Below are positions 1-64,000 of a stretch of DNA of 64,000 nucleotides, piece after piece. The notes below the pieces were generated by a model. That model saw nothing but the letters and a program-made list of their open reading frames with translations, had not been told where the DNA came from and made no database searches. Origin of the DNA: Octopus sinensis (Eukaryota); the NCBI RefSeq assembly GCF_006345805.1, contig NC_042999.1:9858001-9922000 (forward strand), written 5' to 3'. Position 1 is the stretch's first letter; every line of letters starts with the position of its first letter. The position numbers and the translations under genes are program-made.

Positions 1-231
1 TATATATATATGTGTGTGTGTGTGTGTGTATGTATATATATATAATATATATGTTATATGTGTATGTATATGTATATATGTATATATATATGTATATATA
101 TATGTATATAATATGTATATATATATATATGTATATATAGTATATATATATATCTATAAATATATGTATGTATACATATATGTATGTATACATATATATA
201 TGTATACATATTTATATGTATATATCTGTAT

Positions 232-265
<34 letters not shown>

Positions 266-350
266 ATGTATATGTATATATATGTATATGTATATATATA
301 TATATGTATATGTATATATATGTATATGTATATATATATGTATATGTATA

Positions 351-383
<33 letters not shown>

Positions 384-548
384 CCATACATATGTATATG
401 TATATATATATGTATATATATACATATATAAATACATACATACATATATACATATATATAATACATTATATACATACAACATATATATATAGCATATATA
501 AATACATACATATACATATGTATATATATACGTATATGTATGTATATA

Positions 549-580
<32 letters not shown>

Positions 581-637
581 GGATATATATACATATATAT
601 ATATATATATGTATATGTATATATATATGTATATTAT

Positions 638-695
<58 letters not shown>
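1..695. repeat. (TA)n/(TATG)n microsatellite
   Basis: Continuous TA/TG/CA dinucleotide-type low complexity; ORFs here are YI/VC artefacts. Confidence 0.97.
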
Positions 696-707
<12 letters not shown>

Positions 708-849
708 AATATGTGTGTGGTGGGTATGTGTGATGTATCTGCGGAACTGTCAAAAGTTGGCTCTCGTTATTGCTGTTTGGATGATGTTGTTGAAAGTTGT
801 TGCTGTTCCTAAACGGAACGAAACTAACAAATCGCTCGTTCAACCAACA

Positions 850-1242
850 GTGCTACCACCGCCACTACAACAGCCATCGCTACCAATAACATCACCGTCA
901 GCATCATCATCAGCTATACTGTCAATACCGCCACCATCGCCATACCACCGACGACGAAACCACAACACCACTTACACCACCGTCACCACTTCCACTGCCG
1001 CCAAGACTACTACCATCTACCTCTCTCTCTACCATTGTTGCCATTGGTACCACCACCATCACCATCACCGCTATTAGCATCACTGTCGCCTCCGCCAACA
1101 CCGTCTTATAATCTACAACAATAGTTACCTTCAGCAGCATCAGCAGCAGCAGCATCGCCGTCGATGTCATCATTATCGTCGAAACCGTCGTCGCTGTCAT
1201 CATCACCACCATCATCATTATTACCGTCACCACCACCACCAT

Positions 1243-1281
<39 letters not shown>

Positions 1282-1545
1282 AGTCACGACCTCATCATTA
1301 TCATTATCGCCATCATCATCATCATCATCATCATCAACAACAACATCATCATGACCTCCATCATCATCATTATCATCTTCACCATCATTTGTACCTATCA
1401 CTACCATCATCATTATTACCGTCACCACTACCATCATCATCATCATCATCCTCATCACCACCCCTATCTTCGCCATTATCCTCGACACCACCACTACCAC
1501 CATCCTCCTCCTCCTCCTCCTCATCATCATCATCATCATCATCAC
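850..1545. repeat. Compound (CAT/CAC/CAG/CCT)n trinucleotide repeats
   Basis: Runs of CATCAT, CACCAC, CCTCCT. Confidence 0.93.
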
Positions 1546-1785
1546 CGCTGCAAACATCCATCGTTCTTCCTCTCCACTTTCGCTCGCCTCTTCATCTCGC
1601 TTCTCCCGAAAAACAACAAACAGACTTTTGCACGTTTTCCTTTCCCTCGCTCGGCGATGTTGCTTTTACTCCAGCCGTCCTCATTGGACAATGAAGGGGA
1701 GAGGGGGGAAAAGGAGATGGCCACGTGCCTCTTCCCGCGCAGACGCACGTTCGCCATGGCTCCGGCACGCGCCGCTTCCGCTCAC

Positions 1786-1843
1786 CTGGCAATGCAACCG
1801 TCATGCACGGGACCAGGTCGCGTGCGCCCGAACCCCTGACAAT
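1786..1843 (-). CDS. Candidate 58-nt exon of an unidentified host gene (IVRGSGARDLVPCMTVALP-G, or a 5' UTR exon)
   Basis: Minus strand: CTGACTACAG acceptor at 1844 and CCAG|GTGAGC donor at 1785; upstream AACAG|GTAAGA donor at 1924 gives an 81-nt intron; CpG-rich unique sequence. Confidence 0.3.
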
Positions 1844-1957
1844 CTGTAGTCAGCGAACGGGGTGGAGGGATTCGGTTGCCCTACTCCCTCGAGGGGTCTT
1901 ACCACCTGTGGTAGAATTTCTTACCTGTTTGTTTATATCTACCCTTTTTCTACTCCT

Positions 1958-2003
<46 letters not shown>

Positions 2004-2266
2004 CTCCCTCTCATCCCGTTCCCGGTCCCGTCTATCATCGGCTCCGGTCGTTTTTGGGGAGGTTTTTGATTGTAATTTTTTCTTTCTGTTGTTCCCCATC
2101 TTACTGGGGACCCTTCTAGCTAAAAGGGGCGAATGTTCGAGTAAAATGAGAATACATACAGCCGACACAAAATGGATATTGTAATAAAACGGCATAAGGA
2201 AACACGCACCACAACACACACACACAGATATACATGCACATACGCACGCACGCACGTAGTGCACCC

Positions 2267-2311
<45 letters not shown>

Positions 2312-2519
2312 ATATATATATAGGCGTGTGTAGGTGTGTGTGAACGTTAAGTAAGAGGACAATGGTGAAGAGGATAGGAAAACGAATAAGGAGAGAGGGA
2401 GAGATGGAGAGTGCACGGGTGAGATTGAATAAGGAAATAAAAAAATGAATATATACAGAGATTGTTGAAAATACAGCAACTGTGTATCGTGGGTGTATGC
2501 ATATGTAAGTAGTTGAGAA

Positions 2520-2553
<34 letters not shown>

Positions 2554-2879
2554 CGTGCATGTGTGTTGGGGTGGGTGTCTGTGTGTCTGTGTCTCTCTCT
2601 CTCTCGCTCTTTCTCTCACTCAGTGTATTCCTACTAATTAAGTAAAAGCGAGTTAACCAAACGGCTGGAAAGGCAACAAATAATAATAATAACGATAATA
2701 ATGATAATAATAATGATAATAATAATGATAATGATGATAATGATAATAGTTTCAAACTTTACCACAAACACTAATCTTCCATTATATTAATTAATATTAT
2801 AATATATTTCATGTGCAAAAATCAGAACACTCGACGCTGAAAGTTATACAAGCACGCGCGCACTCGCACGCCTTTATAT

Positions 2880-2892
2880 ACACACATTCATA

Positions 2893-2928
<36 letters not shown>

Positions 2929-2930
2929 CC

Positions 2931-2961
<31 letters not shown>

Positions 2962-3142
2962 ATATATATTATCTAATATACCTGTGAGTATAATATATAT
3001 AGTATATACCTGTGAGTATATATATATATATATAATATATATATATCTATATAAATATATATATATATTATATATAATGTCATATTGTATATGTATATAT
3101 ATATTAAATGTGTATATATATATGTATATATAGATGTATATG

Positions 3143-3173
<31 letters not shown>

Positions 3174-3244
3174 GTATATGTATTATATGTATATAAATTA
3201 TATATACAATATATATATGTATGTGTATATATATGTCTATAAAT

Positions 3245-3285
<41 letters not shown>

Positions 3286-3445
3286 CTATATGTATATGTA
3301 TATAATATATATGTATCTATGCATATATTATAGTATATATATATATATCTGCATCCTTACAACTCCACTTTGTTATATATATATACATATATACATATAT
3401 ATATAGATATACCTGTGTATATATATATATATGTATGTATGTATG

Positions 3446-3485
<40 letters not shown>

Positions 3486-3632
3486 AATATATATATATAT
3501 GGGTGTTTGTGTAGTATATATGTGTAACTATATATATATTTAATTCATGTATATTACATATATGTATGTGTGTGTGTGTGTATGCATGTATATGTATACA
3601 TATACATATATATATACATATATACATATATA

Positions 3633-3673
<41 letters not shown>

Positions 3674-3700
3674 TATGTTTGTATATGTACATATATATAT
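2880..3700. repeat. (TA)n/(TATG)n/(TATC)n microsatellite block
   Basis: Direct inspection. Confidence 0.95.
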
Positions 3701-4140
3701 GAGTGCTTGTGCGCATGCAACCTCTCTATGTATGTATCTATAATGTATGCATGTATAGTATTTCCAGATCTACATAAGGGCGCATGTGCACTTTATTTCC
3801 TGAAAAGCGGTCGTAAATTTTCGTTAACGTTTGGCTTGAAAGAAAGGACTTGTGTTCGCCTGTACACAAGGAACTAGTGATGGAAATAAATAAATAAATA
3901 AACAAATGGATATAATTCCTTAAACCAACAAAATAGAATATAAAAATTTAAGTAGATAAATAATATATAAAAATAAAATTTGAACTTTAGACATAAGAGG
4001 AAATAAAACTTTCACTTTCTCAACTCTTGTCACAAAACGCTCTTATCATAATCGCTGCCCAACGAATAGAAATGGCAGTAAAAACTTTCAGAGACTCAGC
4101 GCATGTCTGCTGAATTTTGTCACGTTTTATTATATATAAT

Positions 4141-4527
4141 ACTAGCAGTATCGCCCGGCGTTGCCCGGGTTTGTTTCGACCCTTTAGAATTGGAATTTTT
4201 GAAAAGTAAAAATTGTGCATTATGTAGCTTGTTATTCTTTTTAAGTGAACATTTTTCTGGTTGAAATACATCGAAAAATGGAGACACAGCAGTCAAAAAA
4301 TCGTAAAAAATAGTGATTTCATAGAGAAAAAGCACCTTTTTGATGTAAGTAATTTTTGGTGTTAACATGGTCTGATTTGAATTCTATCTTCTACGGAAGA
4401 AAGAGCAAGACTTCTTCTATCATACTCTCAATTTTGGTCAACTTGCGCCGCAGGGTCTCGTAGGAGATAGTGTTGGTTGAAGGCTACCAAACCTGCCATA
4501 CACAGACAACTTCAGCTTTATATATAG
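4141..4527 (+). mobile_element. Non-autonomous Helitron-like element
   Basis: 5' end ACTAGCAGTATCGCCCGGCGTTGCCCGGG and 3' end ACAACTTCAGCTTTATATATAG; no TSD seen; same termini recur at 6745 and 34597; resembles Lep1/DINE-type rolling-circle elements. Confidence 0.65.
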
Positions 4528-4544
4528 AGAGATATATACTCTTT

Positions 4545-4756
4545 TACTCTTTTACTTGTTTCAGTCATTTGACTGCAGCCATGCTAGCGCACCGCCTTAT
4601 TCGAGTAAATCGACCCCAAGACTTGTTCTTTGTAAGCCTAGTACTTATTCTATCGGTCTCTTTTGCCGAACCGCTAAGTTACGGGGACATAAACACACGA
4701 GCATCTGTTGTCAAGCGAAGTTGGGGGAACAAACATACACACACACATACACACAG

Positions 4757-4760
<4 letters not shown>
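4545..4760 (-). mobile_element. Octopus tRNA-derived SINE family A, 3' half
   Basis: ACTTGTTTCAGTCATTTGACTGCAGCCATGCT...GTACTTATTCTATCGGTCTC...AAACACAC, matches many other copies in the window. Confidence 0.85.
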
Positions 4761-4829
<69 letters not shown>

Positions 4830-5093
4830 GAAACACTCCTGTCACAACCTGGGACCTTGAAGACTGCTTTAATGCAAGAAAGTATTCCAGTCCCTTAATA
4901 TTTGATATTCAACATTTCATCTATTCAATAAGACAATCAATGCTTCATTTCATTTTACTATATATACTATTTATACTATATATTCTATATTCTACATTAA
5001 TATTATAAAGAATATAAATAAAACATAAAAAACAGAGTTGGAATTCCTTTGAATAAAATATATCCTTCTATACACAATCATACAAACCCCTTT

Positions 5094-5151
<58 letters not shown>

Positions 5152-5649
5152 TTTCTTCCACTTCCTTCCTAAAGACAAGACGTGCATTTGCTTGTCCCTT
5201 CTCAAAACTCGTTTTCCCCACTTCACCTTTTTGTGGCTGAACAGCCTTCACGGTTTGTTCTTACTGTTTTGTTTTTGTTACCAATTTAACTCTCTGAAAA
5301 AAATCCCAATTTTCATTTAAATTGCTTTGCGGGAAGAACTGTTTTAACTGATTCGCGTCTTGTCCCTACCTTCGAAAAGCGGAGTAGATAAATCAGGGGA
5401 CAACTAATGAAGGGAATGTTCTTTATGTTGCCTGTCTCGCGTCTCCTTTCTCTATTTGCTTCTTTCGTTGTTCGAAAAAAAAGTTCGTTTTCCGTGCTTT
5501 TGTTTTTTATGTTCTCCTTTCTCGTTTTGTTCCTGTATTTTGACGTCCTGTACCCATACGTGCATGTTTATATATACATATATATGTATATGTGTATGTG
5601 TATATACGCATATATATTATTTATATTATATTATGTATATATATATATA

Positions 5650-5721
<72 letters not shown>

Positions 5722-5723
<2 letters not shown>

Positions 5724-6150
5724 GCGATGCAACCTTTCTTTTTCTTCCTGGGAAATCAAAGCATCAGAACGCAGGACCTGGCGCCAGGCCTGCTCCTCCT
5801 TAGTTCAAAGATTTGAGCAAAGTCGACTCCAGCATCGGGACCAACTTCGTGCTAAAATGAAGGCACTCATCCAAAACACTGTTCCTCTAAATGGAAGCCT
5901 TACCTGTCATTGTGGTGTTGTGGCACGAAGCAAATCAGTCCTTGCCATCCACTCAAGAAAATACATAGCAAATGAACCACAAGCACTCAAGCAAAATGAG
6001 TCCTCAACTTGTTCCCTTTGCCAAAAGGTTTACAAAGCACCAACAGGCCTAAAGAGACACGTTCGTGTCCATAGAATATGACTAATGCTCTATTCTGCTG
6101 AACCCTCGTTTGTCGTTCATGACGAGAGAATCCATCAAGTATAAATATAT
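5722..6150 (+). pseudogene. 5'-truncated RTE-clade LINE 3' end with two C2H2-like zinc fingers
   Basis: SWEIKASERRTWRQ...RFEQSRL...CHCG...HSRK...CSLCQKVYKAPTGLKRHVRVH*, typical RTE-BovB C-terminus; abuts (TG)n. Confidence 0.7.
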
Positions 6151-6744
6151 CCTGGGTGCGATGAGTAAATTGTCGCCATTTTATATTTTTTAATTTTGCG
6201 TATGCGCATTGTTTGTTATTGATTTGGACATCTACACAGTATAGTAGGGTCAGTTGGGCACCGTCTGTGAGAAAAACAGCACCATGACACAATTCGCTCT
6301 ATCACAAGGCCACTGAACCCGGAACCTTGTGGTTGGGAAGCAAGCTTCTTACCTCACAGCCACGCTAGATATTGTAGATAGATATGTTTATCTATATTCA
6401 CACACACACTCACACACACACACACACATAAACATACACACACAGTCACTCACATGACATCCCTAATTATACTTTTTGTTCATTTGATGTCAGACAAAAC
6501 ATATTCTATGTTCTCTCGGTTCAAATTTTTCTATTATTTCCTTATATTTTATTTTATTTTATTTTTCTTGAATTCTAATTCATTTATTTATTTTTAATAT
6601 GAAAATCAATTTCTTTTATTCCAATTTTTTATAATTTATTCTTCCGATTTACTTTGGTTAACCGAAGTCACTCTCTTCCATTACAGCGTTTTTTCTTTTA
6701 TTTTTTTCAACCATTTTCTTTCTCTTATTTTATTTATTTATTTA

Positions 6745-7400
6745 CTAGCAGTATCACCCGGTGTTGCTCGGGTTTGTTTCGACCCTTTAGAATTGGAATT
6801 TTTGAAAAGTAAATATTCTGCATTATGTAGCTTGTTATTCTCTTTAAGTGAACATTTTTCTGGTTGAAATACACCGAAAAATGGCGTCACAACAGTCAAA
6901 ATATCGTAAAAAATAGGGATTTTCAAAGAAAAAAAGCAGCACCATTTTGATGTAAATAGTTTTTGGTCTTGACATGGTCCGAATTTGAATTTTTTCTTCT
7001 ACGGAAGGAAGAGCAAGCCTTCTTCTATCATACTCTCAATTTTGGTCAACTTGCGCCTTCAACTAACACTATCTTCTCCGAGACCCTGTGGCGCAATTTG
7101 ACCAAAATTGAGAGTACGATAGAAGAAGGCTTGCTCTTCATTTCATAGAAGATAAAATTCAAATCTGACCTTGTTAACACCAAAAATTATTTACATCTAA
7201 AAGGTGCTTTTTTTCTATGAAAATCCCTATTTTTTACGATTTTTTGACTGCTGTATCGCTATTTTTCGGTGTATTTCAACCAGAAAAATGTTCACTTAAC
7301 GAGAATAACAAGCTACATAATGCAGAATATTTACTTTTCAAAAATTCCAATTCTAAAGGGTCAAAACAAATCCGAGCAACGCTGGACGATACTGTTAGTA
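6745..7400. mobile_element. Two Helitron-like copies fused tail-to-tail (about 310-bp arm palindrome)
   Basis: 6745-7057 forward and 7055-7400 reverse copies of the 4141 element; junction at GCC. Confidence 0.8.
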
Positions 7401-7519
7401 TATATATATATATATATATATATGCTAAAAAATAAGTCGCAAGCTTTTAAGAATTGAAATTTTGTTGCAATTTCATCAATTCCGACTTCAGATTTATATT
7501 ATTAATTGCTCCAAAGGCG

Positions 7520-7745
7520 GTGTGTTGATAGATTCATTAGCGTGTGCCGGACAAAATACTAAACAGCATTTCTTCCGGCTCTTTACGTTTTGAATTCAAA
7601 TTCTGCTGCAGTCAACTTTACCTTTCACCCATCCGAGACCTCTAAAAAATAAAGTACCAGTTAAATACTGAGGTCGATGTAGTCTACTAACACTTCCTAC
7701 AAAAACTGCTGGCCTTGTGCCGAAATTTGAAAGCTTTGTTAATTG
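7520..7745 (+). mobile_element. Octopus SINE family B (degenerate)
   Basis: TTCAAATTCTGCTGCAGTCAACTTTACCTTTCACCC...GGCCTTGTGCC matches the 8247 copy. Confidence 0.75.
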
Positions 7746-7804
7746 TTCCCTCATTAATTAAACCCTTGGTTCTGATTTTCGTAGTTAGCATGGAAAACTT
7801 CATC

Positions 7805-8030
7805 TATCTTTTACTTGTTTCACTCATTAGACTGTGGCCATGCTGGGGCACCGCCTTGAAGAATTTTTTAGTCGAATGAATCGACTGCAGATTTTACATT
7901 TTTAAAAAAAAAGTCTAGTACTCATTCTATCGGTGTTTTTTTTTTTTGCCGAACAGCTAAGTTACAGGGACGTAAACATATTAACACAGATTGTCAAACG
8001 GCAATGGGGTAACACAAACGTACACACACA
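7805..8030 (-). mobile_element. SINE family A, 3' half
   Basis: ACTTGTTTCACTCATTAGACTGTGGCCATGCTGGGGCACCGCC... Confidence 0.8.
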
Positions 8031-8096
<66 letters not shown>

Positions 8097-8188
8097 CATT
8101 ATTATTATTATTGTTGTTGTTGTTGTTATCGTTATTATTATTGTCATCATCATCATCATCATCATCATCATTATTATTATTATCTTCT

Positions 8189-8236
<48 letters not shown>

Positions 8237-8246
8237 TATTATTATT
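8030..8246. repeat. (ATT)n/(CAT)n microsatellite
   Basis: Direct inspection. Confidence 0.95.
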
Positions 8247-8490
8247 AAGGCGACGACCTGGCAGAATGGTTAGCCTGTCGGGCGAAATGCTTAGCTGCAT
8301 TTCGCCCGTCACTACGGTCTGAGTTCAAATTCTGCCGAGGTCGACTTTGCATTTTATCCTTTCGGGGTCGATGAAATAAGAACCAGTTGAGTACTGGGGT
8401 CGATGTAATCGACTAGCCCCTTTCCCCTAATAAATTTCAAGGCCTTGTGCCTTTCGTAGAAAGGATTATTATTATTATTATTATTATTAT
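8247..8490 (+). mobile_element. Octopus tRNA-derived SINE family B, full length, (ATT)n tail
   Basis: AAGGCGACGACCTGGCAGAATGGTTAG head, B-box-like GAGTTCAAATTC, central CCTTTCGGGGTCGATGAAATAAGAACC resembling the Meta-SINE domain, ATT tail. Confidence 0.85.
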
Positions 8491-8491
8491 C

Positions 8492-8718
8492 ATTGCATTT
8501 GCACAGCTTCTAACGCTGGAGAGGTAATGCGGTATCAGCTGTTCACCACCAGTGAACTAAGGCAACACCCCTTATTTTTCGAGCACCTTCCGGAGTATTC
8601 GAGCGGTTCCATCCTTATTGCAGCCCCTATTTGTTCCACATACTTCTCGAGATTTTTGCTCACTGTTCCCAGGGCTCCGACAATTATTGGTACTACTACT
8701 ACCTTTTTCCTCGACAAC
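8492..8718 (-). pseudogene. R4/Dong-clade non-LTR retrotransposon 3' fragment
   Basis: VVVVPIIVGALGTVSKNLEKY...GTARILRKVLE across two frames, the C-terminus of the restriction-like endonuclease; ends in (TAA)n. Confidence 0.8.
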
Positions 8719-8945
8719 TGTCGGCGAGCTGGAAAAATCGTTATCAAGCCGAACAGAATGCTTTGCTATATTTCGTCCGTCTTTACGTTCTGAGTTCAAA
8801 TTCTGCCGAGGTCAACTTTACCTTTCATCCTTTCGGTGTCGATAAAACAAGTACCAGTTGCATACTGGGGTCGATCTAATCGACTACCCGCTTCCCCTGA
8901 AATTTCAGGTCATGTGCCTTTAGTAGAAAGGATTATTATTATCAT
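8719..8945 (+). mobile_element. SINE family B
   Basis: GGCGAGCTGG...TTCTGAGTTCAAATTCTGCCGAGGTCAAC...TAGTAGAAAGGATTATT. Confidence 0.85.
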
Positions 8946-9468
8946 TACTTAATAAACACAGTATATACTTTTATGAGCTGTTAATAATTTCATGCGATGG
9001 AAACATCTTAGTATTTCATAACACGTCTACTGCCTTAAGCGCAATCCTCAGATTCTGTCCACTTGACATAACAAGCTAAAACTATTTCTTTGGCTTCAGT
9101 TCAAATCATCTCGGTGTCGACTGTAACTTGTAATCTTCTGGGTTAATAAGATAACAGTTAATAAGCCAGGGCCTATTCAGAACTTTGTAATACATACGTA
9201 CTCTCCAAACCACAAAGACCGTTGATAGTTGGTTGCAGAGTTCTGTAGTTTCCAAGGCAGACATGACCGAACATCGAGTTAAATTCTTTGTAACATCTAA
9301 ATTTATCCTTTTTATTCAAATTTCGCTGAAGACAATTTGCCTCCGGGGCAAATACTGTACGGACTAGCTGTATCCTTGTCTTGGGACCCTCAGCTCCTTG
9401 ATGGAACTGTCCGGCGACATCATGACGTGTCTTGGGTAATGCTTTTTTAAACCTTGCGGAGCCCATAC

Positions 9469-9504
9469 CTCTCTAGATCCGACAATAACTGTTGCTTCCG
9501 GAAG
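9469..9504 (-). CDS. Candidate 36-nt micro-exon (LPEATVIVGSRE or FRKQQLLSDLE)
   Basis: Long polypyrimidine tract ...TTCTCACGGTCTGTCTTCCTAG acceptor and GAG|GTATGG donor; length is a multiple of 3. Confidence 0.3.
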
Positions 9505-9694
9505 CTAGGAAGACAGACCGTGAGAAAGAATGTGAGAGAAAGAGAAAAATCGATTCCAGTATATGAGTGGGACTTATCGATTCCGAAAGGACAATTTGAC
9601 ATCGGTTGGATTTGAACTCAGAAAATAAAAAATTGCTGCAATCTATCCTATTCCCTAATGACTCCACCAATTGATGCTTTCTCCTATTCATATA

Positions 9695-10871
9695 CAGCGA
9701 CCCCTCGTTTATCGCGGTAGATTGGTTCCGAGACCGGCCGCGATAACTGAATTTCCTCGGCGAAGTAGGGACACCATATTTACAGTATTTATCTAACGTG
9801 TATTAGGACTTTTAAAACCCTCCCTGTACTGTTAACAACTCACCCATTACAGTAGTCTATTAATAACTAGGACAACTGTTAAGCAATAACACTTTAGATT
9901 TAAAAAGAAAATAAAGATTGTTACTGAATTCAATACGAAAGAAGTTGAAGTAAAATTTGAATGATGATGGTGATGAATTTGCTGCGCAGTAGAAATGATG
10001 ATGATGAAGCTGACGGCGGTGCCCTTTCCTAGGACACCTCTTCCACTTCTTCCAAAGATGCAACCGTAGTAGTTGCAGCAGGAACTGACTCTTTTTTGCG
10101 AGGCTGCAAGAACATTCTGATAGGAAGTTGCTGCCGCTGCTTCCTTTTCTGTTCAAAGAGCATCTTGTAGGGATTCATGACTTCGTTGACCTTGTTGCAA
10201 AATTGCACAGAACGAACCATATCGTCGCCCCATTCCTCTGAACCCTCTTTCAATTTTTTAGCCAGGCTGCAGAGCTTGGCCAGCCGTTCCAAAGTCAGAC
10301 CAGTTTGGTCGACAACTTTTTCCGTTTCTTGTTGCGTTTCTTCTTCTTTGCTGGCCGGCTTCGTCAAGTCTTCGAGGTCTGCGTCGGTTAGCGGCTGCGA
10401 GTAGCAGTCTAATAACGCGTTAGAAGAAGCAGCATGCTTCCAGCCTTGGAAGACGCAGCGCAGCGTAAAGTAGTACAGTAAACCACTCAGCGAGAAAGCT
10501 TGAAGCGAAATGGCCGCGAGACAGAGACAAGGGAAGATGCTGCGGATCTGAGCATCGGTCAAAGCACCAATCACAGGCCAGATTATAAAATAGAAAGCTG
10601 TGATTCGTCGTCTCTCTCCATTGCACCAATCACAGCCCGTCTTAAGTTCAAATATCTCTGTATATGCTTTTTTGCTATTTTACGCTTGTTTTGTTGTTCC
10701 TAGACTAGGAAATAATATTTATTATTAATATTTTAATGGATTTAATGAAAAATTTTAGGTGTTCATATATATATATATTTTTAAAATAAGCGAAGTCGTG
10801 AATCCGCGATAGTTGAACCGCGAAGACGGGAATCCGCGATAGTTGAACCGCGAAGTAGCAAGGGATCATTG
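9695..10871 (-). mobile_element. Internally deleted Tigger/pogo DNA transposon
   Basis: TIRs CAGCGACCCCTCG / CAATGATCCCTTG, TA TSD at 9693 and 10872; ORF 10029-10574 encodes a Tigger-type C-terminus (QPLTDADLEDL...YKMLFEQKRKQRQQLPIRMF). Confidence 0.8.
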
Positions 10872-11167
10872 TAATGCAATTGTTGATCTTCCTGCCAACA
10901 ATATATAACGTCCGGTACTAATGCTAATCGCCTAGAATCTAAAACGTGGTTTCTCATGACGTTCGTGCGTTCGAATGTTACACTTTCACCAATTTTATCA
11001 AAAGCATTTTCAAGGGGTACAGATTTAAGCATTGAAATAAGAAAATAGACAGTTTTCTATAAGTTTTTTTTTTTACTTTCTTATTGCGATGCATTTTTCG
11101 AAATATTCTCTCATTTCGTAGAATTTCCACGGTTCCTGATGGTGTTGTCGTTGTTATTTATGTTGTC

Positions 11168-11230
<63 letters not shown>

Positions 11231-11232
11231 TT

Positions 11233-11643
11233 ATGAAAGCTCTCATCTTATTTTGTTGTCCACAGCCAGTTGACAAAGGTGACACTTGTTTACTGGTCAT
11301 GCTTCAAGAATCCTGCGGAAAATTCTTGCAGTTCTTAGCAATGCTGATTTTCAATGGTGTTCTACCAATTTTTTGGGAACTACGTTGGAAGTTGAGTATA
11401 GATACTTCCAAGTGCGTCAATTACTGTTCGTATCACATCCACTCTCCACAACCTTCATATTTCCCACTCCAAATCGTCCTACTTGTTCAGTTTTTCTCCA
11501 TTCACTTTGATCCTGTCCTCACCGGGACATGCTAGGTCGATTATCATCCAAGTATTTTTTCATTTTTTATTCACCTGGTTTTCGATATCTGGTGAGGTGA
11601 TCGCCGTGAATCATAGATTCCCCACAAGATTTTGCAATTTTCG
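11233..11643 (-). pseudogene. R4/Dong-clade retrotransposon 3' fragment within (TAA)n
   Basis: KILW...KP...IIDLACPGEDRIK...DLEWEI*RLW...ARILRKIL, degenerate PD-(D/E)xK endonuclease; TAA repeats on both sides. Confidence 0.8.
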
Positions 11644-11649
11644 TTATTA

Positions 11650-11706
<57 letters not shown>

Positions 11707-11734
11707 TATTATTATTATTATTATTATTATAGAC

Positions 11735-11900
11735 CACAGAAACTGAAAGAAGCCCGTCATATGTATATGTGTGTGCGCGTGTTTGTGTGTCTGTATTTGT
11801 TCCCCCAACCATCGCTTGACAACCGATGTAGGTGTGTTTACGTCCCCGTAGCTTGGCCGTTCGGCAAAAAGAGACCGATAGAATAAGTACTTGGCTTGAA
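11735..11900 (+). mobile_element. SINE family A, central part
   Basis: GAAACTGAAAGAAGCCCGTC...CCGATAGAATAAGTAC. Confidence 0.8.
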
Positions 11901-12626
11901 AACACACACACAAAAACATAAATCTACTAAACATACTTTTTAATACTTTTCTAAATATTTACTCAAAGATTGTTATTCTTTTTCCTTATTTTCCGTAAAA
12001 CTTTTATTGGTTTTCTTATTTTTGTTTCTTTTTTTTGTTCATTATTTTTTTTTGTTTCCTTTCCGTTGTTGCTTGTTCCGGTGTCATTAACGGTCTTTCT
12101 GTCTGTCTAATTGTTTGTCTGTCTTGTTTACTTGTTGTTTTATGAGGTCCCCCCTATTAACTCCTGTTTGAAGGCTTGGAAAACAAAATCAAACTCATAA
12201 AAGTTGGAGAAAAAAAAAAGGGGGGCAGAAAATACCAGTTAATAATTATCACATTAAATATTGGATTATTTATTTGTGATTATAATAAGCGAACAACATG
12301 TCAACCTTGTTTAACAAAAGAGATTAAGATTGAGAGAAAAACGAACAGAAACGGATCTGGTGAAAGCCTGGCATTGACACAAAGAATCAAAGAGGAAAAC
12401 GAAATAGGTGAACAGTCGGTCCGATGGAGAGAGAGAGGAATGGAGAAGCGGACAGTGTGAGTGTGTGTCTGAGTATGTGTGGGAGTGTGTGTGTGTGTCT
12501 GAGTATGTGTGGGAGTGTGTGTGGATATATATATATAAAAACACACACATACATGAATGCATGTAAATGTATGTGTTTTGTATGTACGTATGTATGTATA
12601 GATAGGTAATCTCAAAGATAAATACA

Positions 12627-12673
<47 letters not shown>

Positions 12674-12762
12674 GTGTATGTATAATATATATACATACAT
12701 ATAAATATATCTACGTCTACATATCACAGTACAAGCAGCATAAATCATTACTACGACGACTT

Positions 12763-12812
<50 letters not shown>

Positions 12813-13115
12813 CGTTCATTTATGAAACAAAACCGTCCCGTCAAGATGGCGTTCGTGTTAATGACATCTTCTATGTTCTCTTTAATGGACATTAAATATG
12901 AAATCGCCCCACCTCTGCCTCCACCTCTCTCCTCTTACGATATTTGTCGTCTGTATATGTTTTTTTTTTTGTTTTGTTTTTGTCTTTTTTTGTTTTGTTT
13001 TTGTTTTTACTTAAAGTGATTGCATTGTTTTTAAATTATTTGTGTATTTTGTTTTTTAACTTTTTCAAGACGGAAAGTGAAGCAAAATTTCATGTACATA
13101 TATATATATATATAG

Positions 13116-13176
<61 letters not shown>

Positions 13177-13326
13177 GCATTATTATAAAATAGTAATTAG
13201 TAACAGAAACTATAATATCGATGATGATGATGATTATACATACATCTATATATACACTACTATGTGTGTGTATGTATAGATGTATGTATACACACATATG
13301 CACGCACAAACACACACACACAACAT

Positions 13327-13461
<135 letters not shown>

Positions 13462-13571
13462 CGTTTTAATTTGGGATAAAGAATGATCAGATTGAAATTT
13501 ATGTGGAAAAAATATAAATATTAACGATAAAAGAAGAGCAAGGAAATGAACAAAAACAAAAATAAAAAGGA

Positions 13572-13606
<35 letters not shown>

Positions 13607-13628
13607 CAACAACAACAACAACAACAAC

Positions 13629-13679
<51 letters not shown>

Positions 13680-13800
13680 GAGAGAGATTGTGGTATTAAA
13701 AGGGAGAGGAAGAAGAGGAGGAAGAGGTGGATAGGAGGGAGAGCCGAAATAAGCAGTCAAGGTATATAGATTTATAGGGCCAGACTGACATACAGACAAG

Positions 13801-13843
<43 letters not shown>

Positions 13844-14304
13844 ACTGGCAGACAGTCAGGCAGGCAGTGAAGCTCTAACAGTGGTTTTTTTTCGTGACAG
13901 ATGGAATCCAAACCATTGACCAAACGGTTTTTTGTTTTGTTTTGTTTTGTTTGTTTGTTTGTTTTTGTAATTTTTTGTTTTTCAATATGTCTGACTGGCC
14001 AGAAATTTTATTGTTACCTTTTTTTTAAAAAAACCTTGAATTAACTCGCTCACCTAAACTTGTCTTTTACGTTTAAACAATTACATATGACGTGTGGTAC
14101 CATATATTTGGCATGGGTGTGTGTGTGTGGGACTGCGATGCTGGCGCTGGCTGTGGCGGTGAGGCTGTACTATAAACGTTTGTTGTTATTTTTTAAATGC
14201 TTTTCATCATTTCCTCCAGTTTGTTTGTTTCTTTTTTTTATCTCTTTATTTTTAATTCTTTTTTTTTCTTTCTCGTACCTTTCTTATTTATTGCCGTCAT
14301 GTTG

Positions 14305-14331
14305 CTGTTGTTGTTGCTGTTGTAGTTGTAG

Positions 14332-14390
<59 letters not shown>

Positions 14391-14990
14391 GGTGGTGGGG
14401 TGGTGGTGGTGGTGGTGGTGGTGCGAGTGGTGGCATTAGTGGTTCGTAGAGGTGATGGTGGTGGCGGAAGAGATAGTGGTGGTGATGATGGTGGTGGCGG
14501 TGGTGGTGGTGGTGGTGTTGGTGGTGTGGTGGTGGTAGTGGTGGTGGTGGTGGTGGTAGTGGTGGTGGTGTGTGGTGGTGGTGGTAGTGGTGGTGTGGTG
14601 TGGTGGTGGTGGCGGTAGTGGTGGTGGTGGTGGTGGTGGTGGTGGTGGTGTGGTGGTGGTGGTGGTGGTGGTGGTGGTGGTGGTGGTGATGGTGGTGTGG
14701 TGGTGGTAGTGGTGGGTGGTGGTGGTGGTGGTGGTGGGGGTGGTGGTGGTGTGGTGGTGGTGGTGGTGTGGTGTGGTGGTGGTAGTGGTGGTGGTGGTGT
14801 GGTGGTGTGGTGGTGGTGGTGGTGGTGTGGTGGTGGTGGGGTGGTGGTGGTGGTAGTGGTGGTGGTGGTGGTGGTGGTGGTGGTGGTGGTGGTGGTGGTG
14901 GTGGTGGTGGTGGTGGTGACATTAGTGGTTCGTAGAGGTGATGGTGGTGGAAGAGATAGTGGTGGTGGTGGTGGTGGTGGTGGTGGTTTG
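14305..14990. repeat. (GTT)n/(GGT)n microsatellite with a duplicated CATTAGTGGTTCGTAGAGGTGATGG unit
   Basis: Direct inspection; unit at about 14434 and 14920. Confidence 0.93.
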
Positions 14991-16579
14991 GTTTTAGTTA
15001 CATTTTTTTAAAATTAAATATGTTTTTGATGTTAGAAATATTGTCGCGATTTGTTACGATTATCCTAACCCACCCCACCCACCGCCGCCATTTCAACCAC
15101 CACCACCACCACCACTACTAACACTATCAACTGCACTATCGCAACCATCAACACCACATCATAACCACCAATGCTACCAATGATACGGTCCTCACAACCA
15201 CCAACAGCGCTATCACAACCATCATCATCATCATCATCATCATATACATCATCTTCATCACCACCACCACCACCAACAACAACAACAGCAACAACGTCTC
15301 CACCATCACAACCACCAACAACAAAAGTAATATAGAAAAAAAAATGAAATCGGTGGCGACAAAAAAACAAAATAAAACAAATAATTTTTTTTTTATTATT
15401 ATATTTTCCATTATTTTGTATTTTATTTATTTATTTACAATTTGGCTGTTCATTATTTGCTAATAATCACTATTTTAACACTTCTGTTGTTTAATTCGGG
15501 ACAGGTTTAGACATAGTTTTTACCTCTTCAATACTTCTTTATATGTCAAAAGAAAACGGTGAAAAATAAAATACAACAAAAATTACATACAAAAAAAAAA
15601 CAACAAACATATTATAAAATGGCTTTTAAACAATTTTATAATATTCTTCTAATTTCTTTCCCTCCTTCCCTTCTGACTGGTTTTTGTAAAGAAAACAGAA
15701 GGAAATCTTTTTTTCTGTAAGGAGAAAGAAAATAAAATATTTCTACATATGTGACCATTGTTGAAAGGAAGCTCTCCTATACAGAGAGGGCAAAAATAAC
15801 GTATAAAGAATACAGAAGAAAAATATGGCCGTCCGCTAACAGCAACCATAAACGTTTAGGTGAAGCGTATCTATAGGACAGCCATGCAGACATGCCTGTT
15901 CTCGGTTATACAATACGGTACAAGTACATAAATAAAACAACTCCACCTAGATTTTATATGCTGTATACAGACATCTTACAGCGTGTTCCTTTGACTCTTT
16001 GACACGTGCTTAATTGCATGGGAGACATCTGTACATGTACAGAACACACACACACACACACATACACACACACACATACACACAAGCATACGTACATATA
16101 TATATATGTATATATATACACACACATGAACATACAGATAGATATACATTAGTATATTACGTAACATATAATCGTGTGTATATATACGTATGTGTGTGTG
16201 CCTGTATGTATTAATATACGTGTGTACAAACTATTGTATCCTTTTTAATATGTTAGTACACACACACACACAATATTGATTTGCAAAAGGGTCACAAAAC
16301 CCACTCAACTATCGATTAACTCAATTCTTCGACTAAAAGGGTTTTTATTTTATGGTTCCCACAAAGAAAATCGTTATCAATGGGATTTGAACTCAGAACT
16401 CCGAGTATTTCATCTAACGGATGCTCTACTGATTCTATTTATCTGCCAACGACAGTCTCTATGGCGTAGCTCCACCTGCTAGCATTAATCTCTCTCAAAT
16501 CACCTTGTGCAATCTTACAAAAAATCGAGCACATTAAATCATATAGTCCGAGGTGAACTGCGCCAGACGAAAAAATAAA

Positions 16580-16730
16580 AGGCAGGATGTACGTGCATAG
16601 AAAGAACTGGAAGAGCATCGGATAGAATACTTTGCGAGATTTGTTTCGATATTTTCGTTCTGAGTTCAATTCCCACGGGAGTCAGTTTTACCTTTCATCC
16701 TTTTGGCGGGGGCCAATAAATAAAGTATTA
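16580..16730 (+). mobile_element. SINE family B, partial
   Basis: TTCTGAGTTCAATTCCCACGGGAGTCAGTTTTACCTTTCATCC. Confidence 0.65.
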
Positions 16731-17154
16731 ATCCAGGGTGGTGGATTGGCGGAATTATTAGAGCGTCGGACGAGATGTTTTATCGTAGCTAATCCGGATC
16801 TCTAAGTTCTAAGTTACCCGCCGGCTTCTGTCCCCGGAGGATTCCCAGGCAGTGTTTATATTTTTAACGCTATGGCCAGCGCTGGATTGAATAGTACCGC
16901 CCAGGTGTCGAAACCATAATGATATCCGTTTGGATACTGATGATGGGAATGAACAAACGTTATGGTGGATTGTGAATTTCATATATGTTAGTCTCGTTAT
17001 TCTTGGTTGTCTTTCATTTCTGTAAAGTGGAAAGTGTATGTAGATACACAGTTTGTAGGAATCCCTTTGGTATTGTTTGGTTTTCTTCACAGATAACCTA
17101 ATAAGGTTTGGACCAGGCTTAAACACTGGTGTCTAGTTTGGGGAGGTCCTAAGG

Positions 17155-17335
17155 GATGCTTAACGGCATTTCATCCGTCTTTACATTGAGTTCAATTTCC
17201 GCAGAGGTCGATTTTTCCTTCCATTCTTTCGGGGTCGATGAAATAGGTACCAGTTGTGCACTGGGGTCGATGTAATCGACCTACCTCCTTCCCCAAATTG
17301 CTAGCCTTGTGCCAAAATTTGAAATCAATAATTAT
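17155..17335 (+). mobile_element. SINE family B, 5'-truncated
   Basis: GAGTTCAATTTCCGCAGAGGTCGA...CCTTGTGCCAAAATTTGAAA. Confidence 0.8.
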
Positions 17336-18259
17336 ACACTGCAAGTAAGCAAAACATGCAAATGTCACCCTTCCTTCCCACGAAGATATTCGCTGTCTCC
17401 AGTTTTATGCGAGTTGATAATAGTTTTGCCTTGAGCTTATTTACCGCGCATAATCATTGCCTTATACGCCGGTTTGAATAATGTGCTTTATAGCATCTTC
17501 GAAACAGCTGTAACGTCAAACCTTGTATAAATGAGATAGGACTATTCATTAATGCTTGTCCATCCTTTATCTATTTGTTATGCACTCAAGCTCTGCATTT
17601 CTTATAGCCAACTCTTGTCCGGCTGGACTATTCCACCCCTCCCCACCCTGATTGGGAAGGTAGAGCTCAAGAATCTGACCAGTCCAACCAGTAATTCAGT
17701 GCGTTTCTAAGCTACTCTTACACCTGCGTCTCCTCAACCGCTAGACACACACACACACACACACAAACAGAGTAAAAAGGAGAGAGAAAGAGAAAAAGGC
17801 TGATAACAAGCTATATTGATCATTGTGTGTGTGTGTGTGAGTGTGTGAGTGTTGCTAAAACTGAACAATAAAAACAGCATCCAAATAAAAACACAACCAG
17901 CCTCGTATCGTTTTTTAGGGCCGCAAAATTGCAAAAAACTTTGCTGGGGAGATTTGGTCCCCTCTTCATATGAATGTGTTTAAAGAATGGGCGAGAAAGA
18001 GAATATGGATAGCTCATCGGTGGGGAATCTGTAAACCCTTCACCCTCATTATACTTTCAGCTTCGTATCAAATGTTATTAAAGAGACAGGTTAAGTACCG
18101 CCCCAGCTGGATTAAAATATGGCTGGATTTGGATTTTTGGAGAGAAAATCTCTCTCAACAACCAATACGTTGGACAAGATCACGATATCTAGGACAATAA
18201 AAATCTGCAAAACCTCAGAATTTTGTGCATAAATTACAGTGGATGTGTACTTGTATGTG

Positions 18260-18433
18260 TAGGTGTGGCTGTGTGTTACGAAGTTTGCTTCCATGACACA
18301 TGGTTCCAGGTTCAATCCCACATGACTCCTTGGGCCAGCGTCTTCTACTACAGCCCCGGGCCGACCAAAGCCTTGAGAGTAGATTTGGTAGGCGGCAGTA
18401 AAAGAAGCTCGTCGTATATACAGGTGTGTGTGT

Positions 18434-18472
<39 letters not shown>

Positions 18473-18690
18473 CTTTGTGCCTGTGTTTGTCCTCCACCAC
18501 CGCTTGAGAATCGGTGTTGGTGTGCTTACGTCCCTGTAACTAAGTGGTTCAGAAAAGGGAGGAAGATAGAATAAGTGCCAGGCTTTAAAGTATAAGTACC
18601 GGGGTCAATTCGTCTGACTAAAACTCTTGAAGGCGGTGCCTCCAGCATGGCCGCAGTCGAATCACTGAAGCAAATAATAGAAAAGAAAAG
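18260..18690 (+). mobile_element. SINE family A, near full length
   Basis: A-box TGGCTGTGTG, B-box GGTTCAATCCC, internal (TG)n, 3' CAGCATGGCCGCAGTC. Confidence 0.85.
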
Positions 18691-18739
18691 AAATGTTTGT
18701 ACGTGTAAGTATACCTGTACGTATGTATGTATATACGTT

Positions 18740-18798
<59 letters not shown>

Positions 18799-18898
18799 AT
18801 GTATGTATGAATGTATGTATGTATGTATGTGCGTATGTATGTGTATATGTCTGTGCATATGTATGTATGTGTGTGTGTATGTATGTATGTATATATGA

Positions 18899-18934
<36 letters not shown>

Positions 18935-19911
18935 TGTATGTATGTATGTATGTATGTATGTCCATATAGCAGGGTTGTCCTAAAAGTTTGATCCCCACTG
19001 CATAATATTGTTGTTGTTGTTGTTGTTGTAGTAATGAGGCAATAAATCGAAACAATTATTAAGGATCAGTGTCAGATTCGAAATTTCTGTAAAACACCTC
19101 AAATGTGTGAAGTAAAGAATTCGTCTGTCGAAACGGACACAATATGTTGATCTCATTACGAAGCTGAGGTTAAATGGACGAGCGAACAACGTTTTGCAAG
19201 AAACTCTCTTTTCTTCCTCTTTCTTTCTTTTCTTCCTTTTCTTTTTTTTTTTGTCTTTTTTTTTTGTTTTTTTTTTTTGTTTTGTTTCTTTTTCTGCAGC
19301 ATGTTTTCAAATCTGTTGAAAAAAAGCTTTGTTGTACTTCACGGAAGGGCAAGATCGTTTACTACAGCTTTTTAGCTTTTTTTCCCCCCTGTAAACAAGT
19401 CCGCGAAACAAAAGCATGCATATATCTTTATTAACATTTCCACAGTTTGTCATTAGGAAATGGAGCATCAAACACCAGACTTAAAACATTCTCTGAGATT
19501 CCCGAAAGGATTAAAGAGGGCAGGTTGATACGGTGATCTTGGCCTGTTCACGGACAACAAACATACACCAGGTTTCTTATCTGTATTGATAAGATCTAAC
19601 AGAAAGATTGTTCGTTCATACAATAGAGATACGGTATACAATAGAAGCAGGACATACAATAGAAGTAGGGTACCGTTTTGATTACAAGATGTTGACTCAA
19701 TAAAATGAATTGTTTCAATAACGACGAATGCAAAAGCATTGGACGTTGTAAAGTGTTCTGGTGGATTACAAAATTTGGTGAAATGGTTGATCTACTGATT
19801 AAATATGTGGTCATCAACTGCAAGTGTCTAGCGACACAACTGATAAGATGCGACATTCATACCGTGTTCGTTTGACTGTGTATGCACATGTGTGCGTTTA
19901 TATATATATAT

Positions 19912-19944
<33 letters not shown>

Positions 19945-20622
19945 CATATATATGTATGTATGTATTATGTATGTATGTATGTATGTATGTATGTATGTAT
20001 GTATATGTGTATACATAAATACAAACACACACATACATATGCGCGTATTTATGTATTTGTATGCGTTTGTATTCACTTAATATGAATTCGTCATGCTTAC
20101 TGGTTACAAATGAGCCTTTTGTGTGTTACGATGAGTGTGTGTATGTGTATAACAACAGCCTCTGTGTATGTGTTTGTGTGTGTGTGTGTGCGTGCGTGCG
20201 TGTGTATTCATGTTTCTGTGATTTATATATATTATATATATATATGTTTTTTTTCTTAGTATTAATTCTGAACAATTATTTCGAGCATCTGAGGAGATCT
20301 TTAGATGACAAACAACACAATCGACGCACCACAACAACAATGGCGACCAGTTCCTTATCTTTTCTTTAACTATTCTCTTCTGTTCTCGCTTGAATACGGA
20401 AAATTAGATATGTTTGAATATATGACATACTGCACTCCGTCGTCATCATCATCATCATTATTAGCATCATCATTATCATCATCACCATCATCATCATTGT
20501 TGTTGCTATTGTTGTTGATGCTGTCCTGTTCATAACAAAAGATAAAATATCAAAGTATCTTAAAGACAACACATAGGTTTTCATGTTTAATTCCATAAGT
20601 TTGTGTGTGCGTGCGTGTGTGT

Positions 20623-20662
<40 letters not shown>

Positions 20663-20759
20663 ACGTGCGATTGTGTATGGCTTCGCAACCACGGGGTTCT
20701 GTGTTCCACAATTTCAATCCTGCTCCGCCACTTTGAGCAAATGTCTTCTACTACCAATA

Positions 20760-20945
20760 GAAACTGTGCGGACACCCATCCTGACACGGTAGACTTAGCC
20801 AGTATTGTTGAAGTAAATCCTAAATATATCCTCCCGAACATGACTTTCGCTAGAACGGTTATCATTGTGGCAATTAATGAAATAAAACACAACTCGGCCG
20901 TAGGCCCTCACAGATTCCCTGCCATTATCCTAAAGGACATCAACT
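20760..20945 (+). pseudogene. CR1/L2-type LINE RT-proximal fragment
   Basis: AINEIKHNSAVGPHRFPAIILKD matches the conserved SAAGPDGFPA motif preceding RT. Confidence 0.6.
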
Positions 20946-21049
20946 TGTATTTCCTCTTGCTAATTTCTGGGGAAAATTCCGCTGGACTTAGGTTTTATTC
21001 CTAAACGTTCTCTCTTCCAGTCATCCATATTTTTTTTTCTTTCTTTGTC

Positions 21050-21962
21050 ACACTGATGTTCCACTTGCATGCAAAGTGCACTGGGAAAACCATTTTTGAG
21101 GGAATCAATGTCTCAGTGTTCGCAAGACTAATTCCCATCCTTGCCTTGCAACACTCGGCATGGAAGCCATTCACTGCATGCTGGAGATCGTTCTCTGACA
21201 AGCCAAGTAGCACCATATCGTCTGCGAATATCAACCGACCGATCCTACACCCAACAATTATGATACCACTTCTAGAACGGCTGTGCATGTCAATCCTGCT
21301 CATAACAATTATAAAAAGGAGGGGTGACAATGCACATTCTTGCCGAAGTCCAATACCTACAAGTGAAGAATTTTAAGTATCTCGATGCCGTATCTGAGAG
21401 GGATGGAATACGCAAGGCTGAATTGGATGCGAGAATTGCAAGTGATAATGTAGTAAAGAACAAGCTCCAGTGTTCGATCCTCAGGAGAAGGAGGTTGAGA
21501 AAAAAAAAGCTGGACTCGTTATCTTTAATGCGGTTTTTGTGCCTTCCTTCACTTATTGTCGTGAATGGTAATAACCGAAAGAGTACGATCACAAATGCAA
21601 GCGGCCGAAATGTGATCCATCCGAATGGTTTCAGGAGTAAATGGTGCGTGGTTCAATCCGAGAGTCTCTCCAGGTTGAGTCGCTACTTCTCTGCATTGAG
21701 AGGTGACAAAGCCGGGATCACAAGCCTGATTAGAATGTGGTAAGGAAAGGATCGAAAGACAGATTCTTGGAGCCGATTCAACTAGCAAAAAACCTGGGCA
21801 TGGACTAAGAGCGAGAAGGTCGGACCACATCCTTAGTTTCAGTTGATCACACATCCGGAATGTGTAATAAGGGTCACTTCTAAGAGGACCGAATGGAGGA
21901 GGAGATGCCTGAGGACTCTACCCCCCACGGCCCTCATAGGAATAACAGGTAGGGATGGATGG
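21050..21962. pseudogene. RTE-clade LINE with 5' inversion (RT core on minus 21050-21357; 3' part on plus 21358-21962)
   Basis: Minus: GLRQECALSPLLF...FADDMV...CTLHASGTS; plus continues LQVKNFKYL...ELDARIA; (GGAT)n tail. Confidence 0.8.
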
Positions 21963-22024
21963 ATTTGGGAAATTTTTTAAATCGCTTACAGTAAATTCAC
22001 GTCCGATCTCTCTAACTTCTCATA

Positions 22025-22516
22025 CAGGGTGAGGCAAAATGATCTGACACAGAAGCGAGAAAGAATAAATAATATAAAAAGTGTTTACGTTTTCCAAATG
22101 TACATATAATGCCATTTTGTTTCATTTTGTTTTAAGGATAGGCGAGCATTTTGGTGATATCGTTTGGCCCGCCCGATCACCTGATTTGAACTCGTGCGAT
22201 TTTTTTAGGGCATATTTGAAATCAAAATTATACGCTCGTTGCTCTCAATCCATTGAGCAATTAAAAGATGCCATTCGTCAAGACATTGTTGCCACTGCAC
22301 ATGAAATGACGCATCGAGTAATGGACAACTTTCGCGAACGTTTTCGACAGAATGCGGACAATAACAGCAAACATTTGACCAATGTAATTTAAAAAATAAA
22401 ATGAAACAAAATGGCATTATATGTAGGTTTGGGAAATAAAAACATTTTAAAAATTATTTTCTCTATTTTGCTTTTATTGAACCTACAAATGTGTCATGTC
22501 ATTTTGCCCCACCCTG
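22025..22516 (+). mobile_element. Tc1/mariner-superfamily deletion derivative (MITE-like)
   Basis: TIRs CAGGGTG(A/G)GGCAAAATGA, TA TSD; WPARSPDLNSCDFF...YLKSKLY transposase C-terminus. Confidence 0.85.
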
Positions 22517-23015
22517 TATTATTCGGGAGGGTACTGAAATCAAAAATAACTGGTACTTTATTTATCGACCCTGAAACAAGGTTAGCCTTGGCAAAAGATC
22601 GTAAAGAATCAAAAGAAAAACTGCTTAACCGTTTTCCGACGTCCATCGATTTTACCAGCTCGCCTTTTGTTTATGAACTCTAAATATACAGTGGATAAAG
22701 GATTCAATACTAATTGTAGTGTGTCAACATAAGATTTATCATTGATAGTAACTGCATGCTATGAAGTTTCGCCGATAGAGGTTTCTCGGGACGATTTTTG
22801 ATAACCAGTATCAACGAAACTTTGATAATAAATTATTATACACACATACACACACACACACATTTAGAGAACGAGGGAGAAGGTGGGAGAGAGATGAATA
22901 GACAGACAGACAGATAGAAAGGGGAAACGCGAGGAAGAAAGGAAGGGAATTGAAAAGAAAAAAGAAAGGATACAATGAAAACGAAGGGAATGATGGTGCA
23001 CATACACACACATAT

Positions 23016-23050
<35 letters not shown>

Positions 23051-23058
23051 CACACACA

Positions 23059-23106
<48 letters not shown>

Positions 23107-23645
23107 ATGCACACTCACACACACATACACAAATACACGGTAATTAAAACTGGAAGAAAAATGAGATATTTTTTGAATAGAAATATTTTAAAACATTTAT
23201 TTTTAAAAACTGAAAAACCTACCCCCACCACCCTCACCACAAGCACCAGCAACAACAAGTACAACAACAGCAATAACAACAAAAGGTATAAAGCAAAAAC
23301 CCTCGAAACAATTTTCTTAAAACTTTTCTTCCCGAGTGTCCGCCATCTTTGTGTGTTTTTTGTTATTTCGCAGTCGTTCTCTCCATGTTGTTCTTGGTCA
23401 ACAAGGTAGGTTTCTGCGTTTGACAACTGCTTACAACGAACACGGAGCGAGTGTTTTTTTTTCTTTCTTCTTTGCTCAAGTCAGTCATCCGTAAAACGTC
23501 GACGTAGTCTCTCCACAAAACAACTGAAACAATCATTTTTCCTCAATCCCTCGTCTGTCAACTGCTGGAATGAATCCACATATTTCATCTCCGGCTGAAA
23601 AGCCACAATGCAACAACCGAACACCGATTCAAATTCACCTTGATT

Positions 23646-23662
23646 TATGACTTCTTCTTCCT

Positions 23663-23695
<33 letters not shown>

Positions 23696-24310
23696 CTTCT
23701 TCTTCTTCTTCTTCTTCTTCTTCTTCTTCTTCTTCTTTTCTTCTCTTCCTCCTCCTCCTTCTTCTTCTTCTTCTTCTTTTTCTTCTCTTCCTCCTCCTCC
23801 TTCTTCTTCTCTTCTTCTCCTTCTTCTCCTCCTCCTCCTTCTTTTTCTTCTTCTTCTCCTCCCCCTTCTTTTTCTTCTTCTTCTTCTTCTTCCTATTCCC
23901 CTTCCTCTTCATTTCTTCTTTTCTTTTACTTCTTATTCTTATTTTTTCTTCTTTTCTTCTTCTTCTTTTTTCTTCTTTTTCTCCTTCTTCTTCTTCATTT
24001 TCTTCTTTTCCTTTTTCTTCTTCCTCCTCTTTTTTTCTTTTTCTTTTTCCTTTTCTTCATTTTCTTTTTCTTTTTTCTCCTCTTCTTCTCCTTTTTCTTT
24101 TCTTCTTTTTCTTCTTTTCGTTTTCTTTTTCTTCTTTTCCTTCTTTTTTCTTCTTCTTCCTCCTCTTCTTCTTTTCTTCTTCTTCTTCTTTACCCCCCTC
24201 TCTCTCTCTTTCTCTCCAATTTTTCCCTTTTCTTCTAATTGTTTGGTTCTTTTTAGTTTCATTTCTTTTTTATCTTTGTTTTGCCTTTTTCTTTCTTTTA
24301 TTTCTTTCAA
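23646..24310. repeat. (TTC)n/(CTC)n polypyrimidine microsatellite
   Basis: Direct inspection. Confidence 0.95.
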
Positions 24311-24379
24311 TCATTCAGCACCCACCTGAAGAATTTTTAGTCAAATGAATAGATCCCCACCCCACACACACACCAGCAT

Positions 24380-24510
24380 TTGTTTTTCTTCTTTTTTAAG
24401 CCTGATACTTATTCTATCGGTGTCTTTTGCGGAGCAGCAAAGTTACAGGGACATAAACGCACCAACACCGGTTATCAAGCGGTGGTAGGGGAACACACAC
24501 ACACGTACAT
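24380..24510 (-). mobile_element. SINE family A, partial
   Basis: AGCCTGATACTTATTCTATCGG...GGGGAACACAC. Confidence 0.75.
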
Positions 24511-24548
24511 ACATACATACGTTTATAAGATATATATATATATAATAT

Positions 24549-24580
<32 letters not shown>

Positions 24581-24582
24581 AT

Positions 24583-24623
<41 letters not shown>

Positions 24624-24963
24624 TTATATATATAACTAATGTAGGCTAAAATTTTTCCGAGAAATAAAAATTATCAATGGCCAGCATATCAAAAAATACC
24701 TTTAAAGGTTAAATTTATAAATAATTTACAAGATAAGGGCAAAACAAAAATTCTAATGCCAAACATGCCGAAAAAAAGACAAAATTGTCAATAACCATTA
24801 TAACTTATGCGTCTCGAAACAAACCTAGTTCGAATCACACGTGTCTCGAGACTTGCCGAAGATTTTCTATTTTGGATATATTTGGGGTACTTAGGTCTGC
24901 TCAGGACTTAGTGTTTGCTTTTTCCATGGGTATGAGTAAGTATTTCATTTATGTCTTACGTAT

Positions 24964-25024
24964 TTATCGCTGAAGAGGGGAAAATTCTTATGAATTAACC
25001 CCGAAATTGGGACCAATGCGGTAA
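24964..25024 (+). ncRNA. Type I hammerhead ribozyme motif (degenerate, AUG at cleavage triplet)
   Basis: TTATCG-CTGAAGA-GGGG..CCCC-GAAA-TTG GGAC CAA-T-G-CGGTAA; stems I-III all pair. Confidence 0.6.
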
Positions 25025-25824
25025 TAACGGATTTTTGAGAAATTTCTATCAGTTTGTTTCGAGACGCATTTCGAGAACAATTTTCATCTGAGGTAGCTGA
25101 AGATACGATAGTTTGGCCAAGTGAACCGACAATCGCAAGCAAAATTAAATATTGAATAAAACACATTTGGCCAAATTTGGACATACGACAGGTTTGAAGT
25201 ATTTATTCCAGCTCTAAGCATTCTAGCAGCAACGCCTGCGACCTTGCTGGGACCCGAATTCTATTGCTACCTGCTTTTCTCTTGGAGAAGGGACACTTAC
25301 GGGTATGGGTAATTGCTAGTCTTCTAGAAACCCTTATCAGGGCCAGGAGAAGAACCTGGAACTTTCTAATGCAGATTTTTTGGTCCTAAGAAACGTAAAG
25401 AAAACTCTTGGTTACCAATGCAGAGAATGGCAGAAACATCGGAACGCTGAGCAAAATGCTTTTATAAGATTTTAGTTACGACACTTTACGATCTCAGTTC
25501 AAATTTCGACGGGATCAACTTGTTTTTAACGATCCTGATGTCGCTTAAATAAGTCCAAGTTAAGTATTCCAGCCAAATTGATTGGTTAAACCCCACCCGT
25601 TGATCCATTTACGACGTCGTAACAATGTCATGAATCACTATTACTGATGTCAGCGGAGTGCACTAAACATCTAGTTATGTCCCTTTACGTCTCGAGCTCG
25701 GATCGTCAGAATTAGCGTCGCAACTTTATCTTTTAATCTTTTTAAAGAGTCTGGATTAGAAATCAATATCCTACAGCCTTCCAATCGAATGGGAGCTCTT
25801 ATTGCAATGGCTGAAATCACTTGT

Positions 25825-25885
<61 letters not shown>

Positions 25886-26579
25886 CAGCAGCAGCAGCAG
25901 TTCTAACGATAAGAATCATTCGACGCACTTTAAAAGAGTTCTGTCTTCCGTTCCCTTAACAAAACACAAAGACACTAGCAAAGTAAGGAGTCTCTACATG
26001 GTTCTCGACCTGCTAGAAACAGCAGCCAAATCTCTTTCCAATCAGATCCTACTGTTTTAGACAGAGAAGAATACATTGGATAATTCATTCCTTGATAACA
26101 AACAGAAGATGGATGGTCACGAATAGAACGCGTTTAAACATACATTTGTTTAATGAAGACTGTGTGGGAGGTAAACAACAACGACAAGTCTTCAACGAAA
26201 CTATTGACAAAATCTATATATTCGCTCAGCCCCTAACGTTTGACTGAAAATACCTCTGAAGTCTCCTACTGAGTGTTTATAAAGCTTGTACTTAGATAAA
26301 TTTCGCAGGGTTTAAGCAGATGAGTAATATGCGCATGCGCTTAACAGTCGAATTTTTTTCTGTTCCTCGTAAAAAAAATAAACAAACATTTCTAAACTTG
26401 CAACAGATTGAACACACGAGTCATTTGCAAGGAGAACGTCCAGTGATTTAACCCCTCGACTACCCAGCTTCTGCTAGTAATTCACTGTGGTCACTGCTGT
26501 TTCGGTACACTAATGTTTCTACTCCAGGCCAATGTTAACAGTTGTAGAAATAAATCACGGAGTCGTTGCCAAATTGTTC

Positions 26580-26851
26580 AACAACGACGACGACAACGAT
26601 GATGATGGTGGTGGTGGTGGTGGTCGTCGTCGTCGTCGTGACGTTGATGATGTTGATGATGATGATGATGGTGGTGATGGTGGTGGTGATGGTGGTGCTG
26701 GTGGTGGTGGTGGTGGTGGTGGTGGTGATGCGAGTGGTAGTGGTGGTGGTGGTGGTGGTGGTGGTAGTGGTGGTGATGGTCATGGTGGTGGTGCGAGTGG
26801 TCGTCGTGGTCGTCGTGGTGATGGTCGTGGTCGTGGTGACGTTGATGATGT

Positions 26852-26883
<32 letters not shown>

Positions 26884-26885
26884 CT
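26580..26885. repeat. (GGT/GAT/CGT)n compound repeat
   Basis: Direct inspection. Confidence 0.9.
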
Positions 26886-27209
26886 TTATTAGTGCACGCG
26901 GGCTACGGTTGAGAGAATGTTACTGGGGACAAATGACAAAAACCAGTGGGGAGTTTTCACAGAAGCCATTCTCGAAAAGAACAAGCGTGGCCAATAAACA
27001 ACAACATGGCAGCCTTTCCACGTCCACCAAAATGAAAAAAATGTCTGCCTTTGTTAGAGTTAATTAACGATATTAGTCTGGCGAGTATATTAATAGCGTT
27101 CACATGCATGTATAGACATGCGCGCACAAGGATAAGCACAGAAACACACTCAGATTTAAACATACACTCACATGCACACACATATATATCATGCTATCTA
27201 TCGTTTTTT

Positions 27210-27470
27210 TTTTTTTTGTTTCAGTCATTAGACTGCGGCCATGCTGAGGCAGCGCATTGAAGAATTTTTAGCCGGATGAATCGACCCCAGTACTTGTTAT
27301 TTATTTATTTATTTAATTTATTATTCTTTTTTTTTTTTTGGTTAAGCCTGATACTTATTCTATCGGGTTTTTTTTGTCGAACTGCTAGGTTATGGGGGCA
27401 TACCAACATGCCAGCACTAGTTGTCGAGCGGTGGTGGGATGGACAAACACAGACATAAAAACATACACAC
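27210..27470 (-). mobile_element. SINE family A, 3' half
   Basis: GTTTCAGTCATTAGACTGCGGCCATGCTG...GACAAACACAGAC. Confidence 0.8.
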
Positions 27471-27608
27471 ACACACACATCTATATTAGTAGCTCTTTCG
27501 GGTGTGTAGTAAAGTGATATTTATCTCTCAGTGGGTGGTGTACATTTTTGTTGATTCTACCTCTATATATTTACACACACACACACACACCACACACATA
27601 TACATATT

Positions 27609-27639
<31 letters not shown>

Positions 27640-27664
27640 GATAGATATTTATATATATATATAG

Positions 27665-27729
<65 letters not shown>

Positions 27730-28341
27730 CCCATCCTTCTCTAATTCCCTTTTTTTGCCTTTCACTATTTTCTATCTGTCTGCCTGTCTGTCTCTCTCTT
27801 TCTGTTCTCTCTCTCGTTGCTCACACCTGACCATCGTCCAACTTTTTTTCCTCATGTGACCATCTTTCTTTTCCTGCACGGACGTTCTAAGGACTGGACG
27901 TCCCCTATCTCTCTCTTCTATCTTTTCTCTATTCAAAGAAAATATTTCTCCAGCGTTCACTATTTTCCCCTCGTTCTGGTCTAACGACCCTCCATATTTG
28001 TTTTCGTTCGGTTTCCTTGTATGTCTCCACTGTCATGTTTTTCTTCCCAACTTTGACCCTCCATAAATCCCAAATTTTATTGTGGTACTCATGGGAGCAA
28101 CTGTCTTCGAATACTCATATTGTTCTTGATTGCCCGAAATGGGAAGCAGATAGACAGCCGACAACTGATGAAGAGTTGTTCTTTGTATTCTTTGCATTAC
28201 TTGTTCTGTTTTCCATTTTTCCTCTCGTTTGCGTATTTAACTTATTTGTTTTCACATTTCATGTTCTTTACTGTTGGTGACGTCCTGTACCCAATAAATG
28301 CATATATATTATTATTTATTATATTATTATTATATATTATT

Positions 28342-28429
<88 letters not shown>

Positions 28430-29263
28430 TATATACACACACATACAACATTCATACATACATCATATATATATATATATTTCCGCTCCACCGGTCACTC
28501 CTTGCAACACCATCTGTGTTCGGTTTGTCTTACACAGAGGCCATCCGGATCCGTTGCGCAGCCGTGAACAGGAATTAATCTTCTCTCTTCGCTCTATACG
28601 CCATTTGGTCTCAACTCTCCCCCCTCCTCATCTAACCCCCTCTCCCCCCTCCTCACCTATCCTTTCTCCCCCCGACCCCTACTTCTTCAGTCCTTCATCC
28701 TTTCACCCCCTACTCCCTTCCCTTCTTCCCTCTTTCTCCTCCCTCTTCCCCTTCCCTCTGCTCCTCCACTCCCTCTCTCCCCTTCTCTCTCTCCCCCCCC
28801 CCCTCCCTCTTTCTACTTCATCCCCCTCCTCACCTTCTTCTACCCCATAGTCTCCTCTTCCCCCTTCTTCCTCCCCCTCTTCTTCCCCTCCCCTTCTCTC
28901 CCCCTCTTCTTCCCCCTCCCCCTCTCTCCCTCACTACACCCAAAGGACTTTACATAATCACATCAACATTATGATGTGCCATACTAATACACACACCAAT
29001 AATAATACTAAATACGTACTAATACACAACTAGTACATACTAATACATACACCAACCCTATACATACACACATCCAGACCCCTCCCACGCACTTTTAGCT
29101 GGCCCTCAACCCTTTTATCAACCCTATTATCTCCCTTATTTCGCTCTCGCGTCTCATGTTTGATCTTTGACCTCTGGCCGAAATCAGATCGCCATGTTGA
29201 TTCGTTAGCTACTGCACGCATTTTTTTTCTCTCCTTCTTTCTGTGTTTTTCTCTCTCTGTGTA

Positions 29264-29301
29264 TCTTTCTGTTGAAGAGCGTAGGCTCGAAACGTTAAAG
29301 A
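29264..29301 (+). ncRNA. Minimal hammerhead motif in the upstream pLTR
   Basis: TCTTT-CTGTTGA-A-GAGC GTAG GCTC-GAAAC GTT-AAAGA; palindromic ACGT stem III; A6U core deviation. Confidence 0.65.
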
Positions 29302-30009
29302 CTTGTTTTATTTATATTTCCTGAGCGCCATACTAATACAATTGTTCGTTTGTTTCCACCTGCCTTCGTCTTTTGTTTATTTTCATAAAGCTTCCCGTTA
29401 TATATTATGCGCTCACGTGGTCTCACTTTCATCCTATATTCTACCAATACCACTATCAACACTTACCTCTACCTTGGATTTCTTTACCTCTTGGATACTT
29501 ACCATGGCTGCACCTCTCTTTCGCGGATCAAAGTGACTTTGCATTGATGTGAAATCCTTAAAAAATATACCACGACGTCTACACATTTCTCACCTTGAAC
29601 TTTCAACCTTGAACTTGTTCGCATAAACTGTCCCGTTTGTTGTATTTTTATTTCTCTTATATTACCACTTTTTTTACATTCATTTCATGCTTCCCACATT
29701 TTCCTGAATTTTTGTTCTCCTTTCCGTCTTTCTTCCCTCTCTGGATGTCCATACTCCGTTTCCTCTGCCTGCACCCCCTTTTTTTGCCTCCCCCTCTCTC
29801 TGCTCCCTTCTTTCTTTCCCTTTTCGTTTGCCCCGTCTTTTCTGCCCCTATCGCTTACTTATCTAGTTTTTTCATACGATTATTATTTTTTGTTTTTTTG
29901 AACGTTTGTTTTTCCCTTTTTGCGATCCTTTTTTCTATTTTTTCATACGATAATTTTTTGTTTTTTGTTTTTTTTGTTTTTTCGAACGTTTTTTTTCCGC
30001 TATCCCATC

Positions 30010-32900
30010 ATGCCGGATCCTAGGTCCTACCTCCTCACCCTCCATCACCGTTTGAAGGATCATCTACGTTCGCTTCCTGTATATTGCCTTCAGCCGTCCG
30101 TTAATCTCTCTCTACTTCTTTTTAAAAAAACCCGCTTCTCTAGCCATGTCTCTTTCCTAAGCCGCTGCCTACATCACCGACTCATCCCTAAAGGTTTCCG
30201 CCTCCACTTCCACCCTGCTCTCCACTCGGATTCTTCCATCTTACCCATACTCCGCACCACATCTTACCGCCTTATGCGGGCCACCATTCGCTCCAATCTC
30301 TCCAAACTACATGCCATCAACCGCCTTCTTCCTCCTGCTTTCTCCACCTTCTTCTCCTCTCTGCCGCCTCTCTATGCTCCAAACACGCTACGCTTCATTA
30401 TCCATTTGAATCAACTCTTCCATCAATTTCTTTCTGATACCAAACTCGTAAACTCCAATCACTCTTCCATTCCACCCTACCCGACGCCACTACCCCACAA
30501 CTCCCACCACCCTTCTCCCCCCGATAGGCTCCATCCACCCACACCTAACCCCACTGCCCCTCCCTACAACCCCTTCTCCCCTCCCGTTAGGCTCCATCCA
30601 CCTACACCTAACCCTACTGCCCCGCCCAACCACCCCCACACCTCCCCAATCCCTCCCCCTCAGACCTCCACGAGACCTACCACCCCTCCTACTTCTATTC
30701 CACCCACCCCTTCTCCACTTCCGTCTGTTGTTACCATTCCCCCGATCTTCCCCTCTCTGCGGCTGAACGCTCCGTCCTTGGTAGGGGTCTGCGTTTCATC
30801 CCCCTCACTCCATCCTGTAAGGAATTCCAGACGCGAGTTGATGTCCACAGCTTTGTGCGCCGTGTCCGGTTGGGTGCGCATTACCACGACTCGCCACCCA
30901 CACCCCACGAAGAGGACGACTGCTTCACTGGCCTGGGCCGCCGACCATCCCCGTGGACGCCTGCCCCTGGCCAGATCCTAGCAGTGGATCTTTTCGCGGG
31001 CGCTTGTCAGCGTGCATTGGAGCGGTTCAACTTCTCCAGGCGCCAACGCCGCCTCAACATCTCCCCGGCTGAGCTCTTGGCTCTTCGTTCCCTCCAACGG
31101 CGCGCTGACATTATCATCAAACCGGCTGACAAGGGTGGAGCTGTAGTGGTGTGGCGCGCGGACCTCTATAGGGCCGAGGCTTTCCGCCAACTCAATGACA
31201 CCTCCTTCTATTCCCCTCTGCCCTCTAACCCCACACGTAGCTACCAACAGACGGTATCCTCTACTGTCCAAGACCTCATCTCGTCCTCCCGTCTCCCCCG
31301 CACCGCATCCAACCTAATTGTGCGAACCCCACGTACCCCCACCATTTACTTCCTCCCCAAAATCCACAAACCCAACAACCCTGGCCGCCCCATCGTCTCC
31401 GCCTGTAACTGCCCCACGGAGCTCATCTCTAAATACCTCGACCGTGTCCTTGCCCCCCTAGTGGCATCTCTTCCCTCCCACATCCACGATACCAACCATG
31501 CTCTCCGGCTTTTCAACTCTTTCTCCTTTCCTCCCGGCTCCTCCAAAATCCTTTTTACTATGGACATCCAAAGCCTCTATACTGTTATCCCTCACCACGA
31601 AGGACTGCAGGCCCTTCGACACTTTCTTGACCTCCGCTCTAACCCTGTACCTGACACCTCCACACTCATTCGTCTGGCCGAACTTGTCCTTACTCTGAAC
31701 TGCTTCTCGTTCGCGGGCGAGTTCTACCATCAGGTCTCGGGAGTGGCCATGGGAACGCGAATGGGCCCCAACTATGCGAACCTGTTCGTTGGCTATGTTG
31801 AGGCCCAAATATTCTCTAATTTCACTGGTCCCACTCCTGAACTATATGGTCGTTATATTGACGACATTATCGGTGCCACCTCACTCTCCCGCGAACATCT
31901 AGATTCCTTCCTCTCTTCGTCCAATCTTTCCATCCAGCCCTCCACTTCACTTCCACTATCTCCAACACCTCTGTCTCCTTCCTCGACATTTCGGTTAGCA
32001 TTCTTCACTCCACTCTTACCACCTCCATTCACTACAAACACACAGACTCACACTCATACCTCAACTTCTCTTCCTCCCACCCAACACACCAAGCTTTCCA
32101 TCCCCTATTCCCAATTCCTCCGTCTACGTAGGCTCTGTAGTGACGACCATGACTTTGAGACTCAGTCTCAACGTATGGCTCACCACTTCACCCTACGTGG
32201 ATACCCCCTCACCACTATCCACACCGCCCTTGCCAGAGCACGGTCCGTGGACCGTGTATCTGCTCTCTCTCCCCGAACCCGCCCTGTAGTCTCCCGCCTC
32301 CCTTTTCCCCTCACTTACCACCCCACGACCCTACGTCTCCAACGCACCATTCTTCGAGCTTTCCGTCATCTCCAGTCCGACCCGTCCACTTCACACCTCT
32401 TCCCTAACCGACCCCTCCCCTCTTTCAAACGAGCCCACAACCTTCGAGACCTTTTGGTCCATAGCTCCTTCCCTGACCCTACCTCCCAACCCGGCTCGTT
32501 CCCCTGCTCCCGCCCACGTTGCCGCACTTGCCCTTACCTCTCCAACACCACCGCCCTCACTAGCACCCACCATCGACCCTATCCCATCATCCACTCCTTC
32601 ACCTGCACCTCCAGCAATATTATCTATTGCATCTCTTGCTCTCTCTGCAATCCTTGTACATCGGACAAACGGGACGCCGCTTGGCTGACCGGTTCGCGGA
32701 ACACCTTCGTGACATCCACCTTGCGAACGACACACCGGTCTCACGCCATTTCCGCTCCACCGGTCACTCCTTGCAACACCTATCTGTGTTCGGTTTGTCC
32801 TTACACAGAGGCCATCCGGATTCCCGTTTGCGCCGTGAACAGGAATTAATCTTCTCTCTTCGCTCTTATACGCCATTTGGTCTCAACTCTCCCCCTCCTC
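30010..32900 (+). pseudogene. PLE polyprotein, RT plus GIY-YIG endonuclease, split by frameshifts
   Basis: IKPADKG, LPKIHK, FTMDIQSLYT, GVAMGTRMGPNYANLF, RYIDDI; CSRPRCRTC linker; NIIYCISC...LYIGQTGRRLADRFAEH; frameshifts may be assembly indels. Confidence 0.92.
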
Positions 32901-33744
32901 ATCTACCCCCCTCTCCCCCCCTCTCACCTATCCTTTCTCCCCCCCGACCCCTACTCTTCAGTCCTTCATCCTTTCACCCCTACTCCCCTTCCCTTCTTCC
33001 CTCTTTCTCCCTCCCTCTTCCCTTTCCCTCTGCTCCCTCACTCCCTCTCTCCCCTTCTCTCTTCCCCTCTCCCTCTTTCCTCTTCATCCTCCTCACCTTC
33101 CTCTCCCCCATCCTCTCCTCTTCCCCCTTCTCCTCCCCCTCTTCTTCCCCCCCCTCTCTCCCCCCTCTTCTCCCCCCCCCCCCCTTCTCCTCACTACACC
33201 ACATGACTTTACACATCACATCACATATGATGTGCCATACTAATACACACACCAACTAATACATACTAATACGTACTAATACATACTAGTACATACTAAT
33301 ACTTACACCAACCCTATACATACACACGTCCAGACCCCGCATACGCACTTATACTCTCTCTCACACACACACACACACCTATACATACCAATACGTACTA
33401 ATACATACTAATACATACTAATACATACACCAACCCCATACATACGCACGTCCAGACCAATCTTACGCACTAATACTCTCTCATACACACACACACACAC
33501 ACAACACACCCTTATACATACTAATACATACACCAACCCTATACATACACACATCCAGACCCCTCCCACGCACTTTTAGCTGGTCCCTCAACCCTTTATC
33601 AACCCTATTATCTCCCCTTATTTCGCTCTCGCGTCTCATGTTTGATCTTTGACCTCTGGCCGAAATCAGATCGCCATGTTGATTCGTTAGCTACTGCACG
33701 CATTTTTTTCTCTCCTTCTTTCTGTGTTTTTCTCTCTCTGTGTA

Positions 33745-33782
33745 TCTTTCTGTTGAAGAGCGTAGGCTCGAAACGTTAAAGA
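33745..33782 (+). ncRNA. Minimal hammerhead motif in the downstream pLTR
   Basis: Identical to 29264-29301. Confidence 0.65.
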
Positions 33783-34596
33783 CTTGTTTTATTTATTTTC
33801 CTGAGCGCCATACTAATACAATTGTTCGTTTGTTTTCCACCTGCCTTCGTCTTTTGTTTATTTTCATAAAGCTTCCGTTATATATATATATATTATATTA
33901 TATAATATATATATATTATATTATTATATATATATAATATATAATGTGTGGTGTGTGTGGGTGTTTTTGTTTTTGTGTGTGCGCCGTATATATAGATAAT
34001 ATATATATGATGGGGTCTTTTCAATTTCCGTCAACAATCTACTTACAAGGCTTTGTCGGTCGAGACTAAAGGAGAAGACCACTGCCAAGTACAACGCCAG
34101 TTGCCTATGAATGATATATCTATAGTTTATATATACAGTGTATTAAGTTTTGGTGCTGATGATGCCCGAAGCACCAAGAAGGATTTTGTTTAGAACTCCC
34201 GCTCGCTGGAAGAAACCCCAACCGAGAGAAGCGAATGAGGGGGGGAAAACAAAGGAAATATGGTGAGTGCCGGGGCTATGCCAAAGCAATAAGTAGCAAG
34301 CAAGGTTTAATCCCCATACCGAGATGAGAGCAGAAAGCTGCAGGTCTGACCTCTGCAGTCTTCACAACACGATGAACATATCAGGGGGCAAATATGGCTT
34401 TAGATCAGGAGACTTAAACCCTGTCAAGAGACAGTGCTACGATAACTAACTCGATAAACTCCAGCTGGGACGCCTGCGTGAGAGTGTCCGGGTTGAAAAA
34501 CACAAAACAGCTAATGACCCCAAGGAACATCAATGATGATGTGCGCCCAGGAGCAGCACAGGATGATGTCTGGAAAAATATATTTATTTATATGAT

Positions 34597-35000
34597 ACTA
34601 GCAGTATCGCCGGCGTTGCTCGGGTTTGTAAGGGAAATAACTATATAAGCATTTTTAGAGAGTATAAGCCAAAAAATAGCAAAAAAAATGCATTAAAAAT
34701 GGAAAAAAATGATGGTAAATTTTTTTTAAATCGTTGACTCATCGTAGACATTTTTAGAGAGTTACTTCCCTTATATAATAGCGAAAAAAAAAAAAATGCA
34801 TTAAAATGAAAAAAAGAATTATGGGTAAATTTTTTTTAAATCGTAGACTATCGTAGATGCGCGCTAATGCCCAGAAGGGCTCGATATGAATCACGACTAT
34901 AAGATAACCCGGTTTTGGTTTAAAATGCACGCAAACTGTGGGAGTATTAGGAATCTAAATCGTAGGAGACAGACACACAACTTGACTTTTATATATAAAG
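34597..35000 (+). mobile_element. Helitron-like non-autonomous element, second subfamily
   Basis: Same 5' and 3' termini as the 4141 element with a different interior that contains a ~90-bp tandem duplication. Confidence 0.65.
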
Positions 35001-35039
35001 ATTTATATTGATTTCGAATTTTGGCAGAAGCCAACAATT

Positions 35040-35210
35040 TCAGAGTAGATGGTAAGCGATGACATGGACCCCAGTGTTCAGTGGTACTATATTATCGAGC
35101 TCGAAGGGATGAGAAGCAAAGTCAGCCCCGTGGTATTTGAACTCAGAACCTCAAGCAGAGAAGAAATGTTGCTAAGCAATTTCTCTGGCGCCGTAACGAT
35201 TCTAACAGTC
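35040..35210 (-). mobile_element. SINE family B, degenerate
   Basis: Reverse complement of the TTCTGAGTTCAAAT...GGGTC core. Confidence 0.65.
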
Positions 35211-35445
35211 GCCGCTTTCTATATCGTATTATGTTACCCGGGGCGTTTTTGATATCTTGTTGCTTTCGATATATTTTGTTGTGTCAGAAAAGCTATTAAG
35301 TGAGGTTATTCGTTTAACCGAGAGCACGTTTTAATAGTCACTACAAACCGCAATGTCCCCCCAGAACAGTCCTTGTGTGACTCCGTTCATAATTATTGTA
35401 TTCTTTGAAAAGACAGACTGCAACAGCTTGCCCCACACCTCCCTC

Positions 35446-35545
35446 NNNNNNNNNNNNNNNNNNNNNNNNNNNNNNNNNNNNNNNNNNNNNNNNNNNNNNN
35501 NNNNNNNNNNNNNNNNNNNNNNNNNNNNNNNNNNNNNNNNNNNNN
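35446..35545. other. Assembly gap (100 N)
   Basis: Run of N. Confidence 1.
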
Positions 35546-35559
35546 ACATATGCATATAT

Positions 35560-35750
35560 CAACGTGTGTTTGTCTTTGTGCAAGTGTTTGTCCCCTACCA
35601 GCGCTTGACAACTACTGTTGGTTTGTTTACGGCCCTGATAGAATAAGTACTAAACTTAGAGCAAAACAAAGCACTGGGGTCGATTAAAAATTCAAGGCAG
35701 TGCCCCAGCATGGCCGCAATCCAGTGACTAAAACAAATAAAAGATAAAAG
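35560..35750 (+). mobile_element. SINE family A, 3' half
   Basis: GCTTGACAAC...GAATAAGTAC...CAGCATGGCCGCA. Confidence 0.75.
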
Positions 35751-36099
35751 AAAAAAGTAACCACAAATACGGAAAAGATATTATTTCTCTGCGACTGCAA
35801 AAATTTGTAATATTTCGCGAATGAAAGATTTCCAAGAGCATTTGCAGAAAACAGCACTGCTTGGAACCGCTCAAATACTCCGGAAGGTGCTCGAAAAATA
35901 AGAAGTGTTACCTTAGTTCACAGCTGACACTGTAGTACATCTCCAGCGTTACAAGCTGTGCAAAGGCAACAACAATAATAATAATAATAATAAAACAGAT
36001 TGCTATATATAATATATATATATATATATATATGGGGTGGGTATGTGTATATGTCGGTATATGCGTTTATGAATGTGTATGTGTGTATATATACATACA

Positions 36100-36378
36100 T
36101 ACATATCACCGTCACCGACCAGGCTATCAGATGTTGCTACACATCGCTGGTCACAATGCACTTCGCATTCTTTTAGCCTTCATATGACGCCACCCCGCTG
36201 GCTAAGCGAGCAGGCCAACAGAAAAAAGAGTGAAAGAGAGTTGTGGCGAAAGAGTACAGCAGGGATCACCACCATCCCCTGCCGGAGCTTCGTGGAGCTT
36301 TACGTGTTTTCGCTCAATAAACACTCACAACGCTTGGTCTGGGAATCGAAACCGCGATCCTACAACCACGAGTACGCT
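36100..36378 (-). mobile_element. Third tRNA-derived SINE family
   Basis: Minus strand B-box-like GGTTTCGATTCCC followed by a GC-rich body; ends at (TA)n. Confidence 0.6.
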
Positions 36379-36396
36379 GTATATATATATATATAT

Positions 36397-36466
<70 letters not shown>

Positions 36467-36509
36467 TATAAGAGAATACCAGGGTGGCTTCCTTCCCTCT
36501 ATTTATATA

Positions 36510-36735
36510 TTTGTTTCTTTATTACCCACAAGGGACTAAACATAGAGGGGAAAAACAAGGACAGACAAAGGAATTAAGTCGATTACCTCGACCCCAGTGC
36601 GTAACTGGTACTTAATTTATTGACCACGAAAGGATGAAAGGCAAAGTCGACCTAGGCGGAATTTGAACTCAGAACGTAACGGTAGAAGAAATACGGCTAC
36701 GCATTTCGCCCGGCGTGCTAACGTCTCTGCCAGCT
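36510..36735 (-). mobile_element. SINE family B, full length
   Basis: Reverse complement of the 8247 element. Confidence 0.85.
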
Positions 36736-37889
36736 AAATATAATTTATAGTCCTCGGACAGTTTTTAAGTAAGCTGACCACTGGTTTAAATTAATATTAT
36801 TTAATAATATTAATTTTTAACCTTATTATTTAAATTTATGTGTGTGTATGTGTATACATACATACATATATGTATGTATATATATATGCATACACACACA
36901 CACAAAGACTCATACACACACATATATATGAGTGTATATACATATACATATGCACACACATATTCCTTTCATTTCTTTTAACGCATAAATCACTCCGCTG
37001 CCTGATTAAAAACTTTGGTCCACATCTTTAATATTTCACAAAAAGAAAGGAAAAATATGACTAAACTCATGATTCTTGGAAGTTCTTTGTTTCTCACTGA
37101 AAACCCACTAAAACAAGATAGCTATCTTCTGCCGGTCCGATAGGTCGTCTGCTTACAATGACTCGATTTGTGTTATCTCGTATCTTTTGTAAACGGGTAG
37201 CTTTCTTTCCTCGGGTACTGACTTTCACAGATTGTTAATCAAGACACAGGGGCTAGCTGAAATAATATGTTCTTTTCGTCTTTGTTGTTTTTTGTTTATA
37301 TAATTTCATTCGTTGGTCCACGGCCATGCTGGGGCAACGCCTTCAAGGCGGCGATTTTGTTTCTGTACATCATTAACGACACCGGTGTTTAAACATAAAT
37401 TTCTTCTCTGCCAATATTCCAGCATTTCCGCCATTGAAAGAGTTAAACTTTTAGCAACAATATCTACACTTCTGACATATTTCCCAGTTACATCACAGCT
37501 AATGAACCCAAGAAAGAAATCAATGTTTACAAGAATTTATGTATTACATCTGAGTGTCCAATGGGTCAAGACCGCCACACGGTTTCGATTCTTTGTAGGA
37601 GGTGCTCCGTTTCCTTAAACCGCGAATTCTCCGCTTTCTGAAAAGAATGAATGTAACAACATCACGTTGGTTGATTTCCTTTTTATAAACTGAAATATAT
37701 ATTTACAAACGTTTCAAACCCTTTATTTCATTTCCTTTTATTGTAGTAGCTTAATAAGTTTACAAAATCAGTAATGTGTGTGTGTGTGTGTGGAGATATG
37801 TATGCATTTATAGTGGTATATATATATATATAATATATATATATATATATAGATATATATATATATATATATAATATAATATACACCGA

Positions 37890-38014
37890 TTAGAAATAAA
37901 GTACTTGGCTTACAAAGAATAAGTCCTGGGGTCGATTTGCTCGACTAAAGGCGGTGCTCCAGCATGGCCACAGTCAAATGACTGAAACAAGTAAAAGAGT
38001 AAAAGAGTAAAAGA

Positions 38015-38015
<1 letters not shown>
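37890..38015 (+). mobile_element. SINE family A, 3' end
   Basis: GGCTTACAAAGAATAAGTCCTGGGG...GTAAAAGAGTAAAAGAG. Confidence 0.85.
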
Positions 38016-38065
<50 letters not shown>

Positions 38066-38699
38066 CATACATGTATACAACACACACACCACGCACACAT
38101 ACATACATACATACATACATCATACATACATACATACATACATACACACACACACATATATATATTATGGATCATTAATAAATTAATTAATTAAGCAATT
38201 ATATAGGGGTCATTAATTAATGTCTGGTGATGTCGAACATGGAGAAATATAAAAAAGTACCCCAAGCCCAATCTGTTCTGCTAAATTACACACAGACCAA
38301 CAACAACAACAACAACAACAAGTTGGTTAAGCCTCAGAAAATAAATAAATTCAAGAAACATAACGAAGTATAAAAAAACAATACTGTCTCTCTCTCTCTC
38401 TCTCCTCTCTCTCACTCTTTCTCTCTCATTTCCTCTGTCTATCTGATTCTCACTCTATGACGTTTCTTCTGCCTTTCACTCTCTCTTTCTCTTTTTCTCT
38501 CTCTGTCTTTCTTTCCAGCTTTCTCTTTCTCGCTCACTCTTCATATCTCTCTCTCCCTCTCCATTTCCCCCTCTCTCTCCCTCTCTCTTTCTCTCTCTCT
38601 CTTTTCTCTTCTCTCTCTACTCCTCTCTTTCTCTCTTCTCCTCACTCACTCTCCCTCCCCTTCTCTCTCTCTCTCTCCCTCTCCCTCTCTCTTCTCTCA

Positions 38700-38749
<50 letters not shown>

Positions 38750-39598
38750 CCCATGAATTTCATCTTCATTTTTCCATCTCTGTGATTGTTTCTTTCGAAC
38801 CATGAGACTGTGGGATTTATGTAGGTATATATTGCGTGTGTGTGTGTGTCTGATCTTGGGCGTGTGTGCGTGTGCTAAAAGTACTGAAACCTATACAAGT
38901 CTAATTAGAAGAACATCAAAATGAAAGAATTCTAAGGGAGAAAAAATCCTTTTCCTTCTTCGAAACAATAAGCGGGAAAATGAAGAATATACACCACGCC
39001 CCGTCGATCTCTCTCTCTCTTCCCTCTCTCTCTCTCTCCCTCTCTCATTCGTTCTCACTCACAGACTCTCCCTTTCTCTCTTTCACTATACGTGTCTTTC
39101 TGGGATTTCTCTACATTTATAAACACACACACACACACACACACACACACGATATATGTGTATGTATATATAAATTCTTTATTCTTTTTTTCTTCTTTTT
39201 ACTTGTTGCAGTCATTTGACTGTGGCCATGCTGGAGTACCCCAGCCACCACCACCACCACGGTTACTACTACTACGAACAACAGTCTCTGCTGCTACTGC
39301 CATTTCAGGCACTGACCATTGCCTTAGTTCTATTCGAACACATGAGACATCTATTATGCTTACTCCCCACAAAAAACCACCACGTGGATTCTGTTGAGAC
39401 CAGTAAGAAACAATTATGAACTTTTTTATCACACTTAACTTTTTAAAATATTTTTGATAAGGTTCGTTTTTTCAAGAAGCGAAACATGTAAAATTTCTAA
39501 GAAAATTAAATTTATCTTATATAGTGGCGTTTTCAAACTCTTTTTTATAAATATATACCCACTCGTATACGACCTACACTTATTATAACATACATATA

Positions 39599-39696
<98 letters not shown>

Positions 39697-40096
39697 TATA
39701 TATATATAAGTTCAGCAAACAATTTAGATTCAAATGAATATGGTACTTAATTTAGATGCACCAGAATTTGTATGATATTAACCCATAAAAATATGCGGGG
39801 TGATTATAATCAAAAATAAGCCAACAAGAATGGATCCGGTAATTTAGTACAATTGTTTCATACTATAACATTTTATTAAAAGCTGTAAATATTACAGCAG
39901 ATATATGTCAAGTAATCTTCAGCTAATTTTATATAGGTTTTCCAATAATATAAAGTTCTCAAATCAATTAGTAACAATTGGTGTATAATATATATATATA
40001 TATATATCGGGGAGAGTTCACGAAAAAAACAAAAACGAAGACAGGTGGTGTACAAAACAAACAGATGTATTAGTATAACGCTCGAGAATAGAAAAA

Positions 40097-40138
40097 GTCT
40101 TTTACGTTTCGAGCCTACGCTCTTCTTCAGAAAGGGAC
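40097..40138 (-). ncRNA. Minimal hammerhead ribozyme with canonical core
   Basis: CTTT-CTGAAGA-A-GAGC GTAG GCTC-GAAAC GTA-AAAG. Confidence 0.75.
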
Positions 40139-40244
40139 ACAGAAAAAACAAGGAGAGAAAAAATGTGTGTAGTGGCTAACGATCTAACATGGCATCGGCA
40201 CACACACTTTTTTCTTTCCTAGTTTGTCTCCTTGATTTTTCTGT

Positions 40245-40286
40245 GTCCCTTTCTGTAGAAGAGCGTAGGCTCGAAACGTAAAAGAC
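40245..40286 (+). ncRNA. Minimal hammerhead motif (A6U)
   Basis: CTTT-CTGTAGA-A-GAGC GTAG GCTC-GAAAC GTA-AAAG. Confidence 0.65.
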
Positions 40287-40370
40287 TTTTTCATTCCCGA
40301 GCGTTATACTAATACATCTGTTTGTTTTGTACACCACCTGTCTTCGTTTTGTTTTTTCGTGAACTCTCCC

Positions 40371-40441
<71 letters not shown>

Positions 40442-40599
40442 TATATATTTACAATGGTTCATGTTAAGAAAAATATTTTCATATCTCAACAATTTTTCAA
40501 GCCAATCACATGGAGGAATGGTGCCGTGCGGTCAGGCTAAAACACAACCTTCAATAGTTTCGGTGCTTTTATTTCTTAAGTGTGGAACTTAGTCTATCT

Positions 40600-40756
40600 C
40601 TGGTATTTGCCAAACCGCTAACTTACAGAGACGCAAACACAGCCACACCGGTTTTCAAACGGTGGTGATGGACAAACACAAACACACACACACACATATA
40701 TATACATACAAACACACACATACATACACACCCATATATATACATGTATGTATATG

Positions 40757-40814
<58 letters not shown>

Positions 40815-40900
40815 TGTGTGTGCGTCTGGGCAAGGTGCCGCAGAAACGAATTGTAACCGGAACCATGTGATTAGGAAGTAAACTTCATACGACACCACCA
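40600..40900 (-). mobile_element. SINE family A, degenerate
   Basis: CCGCTAACTTAC...GACAAACAC...CCGGAACCATGTG. Confidence 0.7.
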
Positions 40901-40904
40901 GCAT

Positions 40905-41310
40905 GTGCCTAAATACATACATATGTGTATGTATGTATGTATGTATGTATGTGTGTATGTATGTGTGTATGTATGTATGTAGTATGTATGTATGCATGTA
41001 TGTATGCATGTATGTAGTATGTATGTATGTATGTATGTATGTATGTATGTGTGTATGTAGTATTATGTATGTATGCATGTATTGTATGTATGTATGTATG
41101 TATGTATGCATGTATGTAGTATGTATGTATGTATGTATGTACTGATGTATGTGTGTATGTATGTATATGTATGTGTATGTAGTATGTATGGATGTAGTAT
41201 GATGTACGGAAGTACGTATGCATGCATCGATGTATGTATAATGTATGATAATATGATGTATGAATGTGTGTGTATGTATGTATGTATGTATGTATGTATG
41301 TATGTACGGA
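40905..41310. repeat. (TATG)n microsatellite
   Basis: Direct inspection. Confidence 0.95.
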
Positions 41311-41559
41311 AGTACGTATGCTCGCATTCGTTCCTTACCTGACAATTGTCGCATCACATGGACCGGAAACGGACGAAGAGGCCGTCTATTGACTTTCTTC
41401 TCTTCGATGTCAGCTGAATAAATTTTTCGTCAAAATCCGCCGCTTTATGGACACGTCATACACAGACACTGGTAGAGACATACATATACCTACGCACACA
41501 TACACACACATACACGCACACACACAAACACGCAAAAATGCACACTGATACATATATAT

Positions 41560-41920
41560 ACTCTTTTATTGTTTCAGTCATTTGACTGTGGCCATGCTGG
41601 AGCACCGCCTTTAGTCGATCAAATCGACCCCAAGACTTATTCTTTGTAAGCCTAGTACTTATTCTATCGGTCTTTTACCGAACCGCTAATGTACGGGGAC
41701 GTAAACATACGAGCATCGGTTGGAGGAACAAACACAGACACACGAACATATATATTCATATATAAAACGGGCTTTTTACACTTTCCGTCAACCAAATCCA
41801 CTCACAAAGCGTTGGTCAGCCTGAGGCTATAGTAGAAGGTACTTGCACAAAGTGCCACGCAGTGGGACTGAACCCGGAACCATGCGGTTCGTAAGCAAGC
41901 TACTTACGACACAGCCATGC
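41560..41920 (-). mobile_element. SINE family A, near full length
   Basis: Matches 46441-46846 throughout. Confidence 0.87.
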
Positions 41921-42113
41921 TACGTATAAATATATATATATATTTATACATACACATACAGATACATATAAATGTATAAACATAAACATGATTATATATT
42001 CCTCCATAATGTATATGTAAGTATATATATATATATATATATACACACACTATATATGTATATATATATAAATACACACACATACATATATAAATACATA
42101 CACACACATATAC

Positions 42114-42155
<42 letters not shown>

Positions 42156-42169
42156 TATCACGCACACAC

Positions 42170-42720
42170 ACACTAGGTCTGATCAAAAAGGTGTGGGAGT
42201 GGTGTTATAAAAAGAAAACTACATCCCATATCAATTCAGAATTCAATCTCCTTCGAAGTAATCCCTTTCTGAAGGCGCACTCTTTATCCAGCATCATAAT
42301 CAATGATGGAAGCATTCCTTCCTCAAACTCCATTTCTTGTACACGGAATAGCTGTCTCGTTGCCTAGTCTTGGATTTCATCGACGTCTTGAAAAATCTTG
42401 TTCTTTTCAAGTAAAATTTGGTTTTCTGAAAGAAGAAGGTAAGAAAAAGGCGTAGGAAGCACCAAGGTTTTGACAAAATTTGATGCAGATCTTCTGCTCA
42501 TTATCTTCTACCTTGGCCACAGATGGACTCTCGGTCGTGTGGTGAGACGACCATACTCTACACACTTCACTTCCAAGCAATGCTATAAACGGAAGGCATC
42601 TAGAAGGTTGTAATTTACTGTGCCTGAGTTTCAAGTCAATCTGCGCAAAACAGCTTCACTCGATGTACTTTAGCTCTGTTAACATAGCAACAGCTCCCGA
42701 TAATTTGGGATTAGATGTAT
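42170..42720 (-). mobile_element. Mariner deletion derivative
   Basis: TIR-like TAGGTCTGATCAAAAAG; EQKICIKFCQNLG N-terminus joined to C-terminal remnant. Confidence 0.7.
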
Positions 42721-43081
42721 GTATATATATGTATGCATATATATGTGTGTATATATGTAGGTTTGGAAATACAAACAGCAAAATTAGAGTACATATTTCT
42801 TTGTATTATTTTTATTCGGCAGAAGTTACAGAAACACTCAAGGGCCGAGAGTCTGAAGCACGGCGCCAATTTAAATGCCACGGAACTCTATTCTCAGTCC
42901 TCGAATCACATTGTAATTTCCGCCGATTAAGAATTATTCTGTGTATACACACACACACACGCACACGCACACGTGCATACATGCATACATACACACACAC
43001 ACAAACACGCACGTGCATACATGCATACATACACACACACACAGACACACACAGACCACACACACGCACACACACACCACA

Positions 43082-43118
<37 letters not shown>

Positions 43119-43141
43119 TATATATATATATATATATTATA

Positions 43142-44345
43142 CAGTGGTTGGACAAAATAATGGAAACACCTAGCATCATAATTTTGAAATATCTGTAAAA
43201 CCGTCAAAAGCTTGTTTACGTTTATTTTTTTGATTTATTATTAGTGCTGCTTAATATGTTTTGCTAAAATTGCTGTTTCTTTTCAGATATCATCAGAAAA
43301 AGGTAGTTAAATTCATTAAAATGACAGATCTATCAGACTTAAAAGAGGTCAATTGATGGTGCTCGTATGGCAGGCGCTATCCTAACAAAAACAGCCAAAA
43401 GTTTGGTGTGCATCAAGAAGTACTGTCTCAAAAGTATTGACAGCCTTTGAGAAAGAGGAAAAAAACCTCCTCATCGAAAAAAAACTTCAGAAGAAAACCA
43501 AAACTTTCAGATAGGGACCGTCGGACTCTTACACAAATTGTTAGAAACTATCACAAAAGTACAGCTCAATGACCACCTCAAGGACCCAGTTTCCACAAAA
43601 ACTGTTCACCAGGAGCTGCACAAAACCAGATTTCATGGGAAGGCTGCAATCAGAAAACTACTACTTTCAAAAACAAACATTGTAAAGCATTTAGAGTGGA
43701 GTAAAAACCTACAGAATTGGTCCCTAGAACAGTGGAAGAATGATATTTTCTCTGACAAGTCATCCTTCACCTTATTTCCAACCACCTGCCAAGTATGTGT
43801 GTGGAGACAGTCAAAAGAAGCATTTGATCCAGACTGCCTTCTTCCAACTGTTAAACATGGAGGAGGATCTGTGATGATTTGGGGGCTATATCTTGGAAAT
43901 TTGCCAGCCCAATGGCTTCCATTCATGGCAGAATTAATAGTCAATACAATTTAAGCATTTTATCTGATCAAATTCATCCTACGGTTGCGGAACTGTTTCC
44001 AGAGAGAAACACCAGGATGATAATGCACCAATTCACACAGCTAAAGTTGTTACTGAATGGCACAAGGAACATTCTAATGAAGTTAAACATCTTATCTGGC
44101 CACCACAGTCCTCAGATATCAATATTATTGAACATTTATGGTGCATTTTAGAAAAACAAGTAAGGAGTCGATATCCTCCACCATCTTTAGCTGAAGATTA
44201 GATAAAAATTCCTTTGGAAACAATTCAAACTTTACATGAGTCCATACCTCGTAGAATTCAAGCTGTAATTACTGGCAAATGTGGTCCTACCCCATATTGA
44301 AATAAATTTGTTTGAAATTTTCTGGTGTTTCCTTTATTTTGTCCA
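43142..44345 (+). mobile_element. Tc1 (DD34E) transposon, degenerate
   Basis: TIR CAGTGGTTGGACAAAATAATGGAAACACC, right TIR lacks terminal ~7 bp; MTDLSD..RGQ, FSDKSSF, DNAPIH, WPPQSSDINIIEHLW. Confidence 0.9.
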
Positions 44346-44422
44346 TATATATATATATATTCACCATGATAGATCGCTGGCCACTTCGCATTCTTTATTT
44401 TGTCTCCTTGTTTCTGTGTCCA

Positions 44423-44460
44423 TTTCTGTAGAAGAGCGTAGGCTCGAAACATTAAAGACT
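44423..44460 (+). ncRNA. Decayed hammerhead motif, PLE family
   Basis: CTGTAGA-A-GAGC GTAG GCTC-GAAAC ATT-AAAG; stem III palindrome broken. Confidence 0.55.
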
Positions 44461-45346
44461 TTTCACTTCCCGAGCGTTAAATTTGATTTTCACTATAAAT
44501 TTTTGAATAGGTACAGTACCCCTACCATTTGCTATTGATTTTAATTGACCTCTAGATGTTGACCTAAATTCCTTCTTACCATATAAAAACAAAAGTTAAA
44601 ATATAAACAATAATAAATAAATAACCTTCTATTCTAGTGTTAACCTTAATCTTCTTACTGTATCTCTCTCTACCGATAACCTATGACCTCTTTAGTGTTT
44701 TTCCTTTTATCTTCCTTTGTTTTTAACCCCACTATTAGTTCTGAGAGTTTTCAGTTGAAAGCTAGGGGTGGTCAAAATTACAGTTCTCTTAGGAATTTAA
44801 GATTCCTTCCACACTGACCTAGATTTTCTGTTACCATAGAAATAGACTGACCGTTCTTAGTTGTATCTTTATTCCTTCTTACATCCCCATTATATTTCTT
44901 CTCCTATTGTTCTTTGCTCTAGCTAGTCAACTTCCTCAACCTACCTCGCTGTCTTTCATACAACTATAGAATTTTGTTTGCAACAGTTAGATGCGAACTT
45001 AACCGTGGTCTGATCGGAATCTTTCCTCATGTGTCTTGAAATTTATATCCACATCTTTATGAGTAGATTTACCTTCTCTGAGATGTCAATAATTAATTTA
45101 ATAACTTTGCATTGTTGGAAAACATATATAGTCTGCTTGGATTCTTACTTCAAGTTCCTGGAACTCACTTCTATAACTTTATAAGGATATTTACACTCTC
45201 TAAGATGTTTGGAAAACCTATATGAAATTTAGCTGAAGAGTACTTGACATTATATTTGCTGTAATATTTGCAGCTTTAATAAAATGTTTATAGTATGAAA
45301 CAATTGTACTAAACTACTGATCCATTCTTGTTGCTTATTTTTTGGT

Positions 45347-45380
<34 letters not shown>

Positions 45381-45430
45381 AACACACACACACACAGAGG
45401 CACACATATTCATACGTACATCCGTCTATC

Positions 45431-45464
<34 letters not shown>

Positions 45465-46181
45465 TGTGTGTACAGGACTCACCCGTCGGTTTCGATGTAT
45501 ATATGTATTTCGTTTTCATTGTCCTGTTTTTAGCTCACCATGCCATGTGCACACAGTCTGAGGATTGCGTGAGGGCACCAGACGTGTTAAAAAGTGCTGT
45601 CTGGGCTGCTTTAATCGCATGAAACTAATAGTAGCTCATAAAAAATATGTCTTGTGGTTATTAAATAATGTTTATCTCTCACCAGATGGGGCACTTTTCT
45701 GTTGATCTTACCATCACAGAACGGAACACTATATATATATACTTATATATATATACAAACATACATATATATATATACACAAACAAACATATATACATAC
45801 AAATATATGTGTGTGTTACACTGCGGTTTATATACAAAATAAATGTTTGATAGAAGTTGATAGCAATACCGGTGAAGCATTGAATATAAAAACTTACAAT
45901 AGCGAAGATATAAAAAAGTTCCTGTTCTGCATATATTCGATTAGTCCTGATATTTCGGGTTAAGAATCATTTTACGAGGGCATTAAGAGACCAGGGGGAA
46001 GAGATAAACTAATTGGCCGCTGGGATGATGTATTGAATCATTGTTACATCAACATTGCTATCAAAATCGATAAGACACTGATTACACACACACAGCATGA
46101 ATGCGTACAAACGAACGGTTGTATGTACATATGTGTGAGTATGTGGTGTGCATGTGTGTGTGTATGTATAAACACTTTTAC

Positions 46182-46214
<33 letters not shown>

Positions 46215-46289
46215 ATATATATGTCTATATACTGAATTATATATATATACATATATATATGCATATAAATATATATATATATATATATC

Positions 46290-46355
<66 letters not shown>

Positions 46356-46361
46356 TATATG

Positions 46362-46392
<31 letters not shown>

Positions 46393-46440
46393 GTGTGGTG
46401 TGTGTATGTATAAATAATATATATATATATTCTCTTTTTT

Positions 46441-46846
46441 ACTCTCTTTTACTTGTTTCAGTCATTTGACTGCGGCCATGCTGGAGCACCACCTTTAATC
46501 GAGCACCTCGACCCCAGGACTTATTCTTTGTAAGCCCAGTACTTATTCTATCGGTCTCTTTTTGCCGAACCGCTAAGTGACGGGAACATAAACACACCAG
46601 CATCGGTTGTCAAGCAATGCTAGGGGGACAAACACAGACACACAATCATACACACACATACATATATATATATACATATATCCGACTGGCTTCTTTCAAT
46701 TTCCGTCTACCAAATCCACTCACAAGGCATTGGTCGGCCCGAGGCTATAGCAGAAGACACTTGCTCAAGATGCCACGCAGTAGGATTGAATGCGGAACCA
46801 TGTGGCTGGTAAGCAAGCTACTTACCACACAACCATTCCTGCGCCT
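46441..46846 (-). mobile_element. SINE family A, full length
   Basis: Head AGGCGCAGGAATGGTTGTGTGGTAAG through tail GTAAAAGAGAGT on minus. Confidence 0.9.
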
Positions 46847-46869
46847 ATATATATAATATATATATATAT

Positions 46870-46909
<40 letters not shown>

Positions 46910-47164
46910 AATTGAATTAAACTGAACTAGTTTTTAGCTCATGAGCTGTGGCAATGCTGTGGCACCAACATTTGGTATTGCTATGTTATTTTTACTTCAC
47001 TAATTCTTTTTAGAATTTGACATTTGGTGCATGGAGGAGTTTGACACCGCTGACCTCATTTGCACTTCCTGATGTGAAGTTGGTTCATCTGAGATTCTTG
47101 ACAGTAAGAAGTCTAGTTTCATTTTGAAGACATCTACATCCACCCCATGTATGTCTTTCAGGTC

Positions 47165-48004
47165 TTTCGGGAGGATAGTTTGGCACTGGTTGACCTTGAA
47201 CTCTACTTTGCATGCGCATTAAGTTTTAACGTTTTAGCTCACTTCCGCTGTTTACAGCAGTGCTTGGAAGGAAGGTGTGTAGCGTGTGATCGTCGCATTG
47301 ACCATGACAGAGAAAGTTGTTATGGGGATACCTGCGTAGTGGAATACTCATAGTTACAGAAAGTGTATGGAGTGGAGTGTATGACCCGTACACAAGTGCA
47401 CGAGTGGTTCAGAGGTTTCCAAGATGGCCGAGAAAATGTCAAAATCGACGAACGTTCTGGGAGACCCGCAACAAGCAGAAGTGAGAAAAACATCGCAAAT
47501 GTGCGTGCAGCTGTGAGGGGAAATCATCAAATCACCCATCCGTGAGTTATCAGAGGATGTGAAGGTTAATTGCAGTTCAGTTCAGTCCATTATTACTGAA
47601 AATTTGGGTATGAGACGCGTGTCTGCCAAATTTGCGCCAAAACTGCTTTCAGCTGACCAAAAGTACACCCGGGTTTCAGTTGCACAAGATCTTCTAGATT
47701 GTGTCGAGAACGATAAAAAGTTTTTGAAAACTTTGCGTAGGCCTCTGAGCAGGCATCGCCAATAATTTGGCAAAATTTGATGCAGATTCTCTGCTCAACT
47801 TTCTCTGTCATGGTCGATGTTACGATCAAACGCTACACACGTTCCTTCCAAGAACTGCTGTAAACAGCGGAAGTGAGCTAGAGTGTTAAAACTTTGTGCG
47901 CATGCACAGCAGAGTTTAGGGTCAATCTGTGCCAAGAAGATTCACTCTGCACGGCTTAGCTTCGTTACTATGGTAACAGTCCGGTTACTTATTGATCAGA
48001 TCAC
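47165..48004. mobile_element. Mariner derivative made of two inverted 5' ends
   Basis: Plus: EWFRGFQDGRE...RSGRP...KFAPKLLS; minus: MTEKVEQRICIKFC and TIR GATCTGATCAATAAGT; 47178-47320 inverted with 47790-47935. Confidence 0.8.
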
Positions 48005-48404
48005 GTGCTTTTTTGGCAAAGAAATGCACAACACTCACTTCTAGTATTTCGGGTTGCCTTCTTCAAGCAGGCATCTCAGCCGAAACTTCGAAGTTACTGT
48101 TAGTATTTCATTTCCAAAACTATAATGTTTATGTTTGTCTGCATGTATATGCCAATACATATACGCATTACATATGCTTGAATCGATCTACATTTGTTTA
48201 TAAATTGTATGTATGCATATATGTATGTTTCTGTACGTGTGTATGCGTATGTGTTGGTGTACAGATATAAAACATTCGTTTTGGAAGCTATACAATATCT
48301 CTGGTCTGTAATTACTTCGACTCTCCCACGTCAATATGCTTTGTGTAAGAATGAACGCATATATACATATATATGTGGTGTGTGTGTGTCTGTATGTGTG
48401 TGTA

Positions 48405-48471
<67 letters not shown>

Positions 48472-48508
48472 GATCAAAGTAAAATAAAAACATGATGCGA
48501 AGGATTCA

Positions 48509-48586
48509 GCGGTACATATGTTTCGAGCCTTTATTAGACAGATTTATAACAATGCATAATGTATGTCTGTGGCCTTCTTCAGCCGC
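48509..48586 (-). ncRNA. Type I hammerhead ribozyme with extended stem II
   Basis: GCGG-CTGAAGA-AGGCC...GGCTC-GAAAC ATAT GTA-CCGC. Confidence 0.72.
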
Positions 48587-49158
48587 GCCCCACAGCTTCC
48601 ACAAGGACATGTGTTACATCAAAAATTCTTGGTTGGGGATGCAAATCCTCACGTACGACATATGCGGCAGCAGCATAGAATTGAAGCGTCCATCTCTTTC
48701 TTCTCTCAATGTAGAATGAGGAAAATTGGATGTTGAGGTAATGTAATAAATAAATACATATATAAGGTGAAGATGGAGGGGCGAGAGTTCGGGACGAGGG
48801 ATAAAAAATGTTTAAAAAGTGTAAGTATAGAATAATATAAAAATGTAGAGGATAAAGATATAAAGAGTTGTAAGGATTGACCCTAAACTCTGCTGTGCAT
48901 GCGCACAAAGTTTTAACACTCTAGCTCACTTTCGAACCCTCGTCCCGAACCTCGCCCCTCCATCTTCACCTCTATATATGTATTTATTTATTTACATTAC
49001 CTCAACATCCAATTTTCCTCATTCTACATTGAGAGAAGAAAGAGATGGACGCTTCAATTCTATGCTGCTGCCGCATTATGTCGTACGTGAATGAGAGGAT
49101 TTGCATCCCCAACCAAGAATTTTTGATGTAACACATGTCCTTGTGGAAGCTGTTGTGC

Positions 49159-49236
49159 GCGGCTGAAGAAGGCCACAGACATACATTATGCATTGTTATA
49201 AATCTGTCTAATAAAGGCCCGAAACATATGTACCGC
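49159..49236 (+). ncRNA. Type I hammerhead ribozyme with extended stem II
   Basis: GCGG-CTGAAGA-AGGCC...GGCCC-GAAAC ATAT GTA-CCGC; ACATATGT palindrome. Confidence 0.75.
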
Positions 49237-49343
49237 TGAATCCTTCGCATCATGTTTTTATTTTATTTTGATCAATTTACTCCACCACCTACACCACCAA
49301 ACGGTATACACAGGTGCTTATAATTATCAAGTACTCACCCCGA

Positions 49344-49392
<49 letters not shown>

Positions 49393-50279
49393 TATTAATG
49401 CGTATGTATATATATATGTGTATGTATATATATATGTGTGTATAAATATATATGTATATATATGTAATTAATGTGTATATATATATATGTGTATATATAT
49501 ATATATGCATATATATATATATATATATATGTACATATATGTATGCATATATATATATATATATGCATATGTATACGTAGTATATGTATATATACATATA
49601 TATATCATATATATATACATACACACACACACACACACACACACATACATACATATATATATATAAGTAAATATATATATATCATAAATTACATGGGTGG
49701 TGTATATATGTATGTCTATGTCTGGCTCACCCGAAACGGGTTAGCTGACAATGTCCAAGTACTTGAGGCAACGGGTGGCTCGTATCGTGGCGCCTTCCTA
49801 CCTTAATAAATCTTGACGACAAAGTAACAGATTCACAACCATTCACGTATATACCTACACACACACACATAAACATACGAATGTCTTTATATGTGTATAT
49901 AAACACACATATATGTGTGTATATATATGTATATAAATACGCTTACATGCATTTATATGCATATATATATATATGCATAAAGATAGATGCATGTATACAT
50001 GTATTATATATATATATATATGTATGTATATGTTTATGTATATACGTATGTATGTATGTGTGTATGTACGTGTGTGTGTGGGTGGCTGGCTGGCTGGGTG
50101 TATATATGAAAGGTAACACTGCTGCAGTCAATAACAGAGGTACATAACTGTATCTGATCCCTCCTTAAATTGTTTACTTATTATCATCTGTCCGTGGCTT
50201 GTAATGATGGATTGGCCTGGGTGGGTCGTGGTGGTCGTGGGTTGGCAATGACGGGCGTTGTTGTCACCGTCATCATAGC

Positions 50280-50545
50280 TGTTGACAATGGTGATGATTG
50301 GGGTGGCTGTGGATGATTGCGTTGATGATGACGATGGTGGAGATGTTGTTGGTGGTGGTGACGATGACCCTGATGGGGGTGTCAGTAGTGGTGGTGGTGG
50401 TGGTGGTGGTGAGAGTAGCGGTGAAGGTGGAGTCGATGGCGACTATAATGCAAACAATAGGGGGCGGCTGTGATGTTCATGCAGACGCTATTGCTCTTGA
50501 CGATGATGATGATCACGACGATGACGACGACGACGATGGTGGTGG

Positions 50546-50580
<35 letters not shown>

Positions 50581-50650
50581 ATGGTGGTGGGGTGGTGGTG
50601 GTGGTGGCGGCGGCGGCGGCGGCGGTGGTGGTGGTGGTGTTGGCGGCGGC
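50280..50650. repeat. (GAT/GGT/GGC)n compound repeat
   Basis: Direct inspection. Confidence 0.9.
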
Positions 50651-51164
50651 GCTGCTTCTGCCTGTAAATAGCTTTGTAATGAAGCATGCATAATCGTCAT
50701 ACGAAACCAAAAGGGATTTATCATTTCTTGTGCCAAACGACAGACAAACCCCGGCGCTCCTCCCATAGCGCAACAACCGGTAAACAAACAACATGTGTGC
50801 CTGTGTGCGTGTGCGTGTGCGTGTGCGTTTGTGTGTCTGTATTTGTATGTGTGTTTGTCTGTTCATGTGTGTCTGTAAATTTAAATTTATGTGTTCGTGA
50901 ATGAAGTCACACATAGAAAACATACGTGAGTGGTGTGTGTGTGTGTGTGTGCGTTTATGTCTGTGTGTCTGTCTTTCTGTCCGTCTGAATGTATGCTCGC
51001 ATGAGTGTATATATTCGTGTAAATATATATGCCCGTATGCATGTATGTATATGTATTATATATATATGTATGTGTGTAAGATCTAGGGATCTAAGTGAAG
51101 GAAGAAAGACAGCGTCAAGCAATCTGTACTCTTATGTGGTATATATAATAATATAATAAATATT

Positions 51165-51196
<32 letters not shown>

Positions 51197-51241
51197 GTAT
51201 GTATTATATACGTATATATCAATTATATATATATATAATAT

Positions 51242-51272
<31 letters not shown>

Positions 51273-52008
51273 ATAAATATAAAAATATTAAAATACTAAG
51301 TCTCTCTAAAAGAGAACAACGGCAGCGTTCCCGGAAAATATTAGTTATCGCCATACTAATATGGCATTCTTATAAAAATAAGAATAAGCTGACCGCTTAT
51401 TAGCTCCATGAGGCCATCGCCTTAAGTTAGATTTGATACCAAACTGTATCCATATAACCTTTGAACAGGAGGTCAGTCGCTCCACACTACTTGGCCGGCA
51501 GCTATACAGACCTCCCTTGTTCAAAGGTTATATGGATACAGTTTGTGTATCAAATAGCTAACTTAAGGCGATGGCCTCATGGAGCTAATAAGCGGTCAGC
51601 TTTATTCTTATTTTTATAAGAATGCCATATTAGTATGGCGATAACTAATATTTTCCGGGAACGCTGCCGTTGTTCTCTTTTAGAGAGACTTAGTAATTTT
51701 AATATTTCTATTATTGAAAACAAGTGGATGTATTCCACCGAAGCTAGGTAAATAAAACCTTTGAACAGAGATTGTCGGAAGCGACACCTACTGATTTTTC
51801 CTTGGATTACGTCGGATTATTTTACGCTGTAAGCTGTTATGTTAGTTCGTTTGTTTCTGGATTTAACGTACAATTTTTGGAGTATTAACTTGTGGAACAA
51901 AGTAATTTTCGCCCTTCGGGGTAGAAAATTTCTTTTTATATATGAACTTTAATTCAGTGTGGATTAATTTTTATCTTGTCTCTTGTGACAAGTCACTTGC
52001 ATTTTAAT

Positions 52009-53501
52009 ATGGATCTTGACTTAACGTCAAATTCTGATTTTCCCGAGATGGGAGAAGTTAAAAAATAAAGGAAATCAAAGGATACAAAGGAGAAACAAAG
52101 TTTTTCGGAAGCCGTTGGAGGCAATGTTATAGAACTGGAAGTAACAATGGAGGATCTCTTCAAGTTCAGAAAGTTCATACAAAGGAATGGAGAAGAAACG
52201 AGAATAATACCGCCCCCTGACACCTTACAAGCAATCCGTGAGAAGACGGTAATTTATAAGGTATATAATATTAAGGAAAAAAAGATTGCAGATGTAAGAA
52301 ATGAATTGGTAGAACGGTGCATGGCACCAATTTGGAACAAGGTTCGCTATGTTGGCCGAGGAGTGAGAAGCGCTACTATTGAAGCGCATTTCGAGTCGGC
52401 TAGCATAGCGAAGGAAATTTCAACTCAAACGTTGAAGAGTGCAGACATCCTGTTGCTGCCCACGTACTTAGGGCGCAGAACAGCTAAGATAACAATAGAG
52501 GATATACCAACAGGTTACGATGTAATGTGGGCAGCAACAGCGGTCGTATTCGACGTAGAAGAGAAATTAAACATTTTAAACATGAGGATGAAAGAGGCAA
52601 AATTTTGGAAAGGTCAGCAGCTTGAAATGATCGTTCAAGCTGACAATGCAACGCTGGAGAGTTTGCCAGACAGGGTCTTCGTGGGGATGGACACACATGC
52701 GCGGGTATCGGTGGAGGGACGTAGGCCTAGATGTTTCAAATGTGGGCAGAAGGGTCACGTCCGCTCAGAGTGCAAAAAAAGAAAAAACCGTTAATGCCCC
52801 CATTCAAACCGCTGTGGAGAACAAAGCAGACATCACAGCAACAACAAAAGAGAATACCCGGAAAAAGCAAAATGAAAGTCAAAAGGAGGAAAAGAAAATG
52901 AATGGAAAACAAAGCGAAAACGAAAACGAGGTGGAAAATATTTTATCAAATGGAAAAGAACTGGAAGTAATGGAATATACGACTGTAACCAACAAAAGGA
53001 AGAAATCCAATACCCCGGACTCCCCCCCCCAAACAAAAAGAAAAACAAACGCAGAAGAACAACACAAAAAAATTATCCAATCCCACCCCGCTGGCACTAC
53101 TTTTGTAGGCCAGCATTTCATTAAACCCCAGCCCCCAACTTTAAAAGGATTCAAAAAAACCGATAGGTGCATTGCTTATAACACAAAAAACGAGAGAGTA
53201 GTTTGGTACATAAAGGCGAAACCAAACATAAAATGTTTCAAATCATCGGAAAAAAAAACCGGATTGGAGGTATGCGAAGGTTGGAGAGGAGGAATGGAAG
53301 GAGAGATTCTTCCAACTACACGTGAGGGACAACCTGATTAAAGATGTCACACAAGAGGTGATAGCTGGAAAATTGAATATTAGCCCGGCAGCCACTCCAT
53401 CCCAGAGCCCGGTGGCAACGCCGGTTAAATGCCCAGCAACAACGGAGAGTGTGGGGGAGGCAGGCAGACAAAAGCTGCCATGCTCCCTCTCACAACCGTA
53501 A
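52009..53501 (+). pseudogene. LINE ORF1 (CCHC zinc knuckle), frameshifted
   Basis: CFKCGQKGHVRSEC; the ORFs 52147-52794 and 52646-53341 join via a homopolymer frameshift; end point approximate. Confidence 0.8.
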
Positions 53502-53527
53502 GTAACAACTTTCTTCTTCATTCATCG

Positions 53528-56500
53528 ATGATTAAGTTGGGCTGTATAAATGTGCGTGGAATGGGGTCGAAATGGAAACAGGCTTGCTTGCTGGACGACC
53601 TCAGGACACACAGAATAGATGTAGCCATTGTCACCGAGTCCAAGATGAGAGGAACCCAAGCGTTCTCGCATCTTCTCAATGGTTACGAGAAATTTATTTC
53701 TCCTAGCCGAGGAGGGAGTGCAGGCGTGGCAGTCCTTATCAGGAAGAACTTGGACTTACAGGTAAGTACTGTCTTTATGGACCCAGAAGGTAGGCTGGTT
53801 GTCCTCGATGTAACTCACGTGAGTAAGCAGTCCTTCAGGTTGGTAGCTGTTTATGCTCCTAATGAGGGTAGGCAGACTGGTTTTTATCGGAACTTGGAGC
53901 ACTTTCTAGTGACGTCTAAAACGGTAGTATTGGTAGGGAGGGGATTTCAACACTATCATCGATGCGCGGATAGATAGTGTGGGCTCGTCTGATAGAAGGG
54001 GGAATCCTTGCCTTAAGGGTCTACTGACGAGCTTTAATCTAGTAGATCGGTTTCGAATGGATGAGCCGAGCATTCCACAGTGGACGTGGAGTAAAATGAC
54101 GGCTCACGCTCGCGCAGATCGTATATAGATAGGGTATTTGTTAAAGAACGAGATAGGAATAGCATTAGCTGTCCACAATTTTGTATTGTGCCTTACACGG
54201 ATCACAAATTAGTGACGTGTGAGGTACATGTAGATAAATGCCATAGACAGGGACCCGGATACTGGAAAATGAACAAGTCTATTTTGGCTTGTGAAGCTTT
54301 CCGTAACCGGATTATGGAATTAGTCCAGAGGGCATTATGTGGAACCATCATTAATAATAGATGGTGGATCGCCCTCAAAAGAGCCATCCGTTTGGAGTCC
54401 ATTAGATTTAGCAACCAGCTAAGTTTAGATAGGACTAGAATAGAGGGCGATTTAGTTAAGAACTTAGACGAGGCAATGGGATCTGGCTGTGCATCTAGAG
54501 TGTTAGCAGAGAGAACGATCTTGTACCGTCACCTCAATGCCAAGCATGAAGGATGTAGAGTCAGAGCTAAGCTACGTGCAGTGAAACGAGAAGGTATTAA
54601 TGTTGCCGGATGGGCACGTCGTGTGGAGAGTCAGAAGGGCAAAAAGTCCTCTATTAAGTCTTTAACTGACGAACAGGGACGCAAAATCTATGGACAGGAG
54701 GAGATACAGAAGGTCTTTCAACAGCATTTCGCTCGGTTGTTTGGGGAGGGCGATCCACTCGAGCGAGGGGAGGACTTACAGAACTTCCTAGCTGGTGGGC
54801 CTCGGCTCTCGCCAAGCAGAGCGGAACGCTGTGAAGGACCGATTACTCCCGCGGAGGTAAGAGGGGTTTTGGCTGAATGCGCCCGGGAAAAGTCGCCGGG
54901 ACTGGATGGTCTGCCCTATGAGTTTTATTGTTGTATGCCGGACTTGTTCGGGGACATACTGGCAAGCGTCTACGCAAACTGGCAACAGAATGGGAGGATT
55001 CCCAGTTCTGTGAGCCGGGAGTTGTGACGCTGATCCAGAAAGACCCGAGCAAGGGGGATAATATTAGTAATTATAGGCCCATAACTCTACTTAATGTAGA
55101 GTTAAAGATTTTGGCCAAGGTTTAGCAGAAAGGTTGAAGGTCGTCATGGAAAAACTTGTCGGAAGGCACAGACATGTGCAATCCCAGGCAGGTCGATCGA
55201 AGATAATCTTCACCTTCTACGCTACACTATAGACAGGGTTGGGCAATTAGCCGGCAAAGGAGGGGCATTGGTCCATTTAGACCAAAGTAAAGCATTTGAT
55301 AGGGTAGATCATCAGTACCTGGCGACGGTTCTCGAAGCGGCTGGGCTAGGTCCTGACTTTCGCGGGTGGATATCAGCTATGTACAGCGGTATCAAGTCCA
55401 CAGTCCAGATAAACGGTTACTTAACGGAACCGTTTTCGATTAAGCGTTCAGTTCGTCAAGGATGTCCCTTGTCCCCTCTCCTGTACGTTTTGGCTCTTGA
55501 GCCATTGCTGCGGAAGTTGGAGACGGTGAGATGCAATCCTAATGAAATCGGATGCGGTAAGTCTGTTTCTGCGTATGCGGATGACGTCACCTTCATCGTG
55601 TCCAACGAAGCACAACTAACTCGTGTAGAAGGTGCTCTCCGAAGATACGAAGCGGTGGCTGGGGCAAAAGTTAACAAGGACAAGTCCACTGGTTTGCGCC
55701 TCGGCACCTGGAGGAACAAGCCGATATCGTCCAGTGTTGTTGGACACTGGACAGATGGTCCTGTTAAATTGCTTGGAGTTTGGTTTGGTTCAGACTCCCA
55801 GACGGAGAAAAATTGGAGCGAGGTAGTGACCAAGGTAGAAGCCATAGTTCGGGAGTGGTCCGGAAGGCATCTTTCCTTGAAAGGGAGGGCGGAGGTGGTA
55901 CAGGTGTTTATAGCATCTGTAATCACCTATCGCCTGACTGTCGTGCCTTGCCCCGATTTGTGGCTAAGCAAGTTGGATCGACTCCTTTTCCGCTTTTTGT
56001 GGAAGGGAGGAAAGCCACTTGTAAGGCGCTCCGTGTGTTGCCAGGAACCACTAAAGGGTGGGCTGGGGATGCCTTGGTTAATGATGCGCAGGCATGCGCT
56101 GAGACTGAGACATCTCTGGTTTCACACTGGAAGGTGATAAGGTGTGGAGTCCGCTGGCAGATAATTTCTTCCCGCCCAACCGACTCTATGGAGAGATTTA
56201 AACCCGGTTTCATTAAAAGACGGAACCTGACTTTATGGCAGAAAGAGTGCCGACAGGCACTCTGGCTGATCCACAAGATAGGCAAAGCCGGCTGCGGAAT
56301 ACCACCTCGACATTTTATAGAAGGATGGTAGAGGCAAAAAATGACGACGTCCTAAGAGGGGCTCTGGGGTTCGATGAGGATCAACTATCCGACCTGTTTA
56401 AGAAGACTTTCAAGCCGGGGTATTTGGACAATTACCAAAAATCCCTGACTTGGCAGTGCTATAGGAATGCTCTACCTGTTCGCGATAAGTTATATAGGCA

Positions 56501-56933
56501 TGGAATGTCAGTGCCACCGACATGTCCAAGATGTGGGTTGGACGATGAAACCGTCCAGCACGCTTTTGTACATTGTCAGGAGCTGTCAGGCTTAATAAGT
56601 TACGTAGAACACGTGTTGTCGCATCTGGGACGAGTACAGCTATCGGCTGGTTCTATAATAAAGATGATACCGCCAGCTGGACTCTCAAAGGAAGGTGAGG
56701 CTTGTTTTCACTGTACGGTGGCAGTACTGAAAGAGTGTGTGTGGAGAACTAGATTGGAAGGTTTGGTGTCAGGAACCTTTGTCTCTGGATATGGTATGTT
56801 AAAATACTTCAGATACCATCTAAAGAGCAAGATGGATTTAGAGAAGAGGAACCTGACACAGAAAAAGTATGTGAATCGATGGAAGGATGTGATAAAAAAG
56901 GTGGGTGTGAGTAACCCTGCTTGGTCATCATGA
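53528..56933 (+). pseudogene. LINE ORF2: APE endonuclease, RT, C-terminal zinc finger, several frameshifts
   Basis: CINVRG, VTESK, YTDHKLV, KSPGLDGLP, LDQSKAFDRV, RQGCPLSPLLY, YADD, CPRCGLDDETVQHAFVHC. Confidence 0.93.
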
Positions 56934-57196
56934 AGGGAGAAAATAGTCTCTGGGCTCTTAGGCTGTCGGGTAAGAATCCTGACTGTGATATACCTAGCTG
57001 GACAAAATCATTTTAATTTTTTAAAAAAAAAGGAGAAAGTAAAGTCTAGTATCATAATCAATAATCAACATATGTAAATATCAAACGAACAACGTAAACT
57101 TTTTGTAATTATGTTTTGTATTGTAATGTACTATCTCTGTAAGATTTTTATAATCATAATAAAGATTTAGGAAGCGACACCTACTGGTTTGGCTAC

Positions 57197-57238
57197 GCTG
57201 CATTGAAAAGGGGCAATACCCCGAAACGCGTCTGTAGC
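57197..57238 (+). ncRNA. Minimal type I hammerhead ribozyme, U3:A8 variant
   Basis: GCTGCA-TTGAAAA-GGGG CAATA CCCC-GAAAC GC GTC-TGTAGC; ACGCGT palindrome; predicted cut after 57232. Confidence 0.8.
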
Positions 57239-57427
57239 TGCCGGCCAAGTAGTGTGGAGCGACTGACCTCCCTTGTTCAAAGGTTATATGGATACAGTTT
57301 GTGTATCAAATAGCTAACTTAAGGCGATGGCCTCATGGAGTAATAAGCGGTCAGCTTTATTCTTATTTTTATAAGAATGCCATATTAGTATGGCGATAAC
57401 TAATATATATATATATATTATATTAAG

Positions 57428-57493
<66 letters not shown>

Positions 57494-57650
57494 TAGGATA
57501 TTAATTAATTATCTATTTACTAAAAGGACAATTATAACAATATACATACATGTATAACATGTTATGCTTTACATATATAATAAATAAAATATATAAAGAT
57601 ACCAGTAATTATTAAAATATATAACATGCAGGAATAGAAATTGGGATAAT

Positions 57651-57775
57651 ATCTTACAGCTGTTTCATCCAAGAGTTAAAAATACCTCATTCTACTTTTA
57701 TCCCTCTAGTGGACTGAAGTAATTAGTAGATGAAATTGAGGTAATTGGGTGTTTCTCTAGGCTTCGTCAGAGTTT
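57651..57775 (-). ncRNA. Degenerate type I hammerhead with ~100-nt stem II
   Basis: CT-CTGACGA-A-GCCTAGAG...CTCTTGGAT-GAAAC AGCT GTA-AG; inner TACCTCA/TGAGGTA and TCTACT/AGTAGA pairings. Confidence 0.6.
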
Positions 57776-58317
57776 TTAGAAAGTACACAAGGTTGAGTTA
57801 TCAATATAAATACACACATATATATACATACTTTTACATATTCATACATACATATACATAAATACATATACCTACACATAAATGTACATGCATATGCGTA
57901 TATATATGGATGCAAATGACTCAATTATTATTATCATTATTATTATTATTATTAGATGCATTATATTTTTCATTTTAAATAAAATATAAACAGAGGTATG
58001 AGAAAGTTATTATAAGAGTAGCAATATTGTAATTTATAAAATCAATATATCTTAAGATTATTTTAGTTTTGTAAGAATGAAACTGTATATACACGAGGAA
58101 TACACACATATATATACACATATACATATACATATATATTTCCGCTCAAACATACTCATGGGTACATACGTATTAGATGTGTTTAGAAGGGAGGATTAAT
58201 GCGGCAGTTCGTATCATTATAATTATATAATTATAACAATAATACACAAATATATATATATATATTCACATAAACATGTAATATGTTTATTTCTCCGTTA
58301 TTTTTGTTTACGGGGTA

Positions 58318-58470
58318 AGGCGCAGGAGTGGCTGTGTGGTAAGAAGCTTGCTTACCAACCACATGGTTCCGGATTCAGTCCCACTGTGTGGTACCTTCTA
58401 CAATAGCCGCGGGCCGACCAAAGCCTTGTGATTGGATTTTATAGACAGAAACTGAAAGAAGCCCGTCAAA
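58318..58470 (+). mobile_element. SINE family A, 5' half
   Basis: AGGCGCAGGAGTGGCTGTGTGGTAAG...GAAGCCCGTC. Confidence 0.85.
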
Positions 58471-59193
58471 GAGAAATGGAAAATTAATTAAAATTTTCAC
58501 TTCCAGTGGTCTAACGTGTAAAAATTTAGTCTAAAAGACTATGTATTAGTCGTAATATATAGTGTACATTTAAATACATAAGGAATCCACTCGTGGGATT
58601 CAACACGCTAGAAAGAACAGCTAGGTTCTATAACCACAAAAATTAGGGATAAAATTCGACAGGAACAAAATGAAAAATAAGAACATTTTACCATCAAGTT
58701 TCCAGGACCAATTGGTTTCTGATTTTAGTTTAGCAAGCAAATAACATTTACTCACGAGGTGAAATCGTCATCAACAGGTACACCTTGGGTTAAATATATA
58801 AACACGAGGCGATCAAACTATGTGCCTCTCGTTTATACATTCTAATTTTTTCAAAATCTACTGCGCAGACGCAGCCCTTCACCTTTGATATTTTTAAGTA
58901 TTATAAGCCTTTGGATAATTTTCGGTTTTAAAAGTTGACATTTTTTATTGCCGGAGAAGGGCTGCGTCTGCGCAGTAGATTTGCGCGATTAAAGTCAGTG
59001 CTCCAGCATGGCCACAGTCAAATGACTGAAACAAGTAAAAGAATAAAAGAATATGTATTTATATAAGCTTATGTATGAAATTATAACATTTATATATATG
59101 TATATATATTCTCTCCTGATGACCCATACACTTGCTAGCTTCCGATATACGGAGCTTTTAACGGGTAGCACTTGCATGTGTAAGTTGTTTGCA

Positions 59194-59233
<40 letters not shown>

Positions 59234-59265
59234 TATATATATAATATATATAATATATATATATA

Positions 59266-60537
59266 CGAGGGTGTATAAAAAGTCTTGAGCCCCCAAAAAA
59301 CTAAACATGGTTCAAGACTTCTGAAGATTTATTTTTCAATATAGCCCCCCCCCCTCCTATGGCCGAACACTTTCTCCAGCGGTGCTAAAGTGCCATTATC
59401 CCGGTGTAGAAGAACTCTTTTGTTTTAGGTTCCAAGAAACTTCCTACAGCGTCTATGACGTCATTGTCACTGGCAGAATGGCAACCAACCAGGGCTTTTT
59501 TCATTTTGGGGAATAGATGAAAGTCAGAGGGGGCTAAGGCTGGCGAATAAGGCGGATGGGTACAAGTTCGTATCCACAATCACGAATTGTTACCATGGCA
59601 ACCACTGAGGTGTAGGCTGGAACATTGTCGTGATGAAAAAGGATTCCTCTGGTGAGCATTCCCGGCCTGTTTTCTTTGATTGCTTTTCGGTGGCGTTTCA
59701 GTAGCTGAGAATAATACAGCCCTGTCACGGTGTGACCCTTTTCAAAGTAATCGATCAGCAAGACACCTTGAGAATCCAAAAAATCGGACGCCAAGACCTT
59801 TCCAGCTAAACGAATGACCCTGGCCTTCTCTGGGGTAGGAGGAGATGTGTGCTTCCACTGCTTTGACTGTTCTTTGGTTTCAGGCTGGTAATGATGAACC
59901 CAACTTTCGTCCATAGTAATGAAACGAGCAAGAAAATTCTCTTCATCGGCTTCAAACAGTTGCACCGGGTGCGTTTCTGTTCAGGAGTAAAAGGCGAGGG
60001 ACTCACCTTGCAGAAACCTTTGAGAACCCAAGTTCTTTTGTTACAATGTTGTCTGCTCTTTCAGTTAAGATGCCCAGTCTCTCGGCTATCTGACGACATG
60101 ATATTCGGCGACCTTGCATTATCATAACAAGAGCAAGGTCAAGGTTATCCTTGGTGGTTGCAGTTGGAGGTCTCCATGGTCCGGGATCATCTTCCACATT
60201 CTCCCTGCCACGCTGGAATTCATTTACCTAGCGTTTGACTGTTACATATGAAGGAACATTGTCCGTTAAGCTTCTCACCATATCTTCATGGATTTCTGAT
60301 GGAGTTATGCCTTTCAAATGAAGGTACTTTATGACAGAACGGTTCCCAGTGTTCTCCATTTTCCTTGTCAACTCAACACTTGTTTATTCAAAAATCTGCA
60401 ACAAAAATATTAAAATATCAGAATCATGAAAATGAGCAAGAATACTCCGAAAAGACTGCACTGACCAGGAAAAACTGTTTCAGCTACCTAGCAGCCCCGA
60501 TTCTAGGTTAGGCTCAAAGCTTTTCATACACCGCTCG
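59266..60537 (-). mobile_element. Full-length mariner (DD34D), degenerate
   Basis: TIRs CGAG(G/CG)GTGTAT(A/G)AAAAG; ITMDESWVHHY, HHDNVPAYTS, PPYSPALAPSDFHLF. Confidence 0.92.
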
Positions 60538-60770
60538 TGTGTGTACATATATATATATATCCCTAATTTTGTGGTTATAGAACCTAGCTGGTCTTTCCAG
60601 CGCGTTGAATCCCACGAGTGGATTCCTTATGTGTTTAAATGTACACTGTATTTTATTAGTAATACATAGTCTTTGGACTAAATTTTTACACGTTAAGCCA
60701 CTGGAAATGGAAATTTCTATTAATTTCCATTTCCCTTCGATATGATTATATATATATACATACATATACA

Positions 60771-60806
<36 letters not shown>

Positions 60807-61888
60807 CATAAATCGAACAAAAACGCAATAGAGGGTTTTAAAACGTTCGAGCAGATAGACGACACAAAGGTGGACAAAAGAAAAAAGAATTAGAAGGACA
60901 GGCAAAAAAGACGGGTCATTCTTGGCTTTCTTTCATCAGTCAAGTACCAGAAGTCACGACCATTTCAGACCCCTTTGTAAGAAAGCTATCGAATGTGTAC
61001 GGCAACAAAGACAAAAAAAGAAAAGAAAGAAAAACGGAGAACATAGTACATATGTATACACACCCATTGCGCTCTCACACTCGTACGCGTGTGTTTGTTA
61101 ATATTTAGTCTTGTTTCTAAATATCCTTGCCATTGGAGAAAAAACATTTTGTCTCTAACTTTGATCCAAAGCTCCTTCATTGGAATTTAAACAACCTCAA
61201 CAAAGTGTTTGTGTTTTTGTGTCCAAGTATTTAGAATTAGCCTCTGTTATATTTTAATGTTTCTCTTTCATGTACATATTCTTATTTCTATAATCGTATA
61301 TGTACTTAAATGCTAAACTTTTGCAATGTTTTACATAATTTGTCAGGTCTTTTGGTGATTTGTATCTGTAATCTTCTACTTAGCTTCCTCTTTTCTGATT
61401 TTGAGATCCCTAATTTTTCAAGATTAACGCTGAAGCAACTTGTTACATATTTATTGTTCCCCCAATAATTACAGGTATAAACCTGAACTTTTTTCGCTGC
61501 TCTTTTGCTCCATGCTGACATCCACTGGGCAACAGGTTCTACTTCTAAACATAGGTTTTGTTCTTTGTCCTAAATCACAATGTCTGGTCTATTATGTTTA
61601 TTCACTGGGACATTCCGCCAATACTCTGTCATCTTGTTGGTAGCTATGGCCTCCATCACATTGTAGGGTTTTTTAAAAATCTTTTTGGCCTCTGAATTAT
61701 CCTTCCAACGTATCCTTGGCTCTGTGTGTTTGTGTGTGTGAGTATGTGTGTGTGTGGAGACAGGGTTTGCCTCAAACGAAAAGAGATCAAGTGAAAAAAA
61801 GGAAGCAGCAATGGGTTGTAGAATGAGGTGTGTATAAATGGATAGAAGAGAGCGAAAGAAGTAAACAGACAGACAGGCAGACAGACAA

Positions 61889-61889
<1 letters not shown>

Positions 61890-61942
<53 letters not shown>

Positions 61943-61946
61943 GATC

Positions 61947-62005
<59 letters not shown>

Positions 62006-62187
62006 GGATAGATAGATAGATAGATAAGGAGGGAGGGGGATAAATAGTTAATCTAAGGAAATAATAGAGGATGGTGACGGAGAATAGACATGTTAAGGTA
62101 GAGGGAGAAAATGTGAAAGGGAGGGGGAGGGAGACGGAACAACGACTACCACTACTGCAGCTACGATCAGTAGTAGTAGTAGTAGTG

Positions 62188-62237
<50 letters not shown>

Positions 62238-62430
62238 TAGTAGTAGTAGTAGTAGTAGTAGTAAGAAGAGGAAGAATAAGAAGAAGAAAAAGAAGAAGAA
62301 AAAGAAGAAGAAGAAGAAGAAGAAGAAGAAAAAGAAGAAGAAGAAGAAGAAGAAGAAGAAGAAGAAGAAGAAGAGAAGAAGAAGAAGAAGAAGAAGAAGA
62401 AGAAGAAGAGAAGAAGAAGAAGAAGAAGCA
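61890..62430. repeat. (GATA)n, (TAG)n and (AAG)n microsatellites
   Basis: Direct inspection. Confidence 0.93.
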
Positions 62431-62482
62431 AGTGCAGAAACAAGACGAGAGAGACCCGTTGTTTGTAGGTCAAACGGCAACA

Positions 62483-62598
62483 AAGATGGCCGACTGTTTG
62501 CCGAGTAACCGTGCTGATCACGTGACATGGAAGCGTGTCCCTAACATAGTGTATGTCTGTGTGTCTGTCATTGCCCAGCTCGTGCCGTTGTGACGTCA
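62483..62598. promoter_or_regulatory. Possible cis-regulatory cluster (YY1-like, E-box, CRE)
   Basis: AAGATGGCC at 62483, TCACGTGAC at 62518, TGACGTCA at 62591 in unique CpG-richer DNA. Confidence 0.3.
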
Positions 62599-62873
62599 CT
62601 GCTAGCTGTAGATGGTAGGAGGTATTCCTCCAGTCCTTCACTCTTTGGTTGCCTTATCATAACAATCCGATGTTATTACCTTCCTTGTACCTTGCTGCTT
62701 AGACTTGACATATGTTTGCTCGTGCTAAACTACGGAAGGCCTGAAGGGACAACAGACGGGTCAAATATTTATTTGACAGAAAAGATTTGACAGACATATC
62801 TCATAAACCATTGAATCGCAGAAAATCTTTCTTCTGCGTTGCTATTCCTATATTGATCTAGGCATGGTTTATA

Positions 62874-63148
62874 GGAATGATTCTCGATCGGGGTCCATAA
62901 AGCCCTTCCCTGGAGGTCCATGTGGTCCTTGGGATGGGGGTCCACATAAGACTTTGTTGTAAAAGTTTATGTGCAATTATTTACTTATGCCTCAACAATA
63001 AATAAAATATCTTAACAATTTTTTAATACAGTTCTTGATAATATTTAATTGTAAAAATATGGTGGGATCTTTTAGACATTGAAGGGCTGTGAAGGTGCGC
63101 CTGAGTAAAACAGGAATCCCAGTTTTAAAAAATGGTTAAGAACCACTT
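62874..63148. mobile_element. hAT-Charlie-like MITE; second partial copy at 63890-63985
   Basis: Degenerate left end ATGATTCTCGATCGGGG and right end GGTTAAGAACCACT; shared GGGGTCCAC...TTGTTGTAAAAGTTTATGTG interior. Confidence 0.6.
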
Positions 63149-64000
63149 GTTTAGATTCTCCCCTTCAAACCTTACTCTCTGGATTAAACACAATACTAAA
63201 ATCTAGCGGTGGAGCTAGAAGGTATGCCGCCTGGAGCAACCTTTGAGTTTGCCGAACACCTTCCTCTTACATAAGCTTATATAGCGGACCTAAAAGTGCC
63301 GTCCCCTAAAAGCGTCGTCCGAGGCAGGCCGCCTCCACTATCCATGCGTCTGCTACAAGCTAGGGAGTTTTGCAGTTTCTCTTCCACTTACATCAGTGAT
63401 CTACAACAGCACGCTGTACCCACTCTTAACAACAACACAGCGACAGTCACGTGTTATGAAGTACAGGCAATTCAATAGTATGTCCGATACAATAACGATT
63501 TAGCCAAAACCTAAAGACAAATAAGACTCCATGAATTCAACGCTTTATTCCACTTTTTATGGCATTAATCGAAAGCGAAACAAATATATTCTTCAGGATG
63601 GTATCATATTAATGTAAGATAAATGCTCCTTGGTCTCCTGGAACCCGTAAACCCAAGGTAACTAAGACCCCAGCTAATGAAGCCATCCGTCCAAGTGACT
63701 CGGCTAAACGCCTGTAAAGAGCTTCTTGCTCGATATCTTAATCAATTGGTATTTCACTCTACATTCTATAGAACAAGAAAAATGAAATTATTTAATGTTT
63801 ACAATCGGCATCTGTATAACATACTAAATGTGTGCACACTGTTAGAGGGCACGATGCTGGGGAATTGTCTGAGATAAAATATCTTCATAGGCCTTGGTGG
63901 GGTCCACAGACTTTGTTGTAAAAGTTTATGTGCTATTATTTGCTTATACCTCAGTAATAAATAAAAGATTTCAATAATTTTTGGCGTGGGGGCAGCGTCG

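What the first reader, a model, noticed from the sequence alone, without database searches (positions are those of the whole stretch)
51777..57186. Tx1-clade LINE inserted immediately upstream of a hammerhead ribozyme: possible retrozyme-targeting retrotransposon
A 5.4-kb, near-intact APE-type LINE with a 17-bp TSD and no poly(A) tail sits in the HHR monomer 10 bp before stem I. Tx1-clade elements are known to be target-specific (Tx1L in a transposon, Keno in U2 snRNA, Dewa in tRNA arrays, Koshi/Kibi in microsatellites). If this family targets HHR repeats, read-through RNA would be cut 46 nt beyond the TSD, and in arrays also upstream. The host ribozyme could then supply defined transcript ends. 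I know of no described LINE targeting a ribozyme repeat. A single insertion cannot prove specificity.
Basis: partly seen in the sequence, partly recalled or inferred. Interest (0 to 1): 0.9.

Follow-up and report, generated by a model that had tools for sequence, protein, structure and literature searches.

The report
Dead LINE nested in hammerhead retroelement
A full-length but broken L1/Tx1-type LINE has inserted, with a clean 17-bp target duplication, into a small hammerhead-ribozyme-carrying retroelement; this looks like an ordinary transposon-in-transposon event, and nothing shows that the LINE aims at the ribozyme or uses it.

Summary
An exact 17-bp duplication (51777-51793 and 57170-57186) brackets a 5376-bp LINE with a CCHC ORF1, an ORF2 with APE, RT and zf-RVT domains, and no A-tail. 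Just downstream is a type-I hammerhead-like motif (57197-57238, cut after C57232).

Four corrections:
- ORF2 is not near-intact: it has six frameshifts and two in-frame stops.
- Rfam does not recognise the hammerhead. It is a U3:A8 core variant with a one-pair helix III and a palindromic loop, a type reported to cleave as dimers. Only one complete copy lies at this locus.
- The insertion is inside the distal helix I, not upstream of it.
- The "monomer" is not an array. It is a Penelope-style unit: an inverted 5'-truncated copy plus 1.4 tandem units, sitting in (TA)n.

The targeting idea stays untested, because no second copy of this LINE or of the 363-nt element could be found anywhere. Indirect evidence leans against it. 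Relatives at 44% identity sit in at least four unrelated contexts with no hammerhead. The whole lineage ends a few bases after its own AATAAA without an A-tail, so the missing tail says nothing about read-through. Clade-level Tx1 placement was not tested.

The parts
51140..51295 (.). (TA)n-rich microsatellite bounding the hammerhead-element block on the left
   Evidence: Read directly. A matching (TA)n tract lies on the right side.
51279..51511 (-). Inverted, 5'-truncated partial copy of the 363-nt element (unit positions about 332-363 followed by 1-206). Its 5' end falls within about 3 nt of the predicted hammerhead cut.
   Evidence: blastn of the rebuilt unit against the window: 95.6% over 206 bp and 94% over 34 bp. 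The junction was read.
51506..51776 (+). Direct copy of the 363-nt element, unit positions 1-271, up to the insertion site
   Evidence: 98.6-100% identical to 57262-57406 over the shared 146 bp.
51777..51793 (+). Target-site duplication, left copy (GGAAGCGACACCTACTG)
   Evidence: 17/17 identical to 57170-57186.
51794..52146 (+). LINE 5' UTR
   Evidence: The sequence between the duplication and the first ATG of ORF1.
52147..52794 (+). LINE ORF1, 215 aa, open, with a C-terminal CCHC zinc knuckle
   Evidence: Pfam zf-CCHC, E=1.8e-5. Homologous to the N-terminal part of the relatives' ORF1.
53429..56933 (+). LINE ORF2. APE endonuclease at about 53429-54150, reverse transcriptase at about 54990-56134, zf-RVT at 56436-56582. 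Broken by six frameshifts (near 53940, 54100, 55015, 55120, 55157 and 56117) and two in-frame TAA codons (56199, 56214).
   Evidence: Pfam PF03372, PF00078 and PF13966. Frame analysis. PDB match to human L1 ORF2p, E=1.7e-62.
56934..57169 (+). LINE 3' UTR. AATAAA at 57158-57163, element ends GATTTA, no A-tail.
   Evidence: Relatives also end a few nt after AATAAA.
57170..57186 (+). Target-site duplication, right copy
57178..57256 (+). Type-I hammerhead-like motif with extended helix I. Proximal helix I is 57197-57202 paired with 57233-57238. Core is UUGAAAA at 57203-57209. Helix II is GGGG-CAAUA-CCCC at 57210-57222. GAAA is at 57223-57226. Helix III is A:U capped by CGCG. The predicted cut is after C57232.
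   Evidence: Descriptor scan: one hit in the window and none in 300 shuffles. RNA fold. Architecture matches metazoan type-I hammerheads, and the U3-A8 variant is described in PMC4209133. Rfam finds nothing.
57262..57406 (+). Second, partial head-to-tail unit of the 363-nt element (unit positions 1-146)
57404..57495 (.). (TA)n microsatellite bounding the block on the right

Best explanation
This is a nested transposon insertion, in two steps.

Step 1 (inferred). A 363-nt hammerhead-bearing non-autonomous retroelement, of the animal 'retrozyme' or Penelope-derived kind, integrated into a (TA)n microsatellite. It did so in the arrangement typical of Penelope-like elements: an inverted 5'-truncated copy next to 1.4 head-to-tail units.

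Step 2. A full-length L1-superfamily, Tx1-like LINE then integrated into that element by target-primed reverse transcription.
- The bottom strand was nicked at 5'-GCTTCC/GACA-3'.
- The top strand was nicked 17 bp downstream.
- This produced the 17-bp duplication.

The LINE copy is now dead, or was copied from a dead template. The hammerhead just downstream survived because the duplication restored its distal helix I. The anatomy of step 2 is shown. The nick positions follow from standard target-primed reverse transcription geometry.

Nothing found here indicates that the LINE family seeks out this element or depends on its ribozyme. The LINE has its own AAUAAA signal 6 nt from its 3' end.
For: LINE and duplication:
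- Exact 17-bp duplication at the precise ends of a complete LINE.
- ORF2 is colinear with human L1 ORF2p, and the endonuclease matches the L1 endonuclease.
- Six frameshifts and two stops in ORF2.

The flanking element:
- The flanks join into one 363-nt unit. As a circle it folds to -114.8 kcal/mol, against -83.2 +/- 5.0 for shuffles (z = -6.3).
- It carries a single significant hammerhead-type motif, with the 6-bp helix I, 4-bp helix II and short palindromic helix III described for metazoan type-I hammerheads. The U3-A8 covariation is documented in PMC4209133.
- The block has an inverted 5'-truncated copy, a partial tandem, about 30 extra nt on the inverted copy, and (TA)n on both sides. These are the features listed for Penelope-like insertions in PMC8557442.
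- A real Penelope-like element in the same window is also bounded by (TA)n on both sides.
- The inverted copy starts within about 3 nt of the predicted cut. The rough chance of that is 7/363, about 2%.

Against a dependence on the ribozyme:
- Six copies of the 44%-identical relatives lie in at least four unrelated 3' contexts, all end just after AATAAA without an A-tail, and none has a hammerhead nearby.
Against: - Only one copy of this LINE family was available, so a target preference cannot be excluded.
- The inferred nick site is not the A/T-rich L1 consensus, although A/T-rich DNA is abundant nearby.
- Many Tx1-clade families are target-specific, including for other transposons and satellites (PMC4494074).
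- The LINE and the ribozyme are in the same orientation, and the ribozyme was left intact.
- Some relatives show recurrent contexts. L008 and L010 are followed by the same ~460-bp tandem repeat. Two Argonauta hians LINEs are each followed by (TCTA)n plus the same 160 bp. L001 is a head-to-tail LINE array.
- All six frameshifts lie at short homopolymer runs, so some could be assembly errors and the copy may be less damaged than it looks.
Confidence: 0.65

Rival explanations
1. This LINE family is target-specific for the hammerhead element, as other Tx1-clade families are for particular transposons, snRNA genes or microsatellites. In the stronger form, read-through transcripts are cut by the host ribozyme 63 nt past the LINE end, and the target-derived tail anneals to the nicked target so that integration is precise.
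For: - The nick site is not A/T-rich, and the junction is precise and tail-less.
- The LINE and the intact hammerhead are in the same orientation, 46 nt past the duplication.
- The Tx1 clade has precedent for targeting transposons and satellites, and co-transcription with the target is known for R2 (PMC4494074).
- Some relatives show recurrent flanks.
Against: - Only one copy was seen.
- Relatives lack an A-tail in unrelated contexts, so the missing tail is a lineage trait.
- The element has its own AATAAA 6 nt from its end.
- The hammerhead has a one-pair helix III with a palindromic CGCG loop, a type reported to cleave efficiently only as a dimer (PMC7229834; PMC4209133). This locus holds only one complete hammerhead.
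- No hammerhead lies near any relative.
- An insertion anywhere in a 363-nt unit is at most 363 nt upstream of a cut site in a tandem array, so the proximity is weak evidence.
Confidence: 0.2
2. The hammerhead-like motif is not a working ribozyme but a decayed or chance motif, and the flanking repeat is simply an ordinary short repeat. The finding would then be a LINE inside a generic repeat.
For: - Rfam covariance models give no hit even at E<=10 on 121 nt.
- C3 and G8 are both non-canonical.
- No second copy of the core is available, so covariation cannot be tested.
- No copy of the element was found outside this locus.
Against: - The descriptor gives one hit against none in 300 shuffles, and an analytic estimate of about 7e-4 per window.
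- U3:A8 is the compensatory form of the C3:G8 pair and is known in about 1,300 Schistosoma motifs (PMC4209133).
- The helix lengths and the palindromic helix III match the metazoan consensus.
- The unit folds into a rod (z = -6.3).
- The inverted copy starts at the predicted cut.
Confidence: 0.15
3. The arrangement is an assembly or recombination artefact and not a true insertion.
For: - The window contains a 100-N gap elsewhere.
- Penelope-type inverted and tandem structures are known to trouble assemblies (PMC8557442).
- The frameshifts lie at homopolymer runs.
Against: An exact 17-bp duplication at the precise ends of a complete LINE, with flanks that rejoin into one continuous and strongly folding unit, is what target-primed reverse transcription produces. 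A misjoin would not be expected to create it.
Confidence: 0.03

Closest known systems
Tx1-clade target-specific LINEs: Tx1L in the Tx1D piggyBac element, Keno in U2 snRNA genes, Kibi and Koshi in (TC)n and (TTC)n, crocodilian Tx1 families in Mariner or Harbinger elements and satellites (PMC4494074)
   Same: An L1-superfamily element with APE, RT and a C-terminal zinc-binding domain and an ORF1 with a CCHC knuckle. It is inserted in another mobile element at a site that is not A/T-rich.
   Different: Specificity in those families was shown from many copies, and here there is one. Clade membership was not tested by phylogeny. A hammerhead-bearing retroelement is not among the targets mentioned in the passages of the papers read here.
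R2 and other rDNA-specific LINEs, which are co-transcribed with their target and processed by a self-cleaving ribozyme (my own knowledge, and as cited in PMC4494074)
   Different: R2 encodes its own HDV-like ribozyme at its 5' end and uses a restriction-like endonuclease. Here the ribozyme would belong to the target, would sit at the 3' side, and is of the dimer-dependent hammerhead type. No evidence of its use was found.
Animal non-LTR retrozymes and Penelope-derived hammerhead repeats (PMC7229834; PMC4209133; bioRxiv 10.64898/2026.07.22.740005)
   Same: A 363-nt head-to-tail unit, within the 150-450 bp range. A type-I hammerhead with a 6-bp helix I, a 4-bp helix II and a minimal palindromic helix III. 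A strongly self-paired RNA.
   Different: Only 1.4 tandem units and one complete ribozyme at this locus. The core is the U3:A8 variant. Copy number and RNA expression in the host are unknown. There is no sequence similarity to the Penelope-like element in the same window.
Penelope-like element insertion architecture (PMC8557442)
   Same: A partial tandem, an adjacent inverted 5'-truncated copy, about 30 extra nt at one end, and (TA)n microsatellite flanks.
   Different: The unit has no coding capacity. Mobilisation by a Penelope-like reverse transcriptase is inferred from architecture alone.
L1-Tx1 LINEs of Octopus vulgaris (PMC13282606)
   Same: Size: 421 recent insertions total 2.29 Mb, a mean of about 5.4 kb, and this element is 5376 bp. 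The closest relative named with an organism is from a cephalopod, Argonauta hians (48% identity).
   Different: The host of this window was not identified. No sequence from that study was compared.

Membership tests
L1-superfamily (APE-type) LINE | N-terminal apurinic-type endonuclease followed by a reverse transcriptase in one ORF2 | tested here: met
   PF03372 E=1.2e-5 and PF00078 E=1.3e-21. Colinear match of query residues 33-895 to human L1 ORF2p residues 6-889, E=1.7e-62. L1 endonuclease structures match at 1e-8 to 1e-11.
L1-superfamily (APE-type) LINE | Separate ORF1 upstream, and a target-site duplication of variable length | tested here: met
   ORF1 of 215 aa with a zf-CCHC. A 17-bp exact duplication.
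L1-superfamily (APE-type) LINE | 3' poly(A) tail | tested here: not met
   The element ends AATAAAGATTTA, followed directly by the duplication. Relatives likewise end a few nt after AATAAA. Tail-less L1-group lineages are known, so this does not exclude membership.
Tx1 clade | The RT domain groups with Tx1 references (Tx1L, Keno, Kibi, Koshi) and not with L1 proper | not tested
   No bona fide Tx1 or other clade reference sequences could be obtained with the tools. The only hints are one relative with a TX1-derived name at 31% identity and the L1-Tx1 class reported in octopus.
Tx1 clade | Type-I-like ORF1 (RRM and/or CCHC knuckle) instead of the mammalian Transposase_22 type | tested here: met
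   zf-CCHC found and no Transposase_22. An RRM was not detected by Pfam. The criterion is taken from PMC5203782.
Site-specific LINE | The same sequence in a large share of the flanks of independent copies (more than 20% in PMC4494074) | not testable with these tools
   One copy in the window. No other copy was found in the protein collection, by exact look-up, or in a viral-contig scan for the junction.
Type I hammerhead ribozyme | Conserved core CUGANGA ... GAAA ... UH | tested here: inconclusive
   The core reads UUGAAAA ... GAAA ... UC. C3 and G8 are replaced by U3 and A8, which keeps the C3:G8 pair as U:A. This variant is reported in Schistosoma Penelope-like elements (PMC4209133).
Type I hammerhead ribozyme | Three helices around the core, with helix I open-ended | tested here: met
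   Helix I has 6 bp plus a distal stem, helix II has 4 bp with a 5-nt loop, and helix III is A:U capped by CGCG. One hit in the window and none in 300 shuffles.
Type I hammerhead ribozyme | Match to the Rfam hammerhead covariance models | tested here: not met
   No hit at the gathering threshold, nor at E<=10 on 6.5 kb or on 121 nt.
Type I hammerhead ribozyme | Self-cleavage at the predicted site | not testable with these tools
   Indirect only: the inverted partial copy begins within about 3 nt of the predicted cut.
Animal non-LTR retrozyme / Penelope-derived non-autonomous element | Head-to-tail repeats of 150-450 bp, each carrying a type-I hammerhead | tested here: inconclusive
   A 363-nt unit with a head-to-tail junction. 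However, there are only 1.4 units and one complete hammerhead at this locus.
Animal non-LTR retrozyme / Penelope-derived non-autonomous element | Compact, highly paired monomer RNA, expressed as linear and circular RNA | tested here: inconclusive
   The fold has z = -6.3 against dinucleotide shuffles. Expression could not be tested.
Animal non-LTR retrozyme / Penelope-derived non-autonomous element | Penelope-type insertion architecture: partial tandem, adjacent inverted truncated copy, microsatellite bias | tested here: met
   compared with the description in PMC8557442. The Penelope-like element in the same window is also bounded by (TA)n.

The most novel reading that the evidence does not exclude
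A cephalopod-type L1/Tx1 LINE family homes specifically to a hammerhead-bearing, Penelope-derived retroelement and uses that element's ribozyme to trim its read-through transcripts. This would give a target-complementary 3' tail that guides precise, tail-less integration. It would be the first LINE that exploits a ribozyme belonging to its target.
Probability: 0.05. Interest if true: 0.8.

Novelty: new member of a known kind. Interest (0 to 1): 0.3.

Why it matters
As it stands, this is a well-resolved example of one retroelement nested in another, which is common in repeat-rich genomes.

Two side points have modest value.
- The 363-nt element adds a U3:A8 hammerhead in a probable mollusc to the animal retrozyme catalogue.
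- Its layout fits the recent proposal that animal retrozymes are moved by Penelope-like elements and not by LINEs. That layout comprises an inverted copy starting at the predicted ribozyme cut, a partial tandem and (TA)n flanks.

If the targeting idea were confirmed from genome-wide copies, it would add a new target class to site-specific LINEs. It would also add a new way of defining LINE transcript ends, which is of interest for programmable insertion tools.

Tried and rejected
Searches for another copy of the LINE family:
- Protein search with the C-terminal 232 aa gave only four hits, all at 57% identity or less.
- Search with 899 aa of frame-corrected ORF2 gave a best hit of 48%.
- Exact look-up of the C-terminal ORF found nothing on record.
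- A viral-contig scan for the junction pattern found nothing.

Searches for other copies of the 363-nt element:
- Exact look-ups of two short ORFs inside it found nothing.
- A six-frame translation of the unit used as a protein query gave no hit at E<=10.
- A viral-contig scan found nothing.

Hammerhead checks:
- Three Rfam searches of the window (whole window, 6.5 kb, 121 nt) gave no hammerhead.
- An Rfam search on the relative locus L001 gave only weak hairpin-type false positives.
- A relaxed descriptor found nothing in any relative locus.

Clade assignment:
- Cluster look-up of ten hits returned no clade-informative names.
- The Kojima 2015 paper has no supplement held as text.
- The better PDB score to the L1 endonuclease chimera carrying the Tx1 loop (47.8 bits, against 38.8 for the wild type) was rejected as evidence. 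That loop falls exactly on one of my stitched frameshift junctions.

Other points:
- The similarity between the LINE's last 140 bp and the 160 bp shared by the two Argonauta LINEs is not significant: 22 of 500 shuffles reach the score. No duplication was found that would settle whether that 160 bp belongs to the LINE.
- A 13-nt match between the Penelope-like element's repeat and the antisense strand of the 363-nt element, read directly, is at the level expected by chance (my estimate is about 0.7 expected) and was dropped.

Full report
**1. The observation**

The exact 17-mer GGAAGCGACACCTACTG occurs at 51777-51793 and at 57170-57186. The 5376 bp between the two copies is a complete LINE with these parts:
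- a 353-nt leader;
- ORF1 at 52147-52794, which is open, 215 aa long, and has a zf-CCHC (E=1.8e-5);
- a Lys/Glu-rich spacer;
- ORF2 at 53429-56933, with Exo_endo_phos, RVT_1 (E=1.3e-21) and zf-RVT (E=4.4e-11);
- a 236-nt 3' UTR that ends AATAAA(57158-57163)GATTTA with no A-run.

A frame-corrected ORF2 aligns end to end with human L1 ORF2p (query 33-895 against residues 6-889, E=1.7e-62). R2 proteins match far more weakly. The endonuclease matches L1 endonuclease structures. It is therefore an APE-type LINE of the L1 superfamily.

'Near-intact' is too generous. ORF2 changes frame six times, near 53940, 54100, 55015, 55120, 55157 and 56117. In the frame that aligns to relatives it also carries TAA codons at 56199 and 56214. 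All six frameshifts lie at short homopolymer runs, so some may be assembly errors. The two stops argue that at least part of the decay is real.

**2. The flanks**

Removing the LINE and one copy of the 17-mer joins 51506-51793 to 57187-57261. This gives a 363-nt unit that runs straight into a second, partial unit at 57262-57406 (98.6-100% identical over 146 bp).

Upstream, 51279-51511 is an inverted partial copy covering unit positions about 332-363 and then 1-206. The whole block is bounded by (TA)n on both sides. No other copy of the unit or of the LINE lies in the window.

**3. The hammerhead**

Rfam reports nothing, whether at gathering thresholds or at E<=10 on 6.5 kb or on 121 nt.

A generic type-I descriptor was then run. 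It asks for:
- a 6-bp helix I;
- the core YUGANRA, with positions 3 and 8 either C:G or U:A;
- a 4-bp helix II;
- GAAA;
- up to 30 nt for helix III;
- UH, followed by the return strand of helix I.

It gives exactly one hit in 64 kb, at 57197-57238(+). It gives none in 300 Markov shuffles, and the analytic expectation is about 7e-4. I allowed U3:A8 only after seeing the sequence, so some discount applies, but the margin is large.

The motif reads GCUGCA / UUGAAAA / GGGG-CAAUA-CCCC / GAAA / CGCG / UC, then the cut, then UGUAGC. A distal helix-I stem pairs 57178-57190 with 57241-57256.

Cervera and de la Pena describe the usual metazoan type-I hammerhead as having a 6-bp helix I, a 4-bp helix II and a helix III of 1-2 bp capped by a 2-4-nt palindromic loop. 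Such ribozymes work as dimers. The same paper reports about 1,300 U3-A8 covariant motifs in Schistosoma (PMC4209133). The axolotl and newt type, with one base pair capped by a palindromic tetraloop, cleaves poorly as a single motif and well as a dimer (PMC7229834). The motif here fits that class.

Two further points support a real ribozyme-bearing RNA element:
- The 363-nt unit folds as a circle to -114.8 kcal/mol, against -83.2 +/- 5.0 for dinucleotide shuffles (z = -6.3).
- The inverted partial copy begins within about 3 nt of the predicted cut. This is expected if cDNA synthesis ran off the 5' end of a ribozyme-cleaved RNA. The chance of it is roughly 7/363.

I put the motif at about 85% likely to be a genuine hammerhead, active now or formerly.

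**4. What the block is**

Craig et al. list the hallmarks of Penelope-like insertions: partial tandems, an adjacent inverted 5'-truncated copy, a 30-40-bp extension at one end, and a microsatellite bias that includes (TA)n for one clade. They contrast these with ordinary LINE integration (PMC8557442). The block at 51279-57406, with the LINE removed, shows all four.

The window also holds a real Penelope-like element:
- It encodes a reverse transcriptase and a CCHH/GIY-YIG endonuclease in ORFs at 29920-33259.
- Its pseudo-LTRs are at 28479-29405 and 32748-33885.
- It is bounded by (TA)n on both sides.

The 363-nt element is therefore best read as a non-autonomous, Penelope-mobilised retrozyme-type element. 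This agrees with the 2026 preprint that derives animal retrozymes from Penelope-like elements. It shares no sequence with the local Penelope-like element, and its hammerhead differs from that element's motif.

**5. The insertion**

By standard target-primed reverse transcription geometry, the bottom strand was nicked at 5'-GCTTCC/GACA-3' and the top strand 17 bp further on. The site lies inside the distal stem of helix I. The duplication regenerates that stem on the right-hand side, so the ribozyme downstream of the LINE is complete. The LINE and the ribozyme are on the same strand.

**6. The targeting hypothesis**

The decisive test is the flanks of other copies, and it could not be run. Neither the family nor the 363-nt element is represented in any collection I could reach.

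Indirect evidence from relatives at 44% identity (sample ERZ21867824) covers six copies. They comprise:
- a head-to-tail LINE array (L001/L002);
- one copy in unique sequence (L007);
- two copies followed by the same ~460-bp tandem repeat (L008, L010);
- two further copies with distinct flanks (L011a, L011b).

That makes at least four unrelated contexts, and no hammerhead lies near any of them. All six end a few nt after AATAAA with no A-tail. The tail-less end is therefore a trait of the lineage and not a mark of read-through priming.

In Argonauta hians, two LINEs that are 67-70% identical in ORF2 are each followed by (TCTA)n plus the same 160 bp at 98.9%, and then by unrelated sequence. I could not decide whether that 160 bp is a shared 3' module or a shared target.

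Further points weigh against the ribozyme-use model:
- The LINE has its own poly(A) signal 6 nt from its end.
- The hammerhead is of the dimer-dependent type, and only one complete copy exists at this locus.
- Any insertion into a 363-nt tandem unit lies close to a cut site.

Points that keep the idea alive:
- Many Tx1-clade families are target-specific, including for transposons and satellites (PMC4494074).
- The nick site is not A/T-rich.

My estimates are about 0.2 for some target preference toward this element, and about 0.05 for the full ribozyme-borrowing model.

**7. Classification**

L1-superfamily membership was tested and met. Tx1-clade membership was not tested, because no reference sequences could be obtained. 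Three things are consistent with it:
- the CCHC-type ORF1 (criterion from PMC5203782);
- one relative with a TX1-derived name;
- the octopus repeat annotation, where L1-Tx1 is the only L1-type class listed among recently active LINEs, with a mean insertion size of about 5.4 kb (PMC13282606).

The closest relative named with an organism is from Argonauta hians (48% identity). This suggests a cephalopod or other mollusc host, but the host was not established.

**8. Verdict**

The anatomy is confirmed and sharpened. The finding is a dead L1/Tx1-like LINE nested in a hammerhead-bearing, Penelope-style non-autonomous retroelement. That is a new member of known kinds. The targeting and ribozyme-borrowing idea is neither supported nor excluded, and it can be settled by a simple genome-wide flank survey.

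Noticed in passing
window 28479-33885 (+): A Penelope-like element. Its ORFs at 29920-33259 encode a reverse transcriptase and a CCHH/GIY-YIG endonuclease. Its pseudo-LTRs are at 28479-29405 and 32748-33885, and the downstream one carries a ~160-bp insertion. It is bounded by (TA)n on both sides (28300-28479 and 33886-33950).
   Followed up: partly
window 29276(+), 33757(+), 40104(-), 40260(+), 44433(+): Five copies of a Penelope-type minimal hammerhead-like motif: CUG(A/U)(A/U)GA-A-GAGC-GUAG-GCUC-GAAAC(G/A)U(U/A), then the cut, then AAAGAC. Only the 40104(-) copy has the canonical CUGAAGA core. 40104(-) and 40260(+) form a head-to-head pair about 140 bp apart. None of these reaches Rfam thresholds.
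   Followed up: partly
window 51279-51511 against 51506-51711: The inverted and direct copies of the 363-nt element form a near-perfect palindrome with ~200-bp arms and a ~30-nt spacer. The inner end of the inverted arm coincides with the predicted hammerhead cut, to within about 3 nt.
   Followed up: partly
L001/L002 (ena:ERZ21867824:ctg88761c): Full-length relatives of the LINE (44% aa identity) lie in a head-to-tail array with a period of ~6.82 kb and no recognisable spacer gene. Rfam finds no snRNA, tRNA, 5S or hammerhead there.
   Followed up: partly
L008 9158-10275 and L010 7173-8765: Two LINE copies on different contigs are followed by the same ~460-bp tandem repeat (93% identity, with different unit numbers) and then by a second, different LINE. 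This could be a recurrent target, a composite repeat or a segmental duplication.
   Followed up: no
L005 (Argonauta hians BAAFZT010000021.1) 10729-10965 and 16799-17074: Two LINEs that are 67-70% identical in ORF2 share an 86%-identical 3' end (...GGCTAATAAAGAAA), then (TCTA)n, then 160 bp at 98.9% identity, then unrelated sequence. It is unresolved whether the 160 bp is an exchanged 3' module or a common target.
   Followed up: partly
window 53940, 54100, 55015, 55120, 55157, 56117: All six ORF2 frameshifts lie at short homopolymer runs, and four of them form two compensating pairs. Some may be assembly indels and not real mutations.
   Followed up: partly
window 35446-35545: A run of 100 N, which is an assembly gap.
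   Followed up: no
window 50300-50660: Long imperfect trinucleotide repeats (GGT, GAT and GGC types) just upstream of the block, followed by dense (TA)n and (GTAT)n microsatellites. The region is very rich in simple repeats.
   Followed up: no
window 51374-51528: A weak Rfam 'L20 leader' hit (26 bits, E=0.06) falls on the palindrome centre of the inverted and direct copies. It is a false positive caused by the hairpin.
   Followed up: yes
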